Shown: positions 1-64,000 of the stretch, in pieces | Position numbering within the stretch: position 1 is the stretch's first letter | How the letters are laid out: every line of letters begins with the position of its first letter | DNA from: Pirellulales bacterium | Lineage (GTDB): Bacteria > Planctomycetota > Planctomycetia > Pirellulales > PALSA-1355 | Reading direction: 5' to 3' | Assembly: GCA_963733035.1 (NCBI GenBank) | Contig: CAVTBU010000007.1 | Location: 352,001 to 416,000 of the forward strand | DNA length: 64,000 bases | Position numbers and translations under genes: made by a program | Notes under the pieces: model-generated | What the model was told of the DNA's origin: nothing | Seen by the model: only the letters and a program-made list of their open reading frames with translations | Database searches by the model: none

Positions 1-2
1 TC

Positions 3-1715
3 GAGGACCTCGACGCCGAGGCGCGCTACCAGCAACTCAAGCACTGGGTGTTGCCTGACAGTTTCCATGCAAGCTACCGCGTGCGGTCCGGCATGACCGA
101 CGACGGCACACGAGTGCAACCGGCGCTCGCACTGGCGAAACTGGCCAAAGAGCTCGACAAGTTGGACGATCTGGCAAACGCCGTGGCGGAGGCCGCCAAG
201 AGCGTGCCCGACGACGAATCGAGTATTGCGGCGCTCGAAGCGCTAGTGGCGATTGCCCGTCAGGACGCCGAGACAGCTCGGGCGCGGTTGAGCACACTGG
301 GGCATGGACTTTCGCAACACGTTCAGTCCGCAGGTGGCGAGTGGCCGCATGCCGAGCTCCTGGCCGCCGAGGCAGCCATAGCCGATCCTCCCCTGCGCGA
401 CGAGGCAGTCGCGCTGGCCGACAAGATGGCTGGCATGGCCAACAACCAGCAGCTCAAACGCACCGACTGGCAGCGCGTGGCCGGTTGGCTCGCCGATCGA
501 AGACAATACGGCGGCCCAGGCGACCAGTCGGCCTCCGCCCATTGGCCGCTGACCCAGTGGCACCCGGTCGAACACGCGACGGCCGCGGCGCGCGTGCTCG
601 GACACCCATCGAGCGCCTGGCACGTCGCCGACGATCAGCTTCCCTACTTCGCCAGCGGTGAGCGATCCGCACTCTATTTTGCCGTGCCGCTGGCAGGCGA
701 TTTCGAAGTGCGCTTTGAGCAACCCAAGTCGCGCCAGCGCGGACTGGCGATTCAGTATGCCGGCCGTTCGTTCAACCTGAGTGGCGACGGGCGGCTGTTG
801 GTTCGCCAGCAAATCGGCCTGGAAGCGACTTCCAATAAACTCACGGCGAAGCTTCCCAAGGAACCCGATTGGAACGTCTATCGGCTCGTTGTGCGCGGAG
901 ACAAATTCACGGCGCTGATCAACGACGTCGAAGTCGCAAGTGAAACGGTCTCTGCCCAGCGCGATCCCTGGCTCGCCCTTGTGACCTCGGAATTCAACCG
1001 CTTGGGGGCGATTCGCCGCGTGCAGGTGATCGGCCAACCCAGCATTCCAGAGGAAGTCGCCTGGACCGGGTCGCAGTCACTGGCCGGTTGGCACGCCGAC
1101 TTTTATCGCGAGGCATTCAACCCCGACGGACCGCGCGGGCAAAACGACGCGGCCAGCCAGGTATGTTGGACGAAGAACGGCGACGAGATCCTGGGGACGT
1201 TCATGTCCGGATCCGCCGGCACATTTCGCGAGAGCCTGCTCCAGTATCACCGCCCGCTCCTGGAAGACGGCGTCGTGGAGTACGAGTTCTACTGGGACCC
1301 CGAAGCATCCCAGTGCCATCCGGCGATCGACCGCCAGGCCTTTCTGCTCTTGCCCGCGGGAGTGCAGACGCACCAGCTCACCGATGGCCCGCTCGACCGC
1401 TCGGGCTCCTCGGCCGACAACCACACGCCCCTCGAAGGCAGCAGCCCCGTGCCGCTCAAGGCCAACGATTGGAACCGGGCAACAATCCAGTTAGCCGGCA
1501 ACACCTTGACCATCACGGTCAACGACCAACAGGTTGCGCAGATCGAGCTCAAGCCAGACATCGAACGCACGTTCGGGTTGTTTCACTATCGTGACGTTTC
1601 GACCGCTCGGGTGCGGAACGTCGTGCACCGTGGCAGTTGGCCCCGGCAATTGCCTCCTGTCGAGCAACAAGAACTCGCCACCCAGCCCTCCACTGCCGAA
1701 GCTCGGGCGAACTAA
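3..1715 (+). CDS. C-terminal part of a large planctomycete protein with DUF1583/DUF1581-like beta domains (5' truncated by window edge)
   Basis: Frame open from position 3; motif RESLLQYHRPLLEDGVVEYEFYW...HPAIDRQAFLL recalled from DUF1583-type proteins. Confidence 0.6.
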   Translation, partial: EDLDAEARYQQLKHWVLPDSFHASYRVRSGMTDDGTRVQPALALAKLAKELDKLDDLANAVAEAAKSVPDDESSIAALEALVAIARQDAETARARLSTLGHGLSQHVQSAGGEWPHAELLAAEAAIADPPLRDEAVALADKMAGMANNQQLKRTDWQRVAGWLADRRQYGGPGDQSASAHWPLTQWHPVEHATAAARVLGHPSSAWHVADDQLPYFASGERSALYFAVPLAGDFEVRFEQPKSRQRGLAIQYAGRSFNLSGDGRLLVRQQIGLEATSNKLTAKLPKEPDWNVYRLVVRGDKFTALINDVEVASETVSAQRDPWLALVTSEFNRLGAIRRVQVIGQPSIPEEVAWTGSQSLAGWHADFYREAFNPDGPRGQNDAASQVCWTKNGDEILGTFMSGSAGTFRESLLQYHRPLLEDGVVEYEFYWDPEASQCHPAIDRQAFLLLPAGVQTHQLTDGPLDRSGSSADNHTPLEGSSPVPLKANDWNRATIQLAGNTLTITVNDQQVAQIELKPDIERTFGLFHYRDVSTARVRNVVHRGSWPRQLPPVEQQELATQPSTAEARAN

Positions 1716-1826
1716 GTCCGTGTGCATGTTTCCGAGTCTTCAGATTCCGTTAGCCACGTAGCTGCCGCCCGCGTCGCGTGGTAGTCTGCTCACCAGTGAT
1801 TTGACTCGCAACAAGATGGAACCCAA

Positions 1827-2612
1827 GTGATGGTATCTTTGCTGCTTTCTTTCGTACTGGCCATGCAAGTCGTGTCGCAAGACAACGCGCCGCTTCGACT
1901 GTGCGCTCATCGTGGCGGCGTGGTCGACGCGCAACATATCGAGAACAACTTGCCCGGCATCGACGAGGCAGTGCGCCGGGGCTACTGGATGCTTGAAGTC
2001 GATATTCGCGAGAGCAAGGACGGACACCTCGTCGTGCAACACGATGCCGACTTCAGGCGGTTTTACGGCGACCGACGCCGCGTAGCCGACATGACTTGGG
2101 ACGAGATCAAGCAGCTGCGCAGCATACCGGGCAACTTGCGGCCGCTCGAGTTTGCCGAGTATGCCGCAGCCTGCCGCGGCAAGATTCGGTTGATGCTCGA
2201 CACCAAGGAACCCGAGCACAGCCAGGCGTTCTTCGACTCGATGATCAAATCGCTCGAAGAAAACGACCTGTTGGACTCAACCTACGTCATCGGCACCGAC
2301 CAGGCCCGACAGGTGTTTCTCGATCGGGCCAAGGTCGGAATCAATCCCAAGAACTTAGTCGACCACATTTCCGGCGGCGAGGACGTGGGTCGCCGCTACT
2401 TTCTATTCGGACACGCTTCCGACTACGACCAGGAGGTGTTGGAACTGGCCAAGAGCCGAGCGGTGGACGTCATGCCCTCGATCAACACGTTCCATTACCC
2501 CGGCACGAGAAACCTCGAACGTGCGGCCGCCGACATCGATCGGCTCAAAAAGCTGGGCGTAAGGGGTTTCCAAATCGACTCGGTCTACGAGAAGTTTTGC
2601 CGCCAGCCCTAA
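1827..2612 (+). CDS. Glycerophosphodiester phosphodiesterase family protein, secreted
   Basis: Signal peptide; CAHRGG, ENNL, LEVDIRESKDGHLVVQHD motifs. Confidence 0.85.
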   Translation: MMVSLLLSFVLAMQVVSQDNAPLRLCAHRGGVVDAQHIENNLPGIDEAVRRGYWMLEVDIRESKDGHLVVQHDADFRRFYGDRRRVADMTWDEIKQLRSIPGNLRPLEFAEYAAACRGKIRLMLDTKEPEHSQAFFDSMIKSLEENDLLDSTYVIGTDQARQVFLDRAKVGINPKNLVDHISGGEDVGRRYFLFGHASDYDQEVLELAKSRAVDVMPSINTFHYPGTRNLERAAADIDRLKKLGVRGFQIDSVYEKFCRQP

Positions 2613-2633
2613 CGCGGGGCGCCAGCGACGCCG

Positions 2634-4064
2634 CTACTTGCCCGCTTGCTTGGCCCGCGCATCGGACACGCGGTCGGAGAGCGCGCCGAGCAACTCGCCG
2701 GCGGTTTCCGGTCCCACGCTGTTGCGTTCGCCGTATTGGGCGCTATCGCGGCGATACGCGTACGGTGGCTTCACGTCCCACTGACGTTTCGGCACGATGT
2801 AGCCCACCTCGTCGTTGGCCAATCCCAGCACCAGTATTTTGTCTGACGGCAGGATACCGGCCACCGACGGCTCAAGCGGCGCATCGAAAAAGTCGGCTCC
2901 CGGGTCGGCAGGATCCTGATACTTTCCATACACGCACTCCGGATACAGTTCGCCGGGAATTGCCGCCACGTCCAGCTCTCCCAGCCGCAGATAGGCGACC
3001 TCGGTTTCCAGCGCCAGCCGTTTTGCCCCGCCCGGCCTGGTTTCGGAACCCGGATGATTTCGATCGCCGTTCCATTTGTAAACCGGACGGTTGAGCACGC
3101 CGATGGCCAGCGCCTGGACGAAGCCTTCGTTGTCCAACGGCAGCATCACCGGTCGGGCGTACACCTGCAGCGGTTCGAGCTTGATAGGCTGGGCTTTGCT
3201 CAATGCCTGGTCTGCCAGATCGGCCGTCGCTTCGCCCACGGCGTCGATAAATCCAAACGTGTCGCTGGCAAGTTTACCGGCCTTGGCATCTTCGACCAGT
3301 TTCTTTGGCGTTCCCATCAGCCCGCCGATTGCACCCTGAAAATAAACGACCGGGCAACCATGTCGTTTTTCCAAAGCGTCGACCATCGAGCCCATGAAGT
3401 CGCGCGTGACCAGCGGATTCTTGCTCGGCTCGACGCCGTGCGCGTTCCACTGCACGAGGATCCCGCAGGGGGCCTGTTTGCCGACGCAGTCGAAGCGAAT
3501 GGCCCGCAACACGCCGTCGTAAACCTCCGGCAGACGAAAATCGCCCAGCAGCGACTCGTCTTCGGCTGTTCCATAGAATGCACTACCGGGTGCGCTCTGG
3601 GAATCGGCCTGGCGGACGGCGCCGACAATGCCGCCGATCAGCAGTTCGACGTATTTCGGTACAACGCCCGACTTGTCGGGGGCGGGGCCCCAAATTCCAA
3701 CCACGTCGGGCGTGGCATGCGAGTGCGTGCTGGCCACCAGCACGTAGTCGAAGTCCGGCAGTTTCTTGCGAACTGCCTGCACGATCGGGTAGGGGATGCC
3801 GATCGAATCGGCCGACACCAGCGCGAACTTGCTTTTGCCGTCGCGCAACACGATCGCCCGCGCGTAGAGCTTGTCATGCACGCCCGTCGCCGCCCGATTC
3901 TGCTCCAGCCCGGCCAGCCAAATTGGCTCCCCTTCCACAATCGGCGGCGAAATGTCCTTCCAAGCAAAACCAACGTCGAGTGCAATCGCCTCGGCCCCGG
4001 CGAACAGAGCCAGGCAGACGGCAAACAATTGAACGGGCCGCGGAAAGAACGTGTTGTGAATCAT
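2634..4064 (-). CDS. Neutral/alkaline ceramidase-like secreted hydrolase
   Basis: Signal peptide; GVHDKLYARAIVL, ASTHSHATPD, IPGELYPE, GLANDEVGYI motifs. Confidence 0.7.
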   Translation of the reverse strand: MIHNTFFPRPVQLFAVCLALFAGAEAIALDVGFAWKDISPPIVEGEPIWLAGLEQNRAATGVHDKLYARAIVLRDGKSKFALVSADSIGIPYPIVQAVRKKLPDFDYVLVASTHSHATPDVVGIWGPAPDKSGVVPKYVELLIGGIVGAVRQADSQSAPGSAFYGTAEDESLLGDFRLPEVYDGVLRAIRFDCVGKQAPCGILVQWNAHGVEPSKNPLVTRDFMGSMVDALEKRHGCPVVYFQGAIGGLMGTPKKLVEDAKAGKLASDTFGFIDAVGEATADLADQALSKAQPIKLEPLQVYARPVMLPLDNEGFVQALAIGVLNRPVYKWNGDRNHPGSETRPGGAKRLALETEVAYLRLGELDVAAIPGELYPECVYGKYQDPADPGADFFDAPLEPSVAGILPSDKILVLGLANDEVGYIVPKRQWDVKPPYAYRRDSAQYGERNSVGPETAGELLGALSDRVSDARAKQAGK

Positions 4065-4189
4065 GGGAGGCGTTGCGTACTGAATGGTGGAACGGTACTA
4101 AAGCTGCGCCGGGACAACAGGATTCGCCGCCGCCGCCCGGCGTGCCTCCCGCGTCCGAGCAGGGGGAGCTGGAACGTCGAGTGAGACGA

Positions 4190-5110
4190 CTATTTTTTCT
4201 TATTCTTCAGGTGCTTGTCGAAAAACTCGATGGTTTCGTCCAGCGTTTGATGCATCAGGGGGCCGCTCCAGGTGTGTCCGGCACCGAGCAGGAGTTCGAC
4301 TCGGCCTTCGACGCCGGCGTTGGTGAGCGCCTCGGTGATCTCGTAGGCCTGATCGGTCGACACTAGCGGATCCTTGGTGCCATAGAAGCAAAGCGTGGGA
4401 GCGTCGCCTTTGCTGACATAGGTGAGCGGCGAACCCTTTTTCAATTCTTCTTGCTTTTCCTTGGGATCTGCGCCAACCCAGGCTGTCAGGATCGAGGTTT
4501 GCACCGGCGTGTAGCTGTCGCGCACCAGGTTCACCGGCCCGACGAAGTTCACCACGGCCTGCACTTTACTCGACTGGTCGGCGTTGCCGCCGTCACCTTC
4601 CATGCCGTCTGCCGAATCGAGCAGACCGAGCATCAGCGAGAGATGTCCTCCCGCGGAGATGCCCGTGGCGCCGATGCGATTGGGATCGATGTGGAGGTCC
4701 TTGGCATTCGCGCGCAGGTAACGCACAGCCGCCTTGGCGTCTTCGATCTGTGCCGGGAATTGATGCTTTGGCGCGAAGCGATAACTAATCGTGGCCGCCA
4801 CGTAGCCATGTTCGGCCAACAGCTTGGCAATCGATGCCATGTCCTGCCGTTTGCCGGCCATCCAACCGCCGCCATGAATCACGACGATGGCCGGTACCGG
4901 ATGGTCGAGTCCCTTGGGCGTGGCCAGGTCGAGCTGCAGCGGTTCGCCGTCGACGACCGCATACGTGACGTCGGGCTGGTAATCGATATCACTCTTGCCT
5001 TCGTCGCCGTCTTCCGCGCGAGCCTGAGCCATTGCGAACACAAGAACTGCTGCTAGCCCAACCGCTCCGTGCCATAAATGCCGCCGGGTACCCATGATGA
5101 CTGCTCCCAC
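4190..5110 (-). CDS. Alpha/beta hydrolase (HSL/BD-FAE-like esterase), secreted; start may be slightly downstream
   Basis: IHGGGW oxyanion motif, GISAGG nucleophile, D-PLV and GAGH catalytic residues. Confidence 0.85.
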   Translation of the reverse strand: MGAVIMGTRRHLWHGAVGLAAVLVFAMAQARAEDGDEGKSDIDYQPDVTYAVVDGEPLQLDLATPKGLDHPVPAIVVIHGGGWMAGKRQDMASIAKLLAEHGYVAATISYRFAPKHQFPAQIEDAKAAVRYLRANAKDLHIDPNRIGATGISAGGHLSLMLGLLDSADGMEGDGGNADQSSKVQAVVNFVGPVNLVRDSYTPVQTSILTAWVGADPKEKQEELKKGSPLTYVSKGDAPTLCFYGTKDPLVSTDQAYEITEALTNAGVEGRVELLLGAGHTWSGPLMHQTLDETIEFFDKHLKNKKK

Positions 5111-5174
5111 AAACGAGTAATGACGAGACTCGACCCCGGCCGCCTATTGTACCGCCGGCTGCCTCCCAAATCGA

Positions 5175-7121
5175 TCATTCGGAAACGTTTTCCGTTGCCA
5201 GAATCGACTTGCTCGACGAAAAGAATCGGCCCGTGCGGAAGGATCTTTTCAGCCGAGCCCGCACATTGCCGAAACCGGCGATGGCTTCAATGTAATGACG
5301 GCCACGATGCGAATGGCCGGCCCGCACGGCCCGGGCGCCGTGCTGTTCGAAGATTTGCAGGTTGACGGCACTTTGGATCAAGGCCAGGTGGGTCAGCCCC
5401 TGGGGGAAGTTGCCCAACAGTTCACCGCTCGTCGGATTGATTTCCTCGGAAAGGAGCCCCACGTCGTTGGCTAGTTCGAGCAGGCGTTCGTACAGAGCCC
5501 GCGCTTCACCGGCGCGGTCGATGGCCAACAAGGCGTCGACCAGCCAGAAGCTGCAGACCAAAAATGCCCCTTCATCCCCATCCAATCCGTCGTCTTCGTC
5601 GTAGCGGAGGACATATTCTCCCCGCTGTAAGTGCCGCTGCACGGCTTCGACCGTGGCCGAAAGAATCTTGTCGGAGAGCGGAAACCCGCGCAGCGGAGCC
5701 AGCAGCAAGGCGGCATTCATCGAGTTGGATCCGAACGTGCCGACCAGGTGCGTGCCGGTCGAATCGAGCCCTTCGGTGATCACGCGATGATGAATCTGCT
5801 GCTGCAGGTCGCGGCGCTTCTGGGTTGTGCCGTTCAGGCGGTTCAGACAGTCGAGCCCGACCCAGCACATGATTTTGCCGAACGTGTGATCTTTCGGCTC
5901 GCCGCGCATTTCCCACAGCCCATGATCGCCATCGTGCCAGTGTTCTTCGATCAGTTTCTCCAGCGCGGCAAACAGTTGTTGGGCGTGGCGGCGAAAGCTC
6001 CCCTGCGACGACACATGCAGGTCGGCCCAGTCCAGAATCTCCCCGTAAACGTCAAGTTGCCGCTGCGTGTAAGCCCCGTTGCCAATGCGCACCGGCTGGC
6101 TGCCCCGATATCCCGCGAGGTGTTCCAGATCGCGTTCGACGAGTTGCGTTTCGTATTCGATGCCGTACATGATCTGCACGTTGGGCAGCGTGGCATGGCA
6201 GGCCTCGTCCAGGTAGTCGGCAAAACGACTTCCTTCGCCGTCATACCCCAACGAACCCAGCGCGAACAACATAAAGGAAGCATCGCGCGGCCAGCAGAAA
6301 CGATAGTCCCAATTGCGCTGGCCTCCAATCCATTCCGGCAGCGACGTGGTCGGCGCCGCGGCGATGGCACCGGTGGGAGCATAGGTTAACAATTTGAGCG
6401 CTAGCGCGCTGCGCAACACGGCCTCGCAATAGGGCCCGTCGTAGCGGCAATACTGCGACCATTCGGTCCAAAATGCACGCGTGACGTCCAGATAGTTGGC
6501 CACGGTGGCCGACAAGTCGCACGGTCCGCGGAACTTGCAGCTCAGCATGACCTCGATGCTCTGGCCCGGCCGCAGCACGCAGCGGGCAGTTGCGCCGTGC
6601 TCGCTGAGTTGAAACTCGGCATTGCTATAGAGCGATACCCGTTCGGACCGGAGGCAGTGGTCGTCGCGCCAAAGTTGGGCAGGGTGCCGTGCGTAATCCT
6701 CGCTGGGGCTAAAACGGATTCCGAATTCAGCCGGCCCCTGTTCGCACTCGATGATGCGAACCAGCGCATGCGCCGCATTCAGGCAGACGTAGTCGTGCAC
6801 CTTCGAGCCGGGTTTACGGCCGACAGGCATGAAGTCCGTTACACGGAGCCGCGCCGCTCCAAATTCCAAGCATGTTTCCAGAATGTTCGTTGCCGGTAGG
6901 TACCGACGCGAAGTGTCCACGTCGGAGGGCAGATCGAACGACAGCGAGCCACCCCGTTCCGTGTCCAGCAGCCGACAAAACACCGGATCGGCGTCAAAGC
7001 GCGTCAGGCTGCACCAGTCGACGTTCCCGTGGCGCGAGACCAATGCTGATCCGTGACAGTCGCCGATCAAAGCGTAGTCGCCGATCGGCGGTTGGCTGGT
7101 TGTCGGCGGATGCTCGGTCAA
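5175..7121 (-). CDS. Glycoside hydrolase family 15 (trehalase/glucoamylase-like)
   Basis: IGDYALIGD, APTTSLPE...RNWDYRFCWPRD, QLDVYGE, LLSEE...GNFPQGLTH. Confidence 0.9.
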   Translation of the reverse strand: MTEHPPTTSQPPIGDYALIGDCHGSALVSRHGNVDWCSLTRFDADPVFCRLLDTERGGSLSFDLPSDVDTSRRYLPATNILETCLEFGAARLRVTDFMPVGRKPGSKVHDYVCLNAAHALVRIIECEQGPAEFGIRFSPSEDYARHPAQLWRDDHCLRSERVSLYSNAEFQLSEHGATARCVLRPGQSIEVMLSCKFRGPCDLSATVANYLDVTRAFWTEWSQYCRYDGPYCEAVLRSALALKLLTYAPTGAIAAAPTTSLPEWIGGQRNWDYRFCWPRDASFMLFALGSLGYDGEGSRFADYLDEACHATLPNVQIMYGIEYETQLVERDLEHLAGYRGSQPVRIGNGAYTQRQLDVYGEILDWADLHVSSQGSFRRHAQQLFAALEKLIEEHWHDGDHGLWEMRGEPKDHTFGKIMCWVGLDCLNRLNGTTQKRRDLQQQIHHRVITEGLDSTGTHLVGTFGSNSMNAALLLAPLRGFPLSDKILSATVEAVQRHLQRGEYVLRYDEDDGLDGDEGAFLVCSFWLVDALLAIDRAGEARALYERLLELANDVGLLSEEINPTSGELLGNFPQGLTHLALIQSAVNLQIFEQHGARAVRAGHSHRGRHYIEAIAGFGNVRARLKRSFRTGRFFSSSKSILATENVSE

Positions 7122-7295
7122 GGGAATGCCTGCGCTGCGAGAATACCGGGCCGCGGGTCGACATTATATACACATTCAGGCTGCCCTGGTCAGCGCGGGT
7201 ATTTGGGATACGGTTCGCGCCCGCGTCCCGGTAAAATTGGCGCTCGCGATCAATGTCTCGACGGGAGCCACTCAGCCTCCAATGCGCAGCTAAAA

Positions 7296-7773
7296 ATGGA
7301 CGGATTTCTCGGTACCCGAGCTTCCTTGATGCTCGACGTCGTGGCCCTCGCCATGATTGCCATCGTGCCCGTGTTGGCTTTCAGCATCTACCAGGTAATC
7401 GTTCGCCGGAATTATGCGCTGCACAAGAAGCTGCAACTGGCTCTGGGCATCGTGCTGCTGGTGGCAGTGACGATCTTTGAAGTCGACGTCCGCATGCACG
7501 GCTGGCGACACCGCGCCGAAGCCTCGCCATATTCCGGTCACGACGGCGCGACGAATTGGGTGATGATCTCGCTGGCGATTCACTTGTTCTTCGCGGTCAC
7601 CGCGGCCGTGCTGTGGATTCTGGTGATCGTTCGCGCTGCGCAACTTTCCGCGCCCGCCCGAGCCGGGCCCGCATAGCGCATGGCACCGCCGCTTTGCCAT
7701 GCTGGCCGCCATCGACATGGCCTGCACCGCCGTCACGGGCTGGGTTTTTTACTGGCTCGCATTCGTGGCCTAG
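7296..7773 (+). CDS. DUF420 family membrane protein (apparent 2-nt frameshift near 7635, probably a sequence error)
   Basis: MDGFLGTRASLMLD...HKKLQ...FEVDVR; C-terminus LRNFPRPPEPGPHSAWHRRFAMLAAIDMACTAVTGWVFYWLAFVA* lies in another frame. Confidence 0.75.
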
Positions 7774-7880
7774 GACGCGTACCGATCAGCGAGTCTTGTG
7801 CCTCCAAAGGAAAGAGCCCAGGGATCCCAATCCCCGGGCTCTCTTTCACAGGGCAGATTTGGTTCGCAGGGTGCACGTGC

Positions 7881-9431
<1,551 letters not shown>

Positions 9432-9673
9432 GGTTTTTGTTTGCCTTACGGAAGAATGCTGGGGAGATGGACCGACACGGCGATACGGTTCAAGGCCGAC
9501 CCGAAGTCGGCCCGGGCAACAACAACCGTGCCCTGCCAAGCAGCGCCGAACGGGCCGCATGCCGCTGGGCGAATGCCAGTCGGTTCACCATCGGCCCTGA
9601 ATGCTCCCCGCGACACATGGCTCGCTCCCGATTCGCTGGTCACTGCGATAGCAGCTTACCGCAGTGGACCAAC

Positions 9674-9706
9674 AAAAAAACCCCAAGGCCGTTTTGCCCT
9701 GGGGTT
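9674..9706 (-). terminator. Attenuator terminator hairpin upstream of leuA
   Basis: Minus strand AACCCCAGGGC-AAAACG-GCCTTGGGGTT followed by a T run. Confidence 0.85.
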
Positions 9707-9747
9707 CGTCTACTTTCGTCGTCTCGCCTGTATACGAACCCCGTCTG

Positions 9748-9804
9748 CTAGCGCGGCAGCGCCAAAAGCAACAACGGCAATAGGTTCGTAAGCGGCGTGT
9801 TCAT
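9748..9804 (-). CDS. Leu-rich leader peptide MNTPLTNLLPLLLLALPR
   Basis: 18 codons, 8 Leu (CTT, CTA, TTG, TTG, TTG, CTT, TTG, CTG), directly before the attenuator hairpins and leuA. Confidence 0.85.
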   Translation of the reverse strand: MNTPLTNLLPLLLLALPR

Positions 9805-10114
9805 CGTTTCAATTCTCAACTTGAACGTGACAGCATTACACTGCCACCACGTGCAAGCCAACTCTAACTTATGCCAGAGACCCGGTCAAGACAAAAGGTT
9901 CGGTCGACAAATGCGGCGATTTGACGGCCAAGCCAGGGCGATGAAGAAGGCCGAAACCCTGTCGCCGTTGAGCCCATGCCGGCATTGGCGGACTCGCCCG
10001 GTGCTGTCTTGAGCCGGGGGGAGCTTTCGCGTACTATTCCGCACCCCAAACTCCGGCCCCGGCGGGTCGGTAGGCAGTCCCATGCAAAAACTGGCTACGG
10101 CGGTCGACCGAAGC

Positions 10115-10603
10115 ATGATCGATTACGAGGTCCAACGCTGCACGCGACATTGCGCGACGACGGGGCGCGAACTGCAGCCCGGCGAGGAGTTCTATTCCAC
10201 GCTCGTGGCCGAGGGTGCCCACGTGGTGCGATACGACTACTCGCCCGAGGCCTGGCATGGACCGCCGGTCGGCACGCTTGGCTGGTGGAAGTCGCACATG
10301 CCCGAGCGACACGCCAAGAAGCTGCAATGGGCGCCCAACGACGTGATGCTTGAGCTGTTGGAGAGCCTGGAGGGACAGCCCGAAAAAAAAGACATGCGCT
10401 ATGTGCTGGCCCTGCTGCTGGTGCGCCGCCGCGTCGTGCGCCTGGAAGAAACGGAACAGCAGGCCGACGGCGCCGAAGTGTCCGTGCTGTATTGTCCGCG
10501 GCGCGAGACGACTTACCGCGTGGAAACGACGATGCCCAGCGAAGAGCGCATCGCCGAGATTCAGCAGGAACTGGCCCAACTCCTCTTTGCCGACGCCGGA
10601 TAA
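10115..10603 (+). CDS. Conserved hypothetical protein (planctomycete-type, Cys-containing)
   Basis: Clean ORF with host codon usage, MIDYEVQRCTRHCATTGRELQPGE. Confidence 0.7.
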   Translation: MIDYEVQRCTRHCATTGRELQPGEEFYSTLVAEGAHVVRYDYSPEAWHGPPVGTLGWWKSHMPERHAKKLQWAPNDVMLELLESLEGQPEKKDMRYVLALLLVRRRVVRLEETEQQADGAEVSVLYCPRRETTYRVETTMPSEERIAEIQQELAQLLFADAG

Positions 10604-10607
10604 ACGG

Positions 10608-11528
10608 ATGCCTCAGGAAGACACATCGCCGCCAATCCCGCGCAGCCGCAGCTGGCTGCTCGCCGTTGTGCTGCTGTGGATTTCGACAACTGGCGCCAGT
10701 TGCCCGCATATCGTTCAGCAGTACACGACGCCGATACCCAAAGCGCTGGCTCCCACGGCCACGCTCAACCAGGTCGTCGATATCGTCAACGACAACAGCG
10801 CCCGCGTGCAATCGCTTTCCAGCAGCCGGGCCACGATTTCCACACCAGGCTTCCCGGCGCTAAATGCTCAGATCGTGCTCCAGCGTCCGCGCTCGCTGCG
10901 TATCACCGGTGAGAAATTCGGCCCGCAGCTCGACGTTGGATCCAACGACGAACTGTTGTGGATTTGGCTCGCGCAATCGCAGCCGCCGGCGCTGTTCTAC
11001 TGCCGCCACGACCAATATGCCACCAGCGCCGCGCGGCAGATCATGCCCGTGGAGCCCGAGTGGCTGATCGACGCCTTCGGGCTGATGACGTTTGATCGCA
11101 CGGCGCAACTTGAAGGGCCGGCGCCCATCGGGAACGGTCGGGTGGAAATTCGCAGCCGCCAGGGATTGCCAGGGCACGAGACGTCGCGAATCACGGTGAT
11201 CGACGATCGCGGCGTGATCGTCGCCCAGCATGTTTACGACGCGCGCGGCATGCTGCTCGCTTCGGCCGCGCTCAGCAAACACGTCGCCGATCCGGCCACG
11301 GGCGCGAAGCTGCCGCGGCACATCGACATTCAATGGCCGCCCGCCAAGCTGGAGCTGAGCGTGGAGATGTCCGACGTCGTCGTCAATCAACTCCCCGCCG
11401 ATCCGCGCGAGCTATTCGCCAAGCCGAGCTACAGCGGCTACAACGAAATCGACCTGGCCCAGCCCGGCTTGCAACTGACGCCGACCGCAGCCGGCCAATA
11501 TCAGAATCCACCCACCACCAGATACTAG
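10608..11528 (+). CDS. Hypothetical exported/lipoprotein, possible LolA/LolB-like fold
   Basis: Starts 4 nt after previous stop; hydrophobic N-region ending GASC; GSNDELLWIW motif. Confidence 0.65.
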   Translation: MPQEDTSPPIPRSRSWLLAVVLLWISTTGASCPHIVQQYTTPIPKALAPTATLNQVVDIVNDNSARVQSLSSSRATISTPGFPALNAQIVLQRPRSLRITGEKFGPQLDVGSNDELLWIWLAQSQPPALFYCRHDQYATSAARQIMPVEPEWLIDAFGLMTFDRTAQLEGPAPIGNGRVEIRSRQGLPGHETSRITVIDDRGVIVAQHVYDARGMLLASAALSKHVADPATGAKLPRHIDIQWPPAKLELSVEMSDVVVNQLPADPRELFAKPSYSGYNEIDLAQPGLQLTPTAAGQYQNPPTTRY

Positions 11529-11556
11529 CGAACGGTTCGCGGGGCAGGGCGGGGGG

Positions 11557-12318
11557 CTACTTCCCAACGAGCATGCCGCCGTCGCAGACCAGGATCTGGC
11601 CGGTCACCAGCGGCGAGCCGTTTACCAGGCTCATCACGGCCGCGGCAATGTCATCGGGTTCCGAGACCTTCTCGAGTGGACACTGCGCGGCCACGGTCGA
11701 CTTGGCCTTGTCGTAATTCTCTTTGAAGCCCTGCTTCAGCCAGCGGCCGGCGATGAAACCCGGTGCCACGGCGTTGACGCGGATCGTCGGAGCGAGCGCG
11801 CGAGCCAAACTGAGCGTCAGATTGTTCAAAGCCGCCTTCGATGCCGCGTAGGCGATCGAACTCCCTTTGCCTGTGAAGGCCGCCACGCTCGAGATGTTGA
11901 GGATTTGACCGCCGCCGCCGGCCAGCATCGGCTGCTTGACCGCTCGAGCGCACTGAAACGGCCCAATGACATTGACGGCGTAAATGCGCTGCCAGTCGGC
12001 CGCCGACAGGCCGTCGAGGTCGCTGGCCATGACAAACTTTGTGGTCCCCGCGTTGTTGAGCAGCAAGTCCACGCGGCCAAACGCCTTGACCGCCGTTTCC
12101 ACCGTTTTGCGGCAGGCCTCGTCCTCGGCAACGTCGGCCGCCAGCGCAATGGCTTTGACGCCCGCCGCTTCCAGCTCACCGGCCGTTTGTTCGGCTTCGT
12201 CGCGCGACTTGGAGTAAGTAATCAGAACCGAGCAACCTTGCTGCGCCAGCCGCAGCGCCGTGGCACGGCCAACCCCCGTGCCGCCGCCGGTGATGATGGC
12301 AGCTTGAACAGATGACAT
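11557..12318 (-). CDS. SDR family oxidoreductase
   Basis: TGGGTGVG, NNAG, YAASK, VNAVAPG. Confidence 0.92.
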   Translation of the reverse strand: MSSVQAAIITGGGTGVGRATALRLAQQGCSVLITYSKSRDEAEQTAGELEAAGVKAIALAADVAEDEACRKTVETAVKAFGRVDLLLNNAGTTKFVMASDLDGLSAADWQRIYAVNVIGPFQCARAVKQPMLAGGGGQILNISSVAAFTGKGSSIAYAASKAALNNLTLSLARALAPTIRVNAVAPGFIAGRWLKQGFKENYDKAKSTVAAQCPLEKVSEPDDIAAAVMSLVNGSPLVTGQILVCDGGMLVGK

Positions 12319-12430
12319 GGAAACCGGTCTCGCAAAGAAGATTCGTGGAAAGCGACCATATTAGCCCGAAGCGCCAGCCAGGGGAACCGGCCGGCATGCC
12401 AGGGCGAATCGCGCCGCGGGCCGCTGTGCG

Positions 12431-13696
12431 CTACCGTACGCGGCAGTTGAAGCGAACCAGGCCGCCTTCGCCCGGGGGCAGAGGATCGACGAAATCCCAG
12501 CGGAGAACGAGCGAGTCGCCGTCGTTCACCTCGGTCGTGAATTCGGCGCGGCGGCTGGCCTGCGCCGTCGTCGGCACGTATTCCAGCCGCGTCGTCAAAT
12601 TGTCGATCAGCACGACCCGCTTGATCGTTTGATCCCCCAGGTTGTCGAAGCGAATTGTGAAGTCGACGATCTCGCCCGGCTTGGCCACTTTCTTCGAGGC
12701 GATCTTGATAATCCTCAAGCAGGGCGAATTCGGCTCATCGTAGCGGTACGTGGCCTGGGCTCGCTGATCGCCCGTCACGTCGACGGCCTGCCTGCCGTCG
12801 AGCACCACCTGCACGGCCGCCTTATGGGTCCAAACAATGGCCGCATTGATACCTTCGAGCAGTCGCGCCTTCTCGGATTCCTCGAACATGCCGCGCTGCA
12901 TGACCAACAGATTCTCGTAGGTCGCAAAACCGTTCTCGATGCCGAGTACCGGTTGCAAGCTGATCGTCGGCAGCACAACCTCGTTCGTCCGCTCGATGCT
13001 CGGCTGACGCGTGGCGATGCCGCCTTGCGGGCTGATCGGTTGGATGGCCGTGGTGGCCAGGCTATCTTCGAGACCCTGGTGCGGCATCACCGGCTGATTG
13101 ATGCCCACGAGCTGATCGTTTTGCTGATTTTCGATGACGCTGGCCACGTGCCGCACCGCGGCAAACCGGGGTGCATACAGGCAGACGCGATTGCTCGGTT
13201 TGATGAGCGTGCGGCCGTCCTTGGTGTCGTAGATGGCCACGGTGTCTTCCATCTCCAGGCCGCGCACCTGGCCCTCGGGGCCGATGTTGACCTGCACGAA
13301 CTGATCGCCGCCGTCTTCCAAGTACTCGTCGCGAGGCCAGGGGCCGGCGATGCCCGGTGGCGTCCAGGGCGAGGCATTGATGATTGGGATCGGGTGGCCC
13401 TGGTAGTCCTGCGGTTCGACCGGCATGTGCGGCGTTTTTTCAATGGCCTGCGCGACTTGTTCGCCGGCGGGAATCGACTCGACCGGCGACTCGTCCGAGA
13501 CGACCACCGCCTCCGCGTCGCTCTCGACTTCCGCGGCGGCGGCCGTCTGTCCACCGCCCGCCGCACGATCCACGGGCAGTTCCGCTCTCGGCAGCGTTTG
13601 GCAGGAGGAGAGACACAACACGAGGACCAGCGCGGCCAGGCGGCGCGAGCCGGGCCGTTCGACGCCGTGCGAGGATGTCAGATGTTGTCGCTTCAT
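12431..13696 (-). CDS. DUF11-domain lipoprotein
   Basis: ATG overlaps upstream stop (ATGA); lipobox-like CLSSC; C-terminal K-x-A...PGEIVDFTIRFDNLGD...IDNL...LEYV. Confidence 0.7.
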   Translation of the reverse strand: MKRQHLTSSHGVERPGSRRLAALVLVLCLSSCQTLPRAELPVDRAAGGGQTAAAAEVESDAEAVVVSDESPVESIPAGEQVAQAIEKTPHMPVEPQDYQGHPIPIINASPWTPPGIAGPWPRDEYLEDGGDQFVQVNIGPEGQVRGLEMEDTVAIYDTKDGRTLIKPSNRVCLYAPRFAAVRHVASVIENQQNDQLVGINQPVMPHQGLEDSLATTAIQPISPQGGIATRQPSIERTNEVVLPTISLQPVLGIENGFATYENLLVMQRGMFEESEKARLLEGINAAIVWTHKAAVQVVLDGRQAVDVTGDQRAQATYRYDEPNSPCLRIIKIASKKVAKPGEIVDFTIRFDNLGDQTIKRVVLIDNLTTRLEYVPTTAQASRRAEFTTEVNDGDSLVLRWDFVDPLPPGEGGLVRFNCRVR

Positions 13697-14532
13697 CGGA
13701 TGCTCGTGCGTCGAAGAGGATTGCTGCGGATCGTCACGCTCGTGCGTAGCACGCGGCGGTCGACGCGTCCCGCGCCCGCCTGGGCGTCGTAAAGCACCTC
13801 GACCGGCGCCGTTTGCCGCGGATTCCAGCGAATCATCGGCGGGCACCCGTATAGGAAGGCGTTGTCCGGTCCGCCTGCATCGGGCACGCGCGCTCCCATC
13901 CGCAAGATGGCCATCGGCCGGCCCAGGCTATCGGCAACGTCCAGCGGATTGTCCCCCGCCTGAACTTCAAAATACGCTTGTTCGTCGTCATCGCGCGCAA
14001 TGGGCGCGGCCGCATCCGGATCTTCCAGATAAATGACCCGGGTGATGAACTTGCCGGAGGCCGCCATTTCGAGCTCTTCCTGCGTGAGCTCGATCGGGAT
14101 CGGGAATTTCAATTCCTGGCCGATCGGCGGATACAGCCGGTTGATGATTTCAACCGTCGGGTAAACTTCCAAGCCTTCCTGCAGCGGAATGTTGGTCACT
14201 CGCAGGCGATACACGGCGCCGATCAGGAGGCCGACTTTCAGTGCGCCGGGCCTCGGCTCCTCAAATCCGCCGCCGCCGGCCGGAGAAATCATCGTGCCTT
14301 CGGGCCCGCGAATCTCGACCGGCTGGAAGTATCCTGGCAATGGTCCGCCCCGCGTGAGTTGCTGGCTTCCAATCGCTCCCGGTGGCATGACACCCGCGTG
14401 ATTGTAGTGTACCGGTGGCGGGTCGGCGGCGAGCCTTGCCTCGCCACCTGCCCACACCAACACGCCGACAATCACAATGCCTGCGACTCGTACCGGCCCA
14501 AACCGGCTGCGGAGCTTACGGACCATTGTCAT
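13693..14532 (-). CDS. Conserved exported protein, paralog of 14678-15934
   Basis: YRLRVTNIP...EVYPTVEI...IPIELTQEE...SGKFITRVIYLEDP shared with neighbour. Confidence 0.7.
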   Translation of the reverse strand: MTMVRKLRSRFGPVRVAGIVIVGVLVWAGGEARLAADPPPVHYNHAGVMPPGAIGSQQLTRGGPLPGYFQPVEIRGPEGTMISPAGGGGFEEPRPGALKVGLLIGAVYRLRVTNIPLQEGLEVYPTVEIINRLYPPIGQELKFPIPIELTQEELEMAASGKFITRVIYLEDPDAAAPIARDDDEQAYFEVQAGDNPLDVADSLGRPMAILRMGARVPDAGGPDNAFLYGCPPMIRWNPRQTAPVEVLYDAQAGAGRVDRRVLRTSVTIRSNPLRRTSIR

Positions 14533-14677
14533 GGATACGTTCCGTCTTCCGAAAAGGGCGACGGGAACATTTTTTACTCCCGATTTCCCCAAGATGTGCC
14601 CGGCCCCGAGGTTTCGAGGCCGGACACGCTTACTCACACGCTCGTTACTTCACACGCGCGGGACGCACCCGCCACGA

Positions 14678-15934
14678 CTACTCGCAGTCCCAACCGTCGG
14701 GCACGTTGAAGTCGTGATCGTGCTTGTCGCCGAGAGGCTGGCGGAACAGCACCGGAGCCATGTGCTTGTGCTCGGTGATGTGTACGCGGTTGACCGGCTT
14801 CGGATAGCTGAAGCCAGGCTTCTCGGCCACGTTGATCTTGAACTTCTTGACCGGCGACGGGATGTGGAACTTGGTATGGTTCGCAATCACGTGCTTCTGC
14901 AAACCGGCGGGCACTCCCAACGGAACGTGCGGCGGACCGGGCAGACCAATCGGCGTGCCGCTCATCGGCATGCCATAGTTCGGCGCCGTTACACCAGCCA
15001 CGAACTGTGGTGGAACACCAGCGGGCAGCGCACCGGTCGGACCGGGGAAGCAGACGCCCTGGCCGCATCCGCCGGGACCACATCCGCCAGGCCCGCAACC
15101 CGGACCACCGGCACATGCCGGTCCACTGCCCGGACCACCGGGCATGCCGATGCCAGTCGGTGCGAAGGGCAGGGGACCACCGCCACCCGGCATGCCGATG
15201 AACTCGGCATCGCCACCGGGTACTTCCAGGTCCTTATTGCCCACTCGCACAATGGCCATGATCGCACCGCGACGGTCTGCCTCGACGATCGGATCGACGC
15301 CCGGATCAAGCCGAGTGCTGACCAGCGTCTCGACGTTCGCCAGCGCCAGCTCTTGATATTCGGGATCGGGCAGATAGATCACCTTGGTGACGAAGTTGCC
15401 CGAGAGCACCTGGTCGAAGTCTTCCTCGGTGAATTGCACCGGGATCGCGTTGTGTGCCAGGTAAGCAATGGTCCGCGGCGTGGGCGGGCCAATCTCAAGA
15501 GTCGGATACAACTCGACGCCCGCGCGCCCCGGGATGCTCGTCAGCTTGAGGCGATAGATCGCCCCTTGCGGAAAGTTGTACCGGCCTGGCACCACCAGCA
15601 CCTCGGAGTCAAACGCGCCGGGCTGGCCAATGTCCCAATTGATGTTCATCGAATCAGGACTGACGAACGCGACCTGCGAGGTCGGCGCCGGTCCCATGCC
15701 GCCCGGCGGCGTATAGGGCATCGGGCCAATGATGCCCGGGCCAGGGCCGCCGACGCCCGGGCCGGGTTCGGCCAATACTTGAGCCGGCGGAATGTTGTTG
15801 CGATGGGTAAATTTACCCAGCGGCGGGAGCAGCGACGTCTGGTCGTTGAACTCGCCATAGGGAGGATGCAGGAAGCAGCCGCTGGCGGCTAGCATCGCCA
15901 TCCCCACGAGAATCGAAGCCATGCGATGTTTCAT
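14678..15934 (-). CDS. Conserved lipoprotein with Gly/Pro/Cys-rich tail
   Basis: GGGGGAG RBS; lipobox LAASGC; YRLKLTSIP...ELYPTLEI...IPVQFTEED...SGNFVTKVIYLPDP; GPGGC repeats. Confidence 0.75.
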   Translation of the reverse strand: MKHRMASILVGMAMLAASGCFLHPPYGEFNDQTSLLPPLGKFTHRNNIPPAQVLAEPGPGVGGPGPGIIGPMPYTPPGGMGPAPTSQVAFVSPDSMNINWDIGQPGAFDSEVLVVPGRYNFPQGAIYRLKLTSIPGRAGVELYPTLEIGPPTPRTIAYLAHNAIPVQFTEEDFDQVLSGNFVTKVIYLPDPEYQELALANVETLVSTRLDPGVDPIVEADRRGAIMAIVRVGNKDLEVPGGDAEFIGMPGGGGPLPFAPTGIGMPGGPGSGPACAGGPGCGPGGCGPGGCGQGVCFPGPTGALPAGVPPQFVAGVTAPNYGMPMSGTPIGLPGPPHVPLGVPAGLQKHVIANHTKFHIPSPVKKFKINVAEKPGFSYPKPVNRVHITEHKHMAPVLFRQPLGDKHDHDFNVPDGWDCE

Positions 15935-16247
15935 GAAACTCCCCCCAAAAAACGCCTCATCGCCTCCGACTCGCCAAATCCATTGGCGGCCCGACGAGCT
16001 CGACGGCGTGACCCGAAGTTGTGTGGTCCTTTTTAAGCCCCGCAAGTGCCTGCCTGACAATCCTTTGGGATTGAGATAGACCCTTTCCGGGCATCACTTT
16101 ACAATTCCCGACCGCATCGCCGTCGCCATCCGTTTTGCAGCCGGCACGAAACTCAAGCGCACTGGCCGCCGGTGACGGAACACGGCGATGTTATGATCGT
16201 CGGCCTCCTACAATCGGTTTCTTTGGCAAATCCGACAAAACCGGAAC

Positions 16248-17210
16248 ATGATGAAGAGCTTGCCCATTCTTGCCCTCTTGACGGCTGCGTTTTCAGCCGT
16301 CATCGCCAGGGCGCAAGCTCCGCCGCCAACCGCCGCCGGCGCGTCCCAAGCCGCCACTGCTAGCGGTCCGCAAGGCGACGCGATGATCGCGCAGGTGGTC
16401 GCCAATCTCGACGCGCTGCCGGCCATCTCGGCCAAGATTCGTCACCGCGTCCAGATCTCCGGGCGAACCATAATTGGCACGGGCGAATACTTGCAGCAGG
16501 GCAGGGGATGGCAACGCGCGTATCGTTTGAATATCGAGCTGCGCACTTCGCTCTTCGCCACCTCAATTGAACACGTTTGCGACGGGCAGCGATTGTGGAT
16601 GTTCGAAGAACTTGACGAAGCCAAAGACCTGACCGTCATCGACGTCGCCCGCCTGCAACGCGCCCGCGCAAAATCTCAGGCCTCGCCACCTTCACCGATG
16701 CCCTGGATATCGCTCGGCGGATTGCCGAAGCTGGCGCTTGGCCTCAAGCAGTCGTTCCACTTTGGGGAAGTTGTGCAGAGCCGTTTGGACGACTTGCCGG
16801 TGTGGACCATCGAAGGCAAATGGAAATCGCCGCGGCTCGCCCAACTCCTGCCCGAACAGGCTGACACGATTAAATCCGGCGGCCAGGCAGACCTGAACCA
16901 GCTGACGCCCAACGTGCCGCATCGAGTCGTGTTGCACCTAGGCTGCGACGATCTGTTTCCCTATCGCATCGAATACTGGCGCACTGACACCGGCCCGGAG
17001 GGCGAGAACCTCAAACCCGTACAAAAGCTGATGGCCGTCGTCGAGTGGTACGAAGTGCGGCTGGGAGTGCCGGTCGATCCGTCACGATTTGTCTACCGGC
17101 CGCCGGACAATTTGACGCCGGTCGACCGCACGAGCGCCTGGCTCGATCGCCTGGGTCTCGAGGATCCGCCGCCGGCCGAAGCCAACCGCCGCCCACGTTC
17201 GCGACGCTAA
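16248..17210 (+). CDS. Secreted LolA-like hypothetical protein
   Basis: Signal peptide; VCDGQRLW, FPYRIEY, RFVYRPP patterns. Confidence 0.6.
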   Translation: MMKSLPILALLTAAFSAVIARAQAPPPTAAGASQAATASGPQGDAMIAQVVANLDALPAISAKIRHRVQISGRTIIGTGEYLQQGRGWQRAYRLNIELRTSLFATSIEHVCDGQRLWMFEELDEAKDLTVIDVARLQRARAKSQASPPSPMPWISLGGLPKLALGLKQSFHFGEVVQSRLDDLPVWTIEGKWKSPRLAQLLPEQADTIKSGGQADLNQLTPNVPHRVVLHLGCDDLFPYRIEYWRTDTGPEGENLKPVQKLMAVVEWYEVRLGVPVDPSRFVYRPPDNLTPVDRTSAWLDRLGLEDPPPAEANRRPRSRR

Positions 17211-17229
17211 GATTCCTTCGGCTTTGCGA

Positions 17230-18279
17230 CTATCGCACTTCCGCCCGCCGGCTGTCGCGCAGTGGGCTCAACGCCAATCGGCTGGCGACGCGCAGGGCTT
17301 CGACCATACTTGTCGTTTCGGCGCGGCCCTGCCAGGCCAGGTCAAACGCGGTACCGTGGGCAACGCTGGTCCGCACAATCGGCAGCCCAAGCGTGACGTT
17401 CACCGCGCGGTGCATCGCCAACAGCTTGATCGCAATGTGACCCTGATCGTGGTACATCGCTACGACGGCGTCGAACTCGCCGTCGCGCGCTCGGGCAATC
17501 AGCGTATCGGCCGGTAGTGGACCCGTCAGATCGAGGCCCTCGGTAACGCCGCGCTCGACGGCGGGGCGGATGATGGTTTGCTCCTCGTCGCCAAACAATC
17601 CACCTTCGCCGGCATGTGGATTGAGCGCGCACACGCCGACGCGGGGCAGGGCGCCCTTGAACTCCTGCATCACGCGCGACACGAGCCGCGACTTGCGGAG
17701 CACGGCTTCCTCGTTTAACGCTGCCAGCGCCTTTACCACCGACACATGAAGTGTCACGTGCACGATGGCCAGGCCCGCCGCTCCACGCACCGCTTCGCCA
17801 GGGCCGAGATAAAGCATCATTGCGAAGTCGTCCACCCCGCACAGTTCGGCCAAAAGCTCCGTGTGCCCCGGGTACTCGTGTCCCGCTTTCCACAGAGCGC
17901 CTTTGTGCAAAGGGGCCGTCGTAATTCCTTCCACGCGACCGGCAAGCGCCAAGCCTGCGGCCGCAATTAAGGCGTCGTAGGCCGCCTGGCCCGCGCGGGC
18001 GTCGATCGCACCGGGTGTGATATCCAGCACGTCGTCGCGAACAACTTTCAGACAGGGGATCGTCTCGGCCGACGGCGCCGCTTGCTCCGGCGAGTCGATT
18101 TCAATTACTTGCAGCGGAAGCCGCAGCAGTTGCACTGCGCGGCGGAGAATTTCCGGATGGCCGGCGACCAAAGGTCGGCAGAACCCATGCACGGCCGGAT
18201 CGGTCCAAGCGCCGACGATCGTTTCCGGCCCGATTCCGGCCGGATCGCCCAGCGTGATGGCAATGCGAGGTAGCGTCAT
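17230..18279 (-). CDS. pdxA: 4-hydroxythreonine-4-phosphate dehydrogenase
   Basis: ITLGDPAGIGPE, TAPLHK, GHTE, LNPHAGE, MYHDQG, RTSVAHGTAFD. Confidence 0.96.
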   Translation of the reverse strand: MTLPRIAITLGDPAGIGPETIVGAWTDPAVHGFCRPLVAGHPEILRRAVQLLRLPLQVIEIDSPEQAAPSAETIPCLKVVRDDVLDITPGAIDARAGQAAYDALIAAAGLALAGRVEGITTAPLHKGALWKAGHEYPGHTELLAELCGVDDFAMMLYLGPGEAVRGAAGLAIVHVTLHVSVVKALAALNEEAVLRKSRLVSRVMQEFKGALPRVGVCALNPHAGEGGLFGDEEQTIIRPAVERGVTEGLDLTGPLPADTLIARARDGEFDAVVAMYHDQGHIAIKLLAMHRAVNVTLGLPIVRTSVAHGTAFDLAWQGRAETTSMVEALRVASRLALSPLRDSRRAEVR

Positions 18280-18406
18280 AATTGGATTTTAGTCCACCTG
18301 GGCGGCTGGACGAAGCGGCGCCGTCGAGTATCTAATACGGTATTGCCGCTTTGCTGGGGCGAGCTCGCTGGCTCGTCTTGTCTCCCTACCAATCGACTCC
18401 CACACG

Positions 18407-18952
18407 ATGACTCGCATTTTTATTTCCCTGGCCTGGTTTGCGCTCGTCATGATGGGAGCCACGCTCATCATCGGACTGTCGATCGGCGATTTGCATACCG
18501 ACCGTTCGCCCGACATGTTGCGCTGGGCCACCGTGCACCGGTTGGCCGGCGTGGCGACCGCGCTGACCGTGGTACTGGTGCACAGCATTGTGGTTACCTA
18601 CTTTGTTGGCACCAGCCGTTGGGTGAAGGAAGTCAGCGAAGCTTACGACCTGGGCGCTCCCTTTCTAGTTCGCGCCAATACACTCAAGCGACGTACTTTT
18701 CCCTGGGCCGTGATGGGCATGTTGGCCGTCGTTGGCGTGATTGCCTTGGGTGGCGCCGCCGACCCGGCTTCCGGAATACGGAATTCCGTGAATTGGGTCA
18801 CGCCGCATCTCGTTGGCGCAATGGCCGGCCTGGTGTTCATCGCCTGGTGTTTTTTCATCGAGTGGAACAACATTCACGCGAATCACCAGGTGATTGCCGA
18901 CGTGCTGACCGAAGTGCACCGCATTCGGGCCGAGCGCGGTCTGGAAGTTTAG
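18407..18952 (+). CDS. Hypothetical 4-TM membrane protein with intramembrane His residues
   Basis: Four hydrophobic segments; YFVGTSRWVKEV motif. Confidence 0.65.
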   Translation: MTRIFISLAWFALVMMGATLIIGLSIGDLHTDRSPDMLRWATVHRLAGVATALTVVLVHSIVVTYFVGTSRWVKEVSEAYDLGAPFLVRANTLKRRTFPWAVMGMLAVVGVIALGGAADPASGIRNSVNWVTPHLVGAMAGLVFIAWCFFIEWNNIHANHQVIADVLTEVHRIRAERGLEV

Positions 18953-18988
18953 CACGCGGGTGTTGCCCGGTCAGGCCTTTCCGTCGTG

Positions 18989-19939
18989 TCAGTGCGCGTG
19001 GTCATGCGCTTCGTGGTCGTGTGGCTCTGCGACGGTCGAGCGCGTCGATTCGTTCTGACCGTGGAAATGATCGTGGCCGCCGACTTCCAGAAAAACGGTT
19101 CCCCAGGCCAGGGCGATGCCGGCCAAGAGCGATACCGAAAGTGTCAGCCGATCGTGACGGTGAAACTGCAATTCCGGCAGCAGGTCGCCCGTCGCAATAC
19201 AGAGGAACGCGCCGGCCGCGAAGCCCAGCGTTTGACCCAGTCCGAAGCTGGATCCGGCCGCGGTTGAGGAGAGGGTGTAAAACAGTGCGACCCCCAGGGG
19301 CGTGACCAGTGCGTAGCCGGCATTGAAAAGATGTCTCGCCCAGGGGCTTTGCCCCGCCGCGGCCATCATGGTGCCGATCGTGAGCGAGTCAAACGGCTTG
19401 TGCAGCGCCACGGCCAGACAAGCCCCGATGCCGGCCAGCATCACGTCGTGGCCTTCTTCCGATTTCACGGCCGCCGCCATCGCCAGGCCGTCGACCAGTC
19501 CGTGCAGCGTCAATCCAATGGCCACGCCTACCCAGGGAAACACCGCCCGCGGAATGCCGTGGTGGTGATGGTGATGATCCGCGCCATGAGAATGTTCGTG
19601 TTCGTGATGAGCAACCGCGGGCACGATTGGCGCTTTATCGAGTGATTGGCTATCGCCCGGGGCGTCGTGGTGATGGAAATGAAAGAATCGCTCGAGGAAG
19701 AACATGAAGAGGAAACCCGCCAGCATCCACAGCGCGGTCCGATCGATCGAGCGCAACTCGCCAAAGCTGTGGGGGAGCAAGTGCAACAATGCGATGCCCA
19801 GCACGATCCCCGATACGAAACTGATGGCGATTTGCATCCGGCGATGCGTGAGCTGCATGACCAAAGGCACCCAGCCGCCGGCCAGTGAGGCCGCCACGCA
19901 AACAAGCGAGTAGACGGCGAGCAATACGATGGGGTGCAT
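18989..19939 (-). CDS. ZIP family divalent metal transporter
   Basis: LHLLPH, His-rich loop, LHGLVDG, LHKPFD, DLLPE. Confidence 0.9.
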   Translation of the reverse strand: MHPIVLLAVYSLVCVAASLAGGWVPLVMQLTHRRMQIAISFVSGIVLGIALLHLLPHSFGELRSIDRTALWMLAGFLFMFFLERFFHFHHHDAPGDSQSLDKAPIVPAVAHHEHEHSHGADHHHHHHGIPRAVFPWVGVAIGLTLHGLVDGLAMAAAVKSEEGHDVMLAGIGACLAVALHKPFDSLTIGTMMAAAGQSPWARHLFNAGYALVTPLGVALFYTLSSTAAGSSFGLGQTLGFAAGAFLCIATGDLLPELQFHRHDRLTLSVSLLAGIALAWGTVFLEVGGHDHFHGQNESTRSTVAEPHDHEAHDHAH

Positions 19940-20107
19940 GAGGGACGCCTTCCGTAAACCACAAAGTATGGCATCAGCAATTCAATTGCACCAGGGGAGC
20001 GAGTGGCCGTGTGGAGTGTGTCTTTGCATTTGACGCTCGTGCCGCGCGGCTGCCGGCGATAGATTGAAGGAAAGTCGCTGAGTACCGTCAGGCAGTTGGT
20101 GAGTCGC

Positions 20108-20557
20108 ATGCGTGCTTGTGTTCAACGAGTCAGCCAGGCTCAGGTGGTCGTCGAAGGGGACGTCTGCGGTCGAATTGGAGCAGGCGTGGTCGTGCTATTG
20201 GGCGTTGCCGCGGGGGACACGCCCGATGACGTGCGGGCGATGGCCGACAAGATCGTCGATCTGCGGATCTTCGGCGACGACGAAGGCAAGATGAACCGCT
20301 CGCTGATCGACACCGGCGGCGCGATGCTGGTGGTGAGTCAGTTCACGCTGCTTGGCGATTGTCGCAAGGGACGCCGGCCGAGCTACGTCGCGGCCGCTGC
20401 GCCGGAGTTGGCCGAGTCGCTGTACGAGCAGTTCGTAGCCGCCGTCCAGCAGCGAGGCATCGAAGTGGCCACGGGAAAGTTTCGCCGCCACATGGACGTC
20501 ACGCTCACCAACGACGGGCCGGTCACGCTGCTATTGGATAGCCGCCGCGAGTTCTAG
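20108..20557 (+). CDS. dtd: D-aminoacyl-tRNA deacylase
   Basis: [25 protein letters not shown]. Confidence 0.97.
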
Positions 20558-20596
20558 GGCAGGGGCGCCAGCGGGGCAGGGGGACTTCGAAGCCGC

Positions 20597-21297
20597 TTAC
20601 AACGGATGACTATCCGGTTGCGTGGCAACTCGATCGGGATGCGTCTCGGGCGCGAGCGGTTGCGTGTCGGGCATCGGCGATGGGTCGGCCGTGATCAGTA
20701 GCGCGAGCACGAGCACGCCTGAGTACGCTACCATGTTGGCCCACCAGCAGTCGCTATAGAATTTGATCGCCGTGCCGAACGAACTCTTCAGGCGGAAATG
20801 CCGGAAGTCGATGCTCCAAATCTCATCGAGGACGAGATGTGAGGCAAAGCCCAGCATCACGGCCGACGCGAAGAACACCCGCGCCCACGGATTCTCGTGA
20901 TCGCAAATCAGGTAGGTAAGTTCGCCGACAATGGCCAGCGCCGGCAAACTATGAAAAATACCCCGATGAACCGTGACGGATTTTAGCAATCGCCCCATGC
21001 CGAAGCGTATCAGCAGGTAAACCAGCGCACCGGCGAGCACCATTGTGTCGGGCGCCATGTGAAAACGCTGCCAACGATGGATCAACAGCAGCGGCACCAC
21101 GGCGGCCGTGAACGACACGCTTTCGCGCAAGGGCGCCCCGGGCCGCTATCGAGATCCGGCAACATGCCCGACACGCCGCACAGTCCGGCACCCAGCATGC
21201 AGGTCGGCCAGGGCGTGTCGTAAAACATGAAGGCGCCCGTGCCGTAGGCGGCGCCCAATACCGAACTGGTGGTGATGTGCGTCTTGAATCCAGCCAT
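20597..21297 (-). CDS. Inner-membrane metal-dependent hydrolase (YdjM-like); 1-nt frameshift near 21133, probably an error
   Basis: MAGFKTH...LPDLDS in one frame, HRGIFHS and SHLVLDE in another. Confidence 0.8.
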
Positions 21298-21623
21298 GCG
21301 TCGGCGTCCTTGCCAAGAAGTCGGGGTTGCTAGCGAATAAGTAAACGGGACACGAGCCGCCCCGCGGCCAACAAACTGCGAACCGGGGGCGAAACTGTAT
21401 CGCAGCGGCGAGGCCGGGGCCAAGAGCAGATTTCTCCTCCGCCGCTCCAGCCGGGATACAATGCGAACTTTAGGACTAGCCGCGACAATCGGACCTGCGG
21501 TTTCCCGGCGATGGGCTTTGGTGCCGAAGCGGCGTCTTGTATACTCCCGCGGCCTATTCGCCGGCCATGCTAGCTTTGCGGTGAGCATTTGAGCGGCAGC
21601 TTCCGACGGAGGTAAAGTCGAGC

Positions 21624-22187
21624 GTGGAGATTTACGATATTTGCATGCTGGTCGTGCTGGTGGCGGCCACGCTGTTTGGTGCCTGGAAGGGCATGGCCTG
21701 GCAAATTGCCAGTCTGGCCAGCCTGGTGCTGAGCTATTTCGTCGCACTGCGATTCAGCCAGCAGCTGGCGCCCACGTTTGGCGAGCAAGCACCGCTCAAT
21801 CGCTTCATCGCGATGCTCGTGCTCTACGTCGGCACGTCGCTGGCGGTGTGGTTCTTGTTTCGCATTGTGGCCGGGTTTATCAACCGCGTGCGACTGCGCG
21901 AGTTCGATCGCCAGATGGGCGCCCTGGTCGGCGCGGCCAAAGGCGTCCTGCTGTGCGTGGCAATTACGTTTTTCGCGGTCACGCTTTCCGAGCGAGCGCG
22001 AGTGGCCGTGCTGCATTCGAAGTCGGGCTTTGTGATCGCCCAGCTTTTGGACCGCGCCGAAGGCGTCATGCCGCGCAAATTGCACGAGGTGCTCGACCCC
22101 TACCTGCACCGGCTGGAAAACGAGCTACAAAAGCCGCCGCCCGAGTCGCGCACCGCGGCGAGTCAAACCTGGCTGCGTGGCGCGTAG
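21624..22187 (+). CDS. CvpA (colicin V production) family membrane protein
   Basis: GGAGGT RBS, GTG start; GAWKG...Q, DRQMGALVGAAKG motifs. Confidence 0.85.
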   Translation: MEIYDICMLVVLVAATLFGAWKGMAWQIASLASLVLSYFVALRFSQQLAPTFGEQAPLNRFIAMLVLYVGTSLAVWFLFRIVAGFINRVRLREFDRQMGALVGAAKGVLLCVAITFFAVTLSERARVAVLHSKSGFVIAQLLDRAEGVMPRKLHEVLDPYLHRLENELQKPPPESRTAASQTWLRGA

Positions 22188-23310
22188 GCAATTCAAGCGG
22201 CGGTTGCGCTTACGCGGTTACCGTGCGACGTTCCAATAACTTCTTCAGATAGAAGCTTGCCCGCTTTTGCGGAGCATTCTTCTGTGGTCGCCCCTTGTGA
22301 CTATAGAGGCGAACCTCCACCGGATCGCTGTCAGAATCGTCTACGATCCGTCGCTCGATTCGGTACCACGAGAAAGGGGCAGTCCACCCTCGCTTTACGG
22401 CTGCCTCGGCCGCGCGCAGCGAAGACGTCAATTGTCTCGTCCACAATCCCACTGGTCGTCATTTCACAGATGATCACGACCCAAATTGAATTCAATCGCG
22501 TAGCCATGAGCACAATTTAGCGGGAGAGGAAGATGATGACGAACGCCCTACCCTTATCCAAGTTGAGCAGCACGTGGTGTGCGAACTAAATGGCCAGGCG
22601 GTCGAGGATGCCGGTTCGTCCGCCCCCGACCCCGCCAGATACCACAGCCGCGTCCAGCCGAGCGCACGGGATATGCGTGATCGATCTCATAAGCTGACCA
22701 GAGATTCTCGGTCAAAGCCCCGGGCGATTCCCCCCCACGTGACCGGTGTCCCTCGGCGGCCGGCACAACCGTCAGCGCATGCGCGCGGCAGGGGGGCCGG
22801 ATGAACTTCGACGCTCTAATGCCTTCCCAAATCGAACCCAAAATGCATGTCGCATGCGAGCTCATTTTCACGCGCGCACCCGACGTCGCGAAGCAGGCAG
22901 GGGAGGGTCAAATTCCGGCGCTTTCGAGTGCCCGATTCACGCCACGATTTTGCGCCGTCGTCGACCGTCGCGAGATGACTCACCAACAACACGAAACCAC
23001 TGCGACCACCGGCAGGGCAACGTAAGACGCGGCGAATTGCAGCTGCGTGGAAACCCTTTAAAATGTGGCACTTCCGAGGCCAAAACCGAACATAAGAAAC
23101 ATTATCGGACGTTGGGAGCAGGCAGCAAGACGGGCTTCCCTGTGGCCTGGTAAACGTTCGAAACCGTTCGCGTCGATGTTTGATTCGCGATCAGAAACGA
23201 TCGCGTCTGGAGCCCGATTTCGAGGCGATTTCCCGCGAGGACCCGCAAATGGCCGCGGGCACGGTACCGCGAAACTTGCTCTGCCAGCAGGATTCCGCGC
23301 GAGTCGAATC

Positions 23311-24321
23311 TCACTCGGCGGTCGGCTCGAAAGCTTCCTGCTCAGAATCGTCGGCCAGCTGGCCTTCCAGGAACACGCCCATCTGGCGGAACTTGTCGTA
23401 CCGCTTTTCGACCAGCGCGTCGGGCTTTTGGCCAACCAGTTCCTTGAGGCAGCGAACAAGGTACATCTTCATCCGGGCTGCCATCTGGTGATGGTCGCGA
23501 TGGGCGCCTCCCAGCGGCTCCTCGATCACGTCGTCGACCACCCCCAACTCGAGCAGATGCTTGCTGGTCATCTTCAGGGCCGCGGCCGCCTGCTCGGCGT
23601 AGGTGTGGCTCTTCCAGAGAATGCCGGCGCAGCCCTCGGGGCTGATCACCGAGTAGTAGGCGTGCTCGAGCATGGCCACCTTGTCGCCGACGCCGATGCC
23701 CAGCGCACCGCCCGATCCGCCCTCGCCAATCACGATGCAGATGACCGGCGTCGGCAGCCGCGACATCTCAAACAGGTTTTGGGCGATCACCTGGGCCTGG
23801 CCTCGCTCCTCGGCGCCGATACCCGGATAGGCTCCCGGTGTGTCGATGAAGCAGATGACCGGCAATTGGTACTTCGCGGCCAGCTTCATTTTGGCCAGCG
23901 CTTTGCGATAGCCCTCGGGATGGGCGCAGCCGTGGTAACAGGCGATGCGCTCCTTGGTGGTCCGGCCTTTCTGATGGCCGACGACCATTACCTTATAACC
24001 TTCGAGCTTGGCGAAGCCGGTCCGCATGGCCCGATCGTCGCCGAAGAACTTGTCGCCGTGCAATTCGACGAACTCGTCGAACACCAGGTTCAAGTAGTCG
24101 ACCGTCATGGGCCGATCGGAGTGCCGCGCCACCTGCACCGTTTCCCAGGGCGCGAGGTTCGCGTACACGCGCTTCTTGGTGTCGGCCAGATCGCGCTTCA
24201 AGCGCCTGACGTCTTCGTGCGCGGCCAGGTCATCGGCCGGGGCATCTTCAAGTTGCTGCAGCTGCGATTCCAGTTCGTAGATCGGCTGCTCAAACGCCAG
24301 GCGATGGTTGGCTGTGGCCAT
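23311..24321 (-). CDS. accA: Acetyl-CoA carboxylase carboxyltransferase alpha subunit
   Basis: ARHSDRP, ELHGD, GHQKGR, DTPGAYPGIGAEERGQ, GEGGSGGAL, YSVISPEG. Confidence 0.97.
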   Translation of the reverse strand: MATANHRLAFEQPIYELESQLQQLEDAPADDLAAHEDVRRLKRDLADTKKRVYANLAPWETVQVARHSDRPMTVDYLNLVFDEFVELHGDKFFGDDRAMRTGFAKLEGYKVMVVGHQKGRTTKERIACYHGCAHPEGYRKALAKMKLAAKYQLPVICFIDTPGAYPGIGAEERGQAQVIAQNLFEMSRLPTPVICIVIGEGGSGGALGIGVGDKVAMLEHAYYSVISPEGCAGILWKSHTYAEQAAAALKMTSKHLLELGVVDDVIEEPLGGAHRDHHQMAARMKMYLVRCLKELVGQKPDALVEKRYDKFRQMGVFLEGQLADDSEQEAFEPTAE

Positions 24322-24470
24322 ATCTGTTGATCCCCGTCTGAAACGTGATTGCTTGGCCGGCGGTCGTTTCTTCCCGGTCAATCGGGAGGCACGCTAGCAT
24401 TGCCAGCATGTCAACACGGCGCTTCGCTCCACTTGGCTTCTTATCTTACATCGACGCCGCGACCGCTTCA

Positions 24471-25355
24471 TCATTTGCCCGCGGCCGGCTTCTGCACGGC
24501 TGGCGGGATCTTGAAAATCGGCCGCATCTGCATTTCGGTCAGAAAATCGCCCATCGTCTGCGGGCGATCTTCGGGCTTTTTCGCCAGCGATGCCTTCAAT
24601 AGCGCCCCAAAATCCTCGGTTATGTTGCGATTGCCTGCTTGCACCGGCGGAATCGGCGCCCGCAGGTGCTTGGTGAGCAGGTCGTTCGTGCTAACGCCCG
24701 TGTAAGGTGGTTTGCCAGTGAGTAACTCGTAGACGGTGCAGGCGAAGCTGTAAATGTCGGCCCGCTCATCGACGGGTTGGCCCCGAATCTGTTCCGGCGA
24801 CATGTAGCTTCGCGTGCCTTGGATTTTCGACTTGCCGGAAAACAGCCTCGCCAGTCCCCCCTTGCGTTTGGTGGCCAGGGCGAAGTCGATCAGCTTCACG
24901 TTGCCCGCATCGTCCATGAGAAAATTGTCGGGCTTAATATCGCGATGAACCCAGCCCGTCGAATGAAAATAAGCCAGGCCTTCGGCCGCCTGGCGAATGC
25001 ACTCGTTTGCCAGCGGTGCTAGTGCGTCGACTCCTTGCACGATTCGCTGCTTCAGATTCGGTGACTGAAACAGCTCCATCACCAGGTAGACGTTCTGTTT
25101 GTCGCGCCCAAAGTTGTAAACATGAATGACTTGCGGATGATCAAATCCGCGTCCGACCTCATATTCATGCTTCAGGAAGGCCACCTCTTCCTTATTTCGG
25201 GCGGCATCGCCAGCGAGCAGCTTCATGGCCAGCCGCTCGCCCGTGGAGTCGTTGGCCACGTCGAAAACTTCGCAGCTTTTGCCAGCGCGAATCAGATTGA
25301 TGAGCCGGTAGGAACCGACAAACTCTTGTGCCACGGACCCGAAATCCCGAACCAA
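24471..25355 (-). CDS. Hanks-type Ser/Thr protein kinase (cytoplasmic, kinase domain only)
   Basis: AMK, HRDIKPDN, IDFALA, GTRSYMSPEQ, DIYS. Confidence 0.92.
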   Translation of the reverse strand: MVRDFGSVAQEFVGSYRLINLIRAGKSCEVFDVANDSTGERLAMKLLAGDAARNKEEVAFLKHEYEVGRGFDHPQVIHVYNFGRDKQNVYLVMELFQSPNLKQRIVQGVDALAPLANECIRQAAEGLAYFHSTGWVHRDIKPDNFLMDDAGNVKLIDFALATKRKGGLARLFSGKSKIQGTRSYMSPEQIRGQPVDERADIYSFACTVYELLTGKPPYTGVSTNDLLTKHLRAPIPPVQAGNRNITEDFGALLKASLAKKPEDRPQTMGDFLTEMQMRPIFKIPPAVQKPAAGK

Positions 25356-26013
25356 CGGCGTACGCAGGGAGCACCCGCTGCACCCTCTCTATTCGCTACC
25401 ATCATATTCTATGACGCATCCTGCGCTGAAGCCCTGTCCGGGGCAGCCCGGCTTCAGAGTTCTCCAGTTCTTCGCTGGCTGCGAATGTATGGCGCAAAAC
25501 CGCCCAAATCCCCCCTGCTCCGTGGCGGTTGCGTTTTATGCCGATTATGCCGCCTATGCCCGGCAAAGCCGTCAAACCGCATGCAGCAAGCTGCTGGCAG
25601 CCGAAACTAGCTTGAGGAGCCCCCTGCTCCGACGAGCACCTTAGGACGTCCGCGGACCGCCGGCATGAGCACACCCGAAAAACCCACCTCCGCAGGCCAG
25701 CCCCCTGCCCCGCCCGGCTTCCAGGTCTGGCCGCTGCACGTCGCCATCGCCAAAGCCTGGCAACAGCAAGTCTCCCGCCAGGCATTCCAACAAGCCCTCG
25801 CCGCCCAACACCTGCCAGACTATTACAGGCGCGTGTTTTCGAGTTGGAGCTAGGCACGATCTTTTGCACACCAGCCATTTCCTCGATCGCCCCGCTAACC
25901 GGGTTGAGGTTGGGTGGCTCTGCCAAACTGAACGCGGCAAGCCACACCGCGATCATAAACAGCACCGTGGCAACGCCACTTCTCTTGCCGTTCATGATGA
26001 GTTCCCCTCCCCT

Positions 26014-26250
26014 TCAGTTATTCTGCGGCGGAGCGTCAGGCGTGCCGAGTGCCGACTTCACCGCTTCGGTCAACTCGCGTCCGCGGAGATCCTTGCCGAT
26101 GACTTTGCCGTCGGGGGCGATTAGGAATGTGGCGGGGATGGCGCGTACACCGTAGTCTTGGCCCACGGCGGCTTGGATTCCGTTGCGGGCCCAAAGTTGT
26201 TTCCAGGTGTAGCCCTCGGCAGTGACGTCGGCCTGCTGGTCGTGGGCCTG
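26014..26250 (-). pseudogene. C-terminal remnant of a TlpA/thioredoxin-like protein
   Basis: YGVRAIPATFLIAPDGKVIGKDLRG present, but no CXXC/WC motif and no credible N-terminus. Confidence 0.55.
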
Positions 26251-26352
26251 CTGGGCTGGCCGGCGAAAGTCGCGGACCGCGACCGCATGATTTCGAGTTG
26301 ATACCGCGGTTTGGCGCGCCTCACGCGTCTGCTGCGGACATGGAATGCCCTT

Positions 26353-26961
26353 ATGAGCGAGGACACCCGCGATTTGACGAGGGGCGCATTGCCTGGCCGG
26401 CGTGCCCTGCCGATTTGGCGGCAAGTACTTCAAACGACGGCAGGCGTCGCCGTTTGGCTTGCCCTGGGTTTCTCTTGGCTATTTGTCCTCTCGCTCTGGA
26501 ATCGCATCACGATCCTTCGCGACAAAGACAATTATCGATCGGAAGCTTTCATCGTCCGCGACGCCGTTTACTTGCCGAACGACGGCGACGAACTGGCTGA
26601 TTCCTATTGGCTCCTAGGCATGGTCGCAAATCGACAGGAGCGGCTGGTTCCAAAACGACGAGGATTGCCACCACCAACCAGCGCCGCCGAACTACTGCAG
26701 CGATACCCGAAAGGAACCGTCGTACCGGTGTACTACAATCCCCGCGCAACGACCACAATCGTCCAAGGTGAAACCCTGCGCGTGATCGAGGCCCACGGCG
26801 ACTTTTGGAACCAAGAAGCCAAACTCCTCCGCAAATTGGCAAGGCTCGTTTTGATTCCGTTCCCCGCCGCGATCGCAGTTTACGTCACGATTCGCTTTTT
26901 CAATCGTCGTCACTTAACGATCGGCCACGTCCAAGGTGAGTCAACCACCGCGGCACGCTGA
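26353..26961 (+). CDS. DUF3592-like membrane protein
   Basis: N- and C-terminal TM segments, YPKGTVVPVYYNP. Confidence 0.55.
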   Translation: MSEDTRDLTRGALPGRRALPIWRQVLQTTAGVAVWLALGFSWLFVLSLWNRITILRDKDNYRSEAFIVRDAVYLPNDGDELADSYWLLGMVANRQERLVPKRRGLPPPTSAAELLQRYPKGTVVPVYYNPRATTTIVQGETLRVIEAHGDFWNQEAKLLRKLARLVLIPFPAAIAVYVTIRFFNRRHLTIGHVQGESTTAAR

Positions 26962-26967
26962 CGCGTT

Positions 26968-27915
26968 TTACTGGCCCTTGAGGTTGACGGCGAACATTTC
27001 GTTGATGATCCCGTCGGGGTCGGCGACAAACATGATTTCGACGGGCATGCTTCCCACGGCGGTCGGCGGCAGATCGATCTTTGCGCCGCGCGACTCGACG
27101 AACGCTTGTGCAGTTTGCGCGTCCTTGACGTGATACTGAAGATAGCGGTAACCGTACGCGTCCAGGTGACGGCCGGCTCGGTTGGGCAAGTCCTTTCCGA
27201 ACGACCAGAACTTGACGAGCGTCGGCCCAATCTGGAACAAGTAAACCTGGCGCGTAGGATCTCCGGGCATCGGCAAACTCGGCAGCTCGCGCATGCCAAG
27301 CACCTCGCCGTAAAACTGTCGCGACGCTTCCACGTCGGCAACCGTCAGCGCAATTTGCAGGCTCTCCTGCCAATTCTCGGGCCCCTGACCTTCGTGGAAG
27401 AAAAATTCCACCTGATTGCCGTCGGGATCTTCGAGCATGCCGAAGCGGTAGGTGGATCCCGGCAGGGAATTGATCTTTGGCTCCGGGTAACCGCCCGCCT
27501 GCAGCCGTTGTTTGAAGGCCGCCACATCACTAATCGGATAGTTCACCATCCTCAACCCGATCCCTCGTGCTATTCCACCAGGGAATGACCTGGTTGACTC
27601 GACGCCCGGAATGAGCTTGATCTCATGCGTACCGACCCGGAATCGCTCCATGGTGACCGCATGCGGAAAGAAGACGGGTGCCGTCTTCTCGCTGAACCGA
27701 ACCTGCGGCAACGGTTTGAGCCCCAGGACGTCGCCGTAAAACCGCTTCGCCGCCGCCATGTCCTTGACCGTGATCACGACGTTGAGCGACGGCTTGGCCA
27801 AATAATCGCCAATCGATTCGTCGGCCCGGCTCACGCTCGTCAGCACGGTCGCTTCCAACAAACCGAAAAGCAGCGTGCCACTGACCAGCAGACCGAATCG
27901 CATCGCGTAAGTCAC
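26968..27915 (-). CDS. Secreted two-domain VOC/glyoxalase family protein
   Basis: Repeated FYGDVLGL/FYGEVLGM and EDPDGNQVE/ADPDGIINE motifs. Confidence 0.85.
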   Translation of the reverse strand: MTYAMRFGLLVSGTLLFGLLEATVLTSVSRADESIGDYLAKPSLNVVITVKDMAAAKRFYGDVLGLKPLPQVRFSEKTAPVFFPHAVTMERFRVGTHEIKLIPGVESTRSFPGGIARGIGLRMVNYPISDVAAFKQRLQAGGYPEPKINSLPGSTYRFGMLEDPDGNQVEFFFHEGQGPENWQESLQIALTVADVEASRQFYGEVLGMRELPSLPMPGDPTRQVYLFQIGPTLVKFWSFGKDLPNRAGRHLDAYGYRYLQYHVKDAQTAQAFVESRGAKIDLPPTAVGSMPVEIMFVADPDGIINEMFAVNLKGQ

Positions 27916-27985
27916 GCTTAGACCCTCCGATTGCTTGTGTGTTGGCGTTCTACCAATTGGACTTGCATATGGATTGTACCCCCAG

Positions 27986-28060
27986 GAGTGATTAAAGAGT
28001 GATTAAAGGGGGACGCAAGGGGACGCGAACCTTCTCTGGGTGCCTAAAACGTTTGCGTCC
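27986..28060. repeat. REP-like element type A, with short tandem stutters and an imperfect hairpin
   Basis: GAGTGATTAAA x2, GGGGACGC x2; GGACGCGAAC (28021-30) pairs with GTTTGCGTCC (28051-60); AAGGGGACGCGAACCTT recurs at 36077-36093. Confidence 0.7.
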
Positions 28061-28074
28061 GGACATCACTGATT
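28061..28074. repeat. REP-like element type B, inverted copy overlapping the RAYT stop codon
   Basis: GGACATCACTGAT is the reverse complement of ATCAGTGATGTCC at 28774-28786. Confidence 0.75.
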
Positions 28075-28737
28075 TCTGGTTCTTGGGCGACCGGGGCCGC
28101 GCAGGGTGAAACTCAGGCCTAACCGCTCGGCCGTCTCGTGTACCCAGGCGTGATCGCCAAGCGGTCGCCCACGCTGCACGCATTCCCGCAACTGCTGGAG
28201 GACGTCGGGCTGGAAGCTCTGGTTCACGCGCGCCAGCCAATTCGGCGAGCGGCGAACCGGCCATTTAGCCAACGGCGGCACGCCGCTCGGATGAGTACGC
28301 CGCCACAGTCCGCTCCATTGCCATTTCTCGGCCCGGTCGACCAATTTCGCGCGGCGTGGGTTGGCCTCCACATACCGGCACAAGGCCAGGAAGTGCTCGC
28401 CGCTCGAAACGGGGAAGCTTTTGAAGCGCCCCTGGTAAAGGTGCCCGCCGCCCCGACGATGGTAATGCTCGTGATGACGGCGGACGTGCGTCACGCCGAC
28501 CCAACCCAGCCAACGTCCCAAAGCCTCGTTCGTCATTGGCCGCACGACGAGGTGCCAGTGATTCGGCATCACGCAGTAGGTCAGCAGGTCGACCGGATAG
28601 CGGTCCAATCCTTCGGCCAACACGCGTTCGAAGGCCAGATAATCTTCCGGCTTGTGAAACAGCCGCATCCGTCCGTTCCCGCGATTGAGAACGTGATAGA
28701 TCAACCCCGCCTCGATGGCCCGAGCAGTCCGTGGCAT
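28066..28737 (-). CDS. REP-associated tyrosine transposase (RAYT-like HUH/Y1 nuclease)
   Basis: MPRTAR...YHVLNRGNGR, YCVMPNHWHL (HUH), GHLYQGRFKS, RYVEANP, WQWS. Confidence 0.9.
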   Translation of the reverse strand: MPRTARAIEAGLIYHVLNRGNGRMRLFHKPEDYLAFERVLAEGLDRYPVDLLTYCVMPNHWHLVVRPMTNEALGRWLGWVGVTHVRRHHEHYHRRGGGHLYQGRFKSFPVSSGEHFLALCRYVEANPRRAKLVDRAEKWQWSGLWRRTHPSGVPPLAKWPVRRSPNWLARVNQSFQPDVLQQLRECVQRGRPLGDHAWVHETAERLGLSFTLRGPGRPRTRNQ

Positions 28738-28770
28738 CCCAACAAGCTACCCCCGGCAGGTCGCGACCTC

Positions 28771-28786
28771 AATATCAGTGATGTCC
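28771..28786. repeat. REP-like element type B upstream of RAYT (left half, split by IS insertions)
   Basis: AATATCAGTGATGTCC; the motif resumes at 31185 after the two IS. Confidence 0.75.
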
Positions 28787-29729
28787 GGCTCTGTCGAAAA
28801 CCTCTCTTCGTCTGAGGAGCATTATATTGTGTACCAGCGCCTTGAGCATCAACGCGCGGCACTGGCTCCAGTAGGAGTGGGCGTTGACCGACGGGTCGAG
28901 GCGGCGTTTTACCTGGCTGAACACGGTTTCGACCTGGGCACGCTGACGATAGGGCCGGCGTTTTCGCTTGCGCTTGAAGATGCGAGCCATGCGACGACGG
29001 TAATATTGTCGCGGCAGCTTTTTGGTGGGGCGACCGTGCTTGGGCGGGATCAGCGTGCGGGTGTCGAACACGATCCGCGCCGCCTGGTGAATCCACTCCG
29101 CGTCGTAGCCGGCGTCGGCCAGCAGCGTCTTCATCCGCACGCGTCCGCGGGCCTGATCCATCGCTTTCGACCAATGATCAAAGTCGGGGCTCGGCCCCCG
29201 GTGCGGCACCGCTGCCAGGATGAAATGCGAGGAGCAATCACAGACCACGCCCAGCTTGGGAAAGCGGCGGTAGCTGATTGTCCGCCAAACGCCCGCGTTT
29301 TTGCCGGTCGCGGCCCGGCGGCGCACGAAGTAGTTGCTGGCCCGATGGGCCTCGAAGCCGCTGGAGTCGATGGCCGCCAACACGACGGGAGAACTGAGCA
29401 GCGGCGTCTTGCGGGCCCAGTGCACGGTCTCGTCCAACAGACGATTGCAGATCGGCAGCTTCAGCAGTCGCCGACACGCCTTGTGCAGCGTGGTGAAGTC
29501 GGGCGCCGCGCAGCTCGACGATCGACCGCAACGACGGGTCTTCGGCCAGCAAGGCCTCGACTCCACGATAATCAAGCCGAAAGAACTCCTTCAGCACCAG
29601 GCAGGCGAACAACTGATGCTGGGTGAACTTCTTCGGGCTGCACGGATGACTATAGGCCGGCAGCACCCGCTGCGCGATGCGATACGCGGTGCGCAACACT
29701 CGACTGGGAGACTTGCTCGTACGTGCCAC
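28775..29729 (-). CDS. DDE transposase (frameshift near 29510); stop codon supplied by target DNA
   Basis: PKKFTQHQL...DYR, APDFTTL, AIDSSG, LADAGYD, YRQRAQVETVFS. Confidence 0.85.
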
Positions 29730-29793
29730 ATCTATCGCTACGCACGCCGTCGCGATAGCGGACTAAGCTAGCGGGGGAGTTTTCGACAGAGCC
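28787..29793 (-). mobile_element. IS5/IS4-like (DDE_Tnp_1) insertion sequence, 1007 bp
   Basis: 15-bp perfect IR GGCTCTGTCGAAAAC (28787-28801 / 29779-29793); 10-bp TSD AGTGATGTCC, right copy split by IS3. Confidence 0.88.
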
Positions 29794-29860
29794 AGTGACC
29801 TTCCCCACGATTCGTGGGCGCGCGACAGAACTGGCATAATGCCGGTGAAAGGAGCGTGTT

Positions 29861-30142
29861 ATGGGTCGTCGAGTGTATTCGCGTGAGTTCAAGGTGTCGG
29901 CGGTCAAGTTGGTGAACCAGCAGGGCTATACGGTCGTGGAGGCGGCCAAGAGCCTGGGCGTGGACGCCGCCTCGATCCGCAATTGGCTGAAGAAGTTCGG
30001 GCCGGAAGTGGGCGTCAGCGCGAGCGGTGACTCGGCTTTGCGGGCGGAACTGCGGCGGCTGCGGGAGGAGAACAAGCGGCTCCTCATGGAGCGTGAGATT
30101 TTAAAAAAAGCGACGGCCTTCTTCGCCAAGCACCAGCCCTGA
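29861..30142 (+). CDS. IS3 OrfA (HTH)
   Basis: RRVYSREFK...ILKKATAFFAK; slippery A7G at 30103-30110. Confidence 0.92.
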   Translation: MGRRVYSREFKVSAVKLVNQQGYTVVEAAKSLGVDAASIRNWLKKFGPEVGVSASGDSALRAELRRLREENKRLLMEREILKKATAFFAKHQP

Positions 30143-31146
30143 GATTCGCGTTCATCAAGGATCACATGCGGGAGTTTCCGGTGAACGTGATGTGCCGAGT
30201 TTTGCAGGTAACCAGGAGCGGTTACTACGCCTGGTGGAAGCGTGCGCCGAGCGTAACCGCCGAGCGGCGGGCGAAGCTGACCGACCAGATCCGCCGCGTG
30301 CACGAGCGGAGCCGCGCGGTGTACGGCTCGCCGCGCGTGCATCGCGACCTGATCGCAGAAGACGTTCGCTGCTCGAAGAACACGGTGGCCAAGCTGATGC
30401 GTGCCGCCGGTCTGCGTTCGAAAATGCATCGCCGGTTCCGCGTCCGGACGACCGAAAGCCGTCACGCCCATCCGATCGCTCCGAACCGGCTGAATCGGGC
30501 GTTTTACCAGCCGCAGCCCGATCGGGCCTGGGCGGCCGACATCACGTACGTCCGCACGGCCGAGGGCTGGTTGTACTTGGCGGTGGTGATCGACTTGTGT
30601 TCGCGGAAGATCGTGGGCTGGGCCACCAGCGATTCGCTGGCTGCGGACTTGTGCTTGCGGGCGCTGCGGTTGGCGATCGAGCAGCGGCGGCCGCAGAACG
30701 AGGTGTTGCATCACAGCGATCGGGGCGTGCAGTACGCCTGCGACGACTACCAGGGCTTGCTCACGCGGTATGGCCTGCAAGCCAGCATGAGTCGCCGTGG
30801 CAACTGCTACGACAATGCCGTCGCGGAAAGCTTCTTCGGCACGCTGAAGACGGAGCTGGTGTATCACGAACAGTACACGACTCAAGAGGTCGCTCGACAA
30901 AGCCTGTTTGAATACATCGAAGTGTTCTACAATCGTCGTCGGAGTCATTCGTCGCTGGGGCACTTGAGCCCGGTGGAGTACGAAGAAAGCCTCGCCAGCG
31001 GCGCCCCAGCCTTCCGGCGGACTCTGGCAGATACCGCTCTCCAAGCATCATCCGCCCACGAGCACCGCGACCGCGCAAGACCCGCGAAGGGTCTCGCGGG
31101 TCGCCAACCCAATACCCCAAACTCAAACCCAATGTCCAACAAATAA
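30103..31146 (+). CDS. IS3 OrfB (DDE integrase domain), reached by -1 programmed frameshift
   Basis: YGSPR, WAADITY, HHSDRGVQY, DNAVAESFFGTLKTE. Confidence 0.92.
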   Translation, partial: KKSDGLLRQAPALRFAFIKDHMREFPVNVMCRVLQVTRSGYYAWWKRAPSVTAERRAKLTDQIRRVHERSRAVYGSPRVHRDLIAEDVRCSKNTVAKLMRAAGLRSKMHRRFRVRTTESRHAHPIAPNRLNRAFYQPQPDRAWAADITYVRTAEGWLYLAVVIDLCSRKIVGWATSDSLAADLCLRALRLAIEQRRPQNEVLHHSDRGVQYACDDYQGLLTRYGLQASMSRRGNCYDNAVAESFFGTLKTELVYHEQYTTQEVARQSLFEYIEVFYNRRRSHSSLGHLSPVEYEESLASGAPAFRRTLADTALQASSAHEHRDRARPAKGLAGRQPNTPNSNPMSNK

Positions 31147-31181
31147 CCCCACAGCGCGCCCACCAAACGTGGGTAGGTTCA

Positions 31182-31227
31182 CAGTGATGTCCCTTTTTCT
31201 TCTCCAGTGATGTCCCTTTTTCTTCTC
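31182..31227. repeat. REP type B right half, exact 23-bp tandem duplication
   Basis: CAGTGATGTCCCTTTTTCTTCTC at 31182-31204 and 31205-31227. Confidence 0.9.
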
Positions 31228-31445
31228 CACGTGAAAACAACGGATTCTGTATCCTGGCCGACGATGTATTGACGGATGAACTCTTCAAGTACTTCGCTCG
31301 AGACTGCGCTTGCCGCTCGGTCATGGAGAAGACCTTCCTTATGGAGGTAGTAGCAATACGTACAGTCGATATTGCACCGTGAGCCGATTGGCTTCACGGC
31401 TGCGTGAAAAGCACGGAGCAGCCGGTCAGATACTTGGGGAGCCAT
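31227..31445 (-). pseudogene. 5' fragment of an anaerobic sulfatase maturase-type radical SAM gene, cut at the REP-B repeat
   Basis: KPIGSRCNIDCTYCYYL (CxxxCxxC)...VVFTW, then repeat DNA where (H/Q)GGEP is expected. Confidence 0.85.
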
Positions 31446-31523
31446 TGCAGCAATAAGGGCAAGAACAAGTCATTCTAACCGTGCCGCGTCCATTGCTAAA
31501 GTCCATCATTGTGAATGCGCGAC

Positions 31524-31871
31524 TCACGTCCCAAACCTGTTGAATGCGACCGCCATGACGACCGTTGAGGATACGATGGTGCCAATCAAAGCGATCAGAA
31601 CCGCAGTCGCTACTCTTCCAACAGAATCCTGCGGCAGACAATTGCATAACCATGTGACCATGAAATAGCCGCAAAAGGCTACCAACGGCGGAATATAGAA
31701 AACGACAACGTCCGAGTCAAACAATGAGGACACGTGGATTGTTCTCAAATAATACAACAACACTCCTGCAACAATATGAGCACTTCCGATCAAGACAAAT
31801 CGCGCTAGAAAATACAGCATGTTACTTTTCATCAATGTGGGTAGGCATCGCTTAATTAGTCGGGGTTCCAT
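31524..31871 (-). CDS. Small 3-TM membrane protein, candidate immunity protein (start uncertain: 31871/31832/31820)
   Basis: AT-richer codons, hydrophobic, directly downstream of the toxin-like fragment. Confidence 0.55.
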   Translation of the reverse strand: MEPRLIKRCLPTLMKSNMLYFLARFVLIGSAHIVAGVLLYYLRTIHVSSLFDSDVVVFYIPPLVAFCGYFMVTWLCNCLPQDSVGRVATAVLIALIGTIVSSTVVMAVAFNRFGT

Positions 31872-32211
31872 TCTTTGCTTTCGCCTCCTTTTCGAGCTCT
31901 TTCGCGCGCTCCAGTAGGCTCCGTGCTTCGGTCTTGCAAGTGTTCCATGGCCGCCAACCGTGTTCGTTCTCCTTGATGTTCATTTCCTTGAATGCCTGTT
32001 CCACGAATCGATCAAAGTCCGCATCGCCACGCTTTTCTGTTGCGTTGTCGTTCAAGGCTTCATTGGCAGCAGCTTTATCCTCATCTTGATCAAAGTTCCA
32101 GCCGCGTGGGTTGTCGGTGTTGCCCCAACTATACGTATGTTTAAGCGTGCCGTCTGGATTTGTCGTAAATATGAAGCTATGGCTCAGCTTATTGTAATTC
32201 CATCTTCGCTC
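31852..32211 (-). pseudogene. C-terminal fragment of a putative polymorphic toxin (permuted papain-like H...C order), 5' end cut by IS256
   Basis: Frame stays open up to the IS end: RRWNYNKLSHSFIFTTNPDGTLKHTYSWGN...WNTCKTEAR. Confidence 0.5.
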
Positions 32212-33617
32212 GGATTGAGCAACCGTTTTTCTGTAAAAGCTTCGGGAGCTTGTTTGGGGTGGGCTAGTTGGTTTCCAGGTTGAGGTAGATTTTTCCGGTT
32301 TCCCAGTCTTCGCTGGTTTCTTGGAGGATGGCGGTGACGAGCCGCAGGAGCGAGGCCTCGTTGGGGAACAGCGTGGCGACGCGGGTGCGGCGTTTGATTT
32401 CTTCGTTGAGGCGCTCCAGCGGATTGCTCGTGCGCAGCCGGCGGCGATGTTCGGCCGGCAAGGCGAACACGGTCAGTCCTTCGGGCACATTGGCTTCCAG
32501 CCAGGTGGCCAGCTTCGGCGCGGTGGTCTGGTACTTCTGAACCAGCACGTCCAGTTGCCGCTCGGCCTCGCCGCGATCGGGCGCGTCCCACACGCCGCGC
32601 AGATCGCGAGCCACCTCGCGCCGCATCGGCAGTTTCGGCACGTAGTGCAGCGCGTTTTGCATCAGGTGGAACTGGCAGCGTTGCCAAGGGACGCTGGGGA
32701 AGCAAGCCCGGCGTGCCTGGCCCAGCCCGGCGTGATCGTCGCTGGTGATCAGCCGCACGCCGTGCAGACCGCGGTCGATGAGCGAGGAGAGGAACGAACG
32801 CCAGTGCACCTCGGCCTCGGAGAGCGAGACGCTGACTCCCAGGATCGAACGCCGGCCATCGGGCGTGACACCGATCGCGATCAGCACCGCGCAATCGACG
32901 ACGCTGCCGCCGTGGCGAACTTTTTCGTAACGGGCATCGAGGATCAGGTACGGCGTCGCGCCCAGCGGCCGCTTGCGCCAAATCTCCAGCTCGGCATCGA
33001 GCTGCTCGGCCGCCCGGCTGACCTGCATGCTGGAGACCTCACAGCCGCACAACTCGCGGGTGATCTCGGCCACCTTGCGCGTCGAGACGCCTTGCACGTA
33101 CATCTCGGCCAGGGCCAGCTTCAAGGCCCGTTCGCTGCGTTCGCCGCGTTCGAGCGCCGACGGGTAGAACTCGACGCCACGGGTTTGGGGCACCTGCAAG
33201 TGTAACTTGCCGAGACGGCTGGTGATGGTCTTGGGCTTGAAGCCGTTGGCATAACCGAGTCGCGTTTCGGTGCGTTCATAAGGGGAGGCGCCCAGCACCG
33301 CGGAGCGTTCGAGCTTCATCGCTTCGTTGAACAGGGTTTCGAGTGCCTGAGCCATGCCTTCGAATCCGTGCTCGGCCAGGAGGTGGACAACTTCGTCGCG
33401 GGCGTTAGATTGATCGTGGTGGGCCATGGGGGCGAACTCCTTTCGTTTTGCGTAGAGAACAAAATCAAAAGGAAACCACCTTGGCCCACCCCTTTCAAGC
33501 TCGTCGCCGCGTGTGAGGCCTGGCTCCGCTTCGGCTCGCTGACGCTCGCCTTCGCTCCGCCAAGCCTCACACGCGAATTCCTTGAGTGCTGTTTACAGAA
33601 GAAACGTTACACCAACC
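32212..33617 (-). mobile_element. IS256 family element (ends approximate, no TSD seen)
   Basis: Imperfect IR GGATTGAGCAACCGTTTTTCTGTAAA / GGTTGGTGTAACGTTTCTTCTGTAAA; internal 12-bp hairpin 33508-33575. Confidence 0.8.
32264..33427 (-). CDS. IS256 family (mutator) transposase
   Basis: MYVQGVSTRKV, LDARYEKVR, SDDHAGL, QRCQFH, RTSNPLERLNEEIKRR. Confidence 0.95.
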   Translation of the reverse strand: MAHHDQSNARDEVVHLLAEHGFEGMAQALETLFNEAMKLERSAVLGASPYERTETRLGYANGFKPKTITSRLGKLHLQVPQTRGVEFYPSALERGERSERALKLALAEMYVQGVSTRKVAEITRELCGCEVSSMQVSRAAEQLDAELEIWRKRPLGATPYLILDARYEKVRHGGSVVDCAVLIAIGVTPDGRRSILGVSVSLSEAEVHWRSFLSSLIDRGLHGVRLITSDDHAGLGQARRACFPSVPWQRCQFHLMQNALHYVPKLPMRREVARDLRGVWDAPDRGEAERQLDVLVQKYQTTAPKLATWLEANVPEGLTVFALPAEHRRRLRTSNPLERLNEEIKRRTRVATLFPNEASLLRLVTAILQETSEDWETGKIYLNLETN

Positions 33618-33722
33618 CCACTTTTTGTGGGGAAGTCCACAAGAACCGGTTATTGTCCACCAATTCGTTCGTCAATGCAGCCCACTTCTTGCGTTCCAGC
33701 TCTCTCGTACAATCGCAACTCC

Positions 33723-34706
33723 CTACATTTTAGCGTTTTCATCTGCGTCTGCTCGTCCCTGCTTCGCCTGTGCTTCGCGAGCTTTCCGGGCCGCTACTTC
33801 GGCAGCCATCTTCCGCTGGTACTCACCGCTGTCGGTTGACCATGACCGCCATCGTTCAAGGTCCTCTTGAGCGACTTTTATCGACTCACCATGAGTTTCG
33901 AGCCAGCGGATGAGAGCATCGTAGTCTGCATTCTGCCGTGGTGTCCACGCTGAGCTTTTGTAAGGATTCGTCTTATATGTAATCAACAAGTGAATAAGGC
34001 GCTGATTGCTGTTGAAGGTGCATATTGTGTGATCAGCGCCGGCCTCCAGTAGCGTCAATGCGATGTCAAATTGTCCACCCCATCCAGCAGCAAGCATCGT
34101 GGGTGTTGTGTAACTTGCGCTGAGGTGATTGATATCCGCACCCTTGTCGATCAGGAGTCGAATTCGTTGTTTTTTGTCTGGCGACTGTGACCTAATTACG
34201 GCAAAGATGGGCGCGTCACCTTTCCATAGAGCCTTAGTTTCCTGCTCGATGTTCGGGTCACCGCCATGGGCAAATACCGCATCGAAATACCCGGGAAATG
34301 TAGTTCCACTCGCTAGCCAAGTCACTGACGTTCCCGACATGATCACACCGCGGGTTCCAAAGTCGTCTTCAACGATGACATTGGGATTGGCGCCGTGCTC
34401 CAGCAGCTTCTTGAATCGTCCCAACTGGTTGTCCGGAAAGGCCCACAACAGCGGGGTCATCTTTCCTTTGCCCTGGGCGTTGATGTCGGCGCCGGCCGCG
34501 ATCAGCCGGTCCATCTCGGCCAGGTCATTGGTCTCAATGGCGCGACAGAGTGCGATCACTTGCGGATCGCTGAAGAAATCTTCGGCCTTCCATTCGAACT
34601 TTTCGTGCCAGGTGGACTTGGGCAACACTTTTTTCACCTGCTGGCAACCAAGAAGCAAGGGAAGGACGGCGACACAGAGGTTAACGCAACAGGAACAGTG
34701 GAACAT
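33723..34706 (-). CDS. Ankyrin-repeat lipoprotein, candidate immunity protein for the upstream lipase
   Basis: Lipobox LLLGC; GADINAQGKGKMTPLLWA, GANPN, GADIN repeats. Confidence 0.8.
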   Translation of the reverse strand: MFHCSCCVNLCVAVLPLLLGCQQVKKVLPKSTWHEKFEWKAEDFFSDPQVIALCRAIETNDLAEMDRLIAAGADINAQGKGKMTPLLWAFPDNQLGRFKKLLEHGANPNVIVEDDFGTRGVIMSGTSVTWLASGTTFPGYFDAVFAHGGDPNIEQETKALWKGDAPIFAVIRSQSPDKKQRIRLLIDKGADINHLSASYTTPTMLAAGWGGQFDIALTLLEAGADHTICTFNSNQRLIHLLITYKTNPYKSSAWTPRQNADYDALIRWLETHGESIKVAQEDLERWRSWSTDSGEYQRKMAAEVAARKAREAQAKQGRADADENAKM

Positions 34707-34728
34707 CAGTTCACCCAAGCGAGCATGT

Positions 34729-36070
34729 CTACCACGAGAAATAATTGTAGCCAAGCGCATCCACCACCAGCACTCCCAGAAAGTTTTCTTGAGCCAACAG
34801 GCCGTACGCTACCGTTTGCATAAAATGGGATTTCGTCATGGTGACGACCCCTTCGAGCGCTGGTACCACCGCAACCCAATACTGTTCGGCCAAAATCGAA
34901 GCCGTGAAAACCGTGATGTTGGCCGCCATGTCCAAATCGTAGGGCCCGTCAAGCGGAACCCGATGCCCAAGGGCGTCCGCGAATGCTGGCACAGCCTCGT
35001 GTACTACGTCTTGCATGGCGCTGATGATGTCCCAGTCCGTGTAGTATGCTTCAATTAGTGTCGCAGCATTGTTGTACCTTGCCAGCGAGCCAGCGTATAG
35101 TTCGACGTAGCCTCCTTGTCCGTTCGGAATTGGATCGTCGTTGGCATTGCGCACATAAAGTGTGTCGATATTCAAACCCGCCGCGTTGAATGTGTCGGCC
35201 CTGAAACCGCCGACAACCGCAGCGGCGCTGGCCAATCCACCACCGAGCGAATGGCCAGTAATGGTTAGTGCGCCATTTTGGAACTTCAGCACTTGACCAA
35301 GAGCAAAGCCGACCTCCATTGCCGCGTTGTACTGCGGCGCGGACCAGCCGAGCCCTTGAGCGATGTTGTTTTGCCAATCATCCCATTCTAGTTGCGCCAA
35401 ATCGTCGTCGGTACCGGCAAATGCCAGGATGTACCGGTGCTCGCCGGCGACAAAATCCCGGTAAACGGCGGCCCTAAATCCTGGCACGCCGCTGTTGCCC
35501 GCGGGATTGAGGAGCGTCGCCGTTGCCTGAGGCACGCCGAGAGCAATCAAATCTGCCGGCTGGAGAAGTTTCAACCCGAAGTCCGGAAGGTCTGTCGGGG
35601 CGTATATGTTCCACGCGGCGACCGCATCGCGTACTTCCCGCCGCGTTTGCAATTGATACAAGAAAGAGTCCGGACGGACAACTTCGTATTTGACGGAATC
35701 CGATCCCAAGGAATTTCCATTGACGACAACCGTTGCGGTGATGAAGTCGTTCGGCCGGTGGTTCTGCTGGATTCCGCCTAGGGTGGTGAATGCAAGTTTC
35801 TGCGTGACGACTCCTTCTGCGAATACCAGGATTTCTCCCGTAGTCGGGTCATAGCCTAGGTCTTGGAGGGAATATGCGTTACCACCAAGAATGCGGTTTC
35901 CACCTTGATCGATGGTTGCCGGGTTGCGGGCGTCATCCGCCACTCCGGTGTTCCAAAAAGCGACCGAACCAGAGTCTGCGCCGAACGGAATGCTGAACCT
36001 CACCTTTATCGCCGGATCTGTAGCATTGAGCCCAGGCGTCAGATGCAAGATCATAGGCGTCTTTGGGGAG
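34729..36070 (-). CDS. Lipase class 3/DUF2974-like phospholipase toxin, probably the C-terminal part of a larger gene cut at REP-A
   Basis: GFRAAVY, YILAFAGTD, DWQNN, TGHSLGGGLA, TFNAAGL; no signal peptide, frame continues into the repeat. Confidence 0.75.
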
Positions 36071-36072
36071 AA

Positions 36073-36099
36073 ATTAAAGGGGACGCGAACCTTTTTCTG
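36073..36099. repeat. REP-like element type A, second copy (direct orientation)
   Basis: ATTAAAGGGGACGCGAACCTTTTTCTG; 17 nt identical to 28017-28033. Confidence 0.75.
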
Positions 36100-36819
36100 T
36101 TTGTCGGGTCACTTACGAATCGCTAGGCCGGTCGGGATCCGTTGGGCCGGGTGAGCGGCTGCTGTGGCAGAAGGAGGGAGGGAGGGAAAGGACAGCGGCA
36201 CGCCCGCCAGGCGTCTTACGGACGGGCACCGATTTGCATTTTAACGCATTATCTCCCTAGATGAGGACTTTGACCTTTTCAAGGGCCGTAACTTTTCTCG
36301 CCGGTCCGACCCTTCTCACCCGCATTTTTCTGCCGTGCGTCGCGATGGAAGCCTCTTTGCGACTTTGCCTCTTTCAATCGAGCCAGCCGTTGGGCTAGCC
36401 TACGGTCGGCAAATTCTGGACAGCGGCCGCGCGGAGGACCGTCATGTTTCATATCGGGCAAAATGCGAAAGCTGCGGGCTGCGACATGTGTCATTTATCA
36501 GGTTACAAAAGGCGAAAAGAAAAGTGCGCGCAACTTTCATCCCGAAAAAAGGCCACTCGAAAACTTTGCGAATTCCGAACCGGGCCAACGGGCTGCCAAG
36601 CGAGCCCGTCGGCGTTCGACTCAGGCGGGACTCGAAACGCCGAAGAAATGTCGCGCCCGCTCGCACGCTTGAAACCGGACCAACCCATATCGCATAACAA
36701 GTGCTCACAATCGCCCAGCACCCCCCTGCCCCTTGCCCGGCGCCTGCCAATCTGGCACCATAAGTCGTCTATTTCCAGGACTGGCTATTCAACTCCCCCT
36801 TTGGCGAGAACCACGACCG

Positions 36820-38133
36820 ATGGCTGCTGCTTTTCCCAACGTTGAGAAAATCCGCTTCGAGGGCCCCCAGAGCAAAAACATGCTCGCTTTCCACCACTAC
36901 GATGAGAACGAAATCGTCGAGGGAAAGCCGATGAAGGAGCATTTCCGCTTTGCCGTTGCCTATTGGCACACCTTCCGCGGCCAGGGAGCCGACCCGTTCG
37001 GGCCGGGCACGATGGTGCGGCCTTGGGAAGCCGCCGAAGACACGGTCGCCAACGCCCGGAATCGCGTGAAGGTGGCCTTCGAGTTCATGGAGAAGCTCGG
37101 CGTTCACTTCTACTGCTTCCACGACCGCGACGTGGCGCCCGAGGGCAAGACGCTGGCCGAGTCGAACAAGAACCTCGACGAAGTCGTGAAGGTGCTCAAA
37201 GAGGAGCAGAAGCGCACCGGCATCAAGCTGCTGTGGGGCACCGCCAACCTGTTCAGCAACCCCCGCTACATGCACGGCGCCGCCACCAGTCCCAACGCCG
37301 ACGCCTTTGCCTATGCCGCGGCGCAGGTAAAGAAGGCGATCGAAGTGACCAAGGAGTTGGGCGGCGTCGGCTACACCTTCTGGGGCGGCCGCGAAGGCTA
37401 CCAGAACTTGTGGAACACCGACATGAAGCGCGAGTTCGATCACCTGGCGGCCTTCATGCACATGGCCGTCGACCATGCCAAGCAGATCGGCTTCGACGGG
37501 CAGTTTTACTTCGAACCCAAACCGAAGGAACCGACCAAGCATCAGTACGACTTCGACGTGGCCAACTGCATCAACTTCCTGCGCACCTACGGCCTGACCG
37601 ACCACGTGAAGATGAACATCGAAACCAACCACGCCACGCTGGCCGGCCACACGATGCAGCACGAAATCGAGTACGCCGGCGCGCAGGGCTTTCTGGGATC
37701 GATCGACGCCAACACGGGCGACTTGCTTTTGGGTTGGGACACCGATCAGTTTCCCACCGACATTTACCTGACCACCACCTGCATGCTTTCGATCTTGAAA
37801 TTCGGCGGTCTCTCGCCCGGCGGCATCAACTTCGACGCCAAGGTGCGGCGCGAAAGCTTCGAGCCGGTCGATCTGTTCCACGCCCACATCGGCGGCATGG
37901 ACGCCTTTGCCCGCGGCCTGAAGACGGCGGCCGCGATTCGCAAAGACGGCATCCTCGACAAAATGCTGGCCGATCGCTACAGCTCGTGGGGAACCGGCAT
38001 CGGCGAGCGGATCGAGGCGGGCAAGGAGGATTTCGCCTCGCTCGAAAAATACATGCTCGAAAAGGGTGAAATCACGCCCAATGTCAGCGGTCGGCAAGAG
38101 CTGCTGGAGAATATCATCAACACGTACATCTGA
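36820..38133 (+). CDS. xylA: Xylose isomerase (class II)
   Basis: [47 protein letters not shown]. Confidence 0.98.
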
Positions 38134-38617
38134 CCGCGTCCCCTGTTGCGAACCGCGCGGCCGCGGCAATTTCAGATGGCGGCATTCGCCGTCGCACGAA
38201 CGCACGGCAATCGCTCGCGAAGGCGGAACTTCGTCGTTGCCGTTCGACATCCTCCCCACGGGGCGGCCTCGCGCGCGTGTCGGCGCCGTTTTTGTGCGCC
38301 TTGGAAAATCGCAGCTGAAGATCGAGTTTTCGCTTGGTTTTGTACGTTCAGCTTTTCTGATATCGCGCTGGGCCGGATATCGCGAGGCCTGCCCCTTTTT
38401 GATGCAGCTAGCGACCTCGCGCGGCTGCGTCCCCGCGCAACGCGCAGCGACGCGCAAGGACTTGCGCGATTGTGTGCCTGGCTTCAGCGGGCCGTTAGAA
38501 GTTCGTGTCGCTGCTTGTCGGCTGGCACAGTCCTTGCAAGTATGAATGCCGTGCTGGTTCAACATCCCTGGCAAGAGAACTCAGCATTCGTTTTTTTCAC
38601 CCAAGGACCTGCGTTTT

Positions 38618-39421
38618 ATGCGACACGGATTTTTGATTGACATGGATGGCGTGATCTATCGCGGCGGCCAACTCATACCCGGAGCGGCTGAGTTCATCGC
38701 CCAATTGCAAAACCAAGGAACCCCCTTCGCGTTCCTAACCAATAATAGTCAACGTACGCGTCGCGACGTGGCCACCCGACTCGAGCGGATGGGCATCGAC
38801 GTCGACGAGCAACACGTCTTCACCTGCGCCATGGCCACGGCGCGGTTTTTGGCCCAACAACTGCCCGAGGGAACGGCCTACGTGATCGGCGAGGGAGGCC
38901 TGTTGCAAGCACTGCATCAGAACGGCTACTCGATCGTCGACCACGATCCGGACTACGTCGTGGTCGGTGAGGGGCGGGTGCTCACCTTCGAGATGCTCGA
39001 AGCGGCCACGCGGATGATCCTCGCCGGTGCGAAGCTGATCGCCACGAATCTCGACCCCAACTGCCCCACGCAATACGGCATGCGCCCCGGCTGCGGCGCG
39101 ATCGTCGCCATGCTCGAAGCGGCGACCGGGCTGAAGGCCTTTAGCGTCGGCAAACCCAGCCCGGTCATGATGCGAGCCGCCCGCAAAGAGCTGGGCCTCT
39201 CGACGGCCGAAACCACGATCATCGGCGACACGATGGAGACCGACATCCTGGGTGGCGTCGAGATGGGTTACCGCACCGTGCTGGTCCTCTCCGGCGGCAC
39301 CAAGCGCGAGGACCTGGCCCACTACGCCTATCGCCCCGACGTGGTCGTCGACTCGATCGCCGACCTGGTCGGCATGGAGCCGGCGATGATTGGCGAACCC
39401 ATCGTGGCCGGGGCAGTCTGA
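38618..39421 (+). CDS. HAD-IIA hydrolase (NagD-like)
   Basis: DMDGV, LTNNS, ATNLD, GKPSP, IGDTMETDI. Confidence 0.92.
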   Translation: MRHGFLIDMDGVIYRGGQLIPGAAEFIAQLQNQGTPFAFLTNNSQRTRRDVATRLERMGIDVDEQHVFTCAMATARFLAQQLPEGTAYVIGEGGLLQALHQNGYSIVDHDPDYVVVGEGRVLTFEMLEAATRMILAGAKLIATNLDPNCPTQYGMRPGCGAIVAMLEAATGLKAFSVGKPSPVMMRAARKELGLSTAETTIIGDTMETDILGGVEMGYRTVLVLSGGTKREDLAHYAYRPDVVVDSIADLVGMEPAMIGEPIVAGAV

Positions 39422-39442
39422 ATGCGATGCGCACGCTGACTG

Positions 39443-40111
39443 TCAATAGTTGAACGCCACGCCGCGCTCGTGCAGATCGCTCGCGAGTTGCGCCGTGGTG
39501 GTGTATTGCACGGCGTCGAAGCCGGCTGCCTTGGCTCCGGCGACGTGGCCGGCCACGTCGTCGACAAAGAAGATCTCCTCGGGGGGCAGGCCGGCCAACT
39601 TGGCGGCTCCGGCGAAGATCTTTGGCGATGGTTTGCAGGCGCCCAGTTCGTAGCTCAACGCGTAGATTTCGAATCCCTTGTTGAGTAGCGCGTATTGCCC
39701 GCGACAGTAGCTCCAATGCCCGGGACAGGTGTTCGACAGGATGCCCAGGCGATAGCCGGCGGCAATCAACGCGCCAACGAGCGGATAGATGGACGTGTTG
39801 GGAGAAAAAATGGCGCTGCCGGCCAGTAGCAAGGCGTCGAAGTTGGGGCGGGAGTCGGTCTGGCGGCAAAAGATTTCGTAGAACTCGCGATCGCCGATTT
39901 CGCCGGCCTCATACCGCAGCTCCAAGTCCGTGGCGAAAACCGTGTCCCACACCCGCTGTTCGGAAACCCCGGCCACCGCCGCCATCTGCCGCGCGGCCAG
40001 GTGGTGATCGAACCTGAGAATCACGTTGCCGAGATCGAAGTAGAAAAACTTGGTGCGGGCAAGCGTGGGGCGGTGGGCAATGGGAGCAACTTCGAGCGCT
40101 TGGCTGGTCAT
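39443..40111 (-). CDS. HAD family phosphatase (YihX-like)
   Basis: FDLGNV, LSNT, KPSPKIF, FVDD. Confidence 0.9.
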   Translation of the reverse strand: MTSQALEVAPIAHRPTLARTKFFYFDLGNVILRFDHHLAARQMAAVAGVSEQRVWDTVFATDLELRYEAGEIGDREFYEIFCRQTDSRPNFDALLLAGSAIFSPNTSIYPLVGALIAAGYRLGILSNTCPGHWSYCRGQYALLNKGFEIYALSYELGACKPSPKIFAGAAKLAGLPPEEIFFVDDVAGHVAGAKAAGFDAVQYTTTAQLASDLHERGVAFNY

Positions 40112-40119
40112 ATCGGGTT

Positions 40120-40743
40120 CTAAAGTTTCTTGATGCGGACGTCTTTGTACCAGGCTTCGCTCGGCGGCCCGCCGTGGATTTGCAGGCCGATCAGTCCCTT
40201 GCGTTCGATGGCATCGTCCGGTTCGTGGTAGTCGACCGTCTGCCGGCCGTTGATCCAAAGCTGGATGTGCTCGCCCTGGCAGCGAATCGTGTAGTCATTC
40301 CACTCGTCGCGTTTGAGAACTTCACTAATAACTGTTTTGTCGGCGGCCGCCAGAATCTTGTTGCGGCGTGATTCGTCATACAGCGACCCCCAGTAGCCGT
40401 CGCCCAGGTCGGCCTGGTAACCGCGCACTTCGTGGTGATTCGGGATTCTGCGGCTGCGGATTTGCACGCCCGCGTTGGCTCCCTGGCCGAGCACCTTGAA
40501 CTTCAGCCTCAATTCAAAGTCGCCGAACTCACTCGTGGTACAGAGGAATTCGTTGCGCGGGATCTTGGCTTCGAGCGTGCCCCCGACGACCGCGCCGTCT
40601 TCGATCCGAAAATGGTCGAGATTCCCTTCCCAACCGGCAAACGACCGGCCATCGAACAGCGGTACGAAACCCGACTCATCGTCGGCCACGGCGACGCCGG
40701 CCAGCGCGGCCGCCAGCAAGCAGCCAACTAACAAGGTTTTCAT
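40120..40743 (-). CDS. DUF1080 (3-keto-disaccharide hydrolase) secreted protein
   Basis: LFDGRSFAGW, FGDFEL, NAGVQIRS, GYQAD, EWNDY, GLQIH. Confidence 0.9.
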   Translation of the reverse strand: MKTLLVGCLLAAALAGVAVADDESGFVPLFDGRSFAGWEGNLDHFRIEDGAVVGGTLEAKIPRNEFLCTTSEFGDFELRLKFKVLGQGANAGVQIRSRRIPNHHEVRGYQADLGDGYWGSLYDESRRNKILAAADKTVISEVLKRDEWNDYTIRCQGEHIQLWINGRQTVDYHEPDDAIERKGLIGLQIHGGPPSEAWYKDVRIKKL

Positions 40744-40946
40744 TGTTGCTCTCTCGTGGATGACGGCGCGAGCTTCCGGCCTGGTGATCCAATAGTTCGT
40801 TTGCCAGCATATCTGCCGATCGGACGGCTCGCCAGGGCTCACGCCCCCCCTGCCCTGTCGGCGGCCGCGACTGGTCAGCGACATTTAATCGTCCTAAGAT
40901 GACGGCACCAGGAATAAAACATCCCGTCGCACCAAGGACAATGGTC

Positions 40947-41438
40947 ATGAGCACGATTGCCGTCCTGACAAAAAGCTATGAATTCAACCGGGCTCGCACG
41001 CTGGCGACACTCGACGAGATCGAAAAGCTGCCGGATCCTCAAGCTGCCCTGGCCTACCGTTTGGCCCCCGGGCGGGCACACATCGCCTGGCAGCTTGCGC
41101 ACATCGGAGTCACGGAAGACATTTTCGCGAACGAACGGTTGGTGCCGGAGCGCCCCGGGCGGTTCGGCGAGTTGTGGCCGCGGTTTCGCGGCGGCAGCCA
41201 GGCGGATGACCAGGTGCCCACGCTCGCGGAGCTTCGCGAAATCCTCTCGGAAAGCCGCGTACAACTGCTGGCTACCCTCGCCACGTTCAGCGATGACCAA
41301 TTGGACCAGGTTCCTCCACCGCTGGCCGAAAAGCAGTGGACGATTCTGACTGTGCTGCACATTGTCGGTTGGCACGAGGCACACCACCAAGGCCAGGCCC
41401 ACGCGATCCTCAATGCGTTCAAAGCGCATAAATTGTAG
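40947..41438 (+). CDS. DinB family protein
   Basis: IAWQLAHI and HEAHHQGQ metal-binding histidines. Confidence 0.85.
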   Translation: MSTIAVLTKSYEFNRARTLATLDEIEKLPDPQAALAYRLAPGRAHIAWQLAHIGVTEDIFANERLVPERPGRFGELWPRFRGGSQADDQVPTLAELREILSESRVQLLATLATFSDDQLDQVPPPLAEKQWTILTVLHIVGWHEAHHQGQAHAILNAFKAHKL

Positions 41439-41524
41439 CGGCGCGGCACAAAGCTGAATTGACGCCAGGATTCGGTCGCGAGTACAGTGAGGAGGTTGAA
41501 TTCTTCGGTTTGGACCGATTGTCC

Positions 41525-41911
41525 ATGCATTGCGCCACACGCCCACGTCTGACCACGCTCATGGTATTGGCCGCCTATTTGGCCGCCCATACCCTTGGTG
41601 CGCTCTTGCACGAGCGGTTGCACGTTCATGCCGCCGGTGATGTCTGTTGTCATGCTCATGACCACAATCATGGGCACGCGTATGAGACCGAAGCCTCGAC
41701 CCCCGAAGGCAACCTGGCCTCGAAGGGAGCACTGCACGATCACGATTGTGTTGTCTGTCGAGTCACGGGTCAGCCGGTCGTTCCAGCCGTTGCGGCTGAC
41801 TTCGACATGGTCGCGGACGTTCGTCCCGACGCCCTCCCCTGCCCTGCCGCCGCGCCCCGTTCGCTCGCGGTGCGGATCGCTCAATCGCGGGCCCCTCCCC
41901 TCGCCGTCTAA
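41525..41911 (+). CDS. DUF2946-like His/Cys-rich leader protein ending in RAPP
   Basis: N-terminal hydrophobic helix, HVH..CCHAHDHNHGH, HDHDCVVC, C-terminal SRAPPLAV*. Confidence 0.75.
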   Translation: MHCATRPRLTTLMVLAAYLAAHTLGALLHERLHVHAAGDVCCHAHDHNHGHAYETEASTPEGNLASKGALHDHDCVVCRVTGQPVVPAVAADFDMVADVRPDALPCPAAAPRSLAVRIAQSRAPPLAV

Positions 41912-41996
41912 CGGCGTTTGATTGGTCACTCCGCCGGTGCTGCGCGCTTTGAGATTGCGCACCGTCGGCAACCTTTGACTAGGGAGGTACCAGGCT

Positions 41997-44396
41997 ATGG
42001 TAACCGTCCGCAAGGCGTTCAGCTATGTAGGGGCACGTCAAGTGGTGGCGATGTTTCACATCGTTGCCTCCTGGTTGGCGAGCTGGCGGGCTCGCGGAGG
42101 GCAGGCCCTACCGCAGTCGGAGCGGAGCGTGCCCGCCGGCGGCGCGTCGCCTGCCAGATTCCCATCTTCTGGCGATCTGTCCTCGAAGCAACCTCGAAGG
42201 TTCCATTCAGCTATTCGAGCTCAAGCGAACGCATCGCTGGCCCATGAGATTCAGTACGGCGAGATCGATGCCCATTCACACTCACGAGCTCACACGGCCG
42301 TTGAGGCCCTGGCCCAAAGGCTGGCTCGAGCTGTCGATCCCGATCCTGCACTTCGAGGATCCGATTTTGTTTTCTCCTCATGCCTTGGCGGGCGTGACGA
42401 GACGCGGTTGATAGGGCTGGCCTTTCAGAACCGCGGTCCACATCCAAGAGAGCAATTTGCGAGCGATGCCGACGGCGGCCGCTTTCTTGCCGGCGGAACG
42501 GCTCATCTTCAGCCACATCTTCTTGATACCGGGTTCGCAGCGGATGGCCGTCCAGGCGGCCTGCTGCAACACCCAACGCAAGTCGCGGGGTCCGGTCTTG
42601 GCGATGTGCCCTTCTCGTTGTTTGCCGCCGCTGGCGAAGACGCGCGGATGCAGTCCCGCATAGCAGGCGATCGCCTTGCGATAGGTGAAGCGACGGAAGT
42701 CGCCGACTTCGGCCAGGACTGTGGCGCTCACAATCAGGCCGACACCCGGGAAGGTTTGCAGCAGCGCGGCCGTGTCGCGGAATCGCTCGCTGGCGAGGAG
42801 GCGCCGCAACTCCATTTCGGCTTGGGCGATCTGCCGTTCGACGAGGGTCAACTGGTCGACGCACTTCCAAAGGATGGCCACATGTCGCTCGGACAGCTTT
42901 GTCTCGAAGGCCTTCAGGTAGCGAATCAAGCCATCACTCTGCAACCGCGCCGGCCCCGGACGGTTGTTGGCGTTCATGATGCTTTTGACCTGGTGCAGCA
43001 CACGAGCATGCAATCGCGAGAGCTGGTTGCGATGTCGCGTCTGGTCCTTGAGGATTTGTACTTCCAGGGGGGGTGCGTAGGCCAGCGGCAAGCGGCCGGC
43101 GGCCAGCAACTCGGCGACGTTTTGGGCGTCTTCCCGGTCGGTCTTCAGCCGTCGGCCGGCCAACGCCCGGGCGGCCGTGGCATCAGCCAAGACCAGCTTT
43201 TCGACGATCGGTTCCAGCAGGTCCCACAGCCAGCGGTAGAAGCCCACCGCCTCAATCGCGACGACTTGCGGCCGTGGCAGTGCGGCGAAGAACTCGGCAA
43301 TCTGCGCCCGACACTTACAAGCCAGTTTACGAAACGAGATTTCCCCACAACACGGACAGTAAACGCAAACGGTCAACGTGTCCTTGTGCAAATCGATGCC
43401 GACGCACCAATGGTGCGTGAGAGTTCCCATCCTCATAATCAGCCTCGCCATGTAGGGGTTTGGAATCAGCACCCAACGCGACGGCAGGATAACACCCGCC
43501 GCCGACCCCTACATGGTTTCACATTGGTTGAACTATTGGTCGTGATTGCCGTGATCGGCATCTTGGTGGGGCTGCTGTTGCCCGCGGTCCAGGCTGCCCG
43601 TGAAAGTGCGCGGCGGTCGCAGTGCCAAAACAACCTCCGCCAAATCGGCGTGGCAATGCAAAACGCGCACGGAGCCCGGGGTTCCTTTCCACCGGGATTT
43701 ATATCGCGGGCTCCGAACAAGAACGATGATGGCCTGGGGCCCGGCTGGGGTTGGGGCGCGCATTTGATGCCGTACATCGAAGAGGCAAATCTGCAAATCG
43801 ATCTGGCGCGCGAGATCATGGATCCCGTGCACGACCAGGTGCGCCAGACTCGCGTGGCCACCTATCTTTGCCCCTCGGATCCGGATCCGCCGCAAACGTT
43901 CTCGGTGGCGGATGACAGTGGCACCGAACTGACAAAAGTGGCTTTTGCCAATTATGTGGGTGTCGGCGGTACGTTCGAAGTCACGGAGTTTCCCGACACT
44001 GGCACGGGTGTCCTGTTTCGCAACCGGCGGATTCGCATCGCCGAGATCACGGACGGCACCTCCAGGACGCTAATGGTGGGCGAACGCAGCAGCCGTCGCT
44101 CGCCACAAACCACCTGGGTGGGAGCCGTCACCGGTTCGGCGATTCCACCGGTCAACCCGACGTACGATACCGAGGGGCCACCGGTGCTGGTGCTCACCAA
44201 CACCGGCGAGACCGAAGACGACCGCGTGCCGAACAATCTGCTTGACCACGTCGAGGACTCCAACAGCGAACATCCCGATGGCGTGAACTTCCTGCTCTGC
44301 GATGGATCGGTGCGAATCATCAACAACCAGATTGATCCACGCGTCTGGGCGGCACTGGGAACCCGGGCCGGCGGCGAGGAACTCGGCGAGTATTGA
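41997..44396 (+). CDS. DUF1559 prepilin-type protein (H-X9-DG), natively 299 aa, interrupted in frame by an IS1111-type element
   Basis: AGGGAGGT RBS; removing 42022-43521 gives [69 protein letters not shown]. Confidence 0.92.
42034..42377 (-). ncRNA. Putative bridge/seekRNA region downstream of the IS1111 transposase (exact ends unknown)
   Basis: Two parallel modules UGAGCUCG(U/A)-guide-UGG; guides GAGUGUGAA (42283-75, target-like) and AUAGCUGAA (42214-06, equal to donor junction). Confidence 0.7.
42378..43436 (-). CDS. IS110 family DEDD transposase/recombinase
   Basis: VGIDLHK, IEA, KTDREDA, PGVG, YAGLHP...SGGK...[19 protein letters not shown] before 43436. Confidence 0.95.
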
Positions 44397-44601
44397 CGGC
44401 CGATGTTTGGCCGGGGCCACTCCTGACGTACGAAGTTTCGCACGTTTCACGCCGCCCAAGGGGCTTGGCCACTGGCTTGGCCGGCGCCGCGGGCGCGCTA
44501 TAATCCCATGTCTCGTCGTGGGCTGGTAGAATACGGCCAGAGCCTGCCGCGGCGTATGGCGTGCGTGTTTTCTGCCGAGTTATCCCCACGAAAATTGCCC
44601 G

Positions 44602-46015
44602 ATGACCACGACCACCAAACCCGCCACGCTGGCCGAGCTTCGTGCCAGCGGCTGGACTTCGAAATCCGTCAAGCAGGAAATCTACGACAACTTCATCCGC
44701 ATGCTTAGCCAGGGAGACGAGTTGTTCCCCGGCATCATCGGTTACGAAGACACAGTCATTCCCGAGATCAATCTGGCGCTGATTGCCCAGCACGATATGT
44801 TGTTCCTGGGCGAGAAAGGTCAAGGCAAGAGCCGGTTGATGCGCTCGCTGTCGCGGTTTCTAGACGACGAAATTCCTTACATCGACCTGGCCGAAGCCCC
44901 TCTGCACGACGATCCCTATCGGCCGATTACCAGCGCCTGCAAAGAACTGGTGGCGAGCGTTCCGGATGACGAAGTGCCCATTGCCTGGTGGCCGCACCGC
45001 CCGCTATGCCGAGCGGCTTGCGCCGGGCACCAAGTTCGCCGACATCATCGGCGAAATCGACCCCGCGAAGCTGGCCGGCGGCACCAGCATGTCGACCGAA
45101 GAGGCGTTGCACTTCGGTCTGATCCCGCGGATGCATCGCGGCATCTTCGCCATCAACGAGCTGCCCGAGTTGGACGAATTAGTGCAGGTCGGTCTGTTCA
45201 ATATCCTCGAAGAACGCGACGTGCAAATCCGTGGTTATCCGATCAACTTCGATATCGATGTTTTGATCCTGTTCTCGGCCAACCCGGCCACGTACAACCG
45301 TAGCGGCAAGGTGATTCCGCAGCTTAAGGATCGCATCGGTTCGATCATCCACACGCATTACCCGACGGAGCGAGAGCTGGGCATCCAGATCATGGAACAG
45401 GAAGCCGAGATTGATTTGGGAGGCGACTTCCCGGTGGTCGTGCCTTACTTCATGCGCGAGATCATCGAACAGATGAGCATCGCCGCGCGAAAGTCGAAGT
45501 ACATCGATCAGCAGTCGGGCGTCAGCGCACGCTTCAGCATCGCCAACTATCGCACGATGGTCGCCAGCGCCCGGCAGCGCAGAGCGCTGTTGGGCGAAAA
45601 GCCGGCTGTGCCGCGGATCAGCGACCTGGGGCACCTGTATAGCTCGTCGCTGGGCAAATTGGAGCTCGACATGATGGGCAGCCATCAGATGTCCGAGCGT
45701 CAGGTGCTCGACGCGATTATGGCCGAAGCCATTCGCACGGTGTTCGACGAATACGTCGACCGTCATGGCCTGGAAGAAGTTAGCGAGATCTTCTCGCAAG
45801 GCGTGAAGATCGAAGTCGGCGACATGCTTCCCTCGAGCCAGTATGCCGACCGGCTCACACGCGTCCCACCCGCCTGGGAAAAAGCCTTCGAGGTCAACGC
45901 CTCCAGCGATCCCGCGGTTCGCGCCTCGTGCGTCGAGTTCGTCCTGGCCGGCCTGTATGCCTCCGATCGCATCTCGCGCACCCAACAGCGAGGAAGAATC
46001 ATCTACGAGATTTAA
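44602..46015 (+). CDS. Mg-chelatase/MoxR-like AAA+ ATPase (2-nt frameshift near 44995, probably an error)
   Basis: Walker [34 protein letters not shown] in the second frame. Confidence 0.85.
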
Positions 46016-46086
46016 CGAGCATTCCGAAGTAGGAGCCAGCGAAGTCGTCGTCTTTCTCATCCTACAGCCTTCACCCTTCAGCCTTC

Positions 46087-47781
46087 ATGAAAAAGCCTCT
46101 CGGCGGCGTCATTCACACATACCAGCGTTACGATCCGGCGAAGCTGCCGAGCCCGACGCAGCCGCCGCCGGACCTCGTCTCGCCGGCTTTCGAACACATG
46201 CTGATGTACGGCAGTATGCGCGAATTGACCGATGAAGAACTGGCTCGGGCGATCAAGCTCGACCCGAGCCAGATTGCCGGCCTGGGGCCCAGCATCGAAG
46301 CGCTCAAGGCGATCCTCGAAGAACGCAAGCGAAAGATCCTGGCAAAATACGAGACCAAGGGAGTTGTGAAAGAGGCAGCCGACACTTATCAGGACTACGG
46401 CCAGGGCATGAAACCGCCGCGCAACCTCCGGCAGCGGTTTGCCGACAGTTTCAAGAACGAGCAAATCCGCGAGCTTGAGCGGCTGTGGTATCAAACCGGC
46501 GACGACCGCTCGCGCTTCGCGCGGCAACTCGTGCAATTGGCCGACCTGTTGGGAGACAAGTACCAGGTTGACGAACTGGCCGGCAAATATGACTTCACCG
46601 GCCGCACATCAATGAACGTGCCCCAGGCCCTGGCAATCAAGGAAGAGCTCGAAACAATCGACCGCTTGCTAAAACAACTCGAAGAAGCATCCAAGACGGC
46701 CCAAATCGCCGTCATCGATCTGGAGGAGTTGGCCGAGTTCACCGAGCCCGGAGAAGTCGAGAAACTCAACCAGCTGCAAAAGCAGGTCGAGGAGTTGATG
46801 CGGCAGATGGCCGAGCAGCAAGGGCTCGAGCGGGGTCCCGACGGATTTCACCTCACGCCGCAGGCCTACCGGCTGTTTCAGGGGCGATTGCTGGAGCGGA
46901 TCTTTGCCAACCTTGAGGCGGCCCGCAGCGGCCGGCACCAAGGTCCGATCGTCGGTGAGGGCGCCGTTGAAATGCAGCGCACCAAGCAGTATGAGTTCGG
47001 CGACTCGGTGGCGAATATGGACATGCCCGCCTCGCTGATCAACGCCATGGTGCGTTCCGGCGCGAACTTGCCGATCCGGTTGAAACAGGAAGATATTGAA
47101 ATCCATCGCACTCGCAACACGCCCAAGTGCGCCACCGTGGTGCTGATGGATATGAGCGGCTCGATGCGCTATGGCGGTATCTACGTGCAAGTCAAGCGAA
47201 TGGCACTCGCACTCGACGGGTTGATTCGACGCGAATACCCGGGCGACTTCCTGCAATTCATTGACATGCATACCTTCGCCAAGCCTGTCCGCTCCGCGGA
47301 TATCGCAGCGCTGATGCCCAAGCCCGTGACGGTGTTCGACCCGATCGTGCGACTGCGGGCCGACATGAGCCGCGAGGATATGAGTGAGTACTACATTCCG
47401 CCGCACTTCACCAATATCCAACACGCCCTGCAGCAAGGCCGACGATTCTTGGCGACGCAAGATACGCCGAATCGGCAAATTATTCTAATTACTGATGGAC
47501 TGCCGACAGCCCACTTTGATGGCCCACACCTGCACATGATCTACCCGCCGCATCGCAGCACCGAAGATGCCACGATGCGCGAAGGAGCACTTTGCCAACG
47601 AGACGGGATCACGATCAATATTTTTCTCTTACCCAGTTGGTCGCAGTCGAGCGAGGATGTACAGTTTGCGTATCGGCTGGCCGAGAGCACCAAGGGACGG
47701 GTATTCTTCACGGCCGGGCGCGACTTGGATCGCTACGTCGTGTGGGACTACCTTAATCGACGCCGCGATATCATTTCCTAA
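46087..47781 (+). CDS. vWA-domain protein, partner of the AAA+ ATPase
   Basis: MIDAS DMSGSM, TNIQHAL, LITDGLPT. Confidence 0.88.
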   Translation: MKKPLGGVIHTYQRYDPAKLPSPTQPPPDLVSPAFEHMLMYGSMRELTDEELARAIKLDPSQIAGLGPSIEALKAILEERKRKILAKYETKGVVKEAADTYQDYGQGMKPPRNLRQRFADSFKNEQIRELERLWYQTGDDRSRFARQLVQLADLLGDKYQVDELAGKYDFTGRTSMNVPQALAIKEELETIDRLLKQLEEASKTAQIAVIDLEELAEFTEPGEVEKLNQLQKQVEELMRQMAEQQGLERGPDGFHLTPQAYRLFQGRLLERIFANLEAARSGRHQGPIVGEGAVEMQRTKQYEFGDSVANMDMPASLINAMVRSGANLPIRLKQEDIEIHRTRNTPKCATVVLMDMSGSMRYGGIYVQVKRMALALDGLIRREYPGDFLQFIDMHTFAKPVRSADIAALMPKPVTVFDPIVRLRADMSREDMSEYYIPPHFTNIQHALQQGRRFLATQDTPNRQIILITDGLPTAHFDGPHLHMIYPPHRSTEDATMREGALCQRDGITINIFLLPSWSQSSEDVQFAYRLAESTKGRVFFTAGRDLDRYVVWDYLNRRRDIIS

Positions 47782-47814
47782 TTCCTCACAGCGGCAAGCT
47801 TCGTCGGCGGGAAC

Positions 47815-48888
47815 ATGACTGAATTGCCTCAGGCAATGATCTACGGTGCCAACGGCTACACGGGCCGGCTGATCGCTCGCCGCGCCGTCGAGCAGGGTCT
47901 GAAGCCCACATTGGCCGGGCGAAATTCCGAGGCCGTGAAAGCCCTGGCGGCAGAACTCGGCCTGCCGTCGATAGGCTTTAGCCTGCAACAGCCGGCGCAA
48001 ATCGCCGAATATCTAAAGGGATTCGCGGCCGTGATGCACTGTGCGGGTCCGTTCTCGCAGACCGCGCGGCAGATGATGGATGCCTGTATCGCCAGCGGCA
48101 CCGACTATCTGGACATCACCGGTGAGATCGACGTCATTTTGGCCGGCGTGCAGCGGAGCGAGCGAGCGCAGGGGGCGGGAGTGGCCCTGATGCCGGCCGT
48201 CGGTTTCGACGTTGTGCCTAGCGATTGCCTGGCCGCGCTGCTCGCTGACAAGCTGCCCGAAGCCAAGGTGCTGCAACTGGCGTTCGCCGGTACCGGCGGA
48301 CTGAGCGCGGGTACCGCCAAAACGATGTTCGAATCGCTGCCACACGGAGGCAAAGTGCGCATCGACGGCGAAATTCGCGACGTGCCGACCGCTTGGAAGA
48401 CCATGGAAATTCCCTTTCGCGACGGCAAGCGATTCTGCATGACGATCCCATGGGGTGACGTGGCCAGCGCCTATTACTCCACTGGTATCCCGAACATCGA
48501 AGTTTACACGGCCGCGTCGCGCAAACAGGTATCGCGAATTCGCAAGTTTCGCTTTCTATTGCCGCTGCTGGGGTTTGGCCCGATACAGCATTTCGCCCAG
48601 CGTCGCATTGGCAAGACGGTCAAGGGGCCCTCAGACGAAATGCGACAGAACACGCAGTCGTCGCTCTGGGGCCGCGTGAGCGACGACCACGGCAACAGCG
48701 TTTCGGCGACGCTGCAAACCCTCAGCGGTTACGAACTGACGGCGGTCACCGCCGTGGCCGCCCTGCAAAAGACGCTGGCACGGGAGGTGCCTCGAGGTTT
48801 TTCGACCGCGTCCCAGGCCTTCGGCAAGGAATTCATCCTCAGCTTTCCGAAGACGGACATTGTCTTCGAGCAATCTGTCGCCGGGTGA
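47815..48888 (+). CDS. Saccharopine dehydrogenase-like NAD(P)-binding oxidoreductase
   Basis: IYGANGYTG, LAGRN, HCAGPF, YLDITGE, GFDVVPSD. Confidence 0.88.
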   Translation: MTELPQAMIYGANGYTGRLIARRAVEQGLKPTLAGRNSEAVKALAAELGLPSIGFSLQQPAQIAEYLKGFAAVMHCAGPFSQTARQMMDACIASGTDYLDITGEIDVILAGVQRSERAQGAGVALMPAVGFDVVPSDCLAALLADKLPEAKVLQLAFAGTGGLSAGTAKTMFESLPHGGKVRIDGEIRDVPTAWKTMEIPFRDGKRFCMTIPWGDVASAYYSTGIPNIEVYTAASRKQVSRIRKFRFLLPLLGFGPIQHFAQRRIGKTVKGPSDEMRQNTQSSLWGRVSDDHGNSVSATLQTLSGYELTAVTAVAALQKTLAREVPRGFSTASQAFGKEFILSFPKTDIVFEQSVAG

Positions 48889-48908
48889 CCGCTGACGTAG
48901 GGCAGCGC

Positions 48909-49148
48909 CTAACGTGATGCGTCGCCTGGCGGCGGTCCTAGGGAGTTGATTCCCAATGCGAGCAGCAGGCACAACAGATCGATCGCCCAAGCGACGCCGG
49001 TGCCCAGCGCAACGCGATCAACTGCCGCCGCGCCGACCGCGTCTTGCATGGCAGAAAGCAGGCGTCCCACGGCCAGTTCCACCACGATCGCCAGTGGCAA
49101 AACACAGCCTGTCGCAACCAAAATCGTCATCACGCGTGGAGAAATCAC
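48909..49148 (-). CDS. Small 2-TM membrane protein
   Basis: Two hydrophobic segments, fills the gap between neighbouring genes. Confidence 0.5.
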   Translation of the reverse strand: MISPRVMTILVATGCVLPLAIVVELAVGRLLSAMQDAVGAAAVDRVALGTGVAWAIDLLCLLLALGINSLGPPPGDASR

Positions 49149-49395
49149 GGTGGCCGCCCGAAGGTCTAGTTTTCCTAGTTTTCCCAGTTATGCGAGCTGC
49201 CTGCCGAAGTGTCAATCCCGCCGACGCCACCCCGGTTTGTTGACTCGCAGGCGGTGGTGAACACAATAAAACGTTAGGGAAGAGCGCGGACCTCTGACGG
49301 ACATGCGGAACTCCTCCGTGGCTCGCAGGGGCAACACCCGTCCGGCGGCACCAACCGGGGCCAGCCGGCGTAGCGAATTTCGTACGGAACCTCTC

Positions 49396-51749
49396 ATGAG
49401 CCGACCAGGCCTGGCGCGGTGGTTATCTTTTGTGGCGGTGCTGCTGGTGTGCTCCTGCGGAGCCGCTTCGCTGCACGCGTCGACGATCATTCTCAAGGAT
49501 GGTCGCCGCTTGCAAGGTCGTCTCGGCAAGACCACCGGCCTGGCCGCCAACCCCCAGAACAACGCGGCTGGCGCGCCGCCCACGATCACCCTGGTCGACG
49601 ATGATCTCCGCCGCGTATTTATTCCAACGTTTCAGATTCAGGCCGTCGACGAAATCAACGCCGGCGAGATCCCCGAGCGGGTTCACATTCACCAGCGCAC
49701 GGCCACGGGGGGCGGCCGCGTCAATCGCGTCGGACAAATCGTCAAGATGACCCCGTTCGACGAATACGGCCGCCGTGTCGTCACGATGATGACCAACAAG
49801 GACAAGCTCGACGTGATTCAGGGAATTACGCTGATCACGCCCCACTGGACGAAAGTCGAAGGGCTGCAAACCAGCAAATTGACACCACTCGTCTGGGACA
49901 TGCGAATTGCCACCAGTTCAATTCCGCGCGATACGCTGCACGCGATCCTCGTCAACAACACCACGCGCAAGAATCTCGAACAGCGTTTGCGCGTCGTGCG
50001 TCTCTTCCTGCAGGCCGAGCGCTATCAGGATGCACGGCAGGAATTGGAAGGCGTGCTGGCGGACTTTCCAGATCAGGAACAACTCAAGCAGGAAGTGCAG
50101 GCTCTCCAGCAACTGCACGCCCGCAACATCGTCAAGGAAATCGAGCGTCGCCGTCAGGCCGGACAGCACATCCTGGCATATAACCTGCTCCAGGAGTTTC
50201 CCACCGACAACGTCGCCGGCGAAACGCTGCAGCAAGTCCGCGAGATGCTCACGCGCTACCAGGAAATCATTGCCCAGCGGGCGCGCGTGGTAAAGGAACT
50301 TGCCGAAAACACGGCCGCCCTGCCGCCCGGCGACCAGCGTAAACGCTGCGAAACGCTCAACAAGGAACTCGACGCCGAGATGAGTATGGCGAACTTCGAT
50401 CGTCTGGCGGCGTACCTCCGCTTGAGCGACGACAAGAGCCTGAGCGCCGAACAAAAACTCTCGCTGGCCTACAGCGGTTGGCTGCTGGGGAGCGATTCGG
50501 CGGACACGAACCTGATCGTGTCATTATCGCTGGCCGAAGCCCGCGACTTGATTTTGCAGTACATGAACGAGCCCGTGCTGCTGAAGCGCAACGAGATCGA
50601 GCAAAAGCTGCGCGTGCTCGAGGGGGCGGCGGTGCCGCTGATCGCGAAACTGATCGCGCACATGAAACCGCCGCTGGCTACGCCTGCGCCGTCGGTCGAA
50701 ACCCCCCGACTTTACAAGTTGCAAGTGCCGATCGGCATCGACCGCGAGGCCGACGTGACCTATCACGTGCAATTGCCCCCGGAATACGACCCCTATCGTC
50801 GCTATCCGACGATTGTCACGCTCAACGGCACCGGCACGACGCCCGAGAACCAGCTTGACTGGTGGGCCGGCGCGTCCGACGGCAATGGCAATCGATTGGG
50901 GCAGGGCACTCGATACGGCTACATCGTGATCGCGGTCGACTGGCTCAAGGAAGGGCAGCAGGAATATGGCTTTTCCGCCCGTGAACACGCGGCCGTGCTG
51001 GCGGCCTTGCGCGACGCCTGCCGGCGATTTTCCGTCGACACCGATCGGGTCTTCCTCACCGGGCATTCCGTGGGTGGTGATGCCGCCTGGGACATTGGTC
51101 TTGCGCATCCCGATCTGTGGGCCGGGGTGATTCCCATCGTGGCGGAGTCCAAAAAATACTGCTCACACTATTGGCAAAACGCCGCGATGCTGCCGTTTTA
51201 CGTCGTGCAAGGTGAACTGGACGGCGACAAGGTGAAAGATAACGCCCAGGACCTCGACCGCTACATGATTCATCGCTACGACGTGACGGTCGTCGAGTAT
51301 CAGGGCCGCGGCCACGAGGATTTCTATGAAGAGATCCAAAACCTCTTCGACTGGATGGAGCGCCGTCTGACCCGCAACTTCTTCCCCAAGGAATTCGAAG
51401 TCTCGACGATGCGCACCTGGGACAACTACTTCTGGTGGCTGGAGGTGAACGATCTACCGCCACGCTCGATCGTGGAACCAAGTAACTGGCCGCCCAAGCG
51501 CGGTACCGCGCCGCCGAACTGAGGGGCAAGGTGCTGGCCAGCGGCGACATCGTGATTCCCAATACCGGCATTCAGGTGGGCATCTGGCTCTCGCCCGAGA
51601 TCCTCAATCCCGGACGCGACAAGATCGACGTCACGATCGGGGGGCGCAGGCACGTTATCAACACGCAGCCGAACCTCAGCGTGCTGTTGGACGACGTCCG
51701 GACGCGCGGCGACCGCGTACACCCGTTTTGGGCCAAGTGGCAGCAGTAG
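49396..51749 (+). CDS. Large secreted alpha/beta hydrolase (peptidase/esterase-like); frameshift near 51508
   Basis: Signal peptide; YHVQLPPEYDP, RVFLTGHSVGG, GELD, GRGHE; tail LLDDVRTRGDRVHPFWA in next frame. Confidence 0.8.
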
Positions 51750-51837
51750 CCGCCGCTGCAGTCGCCCGTCTTCGATGCGCGGTCTCAATGTCGGACGCGC
51801 TTCCTGCCTTGTCGGCACGGCGCTTCGTTCGAAGCCG

Positions 51838-53799
51838 CTATTGAACGGCCGCTTCGCTCGTGTTGCTGGTGAGCGTCTCCTCGGTTTCTTCCGCCGCTGG
51901 CTTGCTCGGTTGCACTTCCTTGGTCAGCGTGAAACCGGTCAACAGCCAGCCGGACTTTTCGGTGGTCATCGTCATGCCGGCCGGACCGAGATAGCGGCGT
52001 ACCATGTCGTAGCTCGGCAGTTTACTGCCGTCGATTCGTTGTGCCCGAAGCACGCCTTCTTTCTCTTCACCCAACAGCGAGTTCAGTAGTTTGCCAATCA
52101 TCGACTCGCTCTCGGGCATCTTGCCGGTTCGCAGCAACTCGTAGGTGCCGCGGTAGGCTTCGTCCGTGCGGGTGAACGCCTGACCGAATTGCTCCGGCTG
52201 GGCAATGGCCGTTAGCTCACCCTGCACGCGGAGGTAATCGGCACTGTTGGCCAGCTTCGGACCATTCTCGAACTCCGTTAGGATTCTGGTCAGAATGTCG
52301 ATGTGGGTGGCCACGAAGAGCTGTCCGTGGGCGACGGTAACGGCCGAGTTGGGAGGCAGTGCCCGTTCTTCCTCGACTTCGTCGGTGTTTTCGGCGGGGA
52401 GATCGAGCGGGCTGTTTTCGATGGTGATCATCGGCAACTCCGCCTTTTCGTCGACGATTTCCCAGACGACGTGGCCTGCGATTTCGCGGCGGCGCGTATC
52501 GGGGTCGGTCTCCATCCACTTCTTAATCACCTTGGCCAGGTGCACTTCGTCCTTCGCCTCCACGGCGAACAGCATCCTCTCGCTCTTGGGAGTGATCGGT
52601 ATCTGCAGGTCTGAGATCACCGTAATGCGATCGCCAAGATAGCCGATCAGATCCTTGCGAATGTCGATTTGCGGGCCGTTCTCGTCGGTTTTGATGGATT
52701 CGAGCACGTCTTCGAAGACCTCGTCGCCCACGATCTGGTTGACCAGGGTCTTGGAGTTTTCAAAGGCATTCTTGGTGTCGAGATTCACCGCGGCATAGGT
52801 GGCCAGATCGCGGGGCACCCAATTCGGCGGCGTGAATTTTCCACCGTTGGGAAACTTCAGCATCCGGGCCGAAAGCTCGAAGCGCTCGCCCCCTGCCTGG
52901 CTTCCTGGTGCATGAATATACGTGCGGTGCAGCAGCTCGAATTTATCCGTCGACAAGTTGACGAAGCCACCAACGCCCTCGATCGCCGTGAAGCCTTCAG
53001 CTTTGAGAATCTTCAGCATATCGGTGCCGCGCTTCTTGGGCTGGTTGAGGCGCGTCGCGTCGGCATAGCCAAACGGCTCGAGGAACCATCGGGCCTGTGG
53101 TTCCAAACCGCCAGCGGCTTTCTGACAGCGATCCATAATTGCCCGATAGGCAGGCAACGAAGTCAGGGCGTCGTCCTGGCCGCCGCCAGCCTGACGCGAG
53201 AGAATGTCTTCGATTACCTTCAGGTCGTCCGAGGCGGCCAGCAGGTCGTCCTTCACGAAATAGGCGACTTGACGCGCCGGGACGTCGTCGTGTTTCGGCG
53301 TGTCATAAATAACAACCGTGGCCCCGTGAATCGTGCGCTCGCTGCGGGTCGCCTTGCGGGCAGTCATGTTGTCGTCGATTTTGGACAGCAGCCGGCTGGT
53401 GGCACCTTCGTGGCCGGTGACGTCGGCCAACACGACGACCGCGTCGCTGGTTTCGCTGAGCAGGAGCAGCCCCAGCGCTACTTCACCCGAGGGGACACCG
53501 TCGAGATCATCCCAGCCGATCCCCAACTTTTCGTGCGTTTTGGTCCACTGCTCGCTGAGTTGATTCTTGAGGTCGTCGACAAACGGCTTCATCGCCGGGT
53601 CGGCGGCCAGCTGGCCCAGCTGCGTTTTGTCGAAGGCTGCTTCGAACTCATCCACGTCGGCGATTGACAGGTAGGCTTTGGTGGTATTGGGCAGGAGAGT
53701 TTCCGTGGGAGGGACCGCGGCATAGCCGACCACCTGCGTGCAAACGACAAGAAACAGGCCGGTACACGAAGTCCAACTGAGGCGCGCCACGATAGTCAT
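51838..53799 (-). CDS. Secreted DUF3352-like hypothetical protein
   Basis: AAGGAG RBS, signal peptide, ETLLP...; 653 aa with host codon usage. Confidence 0.6.
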   Translation of the reverse strand: MTIVARLSWTSCTGLFLVVCTQVVGYAAVPPTETLLPNTTKAYLSIADVDEFEAAFDKTQLGQLAADPAMKPFVDDLKNQLSEQWTKTHEKLGIGWDDLDGVPSGEVALGLLLLSETSDAVVVLADVTGHEGATSRLLSKIDDNMTARKATRSERTIHGATVVIYDTPKHDDVPARQVAYFVKDDLLAASDDLKVIEDILSRQAGGGQDDALTSLPAYRAIMDRCQKAAGGLEPQARWFLEPFGYADATRLNQPKKRGTDMLKILKAEGFTAIEGVGGFVNLSTDKFELLHRTYIHAPGSQAGGERFELSARMLKFPNGGKFTPPNWVPRDLATYAAVNLDTKNAFENSKTLVNQIVGDEVFEDVLESIKTDENGPQIDIRKDLIGYLGDRITVISDLQIPITPKSERMLFAVEAKDEVHLAKVIKKWMETDPDTRRREIAGHVVWEIVDEKAELPMITIENSPLDLPAENTDEVEEERALPPNSAVTVAHGQLFVATHIDILTRILTEFENGPKLANSADYLRVQGELTAIAQPEQFGQAFTRTDEAYRGTYELLRTGKMPESESMIGKLLNSLLGEEKEGVLRAQRIDGSKLPSYDMVRRYLGPAGMTMTTEKSGWLLTGFTLTKEVQPSKPAAEETEETLTSNTSEAAVQ

Positions 53800-54297
53800 C
53801 TCCTTGGCTCGAAAAGAGCAGACGAGAGCTGTTAATTTGGCAAAACGCGGGTAAGTCTAGGCATCGACCGCTGAACTTACTAGATCGGCTCAACCTTCAG
53901 GGCGAATTCATCCCGACGCCCCGGCGAAATCCTTTTCCAGCAAGCAACCTCAACAGAAGCCGTAGATCGTGCAAACTTTGCCCCGCGACCTTGCGGCTTG
54001 GGCAAGATCTTCCTGCAACTTAGCGAATTTGGCAAAAGCCTGCCGCCCCTCTATCGTTAAGAAGCCTGGGCCGAAAAAGGGGAGCGGATGCGTGCGCTTA
54101 GTGTATCGGCCTACCAGGCGATAAAATGAACTCGCCCGGCGCCCCGCGGGATTAAAAAGGTGTTAGACGCGTGGCTGTTACGCACTTTGGACATCGGAAT
54201 TTGCGCAACCGCGAATGGGGGGGAAATGAAATTGGCCCCCTCTTTGCCGCTTGCCCGCCGATTCTGCCAGCACCTGCACCGAATTTGAGAATGCCAG

Positions 54298-55692
54298 ATG
54301 CGTGATTTTTCCAATGAAAACCTCAGCCACGACGCCGTGCACGGCTACATCCCGTTTGTCTCCCGAGCCGATGGGGACGAATCGAGCGAACGGCAGGTAA
54401 TCGACCACCCCTGGGTGCAAAGGCTTCGGCAGATCCACCAACTGCAGACGGCCTGGTGGGTGTTTCCCACGGCAGAGCACACGCGGTTCCAGCATGTCAT
54501 TGGCGTCATGCACCTGGCCAGCCGGGCAGTCGACCGCCTGTACGACAGTTTGCGAGAGGTCTGCCCCGATGTCCCCAGCCGCGGGTACGTCGAATCGTTG
54601 ATGCGGATGGCCGGGTTGTTGCACGACGTCGGACACGGACCCTTCGGGCATTTCCTCGATGAGCACTTCCTGCGTCAACACGGCCTGACCCACGAAACAT
54701 TGGGAAGCACGATCATTTGCGACGAGTTGGGCGACATGCTGCGCCGTATCCGCAAGAATCCCAACAGTCAGCTCGAACCCGGCGAACAACTTGACCCACG
54801 GCAGATTGCCCTGCTGATCACGCGGCCCAAGGGCGAAGCTGCATCCGACGTGCCCCGTTGGTTGGAATTGCTCCGCAGCCTGTTCAGCGGCATCTATACC
54901 GTTGACAACATGGACTTCGTCCTCCGCGATGCCTACATGTCGGGCTATAACTCCCGGGCGTTCGATCTCGAACGTCTGCTGCACTACAGCTTCTTCACGC
55001 CGCAGGGTCTTACGATTCACAGTCGCGGAGTGGCGGCCCTAGTGCGGTTCATGAGTGTGCGGGCCGAACTGTTTCGCACCGTCTATTTCCACCGCACCGT
55101 ACGGGCCATCGACTTGTCGCTGGCCGATCTGTTTGCCGACAGCAAGGACTACCTGTTCCCCGGAAGTCCGTTGGAACACCTCGACGCATATCGCCAATTC
55201 ACCGAATGGTCGCTGCTGGTCGACGTGTCACGCTGGGCGTCGAGCGACGACGCGCGGCAGCGAGCACTGGGTCAGAGATGGCAGGCTCTGCTAAACCGGC
55301 AGATTCCCTGGAAGATGGCCTGCCAGCGCAATCTCGTCTTTGGCGCGGCTGAGACCGAACGCAGCAGCATTTTCGCCCGGGCCGATTTCGTGGAGCGCGA
55401 GCTGCGGGCTCAGCTTCCGCGGGAAATGGGCGACTTGCCGTTGCGTGTCGATTTGGCGCGCCACATCCACCGCCCCGATACGCGCGGTCCGAGCCAGGGG
55501 CAGAACTTCCTCTGGGACCCGGCCCGCGACGAACCTCGTCCCCTTACCGACGATCAACTCTATCGGCAGTTGCCGCTCGCGCACCGCATCTGTCGCGTCT
55601 ACGCCCAAGATCTCTCGCACGCCCCCAGGCTGGCCGCGGCACTTGATAGCCTGATCGGTCCGGGCGGTAGCGACGATTTGACGAATATGTGA
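54298..55692 (+). CDS. HD-domain phosphohydrolase (SAMHD1/dNTPase-like)
   Basis: DAVHG, QRLRQIHQL, HTRFQH, LLHDVGHGPFGH, VDNMDFVLRD, VYFHR. Confidence 0.9.
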   Translation: MRDFSNENLSHDAVHGYIPFVSRADGDESSERQVIDHPWVQRLRQIHQLQTAWWVFPTAEHTRFQHVIGVMHLASRAVDRLYDSLREVCPDVPSRGYVESLMRMAGLLHDVGHGPFGHFLDEHFLRQHGLTHETLGSTIICDELGDMLRRIRKNPNSQLEPGEQLDPRQIALLITRPKGEAASDVPRWLELLRSLFSGIYTVDNMDFVLRDAYMSGYNSRAFDLERLLHYSFFTPQGLTIHSRGVAALVRFMSVRAELFRTVYFHRTVRAIDLSLADLFADSKDYLFPGSPLEHLDAYRQFTEWSLLVDVSRWASSDDARQRALGQRWQALLNRQIPWKMACQRNLVFGAAETERSSIFARADFVERELRAQLPREMGDLPLRVDLARHIHRPDTRGPSQGQNFLWDPARDEPRPLTDDQLYRQLPLAHRICRVYAQDLSHAPRLAAALDSLIGPGGSDDLTNM

Positions 55693-55724
55693 GATGCCCA
55701 ACCCTGCCGCGCCTCGGGCAAAGG

Positions 55725-56054
55725 TCAGTCGTGGTCGGCCCGCTGCCGGAAGGAGTCAAGGAGCCGCCGTACGCGCACGTGATTTTCATCCGTCTGCGCG
55801 ACAACGAGCGACAGGTTGTCTCGGTAAACGCTGACGGCGGCGTTTTTCATCCAGCTTTCCGGATCGACCGTCGTCTTCATCAAAGAAATAAGTATGGATG
55901 GGTCGAAACGTTTTCCGGCATACACGGGCAGATCGGATACGGCATACACCTTGTTGTAGACAATCGGCTCAGCGGGCGCCGCGGCGCGCGATGTGTGCGA
56001 GACCAAAAGTGTTAGCACGAGACAACCGGCCCCAAGAAGACGAACGGAACGCAT
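55725..56054 (-). CDS. Small secreted protein resembling a single secretin N-type (NolW-like) repeat
   Basis: Signal peptide; KVYAVSDL...TTVDPESW...SLVVAQTDENH...LL. Confidence 0.55.
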   Translation of the reverse strand: MRSVRLLGAGCLVLTLLVSHTSRAAAPAEPIVYNKVYAVSDLPVYAGKRFDPSILISLMKTTVDPESWMKNAAVSVYRDNLSLVVAQTDENHVRVRRLLDSFRQRADHD

Positions 56055-56317
56055 GGCGAATTCCTTTCCTAGGTCCCCGAGGTTGATAAATTCGGCGGCG
56101 ACTTCATACCGAAAACCACAAAATCTGGCAATACCTCTGATCCGGCCGCCGGCGGTAGTAACCGGCCCGATCCTGTGCCGAGAATCCGGGTGATTGGCCG
56201 CCGAACCTTGTCGCCTGCGTCCGTTTTCAAATGGTAGGTTTTTTGTGTTGACGATTTGACGAATACGTAAATTTCCAATGCTTCAGCGAAACCGAATTTC
56301 GTCGAGGAAATACGGTA

Positions 56318-56668
56318 ATGAACAACGTGTCTATCGTTCTTGGCATGTCGAATGTCGCCGTCGCGCTGATTTCCATTGCGGTGTCGATTCCCCTTTTGCG
56401 CGGCAGGATTAAGCCGAACGTATGGTATGGATTCCGGTTTTCTGAGTCATTCGAATCCGAAGACGCCTGGTTCGCCATCAATCGCTACGGAGCCGCTCGC
56501 ATGATCCTTTGGTCGATCCCTCTGCTGTTGTTGGGCCTTGCCGCCGGTGTCCTTTCCTTGGCGGACGACACGATATCCGTTTTTGTTATCGCCGGCGCGC
56601 CGTTGTTGATTCTTGTGCCATGCGTCGAGAGCTGGCGTTTCGCCAGACACTACCGTGCTGACGTCTGA
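56318..56668 (+). CDS. SdpI family membrane protein
   Basis: IKPNVWYGFR...AWFAINRYGA. Confidence 0.8.
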   Translation: MNNVSIVLGMSNVAVALISIAVSIPLLRGRIKPNVWYGFRFSESFESEDAWFAINRYGAARMILWSIPLLLLGLAAGVLSLADDTISVFVIAGAPLLILVPCVESWRFARHYRADV

Positions 56669-56802
56669 CATGGGGGCACATGCGTGCGGCATTGGCAATC
56701 ATTCTTCGCAATTGCCGGCAACTATCCCGCGGGCCCCGCGAATGTTAGTCTACCCACTTGGCATTTGATCGAACGCTTTTTTCCACGGCCCCAACAATCG
56801 CC

Positions 56803-58232
56803 ATGTCCGACTCGACTCTTTACGCCAATCCGCTCATCGAACGTTACGCGTCCCGCGCCATGGCGACGCTGTGGGGACCGCAGCGAAAGTTCAGTACCTG
56901 GCGGCGGCTGTGGGTGGCGCTGGCCGAAGCGGAGGCTGAGCTAGGACTGCCGATCAAGCCGGAACAAATCAATGAACTGAAGGTCCACGTCGACGACGTC
57001 GACTTCGCCAAGGCAGCCGACTACGAACGCAGGCTACGGCACGACGTCATGGCGCATGTGCATACCTACGGCGATGCCTGCCCGAAAGCGCGGGGCATCA
57101 TTCACCTGGGTGCTACCAGTTGCTACGTCACCGACAATACCGATCTGATCCTGATTCGCGAAGGGCTCCAGCTCGTGCGCGACCGGCTGGTGTCGGTGAT
57201 CGCCAAACTCGGCGACTTTGCCGAGCAGCATCGCGACCTGCCTTGCCTCGGGTTCACCCACTTGCAGCCGGCGCAACCAACAACCGTTGGCAAACGGGCC
57301 ACGCTGTGGATCTACGATCTCGTGCAAGACCTCGGCGAGCTCGAGCACCGTCTGACCACACTCCGGCGCGCGGCGTGAAAGGCACGACCGGGACGCAGGC
57401 CAGCTTCTTGGAACTGTTTGCCGGCGACCACACCAAGGTTCGCAAGCTTGACGAGTTGGTTTCCAAGAAGCTCGGCTTCGACTCCAGCTACGCCGTTACC
57501 GGACAGACGTATTCGCGCAAGGTCGATGTGCAAGTGATTGACGCCCTGGCCGGAATTGCCGGCAGTGCCCACAAGGCGGCCACCGATCTAAGGCTGCTGC
57601 AAGGCCGCAAGGAAATCGAAGAACCTTTTGAGAAGGACCAGATCGGCTCCTCGGCCATGGCCTATAAGCGCAATCCCATGCGCTCGGAACGGATTTGTGG
57701 CCTTGCGCGCTACGTCCTCAGCCTGCAGTCGAGCGCGGCCGCCACGCTGGCCACGCAATGGCTTGAACGCACGCTCGACGACAGCGCCAACCGCCGGTTA
57801 GTGCTGCCGCAGGCGTTTCTGGCCGTCGATGCCCTGCTGATGCTCTATGAGAATATCGCCTCGGGCCTGGTTGTCTATCCACAGGTCATTGCTCGCCAAT
57901 TGGCCGAGGAACTGCCGTTCATGGCGACCGAGGCCATCCTGATGGCCGCGGTTGCTTGCGGCGGCGACCGCCAGGATCTGCACGAACGAATCCGCCAGCA
58001 CAGCCAGGCCGCCGCAGCCGAAGTAAAACTGAAGGGCGCGGCCAACGACCTGATCGAGCGTCTGGCCGCCGACGCGGAGTTTAAAGGGGTAAACCTCGGC
58101 GAGATGCTTGATCCGGCCCGCTTCGTTGGTCGCGCACCCGAACAGGTCGATGAGTTCCTGGCCGAAGTCGTAGCGCCCATCCGCAAGCGCTACCCAAAGG
58201 CCGGCGCCGGCAGCGTGGAGTTGAAGGTCTGA
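56803..58232 (+). CDS. purB: Adenylosuccinate lyase (1-nt frameshift near 57365, probably an error)
   Basis: [45 protein letters not shown]. Confidence 0.95.
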
Positions 58233-58312
58233 ACGCGACGTTGCGGAATCGCGAACAGAAAGCCCAGGGGAAACTTTCCCTGGGAACTCAGGCGCCTCCT
58301 GCACTTACCTGC

Positions 58313-58828
58313 TTAGATCAAATCCAACTTCCGCGCCGGCCGCTTCTGCACACGGCAGTCGGCACACAGACCGGTGAAGATCAAACGGTGGCCGGTAACG
58401 CGGAAATGATACTGCCGCTCCAGGGCCTCGCCGATCTGGGCCACTTCGTCGCTGTGGAATTCGATCAGTTTGTTGCACTTCTGGCAGTGCAAGTGGTCGT
58501 GTTGTGGGTAGCCGTAATCGTGCTCATAAACGGTGCGTCCACCCAGGTTCATGCTGCGGAGCAGCCCGGCGTCGACCAATTCACTCAACGTGCGATAGAC
58601 GGTGGGACGGCTGACTCGGTGCGCCGCTTCCACGCCGGCCAGATGCATGATCAGGTCTTCGGCGTCGAAGTGGTCGTGACGCTTGAACACCTCGTCCACG
58701 ATGATCCGGCGCTGCTGGGTGGTACGCTTGCCCTTGCTCTGCAGAAACTCCTCGAACCGCTCGCGCGGCGTGAGGGCGACCTTGACGGTCCCCAGCGAAA
58801 AGTCTTGCGAGGAGAAATCTTGCGGCAT
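58313..58828 (-). CDS. Fur family transcriptional regulator
   Basis: RTTQQR, HFDAE, TVYRTL, HDHLHCQKC, GLCADC. Confidence 0.92.
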   Translation of the reverse strand: MPQDFSSQDFSLGTVKVALTPRERFEEFLQSKGKRTTQQRRIIVDEVFKRHDHFDAEDLIMHLAGVEAAHRVSRPTVYRTLSELVDAGLLRSMNLGGRTVYEHDYGYPQHDHLHCQKCNKLIEFHSDEVAQIGEALERQYHFRVTGHRLIFTGLCADCRVQKRPARKLDLI

Positions 58829-59032
58829 AACAGGTGACCAGGGAGCCAGCGACGAAACAAGAGACCAGCTCACGCAAGTCTAGCTGGCAAAACAAGAATC
58901 ATTATTGATTTTAAGGATGGGGTGCAGAAAATCAAGCGGACATGTAGGGTTCGCGCTGAACGGCGTAACAATTCAGGGACCACTGAATGCCGACTGGTAT
59001 TGGGCGGATGTCGAGTTGCCCTGATTAACGTG

Positions 59033-59302
59033 TCATTCCGCGGAAATGGGTGAACAACAGGAACATCCGGCCGGGTGTGCGTCAGGTTTTCCTAGTTGCC
59101 GCATGCTCTCGGGATGTTCGTTCCACCAGCGGTGATAATCGCGCAGATCGGAGCGGAAGAGATAGATCGGATACCAAGGGAAGATAGGCTCGTGAGTTCC
59201 GGTGCCACAACCGACCGGGTCGGCGGCCATGTCGACCAACATGCAGCCACTTTGCGAGACGAACACCGCGCTCATGAGGACTGTCAAGAGTGTCCGAGCC
59301 AT
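59033..59302 (-). CDS. Small putative lipoprotein
   Basis: Hydrophobic N-region plus QSGC lipobox; C-terminal CSCC. Confidence 0.5.
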   Translation of the reverse strand: MARTLLTVLMSAVFVSQSGCMLVDMAADPVGCGTGTHEPIFPWYPIYLFRSDLRDYHRWWNEHPESMRQLGKPDAHPAGCSCCSPISAE

Positions 59303-59411
59303 TGGTGAGTACACGCGCGGCGCGTCTTACTGGTTACTAACCTCGGGCGCGCGAGTACGACATCACGCGCCCCTTCCCTGGAGCGCTTGCAGCATCGTCG
59401 AGACAGATGCT

Positions 59412-59693
59412 TTAGGCGATCTCGTCCAACAGTCGATCGAGGGCCGTGCTCAGCTTGTCGCCGGTCTCGTACGTGCCATTGGCGAGTGCGGCGCGGATCG
59501 ATTCGACGCGATCGGCACGAATATCCGGAATCTCGGCCAACTGCGAGGCAATCTGGCCCGCCTCGGAGATATCAAGCCGATCGCTGGCCGGCTGTGTGCT
59601 CGGTGTGGACGGAGACGATTCGACCGAACGCGCCGAATGCGGACCGTGGATGGACTGAGCGCCGTGGAGTTGCGAAGGACCGTGAATTTGCAT
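59412..59693 (-). CDS. flgM: Anti-sigma-28 factor FlgM
   Basis: GGGAGG RBS; DRLDISE, DIRADRVESIRAALANGTY. Confidence 0.88.
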   Translation of the reverse strand: MQIHGPSQLHGAQSIHGPHSARSVESSPSTPSTQPASDRLDISEAGQIASQLAEIPDIRADRVESIRAALANGTYETGDKLSTALDRLLDEIA

Positions 59694-60431
59694 TGCTTCC
59701 TCCCTTGGCAACCGTACTACACCTTTGGGGATGGGGTCAAATCAGACCGCCAGCCCGGTTGGGGGAGTCATTGCCAATCGAACTTGGATTACTGGGAAAT
59801 GGCCGGTGTTTGTCGTAGCGGACTTAATCGTGCAGTTTCGATTCGCCTGTTCGCCGGGACCGAAGGCTCGAAAGAGCCTGCGAATGGTTAAGAGTGGTCC
59901 GGAGAACCTCCTGGAATCGACACGCTGCTGCAAACAATTGTCCGTTACTCGAAAGCTGCTTACCGGCGCCGCAATCCATGTCTGGGAGCGACCTCGCGAG
60001 CGCGAAAGTGAGCACCCTTTGTATCGGCGAACCGGTGGCCGGTCATTGAACGAAATTGCAAGTCCTCCAACTTCGTATTCTGAATCAGGTTAGTACTTAT
60101 ACGACCTAGGGCGGTCGCCCCGATCAACCGTGCCCCTGCCACGGTGGCAGGGCGTGCTTGGGCGGCGGATTATAGGAACCGGCGGCCCGAGCAACAAGGC
60201 GGAAAGCATCGTGCGGGGTAGAAAGTCGCCTCGCTAGCATGGCTGGAGCCGTCGACAGCCCTCGAACACGCCACTCGAACGGCTGATTGGCGTCGGTGGG
60301 AAAGGTTTTTTCCCACTCTCCGGCGGGAATCTCCAGTTTTTGCTGCCAATGGACGAAACCCCCGTCGCGGGCGGCGGTTGAATCTTTTAGATCCAACCCC
60401 GTCACTGCTTATTGCTTACGAGGAGAATCGC

Positions 60432-61448
60432 TTGTCCAAACCGCACTTACTGGTGGCGGCCCTGGCCGCACTTTTGACGACCGCTACGGGGAGTGCCGGC
60501 GATGCTCCGGCGGGCATCGACGCCCCTGCCCTTTTTAAGCAGTTGGACGGCAACTCCGACGGCGTGCTCGCCGAGGACGAGATTCCCCAAGATAAACGAA
60601 GCCTGTTCGAACGGCTGGTACGGTTAGGCGATGGCAACGCGGACGGCAAACTCTCGGCCGACGAATTTGCCGCGGGGCTGGCGGGCGGCAAGAAGCGGCC
60701 CGCCGCCGCAGGTCCCACCTCGCCGAATGGTCCGGCCAAGGCCAAGCCCCGACGCCCCGGCAAGGCGGAGCGTCCGGGGCCTGGCCGCTTATTTGCGCGG
60801 CTCGATGCCAACCAGGACGGCAAAGTGGAAATCGACGAAGTGCCGGCCGAAGGCCGCGATCGGTTCGCCAAGCTGGTCGAGCGGAATGACAAGGACGGCG
60901 ACGGCGCGCTCTCGCAGGACGAGTTCGTGACCGATAATCCGGTTCGCAACGCCAGTACGACGCGACCGTTGGCCGACCGTGATCCGGCCGAAGTCTTCAA
61001 ATTCATCGATCGCAACGGCGACGGCAAGGTCGAGGCCGACGAAGCCCCCGAAGCCCGTCGCGAGGGCTTGGCCCGCATGATCGAGCGGGGCGACAAAGAC
61101 GGCGACAACGCGCTTTCGCTCGAGGAGTTCACCGCGATTGCCAAGCGAGTGCGAGCCGCACAGGCGCAGCAGTCGGCGGCGAAGCCACAAGCCGCGAAAA
61201 AGAAGAATCCCAAACGGCCCAGTGCCGCAAAGACCGCCAAGAAGGCCAAGCAAAAAGGTGGCCAGGTCGCCGCGATGCCGGCCGGACTGTTTGGCGCGCT
61301 CGACGCCGACCGCGATGGCAAGCTCGATAGCGACGAAATCAGTGCCGCCTCGTCGGTGATCCTCAAGCTCGACAAGGACGGCGATGGCAGCGTTTCGGTT
61401 CGCGAAGTTGCCGCTACCGCCAAGAACAAGAAGAAGAAAGATAAGTAA
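60432..61448 (+). CDS. Secreted multi-EF-hand protein
   Basis: AGGAG RBS, TTG start, signal peptide; eight DxN/DxDG loops; Lys-rich linkers. Confidence 0.85.
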   Translation: MSKPHLLVAALAALLTTATGSAGDAPAGIDAPALFKQLDGNSDGVLAEDEIPQDKRSLFERLVRLGDGNADGKLSADEFAAGLAGGKKRPAAAGPTSPNGPAKAKPRRPGKAERPGPGRLFARLDANQDGKVEIDEVPAEGRDRFAKLVERNDKDGDGALSQDEFVTDNPVRNASTTRPLADRDPAEVFKFIDRNGDGKVEADEAPEARREGLARMIERGDKDGDNALSLEEFTAIAKRVRAAQAQQSAAKPQAAKKKNPKRPSAAKTAKKAKQKGGQVAAMPAGLFGALDADRDGKLDSDEISAASSVILKLDKDGDGSVSVREVAATAKNKKKKDK

Positions 61449-61746
61449 GACCAACGTTCGTCTGCCGCTAATTCGGACGAGCTTTTGCCCGCGAAGCTCA
61501 AAGCTCGTTCGATCCTCTCAGGCATCGAGCCATCCCCCCGGCTTGATGCCTGATTTTTTGCGCTTTCGGCCACGCACGCCGTCGCCCCTGAGTGGTGGAG
61601 CCACGGTCCTCTTTGGGCGGCCGGTTTTAAGGATTCTCCAGCCTAATCAGACCGTTCCCAGCCGTCACCCGGGCGGAATTCAAGGCGCGAGACCGTGCTA
61701 GACTTCCAGAATGGGGTGAGAATTCCCGGCTTCCGGAGAGACCATC

Positions 61747-62733
61747 GTGAGTACGGCCGAACTGGTTGGGCACTGCACGCGGCTGCCTGCCGAACTCGAA
61801 AACCAATTGATTTGCCCGCGATGCCAGTGCCGACTCGAAGTCAGTCGGAGCGAGTGCCGTTGTACGCACCCTGGCTGCGGTGCCACGTACCCGGTCCGAC
61901 AACAGGTGCCCGTGCTCATTAATGAGGCCAACAGTCTCTTCTCAATCGCGGGCATCGTGCGCGGCGAAGATAAGCCGTTTCCCACCGCCCCCAGCGCCGC
62001 GCGGCAGTGGATATCGCGGTTAGCACCGTCGCTGAGCGCCAACGTCAGCAGTTCGCAAAACTACCGTACGTTTGCCCGGGAAGTCCTCAAGCTTTCCACG
62101 CCGGCTCGGGTGCTGGTGATCGGCTCGCGGGTGTTGGGCAGCGGCATGGAGATCCTCGCCGAGCATCCCGATATCGAGATCGTCGAAAGTGACGTCGAAC
62201 TCGGGCCACGCCCCGCCGTGATTTTCGATGCGCACGACATTCCCTTCGAAGATGATTCGTTCGACGGCGTGATCGCTCAAGCCGTACTCGAACACGTAGC
62301 CGATCCGACGCGGTGCGTCGCCGAGATGGCACGGGTGCTCAAGCCGCACGGCGCGGTCTATGCCGAAACTCCGTTCATGCAGCAAGTGCACGAAGGAGCG
62401 TACGACTTCACCCGTTTCACGCATCTGGGACACCGTCGCCTGCTGCGCGACTTCGAGGAGATCGACAGCGGCATCGCTTGCGGCCCGGGCATGGCCCTGG
62501 CCTGGGCGTGGCGGTACTTCTTATTGAGCTTTGCCCGAAACCGCTACTCGCGGACCATCGCCACGGCCCTCGCGCGCGGCACGGGGTTTTGGCTGAAGTA
62601 TTTCGATCGCTTTTTGGCCAAGCGTCCAGGTGCGTACGATGCGGCCTCGGGCTTCTATTTTCTAGGCCGCTTGAGCCAGCACCGGCTGACCGACCGTCAG
62701 CTCGTGCATCTCTATCGGGGTGGCATTCGATAG
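61747..62733 (+). CDS. Class I SAM methyltransferase with N-terminal Trm112-like Zn knuckle
   Basis: LICPRC...C...CGATYPV...VPVL; VLVIGS, DAHDIPFEDDSFD, VLEHV, RVLKPHG. Confidence 0.88.
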   Translation: MSTAELVGHCTRLPAELENQLICPRCQCRLEVSRSECRCTHPGCGATYPVRQQVPVLINEANSLFSIAGIVRGEDKPFPTAPSAARQWISRLAPSLSANVSSSQNYRTFAREVLKLSTPARVLVIGSRVLGSGMEILAEHPDIEIVESDVELGPRPAVIFDAHDIPFEDDSFDGVIAQAVLEHVADPTRCVAEMARVLKPHGAVYAETPFMQQVHEGAYDFTRFTHLGHRRLLRDFEEIDSGIACGPGMALAWAWRYFLLSFARNRYSRTIATALARGTGFWLKYFDRFLAKRPGAYDAASGFYFLGRLSQHRLTDRQLVHLYRGGIR

Positions 62734-63171
62734 GTCGCTCGGCCGGCAGTCGAATCGAGACGTCGGCCACTTGAGGGCCCCCGAGAGTTTTTGGCGCTTT
62801 GGGTGCCCATTTCGTTGGCAATCGAAGAGGCATTTTCAGGACAGGAACCGATCGCGTGGGGAGAATTTGCAACGTTTTGGACGCTCCAAATATTGGGCCG
62901 CCCAACCGACGAATGGGGCACAAGATTGGGAACCTGGCGGCGAACAATTCCTAGAGGCAGCGTGTCACTTAGGACAAATGACGGCAGTTGGCGTGACGGG
63001 GCCATTTAACCCCGCGAACCCGAACCATACTGGGTACTGTCCCGTAACTAGGTGGTAGGGACGACCACCAGTTTTTGGCGTTTGGACCAGGACTTGCAAT
63101 AAGTCGGCTGCCCGAACGCGAGAGTGGTGGATGGAAGCGGTCAAAAAGGACAAGAGAGGAGGCGGACGACC

Positions 63172-63369
63172 ATGACGCACGAATTTCTACCCAGCCCGGC
63201 GTCCAAGAAACAGGATCCAGACAAAATCCAGCAGAACCTGGAATCGTTCGCTACGTTCGACCTTTGGATGGACGATCAGTTGGAAAAGCTGGTCGCCCGG
63301 TGGATCCACGCGGCCGCTCCGAATGCCGAGCGTGCTGCGCTGAAATTCGAACGGTCATTTGTCCGCTAA
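63172..63369 (+). CDS. Small hypothetical protein
   Basis: GGAGG RBS; FDLWMDDQLEKLVARW. Confidence 0.55.
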   Translation: MTHEFLPSPASKKQDPDKIQQNLESFATFDLWMDDQLEKLVARWIHAAAPNAERAALKFERSFVR

Positions 63370-63461
63370 CGGCGCCTGGCTTCCGCGAGACGACGATCGA
63401 CCGCATAAAAATCGCCCGCAAAACCATGGAACGCTCTGGTTCGAATCGTTCCGGTGCTGAT

Positions 63462-64000
63462 CTACGGGCGGGCTAACCACTTCACGGCTTCGGCAGTTGT
63501 TCCCTCCGCGGGGCCTGTGTAAACCTGCAGCTTGCCGCCCGCTCCAGCGGCCGTATATGCGGCGCTCACCAACCCCGGCGGCATCGGCGCTTCTCCCGCC
63601 AGCCACGTAGCGCCTGGCGCGCCAAGTGCCAACAGCCCTGGCAAGTCTCCATACTTCACCGCGCCGGGCAGAAAGTTCACGTCGCGAGCGCTCGTCACCT
63701 TTGCGAAACGGAACCCGCCTGTGTCGATTGCAGCTCGCCCCACCGCTTCGCCGGCTTGCGCCCGCGCGGCCGCCGCCCAGGCGCCGGCGGTGCCTAATCC
63801 GAGCAGGTCAACTTGTGGTTTCTCTCCGGCATACGTGCTACAGAACGAAATCAACGTGAGTACATCGTGCACTCGTTCAGCGAACAGCGCCGGATTGTAA
63901 CCGTACGTGTAGCCGGCGAACTCGCGCGGGTTGTCGACGCGGCGGTTCTCGGTGACGGGCTGCCCATCTTTCAGGAACTCGCCCTGATAGAGTAGATCGA
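63462..64000 (-). CDS. C-terminal part of an acetyl-xylan-esterase-like alpha/beta hydrolase (5' end outside window)
   Basis: FAGYTYGYNPALFAERVHDVLT, FLPGAVKYGDLPGL. Confidence 0.65.
   Translation of the reverse strand, partial: DLLYQGEFLKDGQPVTENRRVDNPREFAGYTYGYNPALFAERVHDVLTLISFCSTYAGEKPQVDLLGLGTAGAWAAAARAQAGEAVGRAAIDTGGFRFAKVTSARDVNFLPGAVKYGDLPGLLALGAPGATWLAGEAPMPPGLVSAAYTAAGAGGKLQVYTGPAEGTTAEAVKWLARP

Follow-up and report, generated by a model that had tools for sequence, protein, structure and literature searches.

An IS1111-family insertion sequence with a stop-free host-strand frame in the prepilin motif of DUF1559 genes, which may leave the host gene readable

The window, the whole stretch of 64,000 nucleotides from a Pirellulales bacterium analysed here, contains a DUF1559 gene interrupted by an insertion sequence whose transposase is encoded on the opposite strand. 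The locus comprises the following features, with slashes in sequences and motifs marking junctions or cleavage points:

41997..42021, + strand: upstream portion of the disrupted DUF1559 gene, with its start codon, the leader MVTVRKA, the Phe(+1) codon TTC and the initial base of the Thr codon
43522..44396, + strand: remainder of the DUF1559 gene up to its stop codon
41997..44396, + strand: composite ORF of 799 aa, running from the host leader through 500 element-encoded codons into the DUF1559 mature part
42022..43521, - strand: IS1111-family insertion sequence of 1500 bp, transposase antisense to the host gene
42378..43451, - strand: DEDD transposase gene, 357 aa from ATG 43451, without any TTA, CTA or TCA codon
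43431..43521, - strand: 5' leader hairpin of the transposase mRNA (-43.1 kcal/mol, z -3.92)
42022..42033, no strand: transposase-distal end, the 3-nt extension GCT plus the subterminal inverted repeat ATGTAGGGG (7+3 extension rule as given in the available text of PMC11187229)
43506..43521, no strand: transposase-proximal end, the inverted repeat CCCCTACAT plus the 7-nt extension GGTTTCA
42036..42041, - strand: TTGAC(G/A), near the element end, kept in 13/13 aligned elements

The host protein is type IV prepilin-like, with a short basic leader, Gly or Ala at -1, Phe at +1, Glu at +5 and then a hydrophobic helix, and the ORF downstream of the junction matches N_methyl (PF07963, E 1.8e-7) and DUF1559 (PF07596, E 2.5e-49, profile positions 1-267 of 268). 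The left junction (41997-42033) reads ATG GTA ACC GTC CGC AAG GCG TTC A/GCTATGTAGGGG... and the right junction (43506-43539) ...CCCCTACATGGTTTCA/CATTGGTTGAACTATTGG; in the window's sequence, deletion of 42022-43521 (1500 bp) reconstitutes an uninterrupted prepilin-motif protein. The junctions, this deletion and the Pfam matches bear out the original prediction of an IS1111-type element within the prepilin motif of a DUF1559 gene. Its further claim that the element end re-encodes His-Gly-Phe in the host frame is confirmed by the sequence and by the ORF 41997..44396, in which the extension GGTTTCA supplies Gly-Phe and the first Thr base. That first reading had passed over the absence of any host-frame stop along the entire 1500 bp, which gives a 799-aa ORF. 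The same genome encodes Peptidase_A24 genes and contains 21 such target motifs, with G as the -1 residue in 17 and A in 4; one full copy of the element and one 75-bp derivative were found in it, and no more. At the DNA level, no ortholog of the window's DUF1559 gene is present in three genomes of the same genus, which match only its N-terminal motif, so an uninterrupted allele is not demonstrable from them. Small shares were recorded in 12 DNA metagenome runs, of which the four examined gave short low-depth contigs; one of these spans the right junction in the same context, and none contains an empty site or a circle junction.

The transposase ORF (42378..43451, - strand) matches PF01548 (E 3.1e-10) and PF02371 (E 1.8e-25) of Pfam, and its C-terminal domain is homologous to IS621 (E 3.6e-10; structures 8wt6/9t56 matched) and to ISCro4 (E 3.3e-11), with identity to plasmid-borne IS110-family entries of at most 33%. 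Depending on the start codon chosen, its length is 345-361 aa, against a family criterion of 330-350 aa. The C-terminal domain of the translated ORF carries the motif GL-P----S(t)G, which the accessible portion of PMC11187229 gives as the IS1111 C-terminal-domain motif. In transposase orientation the ends read TGAAACC/ATGTAGGGG ... CCCCTACAT/AGC, that is, extensions of 7 and 3 nt flanking the subterminal repeats, as stated for IS1111 elements (7 bp at the transposase-proximal end, 3 bp at the other) in the same portion of PMC11187229. The repeats ATGTAGGGG and CCCCTACAT are perfect over 9 bp, which is inside the 7-17 bp range in the available text of PMC11208160 and below the 11-13 bp given for the IS1111 family in that of PMC11187229. 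With the left flank ending in TTCA or TTTA, and the element in TTCA, there is a 4-base repeat but no generated target duplication; in the parts of PMC11187229 at hand, four extension bases that copy the target are normal for the family. The non-coding stretch after the transposase gene measures 356 nt, the one before it about 70 nt. From the Pfam domains, the 7 + 3 nt extensions, the downstream non-coding region and the C-terminal motif, the element is, as judged by sequence, a member of the IS1111 family within IS110. For three copies within one genome (L043-L045), identity stops exactly at the element ends defined here. In the predicted fold of the mRNA leader hairpin, base-pairing between the subterminal repeat and its internal copy (43450-43458, + strand) buries the AUG. 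The TTGAC(G/A) at 42036..42041 is a possible -35 box of a circle-junction promoter, and a promoter scan of 41800-43700 returned no sigma-70-like promoter.

The non-coding region downstream of the transposase gene is predicted to encode a two-loop guide RNA (seekRNA/bridge RNA), with the following parts:

42172..42361, - strand: predicted seekRNA/bridge-RNA core, a closing stem with two internal loops, from covariation
42317..42326, - strand: target loop 5' strand, AGCCAGCCUU followed by U, same-sense with the host top strand on the left side of the cut (-1 codon + TTT)
42275..42284, - strand: target loop 3' strand, UGAGUGUGAA, complementary to host TTCACACTCA, the Phe-Thr-Leu codons
42245..42256, - strand: donor loop 5' strand, UACUGAAUCUCA, whose last bases resemble the right-end TTTCA in an imperfect match
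42206..42215, - strand: donor loop 3' strand, AAUAGCUGAA, complementary to TTCA/GCTAT of the predicted circle junction

The core comprises 46 pairs, 18 of them with compensatory changes; 96.2% of cells are paired, a share that never exceeds 46.3% once the partners are slid. No Rfam family was matched at E<=1 across 41500-44000. Across elements, the loop strands read GGTTT(Y)A and TTCACNCTC, the latter matched by the 3' strand of the target loop. At individual loci the strands agree with the flanking sequence, as in L076 (ACCGGTTTTA vs ACCGGTTTCA), L038 (ACGGTTTT) and L040 (GCATTT). Sister elements that occupy a different N-terminal motif have the loop strands TTCCAGTTC and TTCAGATTG, altered to fit their own target. 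The predicted circle junction is CATGGTTTCA/GCTATG. The presence of this two-loop RNA downstream of the transposase gene supports guidance by RNA, and the match of its strands to both target and circle junction agrees with the earlier proposal of an RNA-guided recombinase.

We assembled 58 loci by transposase similarity alone, ignoring the target, of which 47 were assessable. The same codon is occupied in 43 of these, and the other four are the sister elements in a different N-terminal motif. In 401 genomes of the order, 42 occurrences of the right-end 16-mer were counted (reversed-pattern control, 0). T-L-[VI]-E follows every one of the 41 exact right ends that could be assessed, which places them at [GA]-F/T-L-[VI]-E. 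Placement at the motif is thus far above chance. Copies at sites unrelated to the motif had been named as grounds for discarding the original prediction; the 43/47 loci and the 41/41 right ends lie at the motif, and the four exceptions form a sister lineage with matching guide changes. The idea of a multi-copy landing motif accordingly stands as regards targeting, but the window's own genome offers 21 motifs rather than hundreds. The end-encoded HGF frame is conserved as well: GFT-type elements contain PLHGF, and in an Omnitrophota relative H-G-F is retained with a different Gly codon, GGG. Carriers of the clade include Pirellulales, Gemmataceae, Phycisphaerae, a Kuenenia MAG and an Omnitrophota MAG, together with a cultured organism, Bythopirellula polymerisocia Pla144 (locus L038). 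The L038 copy is 1470 bp long and in phase, and its composite ORF spans 827 aa. The sister-element motif, RRRW..F-[RQ]-L-R-T-L, gave only 8 regex matches in the window's own genome, about 4 of them convincing, too few to establish the motif as multi-copy there. Right junctions read TTCA nearly always, while left junctions vary as host codons do, and we therefore favour a crossover point lying right of the Phe codon. A 'TT' core with an element-derived T/C at the left junction was considered and rejected; given wobble pairing, it is possible that both crossover models are compatible with the data.

The intact GFT-type copies share an unusual build, in that 19 of 24 have a length divisible by three and a host frame without stops, and 15 of 18 clusters at 90% identity include an in-frame, stop-free copy. 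Composite ORFs across loci are 797-891 aa long and begin with short basic leaders. Summed over the 24 copies, the non-coding region contains 7 stops in the host frame, compared with 68 and 80 in the remaining two. The codons TTA, CTA and TCA, whose complements are stops, are absent from all 24 transposase ORFs, the expectation being 3.1-4.5 in each, as calculated from a single genome's codon usage in ORFs of 600 codons or more. Across a wider set of GFT or contig-edge ORFs of at least 350 codons, all counts are 0 except in L080 (3) and L050 (4), the GC3 of the latter (0.50) suggesting that the wrong ORF was picked; L083 has 0 at a GC3 of 0.52. Controls of similar GC content, few in number (two sister lineages and three distant relatives), gave counts of 7 and 4 in the sister lineages and of 4 and 9 in distant relatives, and the sister elements, whose target motif has no peptidase site, are not stop-free. 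Out of phase are 5 of the 24 intact copies (L033/L034, L040, L045, L047), and likewise L083 relative to its junction. That dead copies are closed is not independent evidence, since indels disrupt the transposase and host frames together. The missing stop-complement codons, the open non-coding region and the length divisible by three point to a clear signature of selection on the strand opposite the transposase, from which we infer that the frame is kept by selection for translational read-through. With an open frame and a re-created cleavage site, the host gene may remain readable.

The polypeptide that such read-through would produce from the element matches no Pfam family. AlphaFold2 with 16 sequences gave no confident fold for its 499 residues (mean pLDDT 32.4, pTM 0.15), and hydropathy revealed no clear membrane segment, the maximal 19-residue Kyte-Doolittle mean being 0.98-1.78, with only L042 above 1.6; this is compatible with a cytoplasmic leader. 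Short derivatives of the element were found in frame, with the host frame open, in 8/8 cases (75, 72, 78, 78, 117, 45 and 42 bp, plus L017, which is 81 bp by a hand-chosen boundary and 82 bp by script). These derivatives (42-117 bp) and right-end scars now serve as leader peptides, e.g. MAMRQRPLHG/F, and transposon scars would explain the recurrent RPLHG/F leader in DUF1559 proteins.

The best explanation for these observations, to which we assign a probability of roughly 70%, would be an RNA-programmed IS1111 element that targets the prepilin site and whose copies are translationally transparent. The target loop would be programmed for about 14 bp, (N)GGT-TTY-A/CN-CTC, corresponding to the Gly-Phe-Thr-Leu codons at the prepilin-peptidase site, and insertion always splits the Thr codon after its first base, leaving the recombinase antisense to the interrupted gene. 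The extension GGTTTCA copies the left half of the target, such that the right junction again encodes Gly-Phe-Thr-Leu-Val-Glu and the target site is regenerated. Intact copies appear built for translational transparency, as a multiple of three with a stop-free host frame that extends through the structured non-coding region, so that the host ORF would run from its own start through about 490 element codons into the mature part; ribosomes would read through the element and selection would keep the frame. More tentatively, and at rather less than even odds, prepilin peptidase might cut at the element-borne Gly/Phe, discard the old leader with the roughly 490 element residues and free the native mature protein. 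We know of no ~500-residue leader that is processed by a prepilin peptidase. Were this step to occur, insertion would be phenotypically silent and the target site renewed for re-use, and the decay of copies would rewrite the leaders of the DUF1559 family, leaving RPLHG/F scars. The mature protein may stay intact after insertion, a suggestion of the original prediction to which the in-frame, stop-free construction of intact copies lends weight.

Alternatively, read-through might do no more than keep ribosomes on the host mRNA, avoiding Rho-dependent polarity or a harmful truncated product, with the composite protein not processed. This explains the open frame and the in-phase junctions equally well and suits an element-encoded stretch of 499 residues that has no predicted fold. 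It gives, however, no reason for the conserved Gly codon of the extension (including the synonymous GGG in L083) or for right-end scars kept as working leaders, nor for the closed frames of sister elements in a motif that lacks the peptidase site, and we regard it as unlikely.

Under a second alternative, an ordinary insertion kills the gene, the motif is a mere multi-copy landing site, and HGF and the open frame are by-products of end constraints and GC-rich codon usage. Codon-aligned antisense frames do tend to be open in GC-rich genes, and several copies are broken or out of frame. A 4-base target copy within the 7-nt extension is, moreover, normal for IS1111 in the available text of PMC11187229, and with this end also read by the donor loop, the requirements of recombination could suffice to account for a conserved GGTTTCA; with only 21 target motifs in the genome and each paralog possibly dispensable, the case for host-level selection is weakened. 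Nevertheless, such an insertion would not be expected to lack TTA, CTA and TCA in 24/24 transposases against about 3-4.5 expected and 4-9 in relatives of similar GC, nor in L083 with its GC3 of 0.52. The same applies to a non-coding region whose host frame alone is open (7 stops, against 68 and 80), to multiple-of-three lengths in 19/24 intact copies and 8/8 short derivatives, and to the excess of stop-free, in-phase copies over IS1111 controls, albeit from a small control set, making this alternative quite improbable.

Less probable again is production of the mature protein from an internal start (ATG 43410 or GTG 43413), with the element providing a basic leader, and perhaps a promoter, and the long frame irrelevant. 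These codons, stressed in the original prediction, are indeed in frame, and an in-frame ATG or GTG lies 34-51 codons upstream of the junction in 11/13 elements; the tail encoded by the window's element is basic. Their proposed role as starts fares worse, as both are reverse complements of conserved transposase His codons (HHW, DLHK), and their conservation is therefore uninformative by itself; a promoter of sigma-70 type is also missing from the 41800-43700 scan, and the other ~450 stop-free codons and the multiple-of-three lengths would go unexplained. Finally, the idea that the long antisense frame is the element's own gene for a functional protein has next to no chance of being right, for although the frame is open and conserved across lineages (54% mean column identity), it has neither a start nor a stop of its own inside the element, its product has no Pfam match and is poorly modelled by AlphaFold2 (mean pLDDT 32.4, pTM 0.15), and overlap with the transposase and RNA accounts for its conservation.

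RNA-guided IS110/IS1111 recombinases choose specific, often repeated, non-coding sites, and inteins and self-splicing introns are selfish elements that spare the host gene through their removal from the gene product. Where inteins and introns splice themselves, removal of a translationally transparent IS1111 element would, by analogy, use a host peptidase site that the element has copied. As far as the available text of Siddiquee et al. 2024 (PMC11187229) describes ISEc11, ISPa11, ISKpn4 and ISPst6, the present element has in common with them a DEDD transposase, subterminal repeats, 7/3-nt extensions, four extension bases copying the target without target duplication, and a downstream seekRNA in which the top-strand match lies 5' of an overlapping bottom-strand match. 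Unlike those elements as described there, it targets a protein-coding motif of a paralog family, all 7 of its extension bases copy the commonest target codons, and it is in frame and stop-free on the host strand. With the bridge RNA of IS621, in the portion of Durrant et al. 2024 (PMC11208160) at hand, it shares target and donor loops, strand-wise pairing and a shared core overlap; the RNA lies at the opposite element end with the guide-strand order reversed, as described for IS1111, and the core measures about 4 nt (TTYA) where IS621 has a dinucleotide. A conserved multi-copy sequence as a safe and abundant target is also, in the accounts available to us, a feature of IS4321/IS5075 (Tn21 inverted repeats), of attC- and REP-targeting IS1111 members and of ISPpu9. 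The targets of IS4321/IS5075 and of the attC- and REP-targeting members are non-coding repeats, whereas here the most conserved coding stretch of a family is used, with the frame preserved. Rickettsia palindromic elements and intragenic MITEs, in the available text of PMC10969869, are short, in-frame, translated insertions like the 42-117-bp derivatives, the palindromic elements being short, recombinase-less and located in unrelated genes. The derivatives agree with RPE-like MITEs in being recombinase-less and in frame but are unrelated to RPEs, and the full element differs from these (as described in the same text) in being autonomous, about 1.5 kb long and in frame, always at one codon, and in re-creating a protease site.

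No description of such a stop-free, prepilin-motif-targeting element was found in the literature searched; new here are the stop-free in-frame build, the avoidance of stop-complement codons and the leader-forming derivatives. A whole clade appears to be programmed for DNA that encodes a protein-processing motif, with a guide layout that is possibly useful for reprogramming IS1111-type recombinases. Pla144, as a cultured carrier, makes the idea directly testable. If it holds true, a transposon would limit its own damage by staying translatable and borrowing a protease site of its host.

The element, an IS1111-family insertion at window positions 42022-43521, interrupts a DUF1559 gene at its prepilin cleavage codons. 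The original prediction held that excising this interval repairs the DUF1559 N-terminal motif, and the 1500-bp deletion does give back the 21-residue stretch. Pfam domains PF01548 and PF02371 were identified on a minus-strand ORF (42378..43451), and the frame downstream of the element encodes an N_methyl domain followed by a full-length DUF1559 (profile positions 1-267 of 268). The element end had further been proposed to encode a basic leader and HGF; the host frame, i.e. the plus-strand frame of the interrupted gene, indeed reads ...RRRPLHG-F-T, and both the in-frame ATG at 43410 and the GTG at 43413 were confirmed in it. A point absent from that prediction is that no stop interrupts the host frame anywhere in the element, yielding a single 799-aa ORF (41997..44396).

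Junctions of the element with the interrupted gene
41997-42033, plus strand, left junction: ATG GTA ACC GTC CGC AAG GCG TTC A|GCTATGTAGGGG
43506-43532, plus strand, right junction: CCCCTACATGGTTTCA|CATTGGTTGAA

In transposase orientation the element ends read TGAAACC|ATGTAGGGG ... CCCCTACAT|AGC, with a 9-bp subterminal inverted repeat flanked by extensions of 7 and 3 nt; 3' of the transposase gene is a non-coding region of 356 nt, and the transposase possesses the 10-residue IS1111 C-terminal motif. This end structure, non-coding region and motif agree with the subterminal repeats, 7- and 3-nt extensions, downstream non-coding region and protein motif given for IS1111 in the sections consulted of Siddiquee et al. 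2024 (PMC11187229), where four bases of the 7-nt extension are also described as repeating the target without a true duplication. In its C-terminal domain the window transposase matches the solved transposases of ISCro4 and IS621; it shows at most 33% identity to plasmid IS110-family genes, and the element region matched no family in Rfam 15. In the transposase mRNA, pairing of the repeat with its internal copy is predicted to give an AUG-burying hairpin (window 43431-43521, minus strand; -43.1 kcal/mol, z -3.92), which could block translation of transcripts that originate outside the element or at the circle junction. A promoter scan of the element region found no sigma-70-like promoter. The hexamer TTGAC(G/A) at 42036-42041 (minus strand), 14-16 nt from the transposase-distal end, is invariant there and in 12 other elements. 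In the circular form, and only there, this candidate -35 box would point towards the transposase gene; no convincing -10 box was seen for it. The transposase frame is also open upstream of its ATG to the very end of the element (43452-43521, minus strand), as it is in the other intact elements.

The cleavage motif had been put forward as a multi-copy landing site, a claim refutable by copies at unrelated sites. The genome carrying the window (GCA_963733035.1) holds one full copy and a 75-bp derivative, the latter in another N_methyl gene, likewise at G-F|T-L-V-E. When 401 genomes of the order were searched at the DNA level, 31 contained matches, and every locus with a right end reads RPLHG-F-TL[VI]ELL. 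In 27 of the 401 genomes the exact 16-mer right end is present, 42 times in total (reversed control, 0), and T-L-[VI]-E continues from it in all 41 occurrences that have a right flank. As a sample that cannot be biased by target, 58 loci were obtained by scanning genome contigs with an alignment of nine transposases (A1). Five lack a recognisable right end (L048, L067 and L087-L089, the last three with transposases only ~30% identical) and six have a contig edge at the element end, leaving 47 assessable loci. T-L-[VI]-E directly follows the element in 42 of these, and L073 occupies the same site with a 1-nt insertion in the element end. The landing-site claim therefore held for 43 of 47 loci; the other four (L035, L046, L078 and L085) occupy another N-terminal motif, RRRW(S)F|(R/Q)(L/F)(R/S)..., and no insertion was found outside these two motifs. 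At all 47 loci, transposase and host gene lie on opposite strands. Element boundaries are fixed by three copies in one genome (L043-L045), because their likeness ends exactly at GCTATG... and ...GGTTTCA. No empty site was found in three same-genus genomes, and short low-depth contigs from four DNA metagenome runs contained no informative contig joint.

By record label, carriers comprise Lacipirellulaceae, Bythopirellula polymerisocia Pla144, Pirellulales, Gemmataceae, Phycisphaerae, a Kuenenia MAG and an Omnitrophota MAG. The element also lies beside DUF1559 genes on contigs binned as Gemmatimonadales, Hyphomicrobiaceae, Chromatiaceae or 'beta proteobacterium' (L036, L037, L039, L041, L050, L058 and L062); most of these contigs are short and probably mis-binned, and the label of the 1.72-Mb L058 contig may be wrong. 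The four loci in the alternative motif, together with L005 and L008, represent a sister lineage with a right end of CATAGTTTCA or CATAGTTTCC, targeting the motif RRRW(S)F|(R/Q)(L/F)(R/S)TL.. of small membrane-anchored proteins and making normal use of TTA, CTA and TCA.

Across 21 F-[TS]-L..ELLVV motifs in the window's own genome, two of which are themselves element-derived junctions, the -1 residue is Gly in 17 and Ala in 4, with GGT the commonest -1 codon (11/21) and Phe encoded by TTC in 14 and TTT in 7. Since GGT and TTC predominate in host motifs, the extension GGTTTCA corresponds to the commonest left half of the target. Left junctions show host-like codon variation (GGT, GGA, GGC, GCG, GCC or GCA, then TTT or TTC) and the right junction is constant across elements; thus, a Gly|Phe site and an intact target are re-created there. 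Conservation of the end-encoded HGF frame among relatives, a condition of the original prediction, extends to an Omnitrophota relative with H-G-F (Gly codon GGG). At L044, L045 and L109, left host flanks read ..(L)HGF with a degenerate CTACATGGTTT, which, judged from sequence, appears to reflect re-entry of the element into a site left by an earlier right-end scar, a pattern that regeneration of the target at the right junction would predict.

The region 3' of the transposase gene is alignable across lineages. From 22 sequences (window 42172-42361, minus strand), RNAalifold predicted a closing stem and two internal loops comprising 46 pairs, with 96.2% of cells paired versus 32-46% when partners were slid, both-side changes at 18 pairs, and a covariation score reached by 0 of 500 shuffles. 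The 5' strand of the first (target) loop reads in the same sense as the host sequence to the left of the cut (ACCGGTTTTA versus flank ACCGGTTTCA in L076; the strand is ACGGTTTT in L038 and GCATTT in L040), the 3' strand complements the Phe-Thr-Leu codons, TTCACNCTC, and the two overlap by TTYA. Both strands are changed in sister lineages, each fitting its own target (CTGGTT with TTCCAGTTC in L046; GTCGTTT with TTCAGATTG in L035). The window copy itself occupies a near-cognate site (guide GCC-TTT versus flank GCG-TTC). For the second (donor) loop, the 3' strand AAUAGCUGAA complements TTCA|GCTAT in the predicted circle junction, and L046 has a change suiting its TCC|GC junction; agreement of the 5' strand with the right end is imperfect. 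The strand order, an overlapping top-strand match 5' of the bottom-strand match, is that of IS1111 seekRNAs in the sections consulted of PMC11187229, whereas in the IS621 description consulted the order is reversed.

Codons of the host frame are in register with those of the antisense transposase gene. Among 24 intact GFT-type elements (inserted at Gly/Ala-Phe|Thr-Leu-Val/Ile-Glu codons; transposase ORF of at least 359 codons), the length is a multiple of three in 19, with no stop between the left and right junctions; at 90% identity the 24 collapse to 18 clusters, 15 of which contain an in-phase stop-free copy. Long open frames persist in each of the five exceptions (L033/L034, both 1547 bp; L040; L045, which exceeds its sisters L043 and L044 by one base; and L047), which look like recent frameshifts. 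Over the non-coding regions of the 24 elements, stops number 7 in the host frame versus 68 and 80 in the other two. TTA, CTA and TCA, the complements of stops, are absent from all 24 transposase ORFs, compared to 3.1-4.5 expected per ORF from the codon usage of the window's own genome (chance of zero, 0.011-0.047 each). Throughout the 58 loci, GFT-type or contig-edge ORFs of at least 350 codons have none, including L083 (GC3 0.52) and L038 (GC3 0.66), except for L080 (three) and L050 (four), the latter with a GC3 of 0.50 that suggests the wrong ORF was picked. Controls contain 7 and 4 (sister lineages) or 4 and 9 (distant relatives L087 and L088), and sister elements have stops in the host frame.

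Upstream of in-phase copies are short basic leaders with start codons, e.g. MKPFSLKTGF and MMRGSARTSGF, and composite ORFs (host leader, element codons and mature DUF1559) span 797-891 aa. The 499 element-encoded residues gave no Pfam match and no predicted fold (mean pLDDT 32.4, pTM 0.15; 16 sequences), and look like a spacer and not an independent protein. Peptidase_A24 genes occur at two loci of the window's own genome. We infer that translation may run through the element and that the resulting precursor may be cleaved.

The 42 exact right ends include 12 full-length copies, 1 partial copy and 4 contig edges, and 25 lack a transposase within 1.5 kb. Derivatives with a recognisable left junction measure 75, 72, 78, 78, 117, 45 and 42 bp, and that at L017 81 bp (boundary less certain; raw computed value 82); all are in frame and open. 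The 75-bp form joins the left end at the internal repeat copy overlapping the transposase start codon. Right-end-only scars now serve as leader (MAMRQRPLHG|F at L117; likewise at L092, in a 16-residue stretch). The own-genome gene with the 75-bp derivative (L002 1381-1600; C8:385365-385584) has no in-frame ATG, GTG or TTG upstream of the junction, and an ATG (MSNRNQFF..) lies in another frame before a run of five T, which could reflect a frameshift, sequencing error or pseudogene. The deletion derivative at L081 (1053 bp) lacks some of the transposase sequence but retains a length divisible by three and has no host-frame stop (composite ORF ~700 codons). In genome G367, six DUF1559-type genes (L100, L122-L126) share a near-identical ~85-bp block directly upstream of F-T-L-V-E, made up of heptamer repeats (AATCCGC/AATCCGA), CCCTCGA repeats and, last, the element right end, with an inverted heptamer copy farther upstream; this block may be a non-autonomous element using the same end.

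A full-text literature search found no paper linking IS110 with DUF1559. Among the matches listed, searches for IS1111 in Planctomycetes returned nothing on such elements by title or abstract, those combining DUF1559 with insertion sequence, transposase or prepilin returned no DUF1559, and those for IS110 or bridge RNA in-frame in coding sequence returned nothing relevant. According to the sources as consulted, short repeats inserted in frame have been described in Rickettsia (review PMC10969869), and IS1111 elements targeting repeated non-coding DNA are already known. What is new here is that the target is a coding motif, that the processing site is regenerated, and that a full-length element bears a signature of selection for keeping the host-strand frame open.

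Follow-up and report, generated by a model that had tools for sequence, protein, structure and literature searches.

A predicted bridge RNA in an IS1111-group insertion sequence that splits a DUF1559 gene at its Phe-Thr-Leu codons

The window, a stretch of 64,000 nucleotides, harbors a DUF1559 gene that is split by an insertion sequence (IS) between the Phe and Thr codons of its GFTLVELL motif, and the coordinates of the IS and its features are collected in table 1. The tetranucleotide TTCA was found at both element junctions (42018-42021 and 43518-43521), and the comparison among relatives revealed that the left junction always reads ...GT^GAAACCATGTAGGGG and the right junction ...CATAGCT^RAA (the caret marks the junction). 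The IS is single-copy in its own genome. The product of its recombinase gene (tnp) bears the Pfam domains DEDD_Tnp_IS110 (PF01548; 3.3e-10, residues 24-167) and Transposase_20 (PF02371; 1.9e-25, residues 236-319), and scored 198.8 bits against the NCBIfam model NF033542 'IS110 family RNA-guided transposase' (cutoff 140). A putative GL-P----SG motif was also read in the tnp translation; GL-P----S(T)G is given as the C-terminal motif of the IS1111 group in the description by Siddiquee et al. (2024, PMC11187229). The 9-bp subterminal inverted repeats are set 4 and 6 nt inside the element ends, with a further inverted copy of the left-end repeat at 43448-43459, and such repeats are listed at 7-17 bp for the IS1111 group (Durrant et al. 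2024, PMC11208160). The non-coding DNA comprises 357 nt downstream of tnp versus 48 nt upstream, and in the IS1111 members described the longer non-coding region is likewise the one downstream of tnp (PMC11187229). On sequence grounds, namely both domains, the repeats, the non-coding layout, the motif and the site-specific insertion, the element falls into the IS1111 group of the IS110 family. The first-pass annotation, made from the letters of the window, had taken it for an element of IS110 type with an RNA predicted from the minus strand downstream of tnp, and both the domain matches and the comparative data agree with this assignment. A sigma-70 promoter scan of 41950-43600 returned no sites, and the one terminator-like site in the same interval, on the plus strand, was within chance expectation.

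Table 1. Coordinates of the features annotated in and around the insertion sequence (window numbering)
Feature	Position	Strand	Basis and remarks
Open frame of 799 codons	41997..44396	+	Begins at the host start codon, crosses the entire IS on the strand antisense to tnp and enters DUF1559 in frame
5' fragment of the split DUF1559 gene, MVTVRKAF, with start codon	41997..42020	+	Sequence and translation
3' part of the split DUF1559 gene, TLVELLVV...	43521..44396	+	Pfam PF07596 DUF1559, 1.8e-49; TIGR04294 H-X9-DG-CTERM
Insertion sequence, IS110 family, IS1111 group	42021..43520	-	1,500 bp; ends set by comparison with relatives
Transposase/recombinase gene (tnp), ORF of 364 aa	42378..43472	-	Pfam and NCBIfam matches
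Subterminal inverted repeat of the right end (+ strand, ATGTAGGGG)	42025..42033	.	9 nt, fully (100%) complementary to 43506-43514
Subterminal inverted repeat of the left end (+ strand, CCCCTACAT)	43506..43514	.	Repeat-pair search
Predicted bridge/seek RNA core, ~187 nt, closing stem P1 to P1	42177..42363	-	Alignment of 36 distinct relatives and structure test
P1 closing stem, 5' strand	42351..42360	-	Pairs with 42179-42188; 92.2% paired (helix 1); also repeat-pair search
Predicted target-binding arm, 83 nt	42260..42342	-	Helices 2-4 of the structure test
P2	42327-42342 with 42260-42274	-	94.2% paired; 11 pairs with compensatory change
P3	42312-42316 with 42285-42289	-	93.3% paired; 4 pairs with compensatory change
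P4 hairpin	42296-42308	-	96.5% paired; 4 pairs with compensatory change
P5b hairpin (AGCGA-ugcgu-UCGCU)	42224..42238	-	Helix 6; compensatory changes in all 5 pairs
P6 hairpin, after the donor guide	42189..42204	-	Helices 7-8, 67-82% paired; alignment register varies by subgroup
Predicted left target guide, 3' side of internal loop, GAGUGUGAA	42275..42283	-	Covaries with the left flank
Predicted right target guide region, 5' side of internal loop, AGCCAGCCUUU	42316..42326	-	Covaries with the right flank
Predicted left donor guide, in multiloop, AUAGCUGAA	42206..42214	-	Identical to right end and core
Linker ending UCUCA, candidate right donor guide position	42245..42259	-	Not convincing in the window copy

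The two parallel modules pointed out by the first-pass annotation, CCATTCAGCTATTCGAGCTCA (42203-42223) and CCATTCACACTCACGAGCTCA (42272-42292), lie in the non-coding region downstream of tnp, and their common frame CCATTCA-N5-WCGAGCTCA occurs twice in the window and in none of 100 dinucleotide-preserving shuffles. The 9-mer of the former had been equated with the predicted circle junction, and TTCAGCTAT is present both at the end junction of the element (42018-42026) and in the guide at 42206-42214; it has three copies in the 64 kb against 0.15 expected, the third of which, at 14804, is unrelated. The pairing count given for the other 9-mer was also right, as GAGUGUGAA against TTCACATTG yields 7 Watson-Crick pairs, 1 G-T wobble and 1 G-G mismatch. 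Both modules were also found in 43 related elements detected with nhmmer at loci from public genomes and metagenomes. The likeness between 9-mer and junction could in principle be coincidental in GC-rich sequence, where short matches are common and an unrelated TTCAGCTAT does occur, but the paired module appeared in 0/100 shuffles and is conserved and covarying in dozens of independent elements, so that coincidence has a negligible chance of being the explanation and is already refuted by the comparative data.

For the comparisons below, copies that share both guide and flank entered the counts a single time. A 44th nhmmer match (L026), truncated inside module 1, was left out of the guide tests; L019 and L022, whose right junction has no TRAA core, were left out of the right-flank test; and L016, L078 and other contig-end copies were left out wherever the flank was missing. 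Another 18 long loci carry the left-end pattern with no bridge-RNA match; these are truncated or rearranged copies or chance occurrences, and were excluded from every count.

The comparison of insertion sites revealed a single coding context. All 40 unique left flanks end in ...A-R-N-G-T-G-A-A, the reverse complement of TTC ACN YTN, which is an 8-nt context within the FTLVELL codons. The comparison shows that the elements target the codons for (Gly/Ala)-Phe-Thr-Leu, where the prepilin-like helix of DUF1559 proteins begins. Our literature search found no report on IS110 elements in DUF1559 genes, nor on IS110 in combination with Planctomycetes and prepilin.

The covariation that the first-pass annotation had proposed as a check was found at two levels, since the region folds as one covarying RNA among 36 distinct relatives and the guides covary with the flanks (40 left and 34 right combinations). 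In the fold test, which covered 49 pairs in the 36 distinct relatives, 92.0% of the cells were paired, against 33.7-46.6% in six slid controls; compensatory changes were observed in 34 of the 49 pairs, and none of 500 shuffles reached the observed values. In the resulting model, the closing stem encloses both the target-binding arm and the donor region. With 14 sequences as input, RNAalifold placed the 5' strand of the closing stem opposite the first CTTCGAGG copy; the model here uses the second copy instead, which keeps the covarying P6 intact. The single-sequence fold of the window RNA was uninformative (z-score -0.46), the structure having come from the alignment alone. Compared with Rfam 15 at a limit of E = 10, the interval 41700-43800 matched no family; two chance matches (CRISPR-DR10 and Ysr251) lie inside tnp and far below the gathering scores. 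The search of public sequencing runs gave no RNA run among the matches listed, and none with half of the query words.

The words that flank the 9-mers, TGAGCTCG and TGG, are common to both modules, and several copies of the end repeat lie within the element, as would be expected if the modules were DNA-level sites, for example internal copies of the end sequence bound by the transposase, rather than parts of an RNA. These flanking words, however, are helix strands that covary with partners 30-60 nt away (helices 2, 3 and 5), a pattern that fits an RNA fold and not duplex DNA. The variable part of module 1, in addition, tracks the flank and not the element, and the protein family is documented as RNA-guided, all of which makes a DNA-level role very improbable. 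We consider it highly probable that the minus strand of 42177-42363 encodes the bridge RNA (seekRNA) of this IS1111-group member of IS110. The bridge RNAs described for the IS1111 group sit in the right end, often with the donor nucleotides in a multiloop (PMC11208160). We infer the transcription of this RNA, its ends and its binding by the recombinase; by homology, the recombinase would make and bind the RNA as in IS621 and ISEc11.

Among the relatives, the 9-mer at 42275-42283 and the left flank vary together where the Thr and Leu codons have synonymous positions, which supports the role of left target guide that the 9-mer had been assigned. Over 40 unique guide/flank combinations, position 3 matches the left flank in 34 (25.6 expected, p = 0.0003), whereas position 4 forms Watson-Crick pairs in 18 (9.1 expected, p = 0.0004) and Watson-Crick or wobble pairs in 30 (18.5 expected, p = 0.0001), permutation p-values that, like those below, overstate independence because the sequences are related. 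True mismatches at position 4 make up the other 10 of the 40; a guide C faces a target C in 7/7 cases and a guide G faces a G in 9/11. Position 1 exhibits no covariation (17/40 matches versus 16.8 expected), and for this reason the working guide is of 8 nt; the first-pass annotation was thus correct on the role of the 9-mer and not on its length.

A right target guide had been proposed at 42232-42227, and the GCGTTC found there does equal 42015-42020. This GCGUUC, however, lies in the loop and stem of the covarying P5b hairpin, and it matches the own right flank over at least 6 nt in only 3/34 elements. The 5' side of the target loop matches the own right flank over at least 6 nt in 11/34 elements. 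Across 34 unique guide/flank combinations, 119 of 204 positions match where 99.8 are expected (p = 0.0002, and up to 0.0016 with other window sizes). By this covariation, the real right target guide is the 42316-42326 region; in the window copy, its pairing with the own flank is limited to 4 Watson-Crick and 2 wobble pairs. The target arm carries an internal loop whose guides overlap by four nucleotides, the core T-R-A-A, and the junctions suggest that strand exchange takes place between the T and the R of this core. In the IS1111 seekRNAs described, the segment that matches the top strand is located 5' of the one that matches the bottom strand (PMC11187229).

The 9-mer at 42206-42214, which the first-pass annotation had read as a donor guide, changes together with the right end of the element among relatives, as expected of a left donor guide. 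The C-to-T variant ATAGTT occurs in the guides of L025, L063, L075 and L078, with the same right end in 4/4, and every element with an ATAGCT guide has an ATAGCT end. The donor guide AUAGCUGA (42207-42214), predicted to lie in the multiloop, would pair with the right end of the element. The proposed order of target before donor also stands; in IS621 the first 104 nt contain the target loop (Durrant et al. 2024, PMC11208160). With regard to the other donor guide, the linker forms only 3+1 contiguous pairs with the left end in the window copy, in line with the earlier remark that no right donor guide is clear there. A split 5+5 match was observed in 4/36 relatives and a 5+3 match in 2, comparisons in which covariation cannot be read because the left end is invariant. 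Linker/left-end pairing, ungapped or with one bulge, was mostly no better than in shuffles, as 20/36 relatives have a score of 4, which is likewise the mode of the controls. The right donor guide appears degenerate in the window copy, to the point of near absence, and the 9-bp subterminal repeats may substitute for it.

The first-pass annotation had further suggested that one guide may tolerate synonymous codons. At the Thr third position, wobble accounts for 12 of the 22 non-Watson-Crick pairs. The Phe third position is faced by G in the left guide of 39/40 elements and by U in the right guide, and the right-junction targets are TAAA in 24/38 and TGAA in 12/38; as this position is read by G and U in the two guides and the target is A or G, each insertion involves one wobble pair at the core. 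One and the same element, with the same guides, occupies a TTT site at L015 and a TTC site at L016. The own genome has 27 sites, four of which, the occupied one included, are of the Ala-Phe (GCN TTY) type preferred by the right guide; 11 of the 27 are free of true mismatches if wobble is allowed, versus one by Watson-Crick pairing only. It is conceivable that rG-dT and rU-dG pairs at the Phe and Thr third positions and the Leu first position let one RNA accept several paralogs, and an rG:dT pair is reported as tolerated at target position 4 of IS621 (Durrant et al. 2024, PMC11208160; Hiraizumi et al. 2024, PMC11208158).

The same observations can be read in another way, in which the guide is specific to the codon set TTC ACA CTC with GCC in front of it, the insertion seen here is off-target or drifted, and the wobble pairs are a by-product of base composition and mismatch tolerance. 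An unoccupied site of the same genome (C9:123664) matches the left guide perfectly (9/9), the 10/40 pairs at position 4 noted above are plain mismatches, and the IS621 screens, as reported, show low mismatch tolerance (PMC11208160). Guide U opposite target C, the most frequent wobble class, was counted 11 times where ~9 are expected from the marginal frequencies, so enrichment of wobble is not demonstrated. The G and U that face the Phe third position in the two guides, the dual occupancy of TTT and TTC sites, and the 11 versus one accessible sites speak against this strict specificity, which nevertheless keeps an appreciable chance of being correct, if short of an even one. Wobble at synonymous sites is frequent, and the counts fit both a selected reading of codons and simple mismatch tolerance; selection for codon reading is unproven.

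The element is also peculiar in how it sits in its target gene. Its length is divisible by three in 25 of 32 distinct elements (in-frame range, 1,404-1,557 bp), and in all 25 of these the frame of the interrupted gene is free of stops. The far end of the element encodes His-Gly-Phe, and by these codons a new Gly^Phe-Thr-Leu-Val-Glu-Leu-Leu processing site (here the caret marks the site) is rebuilt at that end. The 500-residue antisense product matched no Pfam family, and none of the papers listed in our literature search describes an in-frame, stop-free autonomous IS within its target gene. Tentatively, since we hold this to be somewhat less than an even possibility, the IS clade may have evolved to be harmless to the host gene: read-through from the host start would yield a fusion from which prepilin peptidase removes the ~500-residue leader, freeing a normal mature DUF1559 protein, and the guide wobble would be part of the same adaptation. 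If so, the removal of an element-encoded leader would parallel, at the level of the protein, what is known from introns and inteins.

Among described systems, the element resembles the IS1111 seekRNA elements ISEc11, ISKpn4 and ISPa11 in its DEDD recombinase with GL-P----S(T)G, its subterminal inverted repeats, its long non-coding region downstream of tnp and the position of the top-strand-complementary segment 5' of the bottom-strand one, and its target arm of 83 nt is near the 82-96 nt of the short seekRNAs (PMC11187229). It differs from these elements, as described there, in that its target is a coding motif of paralogous genes in a fixed codon phase rather than a repeat, transposon end or attC; the overlap of its guides is a 4-nt core that includes a degenerate R; its host belongs to the Planctomycetota; and the whole element is an in-frame open insert (PMC11187229). 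With IS621 it shares two guide pairs for opposite strands on either side of a common core, a target module 5' of the donor module and a natural rG:dT pair in target recognition, and the split right donor guide of IS621, with flipped-out bases, resembles the split 5+5 match mentioned above (PMC11208160; PMC11208158). Unlike in the accounts of IS621, the RNA is in the right end and not the left, left and right guides follow the reverse order in the loop, a multiloop and not an internal loop holds the donor guide, the core is T-R-A-A and not CT, the crossover appears limited to one base, and the subterminal repeats are long (PMC11208160; PMC11208158). The Rickettsia palindromic elements and other in-frame intragenic MITEs are similar as mobile DNA that lies in coding genes, keeps the host frame open and is translated within the host protein; derivatives of 75 bp, which we observed on contig C8 of the own genome and at L096, are of similar size to them (PMC10969869). 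Compared with the Rickettsia elements as described, the present one is a full autonomous IS of 1.4-1.56 kb, open opposite its own transposase gene, and it regenerates the processing motif of the host protein at its far end (PMC10969869).

The clade constitutes a naturally replicated data set, with dozens of elements and one conserved coding target. With bridge and seek RNAs, a new class of guides for programmable recombination has emerged; to our knowledge, few IS1111-type examples exist so far, and donor recognition in this type is unclear. Because both target guides can be read against synonymous codon variation, the rules of mismatch and wobble become testable from natural data, and the reversed guide order, the multiloop donor guide and the 4-nt degenerate core would be useful in IS1111-type engineering. 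An autonomous IS kept strictly in frame and free of stops in its target gene points to a very unusual selection on mobile DNA, and if the host protein is still made, this would represent a new route for a transposon to cut its cost.

The tnp ORF (42378-43472, minus strand, 364 aa) encodes a product that matches both IS110-family recombinase domains in Pfam and exceeds the cutoff of the NCBIfam model NF033542, 'IS110 family RNA-guided transposase'. Read in tnp orientation, with a slash marking each boundary, the left junction is ...CAATGT/GAAACCATGTAGGGG and the right junction ...CCCCTACATAGCT/GAACGCC; the element therefore occupies 42021-43520 (1,500 bp), and it carries subterminal inverted repeats of 9 bp and is present once in its genome. 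The plus-strand flanks, ATG GTA ACC GTC CGC AAG GCG TTC on one side and ACA TTG GTT GAA CTA TTG GTC GTG on the other, encode the start of a DUF1559 protein (PF07596, 1.8e-49) with an H-X9-DG C-terminal domain, and the Phe-Thr-Leu target named in the first-pass annotation was correct (TTC / ACA TTG). Four more distant IS110-family recombinase genes, with 26-33% identity, were also found in the same genome. Near the right end, GTTTCACAT (42053-42061) is an exact repeat of the left junction (43516-43524); the relatives have CATGTRAA after a purine-rich run at the equivalent place, giving ATG plus a stop, and this repeat may act as a mimic of the target, as an additional site for the recombinase or as a start-stop element. 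A conserved -35-like hexamer (42036-42041, minus strand TTGACG; TTGACA at the same place in relatives) is found some 10 nt in from the right end, facing outward, and could form a promoter across the circle junction; a linear scan for a sigma-70-like site found none.

Relatives were collected by a protein-seeded scan of species genomes (17 loci, 45-88% identity, mostly Planctomycetota MAGs) and by a scan of metagenome contigs with a 17-nt left-end word (116 stretches, 80 of them taken with flanks), the left junction being fixed by that word in most metagenome loci. A profile from the first alignment placed the non-coding RNA region in 44 loci. All readable left flanks, comprising 40 unique guide/flank combinations, ended in A-R-N-G-T-G-A-A, the reverse complement of TTC ACN YTN, then VELL codons, and tnp was antisense to the target gene in every case. 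Two loci (L019 and L022) showed the usual target in the left flank and TGCG or TGTG in place of TRAA after the right end, and may represent rearranged or atypical insertions.

The two modules described on first pass, CCATTCAGCTATTCGAGCTCA (42203-42223) and CCATTCACACTCACGAGCTCA (42272-42292), were recovered at those coordinates, both within the 357 nt separating the tnp stop codon from the element end, and their shared frame occurred twice in the window and in none of 100 shuffles. The 9-mer TTCAGCTAT was present at 42018-42026, where the element ends, and within the first module, with 0.15 occurrences expected by chance; a third copy at 14804 is unrelated. An RNA structure was taken from a MAFFT alignment of 36 distinct sequences and then tested. 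Standard pairs filled 92.0% of 1,762 cells, compared with 33.7-46.6% when the 3' partners were slid by 1-3 columns; the fold derives from the same family used for counting, and these slid controls argue against an artefact. Changes on both sides were observed in 34 of the 49 pairs, and none of 500 column shuffles reached any observed structure measure. The words flanking both 9-mers, TGAGCTCG ahead and TGG behind, form helix strands that each pair with a UGGGC-type word, which accounts for the parallel look of the modules.

Positions of the predicted RNA features, the left-end repeat and the distant recombinase genes
Feature	Position	Remark
Closing stem	42351-42360 with 42179-42188	
Target arm, 83 nt	42260-42342	Has internal loop
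Internal loop, 5' side, AGCCAGCCUUU	42316-42326	
Internal loop, 3' side, GAGUGUGAA	42275-42283	Second 9-mer of the first-pass annotation
Linker	42245-42259	
Second arm, outer helix		Uses GAGCUC, the word preceding the donor 9-mer
Second-arm tip	42224-42238	Covarying hairpin
Donor 9-mer	42206-42214	Copy of TTCAGCTAT, unpaired in multiloop
Last hairpin	42189-42204	
Inverted repeat, perfect, 12-nt	43448-43459 / 43505-43516	Inside left end, just upstream of tnp start
Distant IS110-family recombinase genes	C5:53843-54814, C5:32588-33595, C6:246681-247553, C6:263943-264815	Contigs of the same genome

Many IS1111 bridge RNAs are reported to lie at the right end, with donor-binding nucleotides in a multiloop (Durrant et al., PMC11208160), and the RNA predicted here fits both features. 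It also fits the short seekRNAs of 82-96 nt described by Siddiquee et al. (PMC11187229), which have the top-strand match 5' of the bottom-strand one. The predicted RNA is a further example of an already known bridge/seek RNA type. Of the comparative checks suggested earlier, covarying pairs were found in the 36-sequence alignment of homologous IS non-coding regions, and covariation of guide and target in the 40 guide/flank combinations.

The assignment of the first 9-mer as donor guide was borne out by coordinated change. An AUAGUU variant occurs in the donor guide of five elements, and in all four whose right end lies on the contig (L025, L063, L075, L078), spread over three or more subgroups of the aligned sequences, the right end is also ATAGTT; all remaining elements have ATAGCT in guide and right end alike, and AUAGCUGA comprises right end plus core. 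The left end is invariant across relatives. The last five bases of the linker, immediately before the helix, are UUUCA or UCUCA, and the linker's complement to the left end is split 5+5 in 4 of 36 relatives and 5+3 in two, which resembles the split right donor guide with flipped-out bases reported for IS621 (PMC11208158). In the window copy this match is only 3+1 and not above shuffled controls, in agreement with the first-pass statement that no right donor guide was clear.

The second 9-mer, proposed as the target guide, covaries with the flank as a left target guide but over 8 nt rather than 9. Its positions 5-9 (GUGAA) do not vary, and neither does the target. At position 4, which faces the third base of the Thr codon, pairing is Watson-Crick in 18/40 combinations versus 9.1 expected by permutation (p = 0.0004) and rises to 30/40 versus 18.5 with wobble included (p = 0.0001), the other 10 pairs being plain mismatches. 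Position 3, opposite the Leu first base, agrees in 34/40 versus 25.6 (p = 0.0003). All p-values given for the guides are optimistic because the sequences are related. Position 1 showed no covariation (17/40 versus 16.8 expected), hence a working guide of 8 nt. Guide C accompanied target C in 7/7 cases and guide G target G in 9/11, and guide U was found with C 11 times (U-G wobble), G three times, T twice and A once.

The right target guide suggested earlier, GCGUUC (42232-42227), sits in the loop and stem of a hairpin whose five pairs all covary, and it matches the own right flank over at least 6 nt in only 3/34 relatives; this candidate was rejected. For the 5' side of the internal loop, matches of this length are found in 11/34, and 119 of 204 positions agree with the reverse-complemented right flank versus 99.8 expected (p = 0.0002, with the register picked alike for real and permuted data; p up to 0.0016 with shorter windows). 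Good examples include L025 (11 contiguous pairs, one of them U-G) and L018 (8). The window copy fits its own flank poorly (4 Watson-Crick and 2 wobble pairs); its right guide is GCC-UUU, corresponding to Ala-Phe, and among the 27 candidate sites of its genome the best four are exactly those with Ala at position -1, the occupied site included.

Both target guides cover the core T-R-A-A, and the base opposite R is G in the left guide of 39/40 elements and U in the right guide, so that TTT-Phe insertions use rG-dT and TTC-Phe insertions rU-dG every time. The protein-seeded loci, a set without bias for the R base, have TGAA at the left junction in 16/16 cases and, at the right junction, TAAA in 10, TGAA in 4 and another sequence in 2; R therefore comes from the element at the left junction and from the target at the right. 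The base preceding the core T has the opposite origin, and the exchange thus maps to this single T, barring biased mismatch repair. L015 and L016 carry identical guides and are copies of a single element, one in a TTT and the other in a TTC site. The proposal that wobble serves to accept synonymous codons is plausible by analogy with IS621, for which natural targets differing from the guide at one position and forming rG:dT are reported (PMC11208160; PMC11208158), but is unproven as an adaptation, base frequencies alone predicting close to the observed number in the main wobble class. In the same genome, 11 of the 27 sites are mismatch-free solely when wobble is counted, and the left target guide fits an empty DUF1559 paralog start (C9:123664, GGG TTC ACA CTC) at 9/9 positions.

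The host ATG opens a plus-strand ORF (41997-44396) that crosses the complete 1,500-bp element antisense to tnp and continues, still in frame, into the DUF1559 gene. Both ends were present for 32 distinct elements. The length is a multiple of three in 25 of them (16 different lengths, 1,404 to 1,557), and none of these 25 contains a host-frame stop, compared with averages of 13.6 and 16.8 in the other two same-strand frames; the non-coding region by itself has 0 versus 3.2 and 3.3. The lengths of this region in the 25 elements fall on 14 different multiples of three, with a single outlier of 292 nt (L053, whose longest tnp-strand ORF is in another frame), and the indels of the RNA alignment span 3, 18, 18 and 3 columns. 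In the seven elements of other lengths, the tnp ORF is broken in five (204-332 aa) and intact in the remaining two (360 and 372 aa). Antisense stops within tnp correspond to TTA, CTA and TCA codons, which are absent from 24/25 in-frame elements, L053 being the exception. Their share is 0.96% of all codons across 1,773 long ORFs from the same genome (crude GC3 filter), and only 43/510 of its ORFs of similar length lack them; the four distant IS110-family genes hold 3-6 each, and none has an open antisense frame.

The final insert codons are ...Pro-Leu-His-Gly-Phe in 25/25, so the far junction regains a Gly|Phe-Thr-Leu-Val-Glu-Leu-Leu site. Target leaders are ordinary and short, any visible ATG lying 6-40 codons upstream, and on contigs that reach far enough the downstream target ORFs are intact over 230-370 codons. 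Two end-to-end derivatives of 75 bp (25 codons), both open and in frame, were found in another DUF1559 paralog of the same genome (C8; L002 1497-1575) and on metagenome contig L096, and the 12-nt inverted repeat is the likely recombination point behind them. At C8 the left end is joined to the right-end terminus across the internal repeat. In L066 the right flank shows that the leader upstream of the insertion ends ...NFSRPLHGF, derived from the left end of an earlier element, which suggests re-insertion into a site rebuilt by a previous copy.

That selection keeps the insert open and in frame seems secure. One purpose might be to let translation carry on into the host gene, with the giant leader then removed by prepilin peptidase; the avoidance of transcriptional polarity is an equally possible one. 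No Pfam domain was found in the antisense product. Our literature search found no publication on a fixed-phase coding target, a wobble-read degenerate core or an in-frame whole element, and the nearest analogue of the last is the in-frame intragenic MITEs, such as the Rickettsia palindromic elements (PMC10969869). The clade is set apart by its coding target at a fixed codon phase, by a degenerate 4-nt core read with wobble on both strands, and by the in-frame state of the whole element.
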